The translations under genes were made by a program, and so were the position numbers. Below the pieces are notes generated by a model. That model worked only from the letters and a program-made list of their open reading frames with translations, had not been told where the DNA came from and did no database searches. 64,000 nucleotides of DNA from Sphyrna mokarran (lineage: Eukaryota), in assembly GCA_024679065.1 (NCBI GenBank), contig JAGIQG010000002.1, forward strand, positions 33,046,001 through 33,110,000, given 5' to 3'. Within the stretch, counting starts at the first letter, position 1, and each line of letters begins with the position of its first letter. Shown here one piece after another: positions 1-64,000 of the stretch.

Positions 1-14099: not shown

Positions 14100-14555
14100 G
14101 TGGTTTACAAAAGTATTGGCAGAAAAGTGTAGCTATGATGAGAGATTGGATATTCTGGAGTTATTTTCCTTGGAACAAAAAAGGCTGTAGGATAACTTGA
14201 TTGAGCTGTACAAAATTATGAGGGGAAGAGATAGAGTGGATGGGATAAAATTGTTTCCCTTGATAGAAAATTCTAGAATAAGAGGACATAGATTCAAGAT
14301 AAATGGCAGAAGATGACATAAGGAAGAACTTTTCTACACAAAGGATGGTAGATGTCTGAAATTCACTGCTCATATTGGTAGAGGAGGCAGCGATCTTAAA
14401 AAGTATCTGGATTGATACTTTGAGTGCTGTAAGACACAGTAGTCTGGCTGCAAAGTGGGATTAGAAAGCGTATCTGGGTGCCCTTGAGCTAACATGGCCA
14501 TAATGGGCCAAATAGCCTCCTTCTGTGCTGTAACATTTCTATGGTTTTATGAAAA
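14100..14555 (+). mobile_element. CR1 LINE 3' end
   Basis: Degenerate ORF2 C-terminus and tail atgggccaaatagcctccttctgtgctgtaacatttctatg. Confidence 0.8.
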
Positions 14556-15504
14556 CTCTTCGGTTAATGAGGCATCATTTCAATCCCAAGGGAAGAAATA
14601 GATATTGGCACAGGAACTGCTTCTGAAGCTGCAATTAACTCATTAATGGGCCACAACACATGACCCTATGCTTTTAACCTCTTAGACAGTTTTAAAATTA
14701 CGTTTCTAGCCTCCAGATCAGTTGTCTGATTACTTCCCACCTGAAAAGAATAATGGCAGAGCCCCCGGCTGACCAAACAGCCAGGCTCAACTTCAGGAGT
14801 CTGTTTTATTTTAAAAAAAAAAGCATTCGTCACTTGCCATCAGGCAAGGCATATAAAGCACATCATGCTGCACCCTCAACTGCTTTCAAGGACTGTTGTT
14901 TTGCCATTTCTAACCAGTAACTCATTTGAATTGAACCCTGCCATAAACGCCCTTTGGACATTGACTTTCTGGAGTCTGGAAATCATGTGAACTAATATTA
15001 TGGCTGCTGTTGTTCTTTTGCTGCTTTAAAATACCCTCTTTCCCATCCACGAGTGAGTGAATGTTGCCGTTTTCTAGGGAAAAGTTGAACATCAGTTTAT
15101 ACCCATAATGTCCTTTCAGAGTGCTAAGAACCTAATGGGAGATTTAATCTTTTATAACAGTGATTTGGGTGTGGGCAGGGTGAAAGAGAGAGAAATCTAT
15201 AGAACCTGTAACAGTAAAGGAAGTTTGAAAAGTGATGTTATTTGACATTTTATTAATGAAGTGACATTTTATTTGATGGGAGATATTGTACAATAGGTTA
15301 ATAGTTATGATACTGATGTGTATTATGGTATAATAGTGACAGCAGTAGTCATGTGCTAGAGACTGTATAGCGCAGATGTATCAGTCTGCATTCACCATGT
15401 ACACAATGTTAGTAAAGTTGTTTGAAATAACCTACCTGAGTCACACCACAGTTATTCATGTTTAAGAGGGAAACCTTCCCAGCACAGATTAGATCATAAT
15501 AGCA

Positions 15505-15735
15505 ACAGGAATTCTTCTGACTCTTCTCTGATGTAACACCATGGGAACTTTTGCATCCACCTGAGGGGACAGAGAGCAGTTTGGTTTAATGTCTCATCCA
15601 AAGGTAAGGGCTTCCAAGTGTGCAAGCACTCCCTCAGCACTGCACTTAAGCATGAGCCTACATTTTGTGTTCAAGTCTCTGGACTGGAACCAACAATTTT
15701 TTGACTTGGGCAAGAATGCTACCAATGAGCTGCAG
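15505..15735 (-). mobile_element. Deu-SINE (SacSINE1-like)
   Basis: Reverse of ...agagacttgaacacaaaatgtaggct...gtgcagtgctgagggagtgc...ggatgagacattaaacc...caggtggatgcaaaagttcccatgg (Deu-domain consensus, recalled). Confidence 0.75.
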
Positions 15736-18700
15736 CAAGCAAACAACTCTTAATGATGTCCTTTGATACAACTCTGCACGATGCTGCAGTGCCTTATCAA
15801 GTCGTTCCTGACACTGATTAGCTTTGTTGCTCCCCTTCGGAGCTTGAAAGCCTCATATCATCAAGACTAGAATTGTATTTCCAATTTCAGTCCATCCATT
15901 CCACTGCATATTTTCAATAAGGCTTGCAGAAATTGTAAAGGAATTGATTTGACAATAGAACCTATCAGGTTCATTCATTTTGTCACCTTGAACAGTTTCA
16001 GTTTGGGGAGTGACAGGTCAGCAAATTCTATCCTGCCTTTGGAGTATGTACAATTCCAACTTCTTCTAGATCAAATCAGATAACTAAAGACCAATTAATC
16101 AAACTCATTTATAGACAAAGTCCAATGGCTAAATTTTACTGTGCCAGGATAAGAGGGAAGTGTTAAACAGCAAAAGAACCTATTCGGTTTGGACAGTCCA
16201 TTTTCCAGCAATAGGTAACAGATTGGCTGTCTGTTCCATGTAATTAAAGGCCTTATTATGGATCATTTTACAAAGCCACTGCTATTTTGCCAATAGTCCC
16301 CAGGCTGCCTGCTTCATAGAGACAACCAGCATTCCAGGAAGCCAGCAAAATGAGATTACATGGCCCAAAGAAGGGGAAATGGATATATACAACAGCTCCA
16401 GTGACCGCAACCATCCCTTCCAAAGGTTTTCTCTTTGTTCCAGTAGGCCTGCCATCCTCAAATCCCTAATTTTTACTTATCTAACCTGGATAGGGGAAGG
16501 GGGGGATCAATTTTGGGGTGCCCCAAGATCTCAGTGCTTGTCTCATCAGTACCCACCTCTCTTGCTGGTGCTCCTCAGGCTTCAGAGCCTGGTTGTTGGG
16601 CCTGCAGGATGCCGGTTAGGAGAGTACTTGCTATAACATCACTGAACTGATGAAGCTGCTGGCAAATACCAGATTCAGGACGTACTTTGTGTTCCAATGC
16701 TGGTACTCCAAAAATCTTCAGTAACATTCAGCGCTCAGAATCTATAATTCAAGATCAAATTAGCAAACATCTTGAATGAGTTAATAAAGGAGAGCCAAAA
16801 CAATTTGTTCAAAAGTTGTGATGATCAATTTTCTTTGGTCACTTTTACGAAGACAACACAGCAAAAGTTGTGCATACAATGATCAGAAAGGACTTGATAA
16901 GATGTCTCAAGGGGTTAACAGGTAAATTTAATCATATTTTAGCCATAAAGCTACACAGTACATAAGATGATCCATTGAGTCTGCACCGACAAAACTACAC
17001 CAAATCTACACTAATCCCACTTTCCAGCACTTGGCCCATAGACTTGAATGAAATATTGGAGCACACATAAGCATTCTTTCAAGGCTAGATAAGAATTGTT
17101 TAAGCGTCAGGAAGTAAAGATTTTAAAAACTTACCTGCTCTTTAAACAAATTCAAAATGGCTGCAGTAGTCAGTGATAGTTGGTGAACTGCTATGATTGA
17201 CCGATCACCTGGTGTAAGTAAAGAATTACCATCTGTTCATAGATTTTCAATAGAGATATATATTAACATTTGAAATTCATCATTACATCATAATAGCCCT
17301 TTAAATGCCAGTTATTTCAGCAGGAGATTTGAATTCATTGTTGGATTTATGGTTTAAAGAAGCTATGAAAGGATTACTCCACTTGATGTTGGGTCTGAAT
17401 ACATATTTGGATTTTTAAAATAAGAAACTGAACACTTGAGATATAAAAACTTCAAATGGATTTAATCAGTTTTTTTTAAACTATCACATGTGCATGAGTG
17501 AGAGCTGTACTATTGTTAGATGTTTATTTTTTTCAACTCCATATGATTCTCAAGTTCTACCCATGCTAGATATTGGGCAAGTAGCTATCAAGGTAGTATG
17601 AAGTATGAGAGACCAAAGTGATGTGCAGGGAACATCGGCGTGGATGCGATTTGAGAGACAGAGACAAACAACTTCTAAGACAACACGAGACAAAATCCCA
17701 CAGAACTGAGACAGGTCTTCTAACTAGATCACTTTGGCACTTGCCTGTCCCCCATGGCGCTTGAGAATCTGCTTCCAGACTCAGTGGGACCTATTCAATC
17801 CTGTCCATGCCTCCCCCTTCCCCAAGTAAAATTGGATGGAAGGGGGCTCTTTAAACGAAGATAGGTCTGCTGAGTCAAGAAATTTCTCTACTCGAGCTAC
17901 CAGCCTTGGCAGTGAAAATCCATCCAAAGTGTTGGGTATTATACAGACTAGGAAGGGGTTTGGACGTGGTCAATTCTTGGTTCAATTTTATGGCGTATAT
18001 CTAGCTGATTTGGATTCGTCAATGGGGAGCAAAATATTAAAATTTGCTAAACCTGTTATTTTTGTGCTATTGACAAATGAAAAGGAAGGCAGCAGAAAAC
18101 GGGTTAAATGGGACAGACATATAGATAAAAAGTTAAATACTGTCCACATTTATCCTAGCAACCACTTAAATCAGGCAAATGGTGCTAACCATCCATTTTT
18201 ACCATGGGCAATAATTACAAAGGCACCGCTTCAAACATATTGACAGCTGTCTATTTTCAGTTCAACTAGTATTTTATCAGTGTAAAGGCCAAGTCTTCTG
18301 GTAGTGTTGATCAGCTGTTTGCACCGTTAACATTTTCAGGGGACACTGAAATTGTCTGAACCTTTCATTTTCTGATTGCCCCCCATGGTTAACAGTGCGA
18401 ACAGTTGATTGAAGCTCCCTTAAGTCTCCACCAGCAGTTCACACTTAACAGTTACACCAAGAAAATACACCAGTTCTACATGTTTCAGTTCATCAGTTTC
18501 CCCAGCAATCAGAAAATGGAGACTTTAAGCAGTTTTCTGCAGTTATTGATTTTACTGTCCACCCATAGTTATCACAGGCATGCCTACTATGTGGAGTGGG
18601 GACTTCGTAATTCAAGAACAAGGTTAAATGATGAATTGGAGAATTGAACCAACTAGAGATCAGACTATTTTAGATTTGGTATATTAAAGAAAAAAAGGAG

Positions 18701-18859
18701 TAATTAATAAACTTGCTCTAAAAGAGCCTTTAGGAAAGTGACCATTTTATGATAAAATTTAGATCAAGTCTGAAACTAATATAGTCCATTCTAAAACTAA
18801 AGTTTTAAATCTGAACCAAGAAATCTAAAAAGGGTATGCAATGAGGTTTCAAGGAACTT

Positions 18860-19815
18860 GGATAGGCTAAATGAATGGGCAAGAATATAGCAGATGGAAT
18901 GTAATGTAGGATGCCTGAATTTATTCACTTTGGTAAAAAAAAGCCCAGAAAGGCAGAATAGAGAAGTGTTTATGTCCAAAGAGGACCTGGGTGCACTGGC
19001 TCATGAGTCACTATAAACCAGCAGGCAGATGTAGCAAACTATTAGGAAGGCCAATTTATGCTGGCCTTCATCACAAGAGAATCATGCTGCAATTGTATAA
19101 TTGGGGAAAGTGCACTTGGATCATTGGTTCGTTTTGGTCTCTATCCAAAGGAAGGATATACTTACCGTTGAGAGAGTTCTCCAGACTAATCCTGGGATGG
19201 TGGCATTGTGTTAGGAGGAGATATTGAGAAAACTGGCCCTGTATTCTCTAGGGTTTTCAGGAATGAGAGTTGATCTCATTAAACTTATGAATTTCTTACA
19301 GGGCATGACAGGATAGATGTAGATAGATGTTTCCCTTTCCTGATGAGTGCAGAACAAAAGGATAGTGTCTCAGAATAAGAGGCAGTTTATTTAAGATTGA
19401 GGTGATGGTGGAGTGTCTCTGAAATTCTCTATTTTTGCTTTGTTATTGTCACATGTATTAGTATACATTGAAAAGTATTACTTCTTACATTGTATACAAA
19501 GCGTACCATACATAGAAAAGGAGACAGTGTAGAATGTAGTGTTAGTTACAGTTAAGGTGTAGAGAAAGATCAACTTAATGTGAGATAAGTCCATTTGAAC
19601 ATCTGATGGCATCAGGAAAGAAGCTACACCAGAGGAACATGGAAGTTCAGTCATCAAGTATGTTCAAGGCAGAAATTGGTAATTTCTGAATATGGATGAG
19701 ATCAAGGGATATGAGGATAGCACTGGAAAATGGCACTGAGGCAGATAAATCAGCCACGGTCTAATAGCTCAATGGGCTGAATGGCCCACCCTTGTTCCCA
19801 TGTGTTTATGATTCA
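18860..19815 (+). mobile_element. CR1 LINE 3' portion, interrupted by a minus-strand Rex1 tail at ~19430-19630
   Basis: LDRLNEWARI*QMEC-type remnant. Insert ttattgtcacatgtattagtatacattgaaaagta...gagaaagatcaacttaatg matches 59480-59715. Confidence 0.75.
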
Positions 19816-19839
19816 TAAAAGTATACTAAAGGGTACAGA

Positions 19840-20680
19840 TGAAGAGGCCTACATGTTCAAACATGGCCAAAGCCTTACAAAAATGAATCGATACTGAAGC
19901 AGTCTGTGCCCATACAGCAAGCCCTGGATAACATTCAGGCTTGGGCCAATAAGTGACAAGTTATATTCATGTCACACAAGTGCCAGCATTGACCATTTCT
20001 AACAAAAGGGAATTCAACTATCTCCCCTTGACATTCAATGGTATTATCATCACTAAAACTCACACCATCATCCCCCTGGAGGCTACCATTGACCAGAACC
20101 TGAACTGGAACAGCCATAGAAATAGTTCCAAGAGCAGGTCAGAGGTGAGAATTCAGAAGAAAATGGCTTACCTCCACAAAGCCTGAAAAGTCAAATCAGG
20201 AGCATCATGGAATGCTTCCATTTGACTGGATTGGCATAGTTCCATCAACACAGAATAAGCTCAATACCATCCGGAACAAAGCAGCCTAATTAATTGATAC
20301 TCCATCTACTACCTCCACCAGTGATGCACAGTGCCAGCAGTGTTTAACATCTACAAGACAAACTTTAACAACTCACCAAGACCCTTCTAACAGCATCTTC
20401 CAAACTTGTGACCTCTACCACCTAGGAAAAGGCAAGCCAAGGCACACGGACATCATGATTTGCAAATTCCTCTCATGCGACACACCATCGTGGCTTGGAA
20501 CTATGACGCTGTTTCTTGACCGATGTTGGGTCAAAATCCTGGAACTCCAATCCAACAGCACTGCGGATGTGCTCAAATCACATGAATGGCAGTGGTTCAG
20601 ACACCTGAATCGCAATTAGGGGTGGCGATAAAAATGCAAGCCTAGTCAGTGATACCCATTGTGCCATGAAATAAATAACT
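19840..20680 (+). mobile_element. LINE family B 3' portion
   Basis: RT C-terminal remnant (TIDQNLNWNSH) plus the family-B tail. Confidence 0.75.
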
Positions 20681-20747
20681 TGAGACCTGGATACAGGGGT
20701 AATGTTGAATTGATACAAAACATTAGTGTTTAAAATTTTGTAAGAGG

Positions 20748-20960
20748 ACGGTGCAATGGCACAATGGTTAGTGCTACTGCCCCACAGCAGCAGGCACCCA
20801 GGTTCAATTCTAGCTTTGTGAAACTATCTTATAGTTTAGCATGATCTTCCAGTCTCTGCATGAGTTTCTTCCCACAGTCTAAAGATGTGCAGGTTAGGTG
20901 GATTGACTATGGCAAATGAACACCAGGTTACGGGGATACAGCAGAGGGGACTTGGGTGGG
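20748..20960 (+). mobile_element. V-SINE (degenerate), followed by a CR1 tail to ~21170
   Basis: Head ggcacaatggttagtgctactgccccacagc, B-box, partial V-domain. Confidence 0.75.
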
Positions 20961-21576
20961 ATTTTTTTTCTGCAGGAGGGTGATAAGTGCCTGAAATGCA
21001 TTGCCAGAGAAAGTGGTAGAAGCAGACACAATAACAACATTTAAGAGGAATCTGGATAAATACTTGAATAAGTAGGGAAGAGGGAGGTGGACCATGTCTT
21101 TAGTTTAAAAAGGCAATATTTTAATGCAGGCTTGGTGGGCCAAAGGGCCTGATCCTGCACTACACTGTTCATTGACACTAAATTAGAATATAATGCAATC
21201 TCAGCACGCTGAAAATTACGTAAAAACTGGATGGATACAATAAGTACGAGATATGAGAACAAGTTGAGACTCTGAGGACATTTTCACTAGAGAAGAAGGA
21301 GGAGACTGAATTATATACTTTAAAATTATGAAAAGTTACACCAGTTTGGGGTAGAGGGGAAAGACCATTTGTGACAAGAGATCGTTGATTTAAAGTGGTC
21401 ACAGAATGAGAGTAGTTAGCAGAAATGTCTTTATACAAAGTGGTTTAGACCTTTACCAAAGGGAGTGGTGCTTTCTTAAGTATTGCGTCCTTAAACAGGA
21501 AAATTGAAAAAATATTTGAAAGTAGAATGGAGAAATTGAGATAGGGAATTATTTTGGATTATTCCAAGATTATGTA

Positions 21577-21980
21577 GGGGAGATGGTGTCCTAGTGGTAA
21601 TGTAATTCAGAAGGCCAGGCTAATGCTCCAGAGACATGGGTTCAAATCCCATCACAGCAGTTGGTGGAACTTAAATTCAACTAACAAGATCTGGAATTGA
21701 AAATTAGTCTCTGTAATGGTCCATAAAAACTCTGTAGATTGTCATTAAAATCCATATGGTTCACCACTCCCCTTTAAAGAAGGAAATCTGCCACCTTACC
21801 TGGTCTGGCCTACATGCAACTCCAGAGCCACAGAAGTATGATTCGTTCTCAACTATTCTTCGATGGCCTAGCAAGAAGTTCAGTTGATATTGAGCATGTA
21901 GCTTCTATAAGTGTTTAGTTGTTTGGTGGGCAACAAATGCTGGCTTTGCCAGCAACACCTCATCCAGTAAAAAAAAAAGT
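21577..21980 (+). mobile_element. tRNA-derived SINE 'family B' (shares its 3' tail with LINE family B)
   Basis: A-box tggtgtcctagtgg, B-box gggttcaaatccc, core ggaaatctgccaccttacctggtctggcctacat, tail gggcaacaaatgctggc and an A-run. Confidence 0.8.
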
Positions 21981-24179
21981 TACCAAGAGCAAGCACAGGT
22001 ACAAGAGACCCAGTTACAACTTGCAACATTCTATGGTTCTATAACATGGTACATCTGATACAATTGGAATTTGTAGGCTCAAATGGCTGAAGCCAAAATT
22101 CAGCTCTTCTCAGTTCAAGTCCAGGCAACACTGAATTGAGATATAAACATTTTCAAACAAATGTTTAAACCTTTCTTTTCCGCTAATTGTTTGCTAACAT
22201 AGAATATGCTAGTCATAGGAACATGGCATCAGTTCTATAAGGCATTAAAAGTACACACCTTGCACTTCAGGCAGTAAAAAAAAACTGTTCATCAATGCTT
22301 TTTGTGTTAAAGTAAGCCATTAGTGAAGGTCATGTGAATCTTCTGTCAGTAATAGGGATTTATTTTTGGGCAAAAGTATATGCTGGTCTTTAATGATATT
22401 GAGCATGTAGCTTGTATAAGTGTTTTCAGTAAGTGTGTAATTGTTTAAAAATCCAACTATCATTGAAATAATGGGAGCTACGGTACCAGTAATTAGAGAT
22501 TGGTATTCTTAGAATTAGTTTCTTTAAATCTTATTTAACATTACAGTTGGAGAGTTTATTCAGTCTTTCGTTTGCACTGTTTCAAGTCCTGATACATATT
22601 TTTAATAGTTCTCTGGCCACCAATCAACCTCCAGTACACAAGTGATTATTCATCATGTGTGTGTTCCTAACTAAGAGCTGGATTTCATTTTTAACGCAAT
22701 CTTCTCTGAAGATATTTCCAGCAGGATTGGTGACCAGAAGCAGGAAACCTGGCTTTTGCATTTCTTTACTACCTTCACGTGCAGAGTCCAATTGCAGCGC
22801 CTTCTACTGCCACCTGGCTGAGATTATTGCCAAATTCATGTGGTCTGAGGCCAGAATTCTCCGATCTTGCCTGTAGCTGGGTTTCTCCATTCCCACTGCA
22901 GTGAATGAAGCTTTGGCTGGGTGTCAAATTCTCAGTTCTCACTGGCAGTAGTGACAGGGTGCATGATGTTGGAGAATTCTAGCCTATATATTTTAGTTAC
23001 ATATTGTATTCACCACCTGAGGCATTGAACAAGGTTGCTGCGATAGGATAATGGTTCATGCTTGTCATCTCAACTGAGGGCAGAACTTAAAAAAAAAATG
23101 AAAAGCAACAAGAGACTTTGGAGATAATTGGCACTGCTGCCCACTTTGCTATGCAATAGAAAAGGCAGAAAGGAAGTCTCATTCATTATTCTCAGTGGTT
23201 ATTGTGAGGAATCATAGGAGGTCATTTGGCTGTAAACAAAGGGGATCACCTTCATGGCTTTTTGTCAGAGAGCTAGGAACAATGTGTCCATTATCCTGAA
23301 ACGAAGATAAATTTAATTTGAAAGCCAAACTCACCATCCTCCAAACTGTGATATTAATTTATAACCAAGTGTAAATACTGTTTGGGTCAAAACCACAAGG
23401 AATTAGAATGGCTCTAGCCAAATTCCTTTCACTTGGTAACTCAGAGATTGAAAAGTGAATAATGGTCAATATGAATTTAGTTTGCCTCCCCCTCATAACC
23501 TTTATTGCCTGCCTCTTGATTTTTCAGAATATCAATATCATTGCTATTGATTAAAATGGAGGCAGACTAGACATGGTGCACTCCTGGCGTCAATACCAAT
23601 CCATTTAAGTTCTTGGTACACCAGAACAGAAATATAGTAAGGCCACTCACTTGGTGAGAAATAGGTTCCTTTAATAGAAGGAAAATAAGAAAACAAAACA
23701 GTCTGTAAAGAATCATTTTATATGCTTGTACAAAGAAAAGTAAATAAATAATGAATAGCATTTACAATCTGCATACTATTTCAGTCTTGCTTTGTGTGGG
23801 TTGACTCAAGTACTTCAAAAATGATAACTCATCTCAACTAATTCACACTTCTCAAACTGAGACAGAATTTTTTGCAAGTCTGATATAACAACCTTGAATG
23901 TTCATGCTGGCAATCAGTTTTAGATTCTGGGGAGAAATATTTATTCTTAAAAACAAATTAGTACTGTATTTGAGAACTGTTGATTTGAAATTAAACACTG
24001 TACACATTTAAAAACAGAGGGGGAAAGGAGTAGTATGACTGTACTTGCTGGAGATAGCATAACAGCAACAGAAAAAGTGCCATGATCATTATTAAACAGA
24101 ATCCATGTGGATAGAGATAAAATCAACATGGATAAATAAAGACGTGAAAAATTGATGGTAAGCAAAGAGCAAACACCTG

Positions 24180-25460
24180 GCACATGGACAGTTAGAACAG
24201 CATGTTGTGGGAGAATAACAAGAGATCAAGTTAAACAAAACAATTGGAAAAAGGAGTACTCAGAAATTATCAAGGAATATAAATAAACTTAAATATTCCA
24301 CAATCACATAAATAAAGTCAGCGTGAGAATAGGGTCACAAAAGACTAGATGGAATAAAATCACAAAACACAAGTGAAAAAACAGAATTATTAAATTATTT
24401 TGATTCAGTATTTACCAGGGAGATTGGTTTTATGGACATAATATTGGAAGAAAAGATGAGAAATGATATGACTGCATTTAAAGCAAAGAGGGAAAATATT
24501 AAAATCTCATCAAACTCATTCCTGGTCCTGATGAATTGAGTAAGAAGTCTCACACCAGGTTAAAGTCCAACACTAAGCATTTTAAACAACCTAGGGCAGA
24601 TATGACAGACACTATTGCACACAATTCATTAGAAAAACATGCAGTGCCACAAGATTGGTAGCTATACTTTTTAGCAACCAGCCAGCTTGACAGTGGCAGC
24701 AGAGTTAATTCAATCCTGACAAAATGAGAAAAGAATCAGCATGGTGTCAAAAATGCATTAAATTTTGGTAAGTAAAATGAGATCACATATTGCTTGTAAA
24801 GCAAAAATATAAATGGCGTAGAGGAGCAAAGTACAGATACACACAAAGTATCAGGTTAACAAAGATCATAAAAAGCAAACCAAATCCTAAGATTGCTTTC
24901 TAGAGGGTTAGAATTAAAAAGTCAAGTTATGGTGAAACCTTTATGGAACCATGGTTAGAGTACATTGGATCACATGTATTTATCTGGTTGCCATATTATA
25001 AAAAAAGGATAGACACTAGAAATGGTGCAATAAATATACAAAAGTGATACCAGAACAACAAGGTTTACTCATATAGGTGAAGTCTTTACTCTCATGAAGA
25101 GATGACCGAGGGCCAACTGAATAGACGTTCTTGCAATTCTGTAAAAGCATTTGATAGAGGACACAAGGTATTTCCAGTGGTGAGAAAGAGCAAAGCCAAA
25201 AGCCATTAAAATAACGACCAAGAAATCAAATGAAAGATTTAGAAGAAACTTATCCAAAAAAAGTGGCAGAAAAGTCAAACTCACTAACAGTGAGCAGTTA
25301 TATTGAACAGAGATGCATATAAGGCGAAACTAAGTACATGAAGAAAGAAAGATATGGAACGTAATGCTGAAGAGAGTTAGATAAAGGAGGATGGGAATAA
25401 GCTTAAATGGAACAAAAATGGTGTAGACTGGTGGGCTGACGTATATTTCTTTGTGACATA
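24180..25460 (+). mobile_element. Old fragmented CR1 LINE with a short Penelope terminus at ~24540-24570
   Basis: Degenerate CR1 ORF2 motifs (LNYFDSVFTRE); embedded aagaagtctcacaccaggttaaagtccaaca. Confidence 0.55.
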
Positions 25461-26894
25461 TCTAGTGTCAATTGCATAATTATGTCTCTTAAGTTTACTC
25501 ATCCATTTAAAAGTCCCTTCTTTGCACACCAGTTATACTTTTAAAATTAACCAATTGATTATAAAGGTTGTATTTTCTGTCACTGCCTTAACCAACGACA
25601 AAACGCTCACACTTCAATAACATGGGACTGATATTTCAAATGTGTGGGCTAAGTTCCTTTCGACAAAATTGAAGCTTCTGAGCAAAATGACATCTCACAT
25701 TTACCAACTTCAATGGTCACTACTAAACCCTCTTGGGGTGCCACCACTCCTCTCCTAACACCTTAATTTTCTAATCCATCTTTATGCGCATTTTTCATTT
25801 AATTATGTTTAGCACTCTCTAATATTTCCTAATCTTTGAGCAGATGCACTGCCCATGTAATTACAGATATCTATGAAAGCAGCACCAGTTTTTCTACAGG
25901 GCCATATAAATTTACAGCTCACCAAGAAGCCATCTGATGCAATTTGTTAACTTTTTTCATGAGCTATCCAATGCACTAATCTCTTCCAGATAAGAGGTTT
26001 TACTTTATAGATGTAGCCTCTGAAATTCCATTACACTGTACTTTCCCCATCTCTATCAAACAAAAATCAAATATTTATTTACTTTCCTTTTAAAAATATT
26101 ATGGATTCTGCTTCTGGTATGATATTCCATGCCCTGACCAATTTTTAAAAATCCATTAATCTCTCCCTTTGCTCTTCTAGCAATAATTTGAAATTTATAA
26201 TCTGAAATTTATACCCATTACTAACTCACTGACTATTGGAAATAGATTTTCTAAATTTAGTTTATCCAAGGACCATTTTGAATATGCTGATTAAATCTTT
26301 TATTCTTTTCACATGGACAGCCAATTTCTCTTTTCCTTTCCTTACAAAAGCCTCTCACTCTTGACCATTCTCTTCAGGGGTAAGATGGTGGTGTACTGGC
26401 AATGTCACTGGAATAGTTATATACAGACTCAGGCTGATGCTCTAGGGGCGAGTTCCAAATGCTGCCATGGTGGCTGAAAGTGGAATATAAATTCAATTAA
26501 TGATATCTGGATTTGAAAGCTACCTCGTAGTCAGTAGTAGTGACCATAAAACTGTCATAGATTGCCATAAAAACCCACATTTACCATCAATCTGCTATCC
26601 TTATCTGGTTTGACTCCAGACCCACAGCAACGTGGTTGACTCTGAGGTTACAATTTAGCAGCTCTGTTGATTGTAGGCATATTCCTGTAATGGCTACTAA
26701 ATGTCAAATGGCCAAAAATGGGATTTGTGCCAGCAAAATCACAGTCTGAAATCTTCCCTGCCCCTTGGTGGTGACAGAAATTTACATAAATTTTGATAAG
26801 CTTACCAGCCTTGACACTAATGTCACACTATGCCAGTGTGAGCATTTTGTCACTATTTTCTGCCACTGCCTTAACCAAACTTTATGATCAGTTG

Positions 26895-27085
26895 AAGAAA
26901 AAATACTGCAGATGCTAGATCTGAAACAAAAGCAGAAAATGCTGCAAAATCTCAATAGGGCTGATAACATCTGTGGACAGAGAATACAGCCAATATTTAT
27001 CCTGACTCAAAACACTGGCTCTATTCTCTGTCCACAGATGCTGTCAGCCCTGTTGAGATTTTCCATTATTTTCTGTTTTTGTTTA
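26895..27085. mobile_element. Penelope-type palindromic element, family 2
   Basis: Inverted arms aaatctcaatagggctgataacatctgtggacagagaata / tattctctgtccacagatgctgtcagccctgttgagattt. Related copies at 35025, 38210, 57358 and 60785. Confidence 0.75.
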
Positions 27086-27356
27086 TAATCAGTTGATTAA
27101 TTAAGATAAATAAGTATTGCAACTTTTAAGTGAGCTGAATAAAATTACATTAAATATAATTCTGCAAGTGACAATAAATATATTACTCTTTGGCACCACC
27201 AGTTCTCAAAAACTAAAACCAGTCATGATGACCACACCAGGTTGCATAGTAATATATGGCCCCAGGTAATGCAGAATCCTGGCAATGCAAACCTGCATTC
27301 TAGGGAATACCCTTATGTGGGGCAGGCAATGTTTGTGGAGTTAGGGAGTGGTGCCA

Positions 27357-27376
27357 GGTGTGTGTGTGTGTGTGTG

Positions 27377-27407
<31 letters not shown>

Positions 27408-27415
27408 GGGGGGGG
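27357..27415. repeat. (GT)n microsatellite fused to poly-G
   Basis: Direct reading of the sequence. Confidence 0.95.
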
Positions 27416-39718: not shown

Positions 39719-41481
39719 TAGATGATTCCCATTGGCTTGAATTGGTTTCTGTTGTGGCTCAGGTCCATTTGAATTGGTTGTTTTATATGTATAGGCCACC
39801 TGTGGAATGAAGCTGGCCTGCTTTATCGTAGCTAGGGCTCTAAGACATGGAACACTGTTTTGGCTTGAAATGGCAACAATTGTGGGTAGTTGGGTAGTAG
39901 TTGTAGGAATTGCAATATTTATAGGTTTGGCACTTGTTGAATTTCCTTCAGTAACACTATCATTTTCTATCTGTTCTTTTTTTAAACAGGACAAGTTTAA
40001 GGGCTCCTCCTGAACATAATGAACACTGCTGTGGTAAACACTAGTTATTGTAGGCCTTTCAAGTCCCTCTTTTTGCTGCCTTGGAAGTGATAGATCAAGA
40101 GGTTCTAACTGTAAATCCTCTTGGTTGCTATCAGGTGTGTTGAGATAGCTTTGTGAATTTCTTGAAGACGCAGAGGAGAGATTCAGTGGTGATGGAGAGG
40201 GAGTACCACTCCTTGAAGGATCTGCCGTCACATTAAGAGGCGTATTAGTAGTTTGAGATTCAGTCAGCCTATCAAGAGTCTCTGAATTTGCTGTGTTGCC
40301 TTGTAAATCACTAACAGGTGATGAATCTGTATGGCTGACATGTAGTTTTGGTTTGACCTCCTCGTTGCTTGGTGTGGGGGAGGAAGGACAAGATGGTTGG
40401 ACTGGAATCTGACCAGTTTGCATTTTCTCAAACCACTTTCGCACTTTTTCTATTGGTAGGTTTACTGCAACTGAAATCTTTGCCAATTCCTCTGATGTTG
40501 GTTGTGCATTCAATGCATAATAAGCTTTCAGAAGTGACAACAGATTCTTCAATGGTTCTTGATCTGAAGAGATGCTGTCTTCTGTTGATGCAGAAGCTCC
40601 AGAGATCTTAATACTGCTCTCTCCTGAATGAGTTTCGGTTTTTAGTTGATAGTGCTTTAGCTCATGAAGTGCATTTAGCCCACCAGGACATTCATTACAA
40701 AGCAGGCATGTGTTACTAACTCCTTCTACACTGGTCTCAGTTTTTTCAGTTTTGACTGTGAGGTCTTCTGGTGGCTTTTCATTTGTACAATTGTCTGCGA
40801 GGTTAGGAATCTCCTTCTTCAAATTTTGTGGCACAGCTTGGAGTTGGCTTGGCTCCAAGCTATAATTGATGATGATTTTGGTTGTTCCATCCTGATCAAT
40901 CAAAGGAAGACTGATTGACGAAATGAGGGAATGACTGTTTTGTTGAACTGATGCAGAAGAGACTGTTCCTGCTTCTTTGGAAGGGAGAGTGACATGATTA
41001 TTTTCTAATACTGCAACCTTAAGAACATTCTGAATGTCACTTAGATTTATGCTAATAGGAGAAACGAGGCCAACAGTTGGCAATACAACAGCCTGAACAA
41101 CACTCTGAGGTGAAGTTGTAACCTGGAGAGGGTTATTGCCACTAAACCCTCCATTTTGGAAAGAGCTTGCACAGTTGATACCAGAGGTCACGACCATAGT
41201 TTTATACTCATAATCCACAGGCTCAGTTTTGATTTGGTTTACGGTAGGCTGTTCTTGTAAAGGCTTACTGTTCTCTAGCTTATGACGAAGTTGTGTTCTA
41301 GCAGGGCTATTAATTGATGGTGAAAGAGATGGAGAAGTGCCTTGAGGTGTCTTGATTCCTGAACGTGCTCTACCATTAAGTGATATAAGACCAATGCACT
41401 TCTTACTACTGATGTGTGAACTGTAAGAGCCTGAGTGGGAAAACCGTTTCTTGCAGTTAGGGCATTCATATGGCTTTTCTC
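39719..41481 (-). CDS. ZEB1: ZEB1 large central exon (exon 7 equivalent), 1763 nt: C2HC finger 4, Smad-binding region, homeodomain-like domain, CtBP-binding PxxLS motifs
   Basis: Part of ORF 39614..41506. Contains [58 protein letters not shown]...[24 protein letters not shown] and the IKTE SUMO-consensus motif. Acceptor ctag|GA at 41482-41483; donor CTA|gtaagt at 39717-39718. Confidence 0.98.
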
Positions 41482-41689
41482 CTAGAAGAGACAGAGAAGG
41501 TAACACAAATCAGATATTTCTTCTCATTTTACACAGCTCCTTCTCACATCAGATCACAAAATATCTATTTTTACCCAAAGATATTTTTAGATAAATCTTG
41601 TAAACCTTGAAGATGTACTTCAGCCAGCATTATCTTTTGAAAAAGGGGATAATATTGTAACCAAGATAGTGCAGACAAATTCAAACTCC

Positions 41690-41990
41690 CATAGCCTTTG
41701 CATTCAAGTTAAGTATTAGCACTTGGGTTAATTGAGCTCATGATGACCATGAAACCCTTGTTGATTGCCAGAAAAATCCATCTGGTTCACTCATGTCCTT
41801 TAGGGAAGGAAATCTGCTTTCTTCATCTGGTGTAGCCTACATGTGATTCCAGAACCACGGTGATGTTGTTGACTCTCAACTGCCTCTGAAATGGTCTAGC
41901 AAGCCACTAGTTCAAGGGCAACTAGGGATGGGCAATAAACACTGACCAGCTAGTGACACCCAAGTCTCACGAATGAATAAAAAAAAAAAT
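41690..41990 (+). mobile_element. SINE family B
   Basis: Core tctggttcactcatgtcctttagggaaggaaatctgc and tail agggcaactagggatgggcaataaa, then an A-run. Confidence 0.85.
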
Positions 41991-42059
41991 CATACATTGT
42001 AAATTCTGAGAAATGCAATGAGATGGAAGGACACCAAAGATGAAATAACATCTGTCTGA

Positions 42060-42420
42060 TAGGCCTTCAAGAGAAAATCAAGGGCCCAAATATCACAGAC
42101 TTTGTTGCCCAGCTATTGAAGAACATGCTGGAACATGAGGATGAGCTGCTTCTGGATTGCGCACACAAAGTGTTACGGCAAAGTCCAGACTGGGAGAAGC
42201 TCTTTGGCCCATCATTGCACAAGTAATTACACCTCAGCACGAGGCACAATCCTGCAGCAAGCAACACAGGCTTGGAGGCAGCAGGAAAATAAACTGTTGA
42301 TATTTCCAGATTTCACCCTAGCGTTAGCAAGAAGGGCAGCCTTTGCTGATGTCAAACCATTCTGTGCGACTGTCCTGGAATGAGGTTTAGGTTGGAAAAT
42401 AAAGCCCGCCTTCCAGTTTG
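42060..42420 (+). mobile_element. L1/Tx1-type LINE ORF1 C-terminal remnant
   Basis: ORF 42135..42383 ends in ..ENKLLIFPDFTLALARRAAFADVK, like the L1 ORF1p C-terminal IFPD...RR..F..VK motif. Confidence 0.6.
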
Positions 42421-44049
42421 CGAGATTGGGCTGTCTATTTTTGTATTTTTGCTATTTTCTCCCTCTCTGTGGGTGTAATTTGGCCTCCTCCGAGCCCACC
42501 CGCTTTCTCATGATTGGTTCCTTGTGACCGATGTGAGAGTGGGGTCCTGGGTTGTGGCATCTGCCAATGTCAGTAGTTGGGACAGAGATGGGGCAGGATT
42601 GGGGGAGGGGGTGGGAACGTTGGTGGTGGTGGCTCCCCACTGAGGAGGGATCCCAGGCTACTGTTACAAATGATAGATTTTGGCTAGAAGGCCCTTGACT
42701 CTGACCTTGGAAGATACAATGGTCCTGGGCGATCCCTCCAAGTCCGCAGAAATTATTAAATCATTTCTCATGGAATACATGTGTCGCACCCATGAAAATT
42801 TCTTAACCCTACTAGTAGGTAATACTTTTTTTCCCCCACTTGGCCATTGAATGTATTTGCGTGTAGGCTACTTTTTGGTAGATAATAAGTTGCTCCCAGC
42901 TGTGTACTCATGCTCCTCCAAAACAACTGTAATCCCTGACATTGGGCTTAGTAGTGGAGAAGAGGGTGGGCACTCTTATGCCTTGGCAATTTAATACTTG
43001 TCTGCTCTCTGATGATGAATTTGTTTATATTTCAATTAACCCAGATTGTTGAATTCTTAATTTAACAATGCTCTGGGAATCTTAGCAGCTGCCTTATGCG
43101 ATACACTGAAGGCTTATTTAAGGGGCCAGATCACATCTTATTCAGCACGAGGCGAAGCAGAGGAAGGAAGGTATTGGAATTGCTGGGGCATATCACCCAA
43201 GTTGATGCCGCATACATTGCTGGCCTGTCCCCAGAGGTACATAAAGGAACATTTACCACTACTGATGGGGTGAAACCCTATCCTCACTTAAGTGGAAAAG
43301 ATGCTGTTCAAATATAAATAATGATGTAAAGATGCCGGTGTTGGACTGGGGTAAACACAGTAAAAAGTCTGACAACACCAGATCCTTAGTTGCTTCGAAC
43401 AGATAAGGGCTACAGGTGCAGCAGGAAATGGGGAACGCTAACTGAATGTTGGCCCTTATTTCAAGGGGATTGGAGTATGAGGGTAGAGAACTCTTGCGTC
43501 AGCATCACAAAAACTGATTTCCTGATTGTTACGACATTAATTGTGGGAGCTTTGTATGGATGTTATAACATTTCCTGCATTGTAACAGTGAATACATTTC
43601 TAAAGCGCTTTACGAAAACCAGTGGATATGAAAGGTGCAATATAAATGCAAGTCTTTTTTGGGATCTTGCTCTATGAAAAATTACTATTGTTTTTACCGA
43701 GCATTAATTACTATATTTCAAAATTAACTGTGAAATGCTTTGAAACATTACCGAAGGATGATGTTGAGCACACTTCTCTATCTAATCAACCGGAGACGTT
43801 CTAGCATATTATTCTGACACGAATACAATGAATATTCTGGAGAGGGTGCAGAACAAATTTGCAGCAGTTTCAGGGATGAGGGACTTCAGATTGGAGAAGC
43901 TGGATTTGTTCTCCTTAGAAAGTTGAAAGGAGATTTGACAGAAATGTTTATAATCAGGAATGGTCTAAACACAGGGAAATTATTCCCAATGGCTGAAGAG
44001 CTGAGAAGCAGAGAACATTGATTTAAGGCAATTTACAAAAGAATGGCCT

Positions 44050-45065
44050 GTATTGCCAAAAAAGACCCCAAATCAAAATGGGAACACTTATCAGCCAGAA
44101 GCCTTCTTGGCTGCCAGGGAACCGTACGTTATCAAAAATCACCTGTATACCAATTGTGTAGAAGGCTTCTGGCTGATAAGTGTTCCCATTTAGATTTGGT
44201 CTTTTTTGGCAACGCAAGCTAATTGGACTAAGGCTATGGCTCTGTGTTCAAGATGCCAAAGCTAAGGAAATTAATGTGATTTTCCACATGAGCAAACAGG
44301 GCATTAGTTACAGTCTTACTGCAGCTGACAAAAGAAAAACAAACAGGTCTCCTGATGATCCCGGAAAGATCCTGAGGCATAGAAGTTGAAAGCAGTTACC
44401 CTTGCAGCCATTGGCAACGCATTGAGTTTGATCATGGCTCAAGTTGCTGCTGGACCACACAACGTATGTCTGTCATCACCTCATGGCTTCATGTCAGTCA
44501 TTTTTGACACTGGTTTTCTGTCATATTGATGTCCTAGACCTGTACACCTCTCCCACTGGTAAATTACCCTGCCTCTCCTCCTCTTTTCTGGTGCATGGGC
44601 AAAAGCCCCTCCCTCCTGACCTGCCTTCCAGCTGCTCAGAGGCTGGCTTTTTTGGCTTCTGTGAGGGTGCCATGTTCATCTTTTATGTTCCTTTGCACAA
44701 AGTGCTATGCACCCTTTCTCCAACACAAAGGTGTTCCTGCCATTTGTATCCACAAGTCAGGAGCCAAAATAACTGCCCTGCGAGATGAGGAGTGCCTCCC
44801 CGCTACCTCCTATTTGTCAGGTTAAATGAAAGAAGTTGGAATTTATTTAGTTGGACAGTGAATAAAATTTTAAAAGCAAGTTGCACAGGGGACTCTACCT
44901 CTCCAAAGGGGCACCTCAGTTATTCAAAGAAATGCTCAAAGATCAGACCTACTTTTACCAGGTCTACTTTCCACACTCAGGCTTCAACACTCCTAGCCCA
45001 TCAAAAGCTGAATGGAGCGAAAGCAGCTGCTGACAAGGCAGCTGCCCCATAAAATATCCTGGCAA
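44050..45065 (-). mobile_element. Degenerate PIF/Harbinger transposon (HARBI1-like transposase remnant)
   Basis: Minus-strand frames give NMTENQCQK*L, NALPMAARVTAFNFYASGSF, SGDL, TVTNALF and IQVIFDNVRFPGS. These match the Harbinger motifs ALNFYASGSFQ and ARFPGS.HD. Confidence 0.75.
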
Positions 45066-46772
45066 AAATGTAAAGTGTCATGTTCAGGCTGGAAATTAGG
45101 ATTTTTGGGCAGTACCATTATTTTTGTCTTGACAGATAGCCTTCTCCATGGTGCCAAAAAATCTGGACCTATGACTCTGAGGAAGAGATAGCCATCTCAC
45201 CTGAAGGACAGCACCATCAACATCCTACACTACAGCACACAAGATACTGATACTCTGTTCCTTGTATGGGACTTCAACCCATTAAGCCTCCAATCCAGAG
45301 GTCTTAAAAAAAAAAGTCGAGTCTTTCAGATCCTTTTCACAAACCTCATTACTAAAATGATCTTTCTGACTGACCTTCTAAAACAATTATAGTGGAAATT
45401 TCAAGAAGAAACAAAAAAATGCTCACACTAGTCAAGAGATGTATGATCTCAGCCAAAGTATTATGTCTGAAATCCAATTTTTTGTATGAGAAATGACTAC
45501 ATGTGGGAGTCCAAGAATAAAACCTTATTTAATATCATCCCAGGAATTACCTAATCCAAATTATACAGCCTTCCTAAAGGGAAACTGTCTAAACATTAGT
45601 CACTTACTGGTAAGCATTACTAGTTGGAAAGCTGAGGCCAAAAGTTCAAACTATGACCCCTCTAGCTGGTTCATTCACTTGACACAGATTGGATGCAATT
45701 TGTACATGAGCCTTTGAAGAAAACCTTTTTGGTTTGGTGGCTGATGTTCTTTAACTTGCTCTCTGTGGTCAATCCAAAAAAAATTTCAGATTTTGCTAGC
45801 CATTGCGCTGTTGATTACTGAAACAGGAAATTTGCCATGTAATGGAACTCTTGACAGCCTTATCCAAAATGATTGGTGACTTGATACTCTGGGCAGTCAA
45901 GAATGCTTGACTAGTGCATCTCAACAGGTTAGCAATTTATATAATAATATCCACCAGCAAAAACGTAACCTTAAGTGTGGGCAAGTGTAGAAATTTAGAT
46001 AAATGTTATTCCATAAATCTATCAGTATGCTCTCCCGCTATATACAATTTGGTAGCGCATCCTCCGGAATTGGCTTTGAAAATGTATTGACTGCCATAGA
46101 TTCCATGATACATTCTTGCGAAAAAATTCTAATCAAGACTGAGGAAAATATACTCAAATCCTTTCAGAATAATGATCTTTTTACTCCTTTAAATTTGGTT
46201 CAACGTGAAGTACAGCTTCCCACAGTTTGATAATTTCACAGTATTCGGTAAACATTGGCAGGCTATTTGACTGTGGACACCTCTGGCAAGCTCAATTCTG
46301 TCTTCACCTGATGGAGACTACTAATTAGCAATCAGCAACAGATATCCTGCTTGGTTTTTGCACAACTGAGGCTAGTTCACATGCACTAAAAGCAATTTAA
46401 GAATTGCAATTGTTAGTCCTGCTGATACCAGCTAGTGCAGCACAGATAAGGAACTGAACTGAGGAACATTTTCATTTAGCTAAGGTTAGATGATGCAGGC
46501 TTTTGTGGAGCATTAGCATATGATTTGCACCAAATGTCCTGATTCTGTGCTGTATTAAAACGTTACATTTATTATTAGTCACAAGCAGGCTTACGTTCAC
46601 ACTAAATGAAGATGCTGTGAAATTCCTCAATAATCGATGCAGTTACATTGTTATTTCCGGAGCTACAAAACAAACAACTGATTGGTCATCACCTTCCATA
46701 ATTTAAAGATTCACTCGCAGTATCTTACCACCTAAGTAATTCCAGATCTTTTAAACAAATATTTGCAAGGAC

Positions 46773-47090
46773 AATGCAGTGGCATAGTGGTTAGCACTGC
46801 TGCCACACAGTGCCAGGTACCCACATTCAATTCTGGCCCTGTGTGACTATTTGTGTGGAGTTTGCACATTCTCTCTATGGCTGCGTGGACTTCCTCCAAG
46901 TGCTACGGTTACCTCCCACTGAGTAAAGATGTACAGATTAGGTGGACTGACTGTGCTAAATTTGCCTTACTATCAGGAGGATTAGTGGGGTAAATACAGG
47001 GTTGGGTCAAGGGTGGGATTATTATCGGTGCAGGTTCAATGGGCCAATTGGCCTTCATTTTGTATAGTATGGATTGTATGATTTTATGAA
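46773..47090 (+). mobile_element. V-SINE, CR1-type tail (B)
   Basis: Full head, V-domain and atgggccaattggccttc...tgtatagtatggattgtatga tail. Confidence 0.85.
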
Positions 47091-47451
47091 TTCTAATTGC
47101 AAGCTTTAGGAATTGTGGAAAGGCAAAATAACCGCATGGAAGTGACCAATTTGAACACATCTAGTACTAAGCTATAACGTGAAATTTAAAACACAGCATA
47201 CAAGGATACTGAAAATTAGTAGTATTGACACGAGACATAAATAATGATCTGTTCAGGCAAGATTAAAAAAAAGGAGCAACTACAGAATATTTTCATTCTG
47301 ATTTTTTTTCCTCTTAGCCCAAATTTACAGATTCCAATGAGTTTCCTTGGTCAGTAATACGGGAAGTAGCTTATTCAGCTGAAAAGTGAAGATGATGGGT
47401 CATTCCAAAGACAGTCACAATATTCTCTGACTGAGGTCAGTGAGAACTCAG

Positions 47452-47701
47452 TAAGAATTTAGCAACGCCAATTTTTAATTCAACTGATTTATTTGATAGT
47501 AAAATTGCGAGCTTTCAACACTCTTGTGTCTTCCTCAGGCAATGCAGAACACTGCATTTGCCTGAGGAAGACACAAGAGTGTTGAAAGCTCGCAATTTTA
47601 CTATCAAATAAATCAGTTGAATTAAAAATTGGCGTTGCTAAATTCTTAGAGTTCTTACCACCCCAATCCAACGCCGGCATCTTTACATCATGACTACTAT
47701 C
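47452..47701. mobile_element. Young Penelope-like-element-derived palindromic insertion
   Basis: Inverted repeat 47452-47648 (arms ~96 bp, one bulge, loop AACA), followed by the terminus ...ccccaatccaacgccggcatctttacatcatg, which also occurs inverted at ~43320-43380. Direct repeat GAGGTCAGTGA(gaa)CTCAGTA on both flanks. Family assignment is from recalled consensus. Confidence 0.75.
47558..47595 (+). ncRNA. Minimal type I hammerhead ribozyme motif (mirror copy on the minus strand at 47505-47542)
   Basis: TTGC-CTGAGGA-A-GACAC-AAGA-GTGTT-GAAA-GC-TC-GCAA: CUGANGA and GAAA cores, 5-bp stem II, palindromic AGCT stem III, UC cleavage site, 4-bp stem I. Confidence 0.7.
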
Positions 47702-48269
47702 GAGGTCAGTGACTCAGTATTTCAGAAGTAGGTCTTAAACTAATGGTTATACCAATTGGACCAAAACAGCTGACACAACCAAAATCTCACTACAAGGTAG
47801 ATAAAAAATAATAAGGTCACAGAAAAACCAAATCAGTTTTGCTCAGTCACTTCAAACAATATTGGCAATATCTCAAAAGGTGCCCTTAACACAAAAATCA
47901 GTTTAATGGGAAAATATGTTCTCTTTGGTTGAAGCAAGTCCCTGGCCTTGTGTGTTTTTTGGATTTAAAAAGGAGGATCAAATCCAAAGAATGACTTCTA
48001 GTGCAAGTGCGTGTGTCAAGCAACATGGTTATCTTTTCAAACATGTCCCATTTCAAGATATATATTTCCTGAGTATCGGTGATGTTGGTAGATTTTGTGC
48101 ACTTTTAATTCCCTAAAATCAAATCTGCATGCATAATTGCAATACAAAGCTGCTTCAAAGATCAAAACGGTGACCTTGTTTGTTAGTAATTAATATGGGA
48201 ACAGAAAAAAAAAAACAGTATGTTCCTACTGAAGAACAGTGATGGGGGGGTTGGAAAGAAAAAAGAAGG

Positions 48270-48892
48270 GATAAATAAATCTTTTGGTATCAGTTGAGGC
48301 ATAGATTTTAAAAACAGGGAAGTCATATTGGAGTTGTACAGAACTTTGGTGAGGCTACAGCTGGAGTACTGTGTGAAGTTCTGGTCACCACATTATTGAA
48401 AGGATGTGACTGCACTGGAGGGAGTGAAATTCACAAGGATGGTGCCTGGGATGGAACATTTAAGTTAAGAGGCTGTGTAGACTTGGTTTGTTTTCATTGG
48501 ATCAGAAAAGACTTGATGGGCAACTTATACAAAGTATGTAAGATGAGAGACAATGGACAGAGTAGATAAGGAGTAGCTCTTCCCCTTAGTTGAAGGGTCA
48601 CTCACAAGGGAACATGGGTTCAAGGTAAGCAGCAGGGGTTTTGGGGGGTATGAGAAAAATTTTTTTTACCCAGGTGGTAGTGACATGTGCTGCCAAGCAG
48701 AGTGCTGAAGGCAGGTTGCCTCACATTCTTTAAAAAAGTACCTGGATGAGGACTTGGCACATCATAAAATTCAGGGCTATGGGCCAAGTGCTGATAAATG
48801 GGGATTAGGTGGGAGTTCAGGTGTTTCTAATGTGTCTGTGTGGACTTGATAGGTCGAAGGGCCTCTTCTGCACTATGGTTCTATGATTCTGT
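48270..48892 (+). mobile_element. CR1 LINE 3' end
   Basis: ELYRTLVRLQLEYCVKFWSPHY; tail gggcctcttctgcactatggttctatgattct. Confidence 0.85.
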
Positions 48893-49738
48893 ACCTTCAT
48901 GATTGCTACTGATCAATGAAACCTTCAAATTCATTGATAAACTACTTTCATGATAATAAATGGAGAAAAATCAACTAAATGTTACTAAGTTATGACAACT
49001 TGAATTTACATTAGGCATGAATTTTCTGGATGGCTTAACCCATCCCTGCTGACTCTGACTGGCCCACTACCATTTCATGTCAATTTGAGCATCAACTCAC
49101 AGTTGGCAAATCTCCCATTTGCCTTGGAAGGAAATCATGCCTTGGAGAGCCACAACTCTCCAGCCTATCCTGGCACGGTGCTGCAATGGCTAGAAAGGGT
49201 ACAGCAGCATTCAGCCTCAGACAAAGTCTCAGGACCACATTTGACAAAGTCTTGGGAGGATTCAGGACAGGAAGATAGGGAGTACCCAGGAAGGATCAGG
49301 AGGGAGATGATCTGAGTACTGGGGGGCTTGGGAATGTTCAGATCAGATGGATGGCTGCCTCAAATCTGAAGGGGTTATAAAATGGATACTTAAGGGCCTT
49401 ATAATAGGGGAAAGAATGAGTCATCCATCTTATCCCCTACCCATCCCACCCTGAAACTGCAACCGTGTCAGGGCAGGCGGGACTCCAGAGGGAATCCATT
49501 CCATTTTATTTTATCATTTAGATGCATCTTATTCTCCTTTTTCCCAAAAAGAAAATTCAATTGCAACATGAAGTATTTCTGAAGGAAGTCACCTGTCATG
49601 CATTCAGAGGTGATGGTAGAGATAGAAACAATCAGACAAGCAATGGCAATTGAAGATATACAGTACATTGTACTAACAAGAATCTTCTTTCACAATCTGC
49701 TTGAGGCACTTAGACACCAAAAATAATTCTGCACCTAC

Positions 49739-49847
49739 CACTGTGGATGCGTAAGTGCTCCTTCAGATGATGCTTGTATTTAAATGCTTTTCCACATTCA
49801 GTGCACTTGAATTTCCGGTTCCCACCCGTCTGTGTTACAACATGGCG
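49739..49847 (-). CDS. ZEB1: ZEB1 coding exon (exon 6 equivalent), zinc finger 3, 109 nt
   Basis: ctttaag|CGCCATGTT...CACAGTG|gtaggt encodes [37 protein letters not shown]. Phase 0/1 fits both neighbours. Missed by the ORF track. Confidence 0.97.
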
Positions 49848-50180
49848 CTTAAAGAAAAATTAAAAGACAAAAAGGTAAGTAAATGCTTTTTCAATTGATT
49901 ATTTTAGATTTACCAGTCAATATTACATACCATAAAATTTAGTCTTAGACTAAAATGTAAGACAAAAAAATTAGGGTGCACGAGTAATAGTTTTGAAGGG
50001 TTGAAATTAGTTCCCATCATTTCACTACCTCAGAGGTCAGAGACTGTTCCTGCTGATCCCATCCCCAAAATTAGCACAAATGGAGCCAGACAGACACTGG
50101 TGTACACAAAACATATCAAAACAGCAAAAGGTATATGACAAAATATATACAATTTAAGTCTGTTTCCTTTTACACTGTCC

Positions 50181-50492
50181 TCAACCACTAAAGCCATACA
50201 GGGTCCGCCCCTGGCACTTTAGCCCATACACTATATTCATGACAGTCACCATTTTGCACTTGGCATGTTCAGTGTAGGTCACTGAGTCCCTGATCGCATT
50301 CTCCAAAAACACCTTCAACACCCTGCGGACCTTCTTGTAGATCAAGCTGGAGATACGCTTGACACCTCCGCAGCAAGCCAGATGCCTGATGGCAGGCTTG
50401 ATAATGCCTTAAATATTGTCGCAGAGCACCTTGTGGTGCTAATTGGCTATGGCTTTACCAAGCCCTTTACCACCTTTCCCTTTACGTGACCT
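50181..50492 (-). pseudogene. H4: Histone H4 retro-pseudogene in ZEB1 intron 5
   Basis: 312 nt = exactly 103 codons plus TGA, no indels: (R)[103 protein letters not shown] has become AGG, there are two internal stops and many R>C/H CpG-decay changes. Flanked by the direct repeat ATATACAATTTA at 50145-50156 and 50509-50520. Confidence 0.95.
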
Positions 50493-50639
50493 GATCAATA
50501 CCAATCACATATACAATTTACTCTAGCTTCTTTCACAGCATAGACAAGGATATTATTTAGAAACACGGCATGTTGCAATAATGCATCAATTATAATGTTA
50601 AAACCCATTTAAAAAAATTACCCTTGTGTTCTGAATCAA

Positions 50640-51270
50640 TATTGTAACACAATCTACTTCTTTAATTGCACCATATAGATCATCAACATCTTCATCAGCA
50701 ATCATGCTGTTATCCATCCGGCCTTCATTGTGGACCTACTCATTTTGGGAGAGTTCTTCTCAAGTATTACCACTTGTTTAAATTTTGCCCTGCCAGACAT
50801 GCATGATAATACAACCGAATCTACTCTGCATGACCAATCATGTTCAGGAAGACTTTTTTCTCCACTTGGCTCACTGTTTGACTGACTGCCATATCAAAAT
50901 TCATCCACATTCCCAATATAAGACTATGTTTAACCATCCTTTTCCCTTTTGTCTATGTTTTATTACTGTATGAACTGCTGAAATGCAATAAAACCATCAT
51001 CAAATTCTGCTTGGAGGTGTCGTGAAGTACCGGTTATATGTCACAGTACAAAATTGCTTTTCGTTATAAACCTGATACACCAATCTGCAATGCCTAATTT
51101 TCTTGCTCGTTTCAGGACAAAGATTTTGATAGATACTAAAGAAATTGATGTATTTTGCAGTTTCATTTTCCTACTGCTGATGCAAACTACACTTTCCTCT
51201 GCACATTTAACCTTGGGATCTGCACAAGTTGAGTAGGCAGGTAACAATCTTCTCTGACATCTTGAAAACT
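50640..51270 (-). mobile_element. pogo/Tigger-type DNA transposase remnant
   Basis: Minus strand: CENP-B-like HTH segment (SIKIFVLKRARKLGIADW..RF), then YIGNVDE (cf. IGNMDETP), VVLSCMSGRAK and VHNEGRMD (cf. N.KGWMD). Confidence 0.6.
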
Positions 51271-51279
51271 CTAGCTGTC

Positions 51280-51587
51280 CCATGGTGGCACAGCCTCACA
51301 GCATTAGGGACCCTGGTTCAATTTTGGCCTTAGCTGACAGTCAGTCTAGAGTTTGCATGTTCTCCCCGTGTCTGCATGGGTTTCTTCCCAGTGGACCAGT
51401 TTCCTCCCATAGTCCAAAGACGAGAGAGTCAGGCGGATTGGCCATGCTAAATTGTTCCTTAGTGTTAAGAAGATCAGGATAAATACATGGGGTTACAAGA
51501 ATAGAGCATGGGTAGGATTGTTGGTGGTACACACTCGATGGGCCAAATGACCTCTTTCTGCACTGTAAGGATGCAATGATTCTATGA
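51280..51587 (+). mobile_element. V-SINE, CR1-type tail (B)
   Basis: V-domain plus gatgggccaaatgacctctttctgcactgtaaggatgcaatgattctatga. Confidence 0.85.
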
Positions 51588-52182
51588 AGTCACATTGAAC
51601 TGCCTTCACTTATATGGATGGGGAGTGCATTGTCACTTGCATAGAGGCAGGAAAATATTTTCACGGTAGAATTAATAGGGTAACTGTTCCATTCCTTATT
51701 CTTGTCTCAGTATTACTTAAAGTGGGTGTTTTTGTTTAAAACCTTCAACCCTTAATTGTGTCAATAAGGACATACAAATAGGAGGATAATTTGAATATAC
51801 CAAAGTCACCAAGATTACCTTTAATCACTGTAGTATTGCTCACCTTCAGTCTTGCCATTCTCATTTGCTAACAGAAACTCTAACCATCATTATTTAGATA
51901 CCTTGAGTCAACTAACATCTTCAAACCTCCAGCTCTCTTCCTCCTGCCCTAATGTAACTAAGTTCTATAACTGAGGTGACACAGGTCACCCACTGAAAGT
52001 GGCAACACAGGTGGAGAAGGCAGTCAAGGCGGCTACAGGTACTTTCATCCTACAGATATTTCAGTCCGCCTTGTCTAACAAGGGGTATACATGCGATGGG
52101 TCGTGAGAGAGCTGCTCTTGGATTTTGAGAGTATCCTAGTGCTTCAGGTCGTTAGTGTACGCTTGATCTGGACCATTTGATG

Positions 52183-52490
52183 GGCAACACGACAGCTCAG
52201 TGACTATCGCTGTGCTGTGCAGATACATGGATTTGGGCCTGTGTCTGTGGGAGTTTGCGCATTCTCCCTGTGCTTGCATGGGTTTTCTCCGGGTGCTCCG
52301 GTTTCCTCCCACATCCCAAAGATGTGCTCTTAGGCTAACTGACAGAATAAATTCTCCCTAAATTGTCTCAAATTTGATTCCAATGCATAGATCTATAACA
52401 TAGACAGGGATCATGGGTAGAAGTGGCAACATCAAGGTGGTGGCGTGGCTCGTTGGGCCAAAGGGCCTGTTCCCCGTGGTGTTTTGTTCT
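52183..52490 (+). mobile_element. V-SINE, CR1-type tail (B)
   Basis: V-domain gggagtttgcgcattctccctgtgcttgcatgggttttctccgggtgctccggtttcctccc. Confidence 0.8.
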
Positions 52491-53804
52491 TTGTTTAGTC
52501 CAACTTTATTTCTCAGTCCATTGTATATACATTTTAAGGTTCTTTTCCACCATTTCAAATCCCTGTTGTCTTGCCTCAATTTGTTTCAGCAATTTTAATT
52601 TGCCATATATTGCAGTCTATTCCCTTCATTCCAGCTTAACACTATTGTTCCTACTTCACTCATCATTTAAAGCCAACCTTCAAATTTTTTCTTAGCAGCA
52701 TTCTCCCCAAAGCACTTATCTTTTTACTTTCTCTTTTTTTCGAAAGCTTTCTTAATAGCTAGCAGACCATGCCATCAATTTATTTACCACCTTACAGCTT
52801 TCACATTTCTTTTATGGGGGCCTGTTTTTCCTCTTGTTAAGTGCTGTGAGATATTTCATGCAAAATGTGCTGCATAAGTCTAAGTTATTTTTAGCTTTTC
52901 TCTTTCCCACGGAGACCTGCCATTTTCCATTTCTCTGCCCAGGGAGCTGCCCAGCTGGCATAAGATATGAGCATCAATAAGCAGCTCTTTAGGAAATCCC
53001 ACAGATCAGATTCCTTTCTGACCCTAATACTGATGTGCTGGATTTTCTATAGAATTGTTCAGTGACACTTGTGTAATTGCCGTCAACTGAACAGTTCTCT
53101 TGGAGTTGGGACACCCAAACAGCAGATCTTCAGAGGTAAGTAAAAGGGCACTTTTAACTGAAGCACATCTTTTACAAGTTAGCACTTCAGCTATTTATTA
53201 TCCATACTTGATGACAACATTGGTAGGGGGGCAATTTTTTCTACATTTTCCATCTCCTTTAACGAATTAGGAATTTTAGCCAGACTGTATTGTGAAGATA
53301 AAACTGCTACCTCTGTGCGAACAAGAGGAATGCCTATACACTTAATATTATGCAATATCAATCAATGGAAGGCATAACTTGCAACCTCACTTATCTTTAA
53401 AAGCAGACTTTAATAGCTCAATTAAAATGAACGTCATTAGGTATTATATTCTTCCATGTAGAATGCCATATTGATAACATCACTGAACTAGTGATCCAAA
53501 AACCCAGGCTAATACCTTGGGAGAAAAGGAGTGCATCAAGGACCCCAAACTCTCCACTGGCTGGTGTCATACTAGCATATAGGAAAAGGTGGCTGTGATT
53601 GTTGGGGGTCAATCTTCGCAGTTTCAGGACACCACCATAGGAGTTCCTTAAGGTTACGCCCAAAGCCCAACCATCTTTAGTTGTTTAATCAATGGTCTTC
53701 CTTCTATCATTAGGTCAGAAATGGGAATGTCTGCTGATGATTGCAAAATATTCAGTGTCATTAGTAACTCTTCAGACACTGAAGCAATCCATGCCAACGT
53801 GTAG

Positions 53805-54588
53805 CAGCACAGAGAACAGGAACGAAATAGAGATTGTGATGAACTGGTGCAGTAACACTAATCTCTCCCTTAATGTCAACAAAATGTAGAAGATGGTCAT
53901 TGACTTCAGGAGGCATAGAGGAGAATATGCTCTTATCTACATCAACAATTATGAAGTAGAAAGGGTCGAGAGCTTCATGGTTTTAGGTATCCAGATTGCC
54001 AACAATCTGTCCTGGTCTTCCCATGCTGACACTACAGTTAAGAAAGTCCATTAACATCTCTACTTTCTCAGACAATTAACAAAATTTGATATGTCAGCTT
54101 TGATTCTCACCAAGTTTTATAGATGCACCATAAAAAGCATTCTTTCTGATTGTTTCACTGCTTGATATGGCTCCTGTTATGCCAAGGCCGCAAGGAACTA
54201 CAAAAGGTCATAATGTAGTTCAATCCATCACGCAAACCAGCCTTCCATCCACCAACTTGGTCTACACTTCCCGCTGCCTTGGCAAAACAGTTAGCATAAT
54301 TAAGGACCCCAAGTACTCCAAACATTCTTTCTTCCACCTTCTTCTGTTGGGAAAAAGATACAGAAGTCTGAGATCACGTATCAACTGACTCAAGAACAGC
54401 TTTTTCTCTGCTGCCGTCAGATTTTTGAACGGACTTATGTTGGATTAAATTGATCTTTCTCTATAGCCTAGCTATCACTGTAACACTACATTCCGCACTC
54501 TCGTTCCTTTTCTATGAATAGTATACTTTTTCTATATAGCACACATGAAACAAATCTTGTCACACATGACAATAATAAATCAAATCAA
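53805..54588 (+). mobile_element. Rex1/Babar-type LINE 3' portion nested in a LINE family B fragment (53575-53805 and 54590-54920)
   Basis: WCSNTNLSLNVNK, MVIDFRR, VERVESF..LGI and FYRCTIKSILS remnants; tail catgacaataataaatcaaatcaaa. The host LINE resumes at ctggacaacattcagc. Confidence 0.85.
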
Positions 54589-55359
54589 AACTGGACAACA
54601 TTCAGCTTTGAACCAATAAATGGCAAGTGACAATTGTATCGTACAAGTGCAAGGCAATGACCATCTCTAATAAGAATCCATTTCCTTATGACATTCACTA
54701 GCATTACCAGTGCTGAATCACCCACTGTCGTGCAGATTACCATTGACCAGAAACCTGTCACGTAAATACTGTGGTTACAAGAGCAGGTCAGAGACTGGGA
54801 ATTCTGTGGCGAGTAACTAATCTCTTGACCCCCCAAAACCTGTTCACCATATACAAGTACTCTCCACATAGCTAGAATAGATAAGTGGAACTCCAACAAC
54901 ACTGGAGATGTTTGACAACATCTAACCTGTCCAATATGTCCATCATTTCAATTTCAAACACCATTAATATTTGAATTACTTCCTCTTTTACCACGGCCTG
55001 AGTAGCATCTTATTGCTTGGGAAAGACAGATGATTTTCTTGTAGATGATGATGTCTTAGTACAAAATTGTTAAATCATTAGCAATATTTGCACAGGACTT
55101 TTTTTTAAAAAGAATATAAACTGGTACCTTGTAGATGATACAGTAGTGGAGGAATTACTTTATGCAGTCTTGCAGTGTTTGCAGACTAGCTAGAGAACTG
55201 GATCTGGTGGATGAGATTGATATTTGGATGCTCTACGTGGCTACCCTATGCATGAATAATTCACTCTTTTTGGCTGCTTTGCTATAAGTTTGTAATGGTC
55301 TGATGAAAAAATAGCTTACCGCTAAAATCAATATCAACTAACATTTACTAATGTAATAA

Positions 55360-55810
55360 AACATTGCAAAACATCTCACAGTAGCGTTAATCAGACAACA
55401 TTCCACAGTGAAACACAAAAAGATAGTAAGCCAATGATTAAAAGCTTAGTGACAGAAGCAGGTTTTAAGCAGCAAACAGGAGTTACAGAAAGAAGTAGCA
55501 AACTTAGGGAAGGGATTCCATGGCCTAAATCCCAGACAACTGATGACATGGCCCGCAAAGATAATAGTGGGCAAAGGCTAGAAGTGGTAGAAGGTGCCAA
55601 AGATGGCTATTGAGAAACAATTTCAAGGATGAGAATTTTAAATTCAAGCATTACCAAACTGGAGGCCAATGTAGTTCAGTGGATAATGGAGTGATAAGTG
55701 AGCAAGAAGTGAACAAACAGCACAATCTAGGATGAGCTGAACTTTACAGTGAGTGAAAGCTGAGAAACCAACCAGAAGCGTATGTGAATATTCAAGTCTG
55801 GAGGTACTAA
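55360..55810 (-). mobile_element. L2-type LINE 3' fragment
   Basis: Reverse-strand remnants (WPPVW..LEFKILIL, APSTTS, VVWD..L) typical of L2 ORF2 C-termini. Confidence 0.6.
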
Positions 55811-55953
55811 GTGATGGGCAAAGGCAAAGGTGGACAAAAGAAAATAAAGCCTCCTATGGCAAAATTGAACATCTCCAGTTATGGCAAAGCACCTACTTTC
55901 CTGTCATTAAACAGAACCAATACAGGAATATTTAATTGCTCGTTTTGTTCTAC

Positions 55954-56156
55954 CTGATCTCGCCCTGATTTATGTGAAGCCATGTGACGATCCAGTTGTG
56001 TCCTGTAGGCAAAAGTGTAGCTGCAAAGGGAACAGCTGAAGTTGTCTTCATTTTTTTCATGGCGATATTTAATGTGCTCTTTTAATGAAGTCAAGCGCTT
56101 GTAGCCTCTATCACAATATGGGCAGGTAAGAAGCTGAGCAAAAGCGTCAGGAGTTC
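55954..56156 (-). CDS. ZEB1: ZEB1 coding exon (exon 5 equivalent), N-terminal zinc fingers 1-2, 203 nt
   Basis: Encodes [70 protein letters not shown] at 56157-56158 and GT at 55952-55953 on the minus strand. Confidence 0.98.
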
Positions 56157-57412
56157 CTAAAAAAACATATGAAATAACATCCATGTAAATATTCAATTTT
56201 AAACAATTTCTAAAGATGGAGTTGGTTAATATTACGTTCTCAAAATAACTAAAATCGATTTAAAAGGCAAGCAAATGCAATCATTATTATTTCCCCCATG
56301 GTGACATAAATTTAGACATATTATACATACATTTGCTCAAATACTTGCATAGAAGCTATCTGCAAATATAGATAGTGCTCAATTTTGCTTCTCCATTTCC
56401 CAGTTAAAAGAAACAAGTGTTATTATATTTTAGCTTCTAGATATATTGCAAAAACAAAGATTATAGCTTGCATGTCTGAGTCCAAAGGTCGAAATCCAAG
56501 ATAGTTGGACGGAAGGTGTTTTTTTCTTTTGCAACAGGAATCAATTTCAGAATATTGCAGGATATATATTTCTGCATTTAAAAGGGGCAATGCAGTTTCA
56601 GTTGATTGATTAACTCAGTATAGCATCTGAGTTCAATCCAGGAGTTGCACTGGTTGTATTTTTGCCTTGTACTCACTTCAGTTCAACACACATGATTTAT
56701 TGACCCAAGTTGTGCTTTCGTGATAGCATTTATTGTGGTCCCACTCTAAGCCAAGTAGAACTCTCTTTATATTTTACAAATCAGAAAATTGAGATGTGAT
56801 GCATTCATGGAATCAGGAATATACAGAAATTGCACTGACCGCAAATCTCATACTAAAACACAAAAACTTCAGTTTAATACAGGGCATGTTCTATGGCACT
56901 GCTCACCAGAAAAGGAAAGAAATATCTTCCATCTTTTTAGACTTTACTAAAATGAACAACAGAGATGGCTGCATCGAATTTATCAGCTCGAGTACACAAT
57001 GCAACCTCATCAATCTTTTCCATTGTAAAATGACTAACTGCTTTGGATATGCATTTAACTTTGTTCAATTTTCAGCATTAATTTTCTGCTGTGCTTTGGA
57101 TCCCTCAGTCTTGCCCAACAGTCCGCGGACATCCAAGATAAATGCTGAGCCTGAGAGAATTCATGCATGTTTTATTTACAGATGCAAATGGTAATAGACC
57201 TGATGCAACTGAACAACATATTTAAGCAAACACAAGGCTACATTCAACTACATGCAGGCAGGGATACTCAAGCATAGAGATGAGCATGAAGTTCAGCAGG
57301 TAGAGTTAAACAATGTTAGTTCAATTCCAAAAGAAGTGAGTAAAATTGGTTTTCTGAATTAAAAACAAAAATTGCTGGAAATACTCAGTAGGTTAAGCAG
57401 CATCTGTGGAGA

Positions 57413-57730
57413 GAATCATAGAATCCCTACAGTGCAGAAGGACGACATTTGGCCCTTCGAGTCTGTACTGACCAAAGTCCCACCAAGGCCCCATCCCCAC
57501 AATCCCATGTATTTACCCTGCTAATCCCCCTAACGCTAGGTAGAACATGGCCAATCCACCTAACCTGCATATCTTTGGACTGTGTGAGGAAACCGAAGCA
57601 CCCACAGGAAAAACACAGAGACACTAGAAGAATGTGCAAAAACTCCACAGAGACAGTGACTCAAGGCTGGAATTGAACGTGGGACGCTGGTGCTGAGAGA
57701 CAGCAATGCTAACCACTGTGCCACCATGTC
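57413..57730 (-). mobile_element. V-SINE (tail B) inserted into a family-2 palindromic element (57358-57412 and 57735-57886)
   Basis: Left arm gctggaaatactcagtaggttaagcagcatctgtggagaga is interrupted; the right arm ctctctctccacaatctgcctgac follows the SINE. Confidence 0.85.
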
Positions 57731-57994
57731 AACCAAAGAAACAAGAATTGACATAACAGGTCAATGACCTTTTATTATTGACCTGAAATTCATTTACTCT
57801 CTCTCCACAATCTGCCTGACATGTCGAGCATTTGCAGAACTTTTTTGTTTTGGTCACAGATTGCCAGAATTGCAAAATTTTGCTTCTGTTTTGATTTTCT
57901 GAATAGTGTTTTGCTCATTCACAATGTAAACCACATTTTATTGTAGTGGTTATTTCATGGACAAGTGGAAAAAAAAGCCAATTTATTTTCCTCT

Positions 57995-58295
57995 GCTTTG
58001 ATTTATTATTGTCACATAAATTAGTATATCTGGTTGTCAGAGCACCAGGAACAGACTGCAATCTGAGGTTAAACATCCAGTCCATGGATTACAGTATTGT
58101 GTTAACGTATAGATTGTACTGTCTAAAAGTCATGACACAGTTAAAGTAAAATTCAGCCCCCACACCAAAAGACTATAGACAAAGCACACCATTCATAAAG
58201 GAAAGGAGAGGGTACAAAATGTAGTGCTATAGTCTTAATATAAAGTAGGTCCATTTAAAAATCTGATGGCTGCAGGGAAGAAGTTGTTCTTCAGT
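57995..58295 (-). mobile_element. Rex1/Babar-type LINE 3' tail (with an internal insert)
   Basis: tttgatttattattgtcacat...ctgatggctgcagggaagaagttgttct is the reverse of 54380-54588. Confidence 0.65.
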
Positions 58296-58323
58296 CAGTT
58301 TCTTCTTCAAAAAAAAAAGTTAC

Positions 58324-58509
58324 CATTTTCTTCTTGTCCACAAGTTTCTGGCGTGCCTCGTCTATGCTGCTCTTCTGGTGCTTCAGGGAAAATGACAGCA
58401 GTGTCGCCTTGCTGAAGGTATTCTTGCACATTTGGATCATGGCTCTGCTCATCTGCAGTAGAATTATGGAAGCAATTCTCTCCATCAGAATCACAGCCTT
58501 CTTCATTAA
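58324..58509 (-). CDS. ZEB1: ZEB1 coding exon (exon 4 equivalent), 186 nt, phase 1/1
   Basis: aatag|TTAATGAA...GAAAATG|gtaact encodes [63 protein letters not shown]. The [23 protein letters not shown] motif is diagnostic of ZEB1. Confidence 0.95.
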
Positions 58510-58809
58510 CTATTGAAAAATATTCAAAGTTATTGACAGCATTGTTCCAAATTAAATAATTTTACAAACCATTTGAAGTTTTTCAATGAATGTAAAGATT
58601 CAAAATTATTTTTAATTATGTATTTCAGACTGGGCAGGAATAGACTGAATGGTCTGTTTTATACATAAAATTTTATGATTTTAAAATTAAGACTTTGGTT
58701 TTTAATTGATGGAGATCTAAAAGCTTAGTCAAGCAGTAACATATTTGCTTCTTAGTTAGCATTCTTGCTTTGTAGTTTCAAATCTTATTCAAAAATGTAA
58801 GCATACGAT

Positions 58810-58990
58810 CTAGGTGGTACTTCAGTGCAATACAAGAGAATATTTCACTGCTGAAGGTGCAATTCTCAGCTAAAATATTAAACTTGGGTCTCCCCTGCCA
58901 CATTCAACGTTTGATGCTGAAAAGCTCATGGGACTACACAGAGGAATTGGGAGCTCTCAATGTCTCAACTTCTTTTGATCAGGTCACTAT
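58810..58990 (+). mobile_element. Deu-SINE remnant
   Basis: Degenerate match to the reverse complement of 15505-15735. Confidence 0.5.
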
Positions 58991-59059
58991 TTAAATATAA
59001 ACATTTCCTTCTAAAAGGACTAATATAGTAGCAATGTCAAATTTTGCAATGCAGATATA

Positions 59060-59342
59060 GGAACAGTGGTTAGCACTGCTGCCTTAGTGCTATGGACCTG
59101 GGTTTGATTCTCAGCTTGTGCTGCCGTCTGTGCAGAGTCTGCAAATTCTTTACGTATCTGCATGGGTTTCCTCTGTTTTCCTCCCACCATCCGTAAGATG
59201 TGCAGGTTAGGTGCATTGGCCATGCTAACCTCTTCCCTTGGTGTACTAGAACAGGTGCCAGAGTGTGGCAAATGGGGGATTTTCATAGTAACTTCACTGC
59301 AGTGTTATTGTAAACATTTGTGACAATAATAAATAACTTTAA
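59060..59342 (+). mobile_element. V-SINE, tail type A
   Basis: Head, V-domain and tail tttgtgacaataataaataacttt. Confidence 0.85.
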
Positions 59343-59481
59343 ATTACATGTGCTGTGCTTAAATTTTAAGTAGGATACCTGCCCCGTGAGATTTTTTTTG
59401 CAAAAAACTGTTAGCTGAAATATTTTGGGATTTTAGATCACTTGTTGTTCATAATAAGGATTTGGGAAAGAACTATGTTCA

Positions 59482-59715
59482 AGTTTGATTTGATTGATTG
59501 CCACATATATTAACATACAGTGAAAAGTACTGTTTCTTGTGCACTATACAGACAAACCATTCACAGGGAACGGAAGGAGAGAGTGCAGAATATATTGTTA
59601 CAGTCATAGTTAGGGTGTAGAGAAAGATCAACTTAATGTGAGGTAGATCCATTCAAAAGTTTGATGCAGCAGAGAAGAAGCTGTTCTTGAGTTGGTTGGT
59701 ATGTGATCTCAAAGC
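59482..59715 (-). mobile_element. Rex1/Babar-type LINE 3' tail
   Basis: Reverse of 54370-54588, beginning tttgatttgattgatt. Confidence 0.8.
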
Positions 59716-60782
59716 TTGATTTTTGTTTTAAGAAACCACAAGATGCAAGCAATGAAGATGTGCCATTACACCAGATGAATCAACTTGTGGAATGCTGCAG
59801 CTCACTGCAATATTCAAACCACTATTAAGGTTAATTATTTCATCCCAGGGCTGTTAAGTTGGGGTGTACAATGTTCATTTTGAGAGGAGCAGATGGTGTT
59901 TCAGTTAAATCAGAACCTAGAATGGAGCGACTGAAAAGTTGCCTTAAATCAGGCAAGTTACAGGAAAATAATTTTCATCTGTTTGGCCAGTGGAAAATAT
60001 TTTGTACACCATGCTTGTCTGACTAAGCACAAGAGTTAAACTGGATTTCTAACAATTTCTCAGTACCCAGAAGAAAAAAATAAAGTGTTTGGTCCCTTGA
60101 GCTAAGGAAGATATAAGAAGATGATATGAAGGGAAAGGATAACAAAGCAATTACCAGAAGACTTGCTGCCTAAAGTGGTAGGAGGGGGATCCCAAACTTC
60201 TCTCCCCCTCACCTATTCTTAGAATGGCAAAAAAATCTTTACTTTGCCTGTCTACATTATATCTGGTTTAGTAATGAGTGAAACAATATTTACTTGATAT
60301 TACTCTGATGATCATTAAAGTACAGCTTAAAAATGTTATTATTAGTCCATTTAAGAATTAACGAATTGCTGCAAAGGAGTCATTAAATTTAATAGGTTAA
60401 ACTAAGTTTACTAAAGTGAAGCCCCAAAAAAAGTTAGAGTGTTTGTGATGAAATTACCTGAATTTTAATAAAAAATGGGACATCTACTTCTCCCAGTGAG
60501 TAATTTTTTTCCCCGCCACTTTCCCAATAGTTTTATTAACTTGTGTTTGTATGGACACCAATCCAAATTCAAGGAATGTTGGTAAGGAAACAGTTAAGGT
60601 GAACAGAAAGCTAAACTGTGCACAATAAACTGCAGGAGAACCAGCATGCAATGCTCCATCTTGCAATAAATGAAATTACATGGAATGTGTATTTACTTTT
60701 CACATTCAAGGTATGAATTAGATGACTAATTAATTCAACATTCATAAATAGGAGCAAACGAACAAAATATTCATCACATACC

Positions 60783-60960
60783 AACAAAAAAAAAATGCTG
60801 GAATATCTCAGCAGGTCTGATGGGATCTGTGGAGAGAGAATAGAGCCAAATCTTCAAGTCAGGATGACCCTTCACCAGAGCTCTGATCTCAATCTTGTCA
60901 CATCTGCTGAGATTTTCCAGCATTTTGTTTCAGATTCCAGCATCCACAGTATTCTGCCTA
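60783..60960. mobile_element. Penelope-type palindromic element, family 2
   Basis: Arms aaaatgctggaatatctcagcaggt / atctgctgagattttccagcatttt, with a degenerate hammerhead core in the centre. Confidence 0.75.
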
Positions 60961-61136
60961 CATCAAAATATTAATCACCATTAGTTTTAGACAATTAATT
61001 TTGATCTATATTGGTTATCCTTTCCTCTTGCCTCCACCTCTAGTTATTGATCAAACACTGAACTGCAAGCAAGATAATTAACTGCAGTGTACAGACGAGA
61101 TTGATTATTTATCCAATGTAAAGAATTAGTCAGTAC

Positions 61137-61199
61137 CTGTGCAACCATCACTGCGTGTTTGAGCTTCAGGCCCCAGGTTGTCTGCATTTTCTTCCTTTC
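61137..61199 (-). CDS. ZEB1: ZEB1 coding exon (human exon 3 equivalent), 63 nt, phase 1/1
   Basis: Minus strand ttttag|GAAAGGAAGAAAATGCAGACAACCTGGGGCCTGAAGCT...GGTTGCACAG|gtactg encodes xKEENADNLGPEAQTRSDGCT, resembling human RKEGQEILGPEAQADEAGCT. Too short for the ORF track. Confidence 0.9.
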
Positions 61200-64000
61200 C
61201 TAAAACGTAAAAAGGTGTTAGTCTCAAATTCTAAATACAATAGTGATTTAAAAACAGAGGAACTAATTTAGCTAATACATCTTTTTGTATTTGGGAAGCA
61301 AAGCCAAGATGAATTGCAAAAATTTCCAACCAGTTTCCTGGGCACTGCACTGAAAATTGTCATCTATTCCTTATACTTACACTGCAATGCTAGAGAACAA
61401 ACATACAACTGTCTTAACTTCTCATGATCAAAACATTAACATTCCGTATCGTAATCATCACCAAGCCACAAAGTGACTTGCATTCTGGTGGCACACTGGA
61501 GCACCGCCATAACAAACAATATGGCAGAGAGATCTACAAATGGAGCTTCCTTACTTAAGTAGGACAGAGAAAATTATACTACACAATCTGGGTGAACAAT
61601 GGCTAATGCAATCAAATAATGTTAAAAGTACTTGAAATTTTGTTTGAACATTTTCAGATAAACACAATTTTTTAAAAAATGCTAACATAATTCCAAACCA
61701 GTGCAATATTTTGAATTTTTTTAATGTTTATATTTTTGAGCCTCTCTCGATGAAAAGGGGATCTATTTCTTTGATGCAATACCCTGGCGATAACTGCAAC
61801 TGGTAAAGCATTTCAAGCACACAGGAACGGAAGTGAAAGTATGCAGAGATACATTGCTATTTTGTAATCTTCATAGCATTAGATTAAGATGACAATGACA
61901 TAACCCAGAAACCCGCTTCCTACGAGGTAGGCTCATCTGAAACCATTTAACTTCAGCTGCTTTCTTCTTTTATGCCTTTAAAGGTGAAAGCATGAAAGAC
62001 AGCATTCTGAGTTCAAGCTGAAGAGATGTACTTTGAGAGACTTGTTTGGTTTTGTAATACTGAATTATGTTGCTGTCTCATTAACTGCATTTTAAAAAAA
62101 AATCATTCTTAGGATGTTGTTGCATCCTTAGTGGTAAGTGTAGGTCTTATCAAACCACTGCAGTCCACAATCTTTATAGTAATTTGATATGCCTGAATGG
62201 CCTGCGTTAGGGTATAGAAAACAATCCCAAAATCACAATCAAACCTCCTCATGGTTAATTTTACTGATATACAACTTAAAAATTTAAACCACCATAGTGG
62301 GATTATATTCTCATTCGCTCAATTCTGAATTCAGGCCTTTGGATCACAAGTCCAGTAAAAATAATTACAGTCAACTCCTGCTGCTCGTCAGGATTTTGCT
62401 CCCTCAAATTCTCTAAGGGTGAGATTGCAAACTTGTGCACATGCTGAGCCAGTACAAGTGCAGTGCACATTTTCTCCATGCGAGTGATGTAGGAACAGTG
62501 AGAGCTGAATATTTTAAATCTCTGATGAATGGAGTTCTGGAGCCACAAACCACAAATAAAAGCCCAACTACATTTACAAGAGTAAACAAATATGTATTCG
62601 GCGTGGGGGGGTGCAAACAACAGCAGTTGACTATGCTGCAATAATGAGTCAACTGCATCCAAGTCAATTGAAAAAGAATACCAAAAATAAATATGCACAC
62701 AGTTTGCATTATGTTAGAACGTGAATCAAAATATGATTTTTTTTCGGCCAATAGCAATATTTCTGGGTAGATTTTGAATGTACTCTTTTGGTTTAATACA
62801 CTTTGCAACATTATAGTTGAGAGTCATTTCTCAAAGGGCCAAAAATATAAGTACTTGGAATTTCTAAAGACACAGCATTGGACATATTTGCCCTGCCAAC
62901 ATAACTGAAATGCAACAGTGAAATGCCGTGCAAGTGCCTTTTCTGCCTCCCACAAAGTTTCCACATGAGTCATTAAAAATAACACCTTTTCATTGGTGTG
63001 AACTATATTCCTGCCAGGTAACTTCAAGAATTACTCAACCGCCGTTGCAAGAACAAACAGAAGGTGAGTACTATGGAAGAATTTACATGAAAATGTTTCT
63101 ATTTATTGGCAACAATAACTTTACAATAAACATTTTTAAAGTTTTATTAGATTAATAATGTGCCCTAACAAAAGGTCATAATGCTTAAAGCGAAGTATTT
63201 TAAGAAACTATTTTACAATTAATGGCAGCCTGATCAAATAACATGTTCCTCATCATTTTCAACACAGTATTGCGCAATTTGGCACAATTTGATGGCAAAC
63301 AGCACCCTCTAGAGCAGTGAGATGTGGCTAGGCTTTCAGTCTTGTACAGAATCTGGACCAAACAGCACATGCTATTGCTTTAGGGAAGACTTCATATTTA
63401 TTTGAGAATTACAACAGCTGTAACATAATTCTGTATCAATCCAAACCCTTTGCAAGGAAAATAAACACTGGAGTTTCTCCAGTCTTTAGAACTCTTCTCT
63501 AAGATGGAATGAGTGTACTGAACCTTCTTCCCAGTCTACCAAAGACAAATGCAGATATAACTATCAATACAAGGTAGGGTTGCTGGGATAAGCTTGAAAC
63601 TACTAGTTTGTTCAATAGCACTCTTGTAACTCCTACACACATTTCAATGCTATTAGAAGGCATCATCAGGTTGAACTTCATGAAGCACTTGGTCTTATTG
63701 ATGGTGTGGTCCTGGTCCAAATGTTGCTAGAAAATTGGCTCAGTAAAAGAAAGACAGTAAAAGTCTGATAGCCATTCCCTAAGTTACAGAGACACTACAA
63801 GGAATTTTTCAGGCAGGCTATGCCACAGGATACAAAACAGCAGGAAGTCCCGGGACTTCAAACTGATAGTGATAGTGATCACCTTTGAAGTGCGATGAAT
63901 AAACGGTTGTTAACAATCACACATCATACGGGATGCAGGAAACAACGACTGTGAAGAATAGAAGGCCATTAACATGGATGCTTGTGGTAATCTGTCAGAA

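What the first reader, a model, noticed from the sequence alone, without database searches (positions are those of the whole stretch)
47452..47701. Near-perfect 197-bp palindrome in ZEB1 intron 6 carries an intact hammerhead ribozyme core on both strands
Seen: the arms pair over ~96 bp with one bulged T and a 4-nt loop, and the insert is flanked by a ~18-21 bp direct repeat. Each arm contains TTGC-CTGAGGA-A-GACAC(AAGA)GTGTT-GAAA-GC-TC-GCAA (+ 47558-47595; - 47505-47542). Established: Penelope-like retroelements carry minimal type I hammerheads with a palindromic stem III that cleave as dimers. Inference: this is a young insertion, and the minus copy is transcribed in ZEB1 pre-mRNA. There it is probably locked in a long dsRNA hairpin, but it could fold differently during transcription. 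The hairpin is also a plausible ADAR/Dicer substrate and a cruciform or fragile site.
Basis: partly seen in the sequence, partly recalled or inferred. Interest (0 to 1): 0.75.

Follow-up and report, generated by a model that had tools for sequence, protein, structure and literature searches.

The report
Head-to-head Penelope retroelement stub in ZEB1
This is a 260-base hairpin-shaped insert in a ZEB1 intron, made of two head-to-head copies of the end of a very abundant repeat that is likely a Penelope-type jumping gene; its small ribozyme motif is predicted to be locked inactive inside the hairpin, so it is likely an ordinary leftover.

Summary
The palindrome is real: 91/91 complementary bases, 103 bp when fully extended, against 11-13 bp in simulated windows. 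It lies in intron 6 (human numbering) of a minus-strand ZEB1. One minimal type I hammerhead sits on each strand. The '18-21 bp direct repeat' is more simply a 10-11 bp target duplication followed by the element's own inverted end. Public-run contigs show the arm belongs to a very large repeat family (12,396 contigs laid in one run). Variation avoids the catalytic core, and two preferred 3' ends lie about 33-36 nt apart. The layout (target duplication, inverted copy without tail, short palindromic junction, direct copy with tail, target duplication) is the published insertion geometry of Penelope-like elements. An older palindrome of the same layout lies 20 kb away. On either strand the antisense arm is transcribed first, and folding models bury the core as it emerges (67 kcal/mol gap). 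Cleavage of ZEB1 pre-mRNA is therefore unlikely; ADAR editing is plausible but untested. No RT/endonuclease ORF was found, so membership rests on non-coding hallmarks. This scan reported the same kind of stub in three findings on other genomes. Ordinary; interest 0.13.

The parts
47433..47442 (+). Left target-site duplication (10 bp; 11 bp if the ambiguous A47443 is counted)
   Evidence: Exact 11-nt match 47433-43 with 47702-12
47443..47547 (-). Inverted, tail-less copy of the element end; read on the minus strand it is the pre-mRNA-sense copy; one T short of the family form near the centre
   Evidence: Alignment of arms; family carries the CT and the TTT (tables 4, 7)
47505..47542 (-). Minimal type I hammerhead motif, pre-mRNA sense; stem I 5 bp, stem II 5 bp, AGCU palindrome, predicted cut after 47509
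   Evidence: Descriptor hit and anatomy
47543..47557 (.). Inversion junction: 5-bp mini-stem, 4-nt loop AACA (47548-51), bulged T47557
   Evidence: Sequence; fold
47552..47655 (+). Direct copy of the element end; lacks 2 nt (CT) after 47648 that the family and the left arm carry
   Evidence: CT put in behind 47648 in 24 X1 and 8 X2 contigs (table 4)
47558..47595 (+). Minimal type I hammerhead motif, antisense to ZEB1; stem I 4 bp; unpaired A between positions 9 and 10.1; G10.1-U11.1; predicted cut after C47591
   Evidence: family variation table 3
47656..47691 (+). One-sided tail (33-36 nt) between the family's two preferred 3' ends
   Evidence: Absent from the left arm; family depth falls from 1.93 M to 0.19 M across 47689-47712, 3 of 5 rows of table 5c leave at 47690-91; the older copy at 43321 ends at the same base
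47692..47701 (+). 10 nt beyond the commonest family end; with 47690-91 it reads ATG-ACT-ACT-ATC and may be the first codons of the element ORF, or filler; the frame stops after 13 codons in the flank
   Evidence: Sequence; interpretation is inference
47702..47711 (+). Right target-site duplication
   Evidence: junction spanned by X1 contig record 8 (47676-48240, 0 differences)
47712..47719 (+). 8 nt of host flank identical to 47446-53 inside the element's inverted end (possible annealing microhomology)
   Evidence: a match this long within +-5 nt register at 106 of 42,415 sampled window sites; noticed after the fact

Best explanation
The locus is a 259-bp insertion in ZEB1 intron 6 made of two head-to-head copies of the end of a highly repeated family, likely a severely 5'-truncated Penelope-like retroelement (PLE) insertion whose hammerhead is a passenger predicted to be locked in a long RNA hairpin. 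Inferred mechanism: the element's GIY-YIG endonuclease nicked the two target strands about 10 bp apart. Its reverse transcriptase extended both 3' ends on the element RNA, one from the outer start site (giving the copy with the tail) and one from the inner start site 33-36 nt upstream (giving the tail-less inverted copy). Both cDNAs stopped about 10 nt upstream of the hammerhead core and were joined at a short inverted repeat; fill-in made the target duplication. I put this two-ended priming at about 55% and fold-back self-priming of one cDNA at about 40%; the sequence fits both. In ZEB1 pre-mRNA the antisense arm is made first and zips up the sense arm, so no cleavage is predicted. The likely fate of the RNA is A-to-I editing and decay with the intron. 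Shown: geometry, motif, family size, two family ends, predicted folding. Inferred: PLE identity (no ORF seen), the integration steps, age, inactivity in vivo, editing.
For: Geometry matches the published PLE unit. PMC3846280 (passages) describes an inverted pLTR shorter than the direct one, a 31-bp one-sided tail, 8-10 bp TSDs and palindromes at head-to-head junctions. PMC8557442 (passages) describes an inverted 5'-truncated copy and a 30-40 bp tail at one end. PMC11167929 (main text) shows both strands nicked and extended, with two RT start sites that bound the tail, one in an AC-rich stretch; here the tail-less arm ends at the AC-rich run 47657-70. The motif meets the min-HHR anatomy of PMC4209133: helix I 4-5 bp, extra nucleotide between 9 and 10.1, palindromic 15.2-16.2. 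Family size: 12,396 contigs of X1, 806 of X2 and 195 of X3 were laid; summed depth is 0.77-4.0 million over 47545-47688 against 13.6 on the flank (not a copy number, so tens of thousands of copies or more is my inference). Of the 9 variant rows (>=5%) within the element, 3 are in loop II, 1 turns G-U into G-C at 10.1-11.1, 1 is C to U at the H17 site, 3 are in or beside stem I 3', 1 is downstream, and none is in CUGANGA, GAAA or the AGCU palindrome (table 3). Both arms share the minority letter A47615 (78% of X1 depth has G), so they derive from one template or one source locus. The hammerhead fold costs 67 kcal/mol in the full RNA and the core is paired in every prefix tested from 8 nt past its start. 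An older palindrome of a different family with a 9-bp flanking repeat and a 28-nt one-sided extension lies at 26887-27096.
Against: No RT or GIY-YIG ORF of this family was seen, so PLE membership and clade are untested at protein level. No Rfam hammerhead model matches. The 10.1-11.1 pair is G-U rather than the conserved G-C. Stem II is 5 bp, shorter than the 7-8 bp reported for Schistosoma min-HHRs. No contig spanning the centre or the left junction was examined, and table 5 lists no joints. No empty-site allele was seen: the organism B contig covers only 47751-47995. [quoted passage not shown] The folding model is equilibrium on prefixes, not kinetics, and ignores proteins and editing.
Confidence: 0.85

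Rival explanations
1. A non-autonomous palindromic element (MITE-like or retrozyme-like) that is copied as a ready-made hairpin unit.
For: Very high family depth; terminal inverted arms; 563 X1 contigs run over an end of the laid stretch, which starts inside the central stem, so similar centres may be common (table 1; weak).
Against: The arms are not terminal: 46 nt lie outside them on one side. The family also occurs as a tail-only truncated copy without inversion at 43321-43400. Retrozymes are head-to-tail tandems (bioRxiv 10.64898/2026.07.22.740005 passages).
Confidence: 0.06
2. A plain one-copy insertion that was later turned into a palindrome by host fold-back repair, unrelated to the element's enzymes.
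For: Perfect arm identity; another palindrome without PLE hallmarks lies at 44053-44212, so other routes to palindromes exist in this genome.
Against: The inversion copies only element sequence and stops at the family's inner 3' end. An intact 10-11 bp target duplication brackets both arms, which places the inversion at the time of insertion.
Confidence: 0.04
3. A working intronic ribozyme or co-opted hairpin (miRNA or siRNA source) that regulates ZEB1 pre-mRNA.
For: Core nucleotides are intact; an isolated arm folds stems I and II (P 0.90-1.0); the minus copy is in pre-mRNA sense; sub-threshold Rfam miRNA-hairpin hits, which any long hairpin would give.
Against: The core is sequestered on both strands. 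Single min-HHRs showed no cleavage and dimers only low cleavage (PMC4209133). The Anolis PLE hammerhead needed protein and no RNA-seq reads ended at its cut site (PMC11167929). The locus is one of a very large family, with no sign of locus-specific conservation.
Confidence: 0.03
4. An assembly or sequencing fold-back artefact.
For: Perfect palindromes made of a high-copy repeat are hard to assemble; the centre and left junction were not checked against reads.
Against: Unique flanks on both sides share a target duplication; the arms differ by two indels in opposite directions; the tail is one-sided; an X1 contig spans the right junction with no difference (record 8; X1 may be the assembly's own sample).
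Confidence: 0.02

Closest known systems
EN+ Penelope-like element insertion units with inverted pLTR and tail (Arkhipova et al. 2013, PMC3846280; Craig et al. 2021, PMC8557442)
   Same: Head-to-head inverted copy shorter than the direct copy, palindrome at the junction, one-sided tail of about 30-40 nt, TSD of about 10 bp, strong 5' truncation
   Different: Reduced to the pLTR end alone (259 bp) with no ORF, so the two copies abut and form one long hairpin
Minimal hammerheads (min-HHR) of metazoan PLEs (Cervera and De la Pena 2014, PMC4209133)
   Same: Type I order, CUGANGA and GAAA core, unpaired nucleotide between 9 and 10.1, helix I 4-5 bp, no helix III but a palindromic 15.2-16.2; that paper also notes paired motifs on opposite strands 100-700 bp apart
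   Different: G10.1-U11.1 instead of G-C; stem II 5 bp; the two motifs are only about 20 nt apart and mask each other
Poseidon PLE of Anolis (Frangieh et al. 2024, PMC11167929)
   Same: Two 3' ends bounding a tail, hammerhead about 90-130 nt upstream of them, AC-rich inner end
   Different: The target here is not AT-rich (TSD 60% G+C) and shows an 8-nt match to the element; in Anolis the ORF starts at stem II, which is not evident here
Non-LTR retrozymes (bioRxiv 10.64898/2026.07.22.740005)
   Same: PLE-related, hammerhead-bearing, non-coding, reported in one chondrichthyan genome
   Different: Retrozymes are head-to-tail tandem repeats able to form active dimers; this is a head-to-head pair
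Palindromic Harbinger repeats of Xenopus as ADAR targets (Porath et al. 2017, PMC5625713)
   Same: About 200-nt self-folding repeat that needs no neighbouring inverted copy; that paper also reports heavy editing of lizard Penelope
   Different: DNA transposon with a palindromic consensus; editing at this locus is untested

Membership tests
Penelope-like elements (EN+) | ORF with telomerase-like RT and GIY-YIG endonuclease | not testable with these tools
   This copy has no ORF (frame after the tail stops in 13 codons); no host genome held; collection scans found no true family member
Penelope-like elements (EN+) | Hammerhead motif in the pLTR | tested here: met
   Descriptor hits only these two sites; 0 in 100 simulated windows
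Penelope-like elements (EN+) | Inverted, shorter copy abutting the 5' end head-to-head, with a palindrome at the junction | tested here: met
Penelope-like elements (EN+) | Optional 30-40 bp tail at one end | tested here: met
   33-36 nt between the left-arm end and the family end at 47690-91; this copy runs 10 nt further
Penelope-like elements (EN+) | Dispersed, 5'-truncated copies sharing a 3' end, with variable TSD | tested here: met
   12,396 X1 contigs; second window copy ends at the same base; 10-11 bp TSD
Penelope-like elements (EN+) | Partial tandem copies forming direct pLTRs | tested here: inconclusive
   Not at this locus; rows table 5c that leave at 47690-91 and re-enter upstream may be tandems, but strands are not given
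Metazoan min-HHR (type I) | CUGANGA, GAAA, UH core; nucleotide between 9 and 10.1; palindromic 15.2-16.2; helix I 4-5 bp | tested here: met
   no variant >=5% in the core among family contigs (table 3)
Metazoan min-HHR (type I) | G10.1-C11.1 pair | tested here: not met
   G-U here; C at 47583 in 9% of X1, 32% of X2 and 32% of X3 depth
Metazoan min-HHR (type I) | Covariation in stem II across copies | tested here: inconclusive
   Indels and substitutions fall in loop II; loose-end consensuses before 47584 (X1, X2) read as a G-C, G-C, C-G or U-G stem, but agreement is only 0.59-0.61 (table 7); no alignment of full copies was possible
Metazoan min-HHR (type I) | Self-cleavage as a dimer | not testable with these tools
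   Needs an assay; a modelled tandem dimer fold (-12 to -13 kcal/mol) is about 9 kcal/mol above the MFE
Rfam hammerhead families | Covariance-model match | tested here: not met
   No hammerhead family at E<=10 or at gathering score
Non-LTR retrozymes | Head-to-tail tandem repeats | tested here: not met
   Head-to-head pair only
MITE / non-autonomous DNA transposon | Inverted repeats at both termini, directly inside the TSD | tested here: not met
   46 nt separate the right arm from the TSD

The most novel reading that the evidence does not exclude
The junctions record a homology-guided second end of Penelope integration: the top target strand paired with the element over 8+3 nt across a 3-nt bulge at the inner RT start site, so PLE targets are partly chosen by base pairing. 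The resulting head-to-head stubs switch off their own ribozymes and may supply tens of thousands of perfect intronic hairpins for ADAR or Dicer in this lineage, with this one shaping ZEB1 pre-mRNA.
Probability: 0.1. Interest if true: 0.5.

Novelty: new member of a known kind. Interest (0 to 1): 0.13.

Why it matters
As a single locus it matters little: it is one stub of a very large repeat family with a published geometry. Its value is as a clean specimen. The TSD, both 3' ends, the tail and the inversion junction are all readable in 280 bp, and PLE integration is still only partly worked out (PMC8557442, PMC11167929). Tallying such stubs genome-wide could separate two-ended priming from fold-back, test whether target-element pairing guides the second end, and measure how much intronic dsRNA this process creates. 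A ribozyme effect on ZEB1 would matter more but is improbable.

Tried and rejected
Own-genome search: no genome held. Rfam: only sub-threshold miRNA-hairpin matches on the palindrome, none above gathering score, no hammerhead. A loose CTGANGA..GAAA pattern is not above chance in the window (9 matches against 6.6 expected); only the structured descriptor is. Collection scans for family copies: metagenomes 0 and 1, the latter a chance 24-25 nt match inside a bacterial ORF (L001); prokaryote genomes 0; viral contigs 0. Expression: no RNA holder listed; X3 is only guessed to be RNA, covers the family but not the flank, and its A>G rows also stand in the DNA runs, so they say nothing on editing. 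The empty site could not be read: the organism B contig covers 47751-47995 only (7 differences in 245 nt). The 18-21 bp TSD reading was set aside because the family carries those letters, but an 18-bp duplication with a 3-nt element-derived insert is not excluded. Lunse et al. (dimer cleavage paper) is not held and is known here only through a review (PMC6765202 passages). Literature searches for shark palindromic Penelope stubs (4 papers; 4 papers; listings only, plus passages of PMC5625713) found no description, but Repbase, Dfam and subscription journals could not be searched. Sequence and place look-ups of earlier findings gave nothing.

Full report
Observation. It is far beyond chance: z = -29 with 0 of 200 shuffles as stable, and 11-13 bp as the longest perfect inverted repeat in 10 simulated windows. 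Gapped alignment extends the arms to 47443 and 47655: 103 paired bases, no mismatch, one T missing from the left arm and CT missing from the right. The host gene is ZEB1 on the minus strand, and the locus lies between the exons that match human exons 6 and 7 (numbering recalled). The host looks like a cartilaginous fish from its repeats; that is recall and was not tested.

The motif. Each strand carries one minimal type I hammerhead: stem I of 4 bp (+) or 5 bp (-), CUGAGGA, one unpaired A, a 5-bp stem II, GAAA, the AGCU palindrome and C17. My descriptor finds these two sites in the window and none in 100 simulated windows; the loose sequence pattern alone is not above chance. This matches the min-HHR of metazoan Penelope-like elements (PMC4209133; abstract, results, discussion and start of methods read), except that the pair next to the core is G-U, not G10.1-C11.1. 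Rfam gives no hammerhead match.

The family. I laid three public runs on the right arm plus right flank (47545-48240). 12,396 contigs of X1, 806 of X2 and 195 of X3 were laid. Summed depth is 0.77-4.0 million on the element and 13.6 on the flank; the tool warns this is not a copy number, so 'tens of thousands or more' is my inference. Nine variant rows at 5% or more lie in the element: three in loop II, one restoring G-C at 10.1-11.1, one C-to-U at H17, three at stem I 3', one downstream, none in the core. Family indels also fall in loop II. The family carries the CT that the right arm lacks, so the left-hand letters 47443-53 are most simply element sequence and the target duplication is 10-11 bp. 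Family depth falls tenfold across 47689-47712, three of five rows of table 5c leave at 47690-91, and an older copy at 43321-43400 (-) ends at the same base. Loose ends behind 47648 agree on about 12 letters and have low overall agreement (0.5), which suggests a second end near 47656-59, where the left arm stops. One X1 contig spans the right junction with no difference (record 8); X1 may be the assembly's own sample. Table 5 lists no joints, and the centre and left junction were not examined.

What it is. The layout is TSD, inverted tail-less copy, short palindromic junction, direct copy with tail, TSD. This is the published PLE insertion unit: PMC3846280 (passages), PMC8557442 (passages) and PMC8969392 (passages). 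PMC11167929 (abstract, main text and start of methods) shows that a PLE protein nicks and extends both target strands and starts reverse transcription at two sites that bound the tail. I therefore infer two-ended priming with joining at the central mini-palindrome (about 55%). The fold-back self-priming proposed in PMC3846280 fits almost as well (about 40%). Both arms share a minority letter (A47615; 78% of X1 depth has G), so they come from one template or source. A second, older palindrome of another family at 26887-27096 has a 9-bp flanking repeat, a 28-nt one-sided extension and 10 mismatches in 75 bp. The geometry thus recurs within 64 kb, and arms do diverge with time here, which supports a recent age for this locus in sequence terms. 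Absolute age and polymorphism are unknown. Against the reading: no RT or endonuclease ORF could be linked to the family.

What the RNA does. In a head-to-head pair the antisense arm precedes the sense arm on both strands. In prefix folding the core is 99% paired once 8 nt past its start, stem II has a probability of 1e-15 or less, and forcing the hammerhead fold in the 381-nt RNA costs 67 kcal/mol (equilibrium model, no kinetics or proteins). An isolated arm would form stems I and II but needs a partner; single min-HHRs did not cleave and dimers cleaved weakly (review PMC6765202 passages). Cleavage of ZEB1 pre-mRNA is therefore improbable. A 100-bp perfect duplex is a plausible ADAR target by analogy with palindromic frog repeats and lizard Penelope (PMC5625713 passages); nothing here tests it. 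Retrozymes are tandem repeats and are somewhat depleted in introns (bioRxiv 10.64898/2026.07.22.740005, passages and section 13); this locus is not of that form.

Loose end. The 8 nt of flank after the right TSD equal 47446-53 inside the inverted arm, 3 nt from the junction. Such a match occurs at 106 of 42,415 sampled sites, but it was noticed after the fact and is one case. It could reflect annealing of the target strand to the element, in which case the duplication could be counted as 18 bp with a 3-nt insert. Only the empty allele and a genome-wide tally can decide.

Novelty. The kind is known. Two library searches (listings) found no paper on shark palindromic Penelope stubs, but repeat databases and subscription journals were out of reach, and I opened no supplements; those of PMC4209133 list min-HHR families and may include this one. 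Three earlier findings of this scan on other genomes reach the same reading; they are unchecked AI notes and not support, though one pointed me to PMC3846280. Verdict: real feature, new member of a known kind, interest 0.13.

Noticed in passing
window 26887-27096: Older head-to-head palindrome of another repeat family: arms 26924-26998 and 27010-27084 (65 of 75 matching), 9-bp flanking direct repeat (26887-95, 27088-96), 28-nt extension on the left only. Same geometry as the finding; no hammerhead descriptor hit. Related single arms lie near 35038, 57353 and 60776.
   Followed up: partly
window 44053-44212: Palindrome with 55-nt arms (one mismatch, one 2-nt indel) and a 52-nt spacer; no clear target duplication or hammerhead; origin unexplained.
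   Followed up: partly
window 43321-43400 (-): Older, more diverged 5'-truncated copy related to the same family: tail present, no hammerhead, no inversion, no flanking repeat of 6 bp or more.
   Followed up: partly
window 47712-47719 and 47446-47453; 47691-47695 and 47428-47432: Short element-target matches lie just beyond both junctions (8 nt at the left junction, 5 nt at the right), each offset by a few bases; the target site itself is quasi-palindromic.
   Followed up: partly
window 47710-47716: The right flank holds a TGACTCA heptamer (AP-1 consensus, recalled); the insertion fell beside it. No evidence of function.
   Followed up: no
window 4325-4530, 8942-9058, 13193-13337, 46779-46927, 51292-51588, 57412-57724, 59114-59336: Many copies of SINE-like repeats in both orientations inside and beyond the ZEB1 introns; those inside introns add further possible dsRNA to the pre-mRNA.
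   Followed up: no
L001 3001-3025: Chance 24-25 nt match to the element tail inside a bacterial ORF of a metagenome contig; unrelated.
   Followed up: yes
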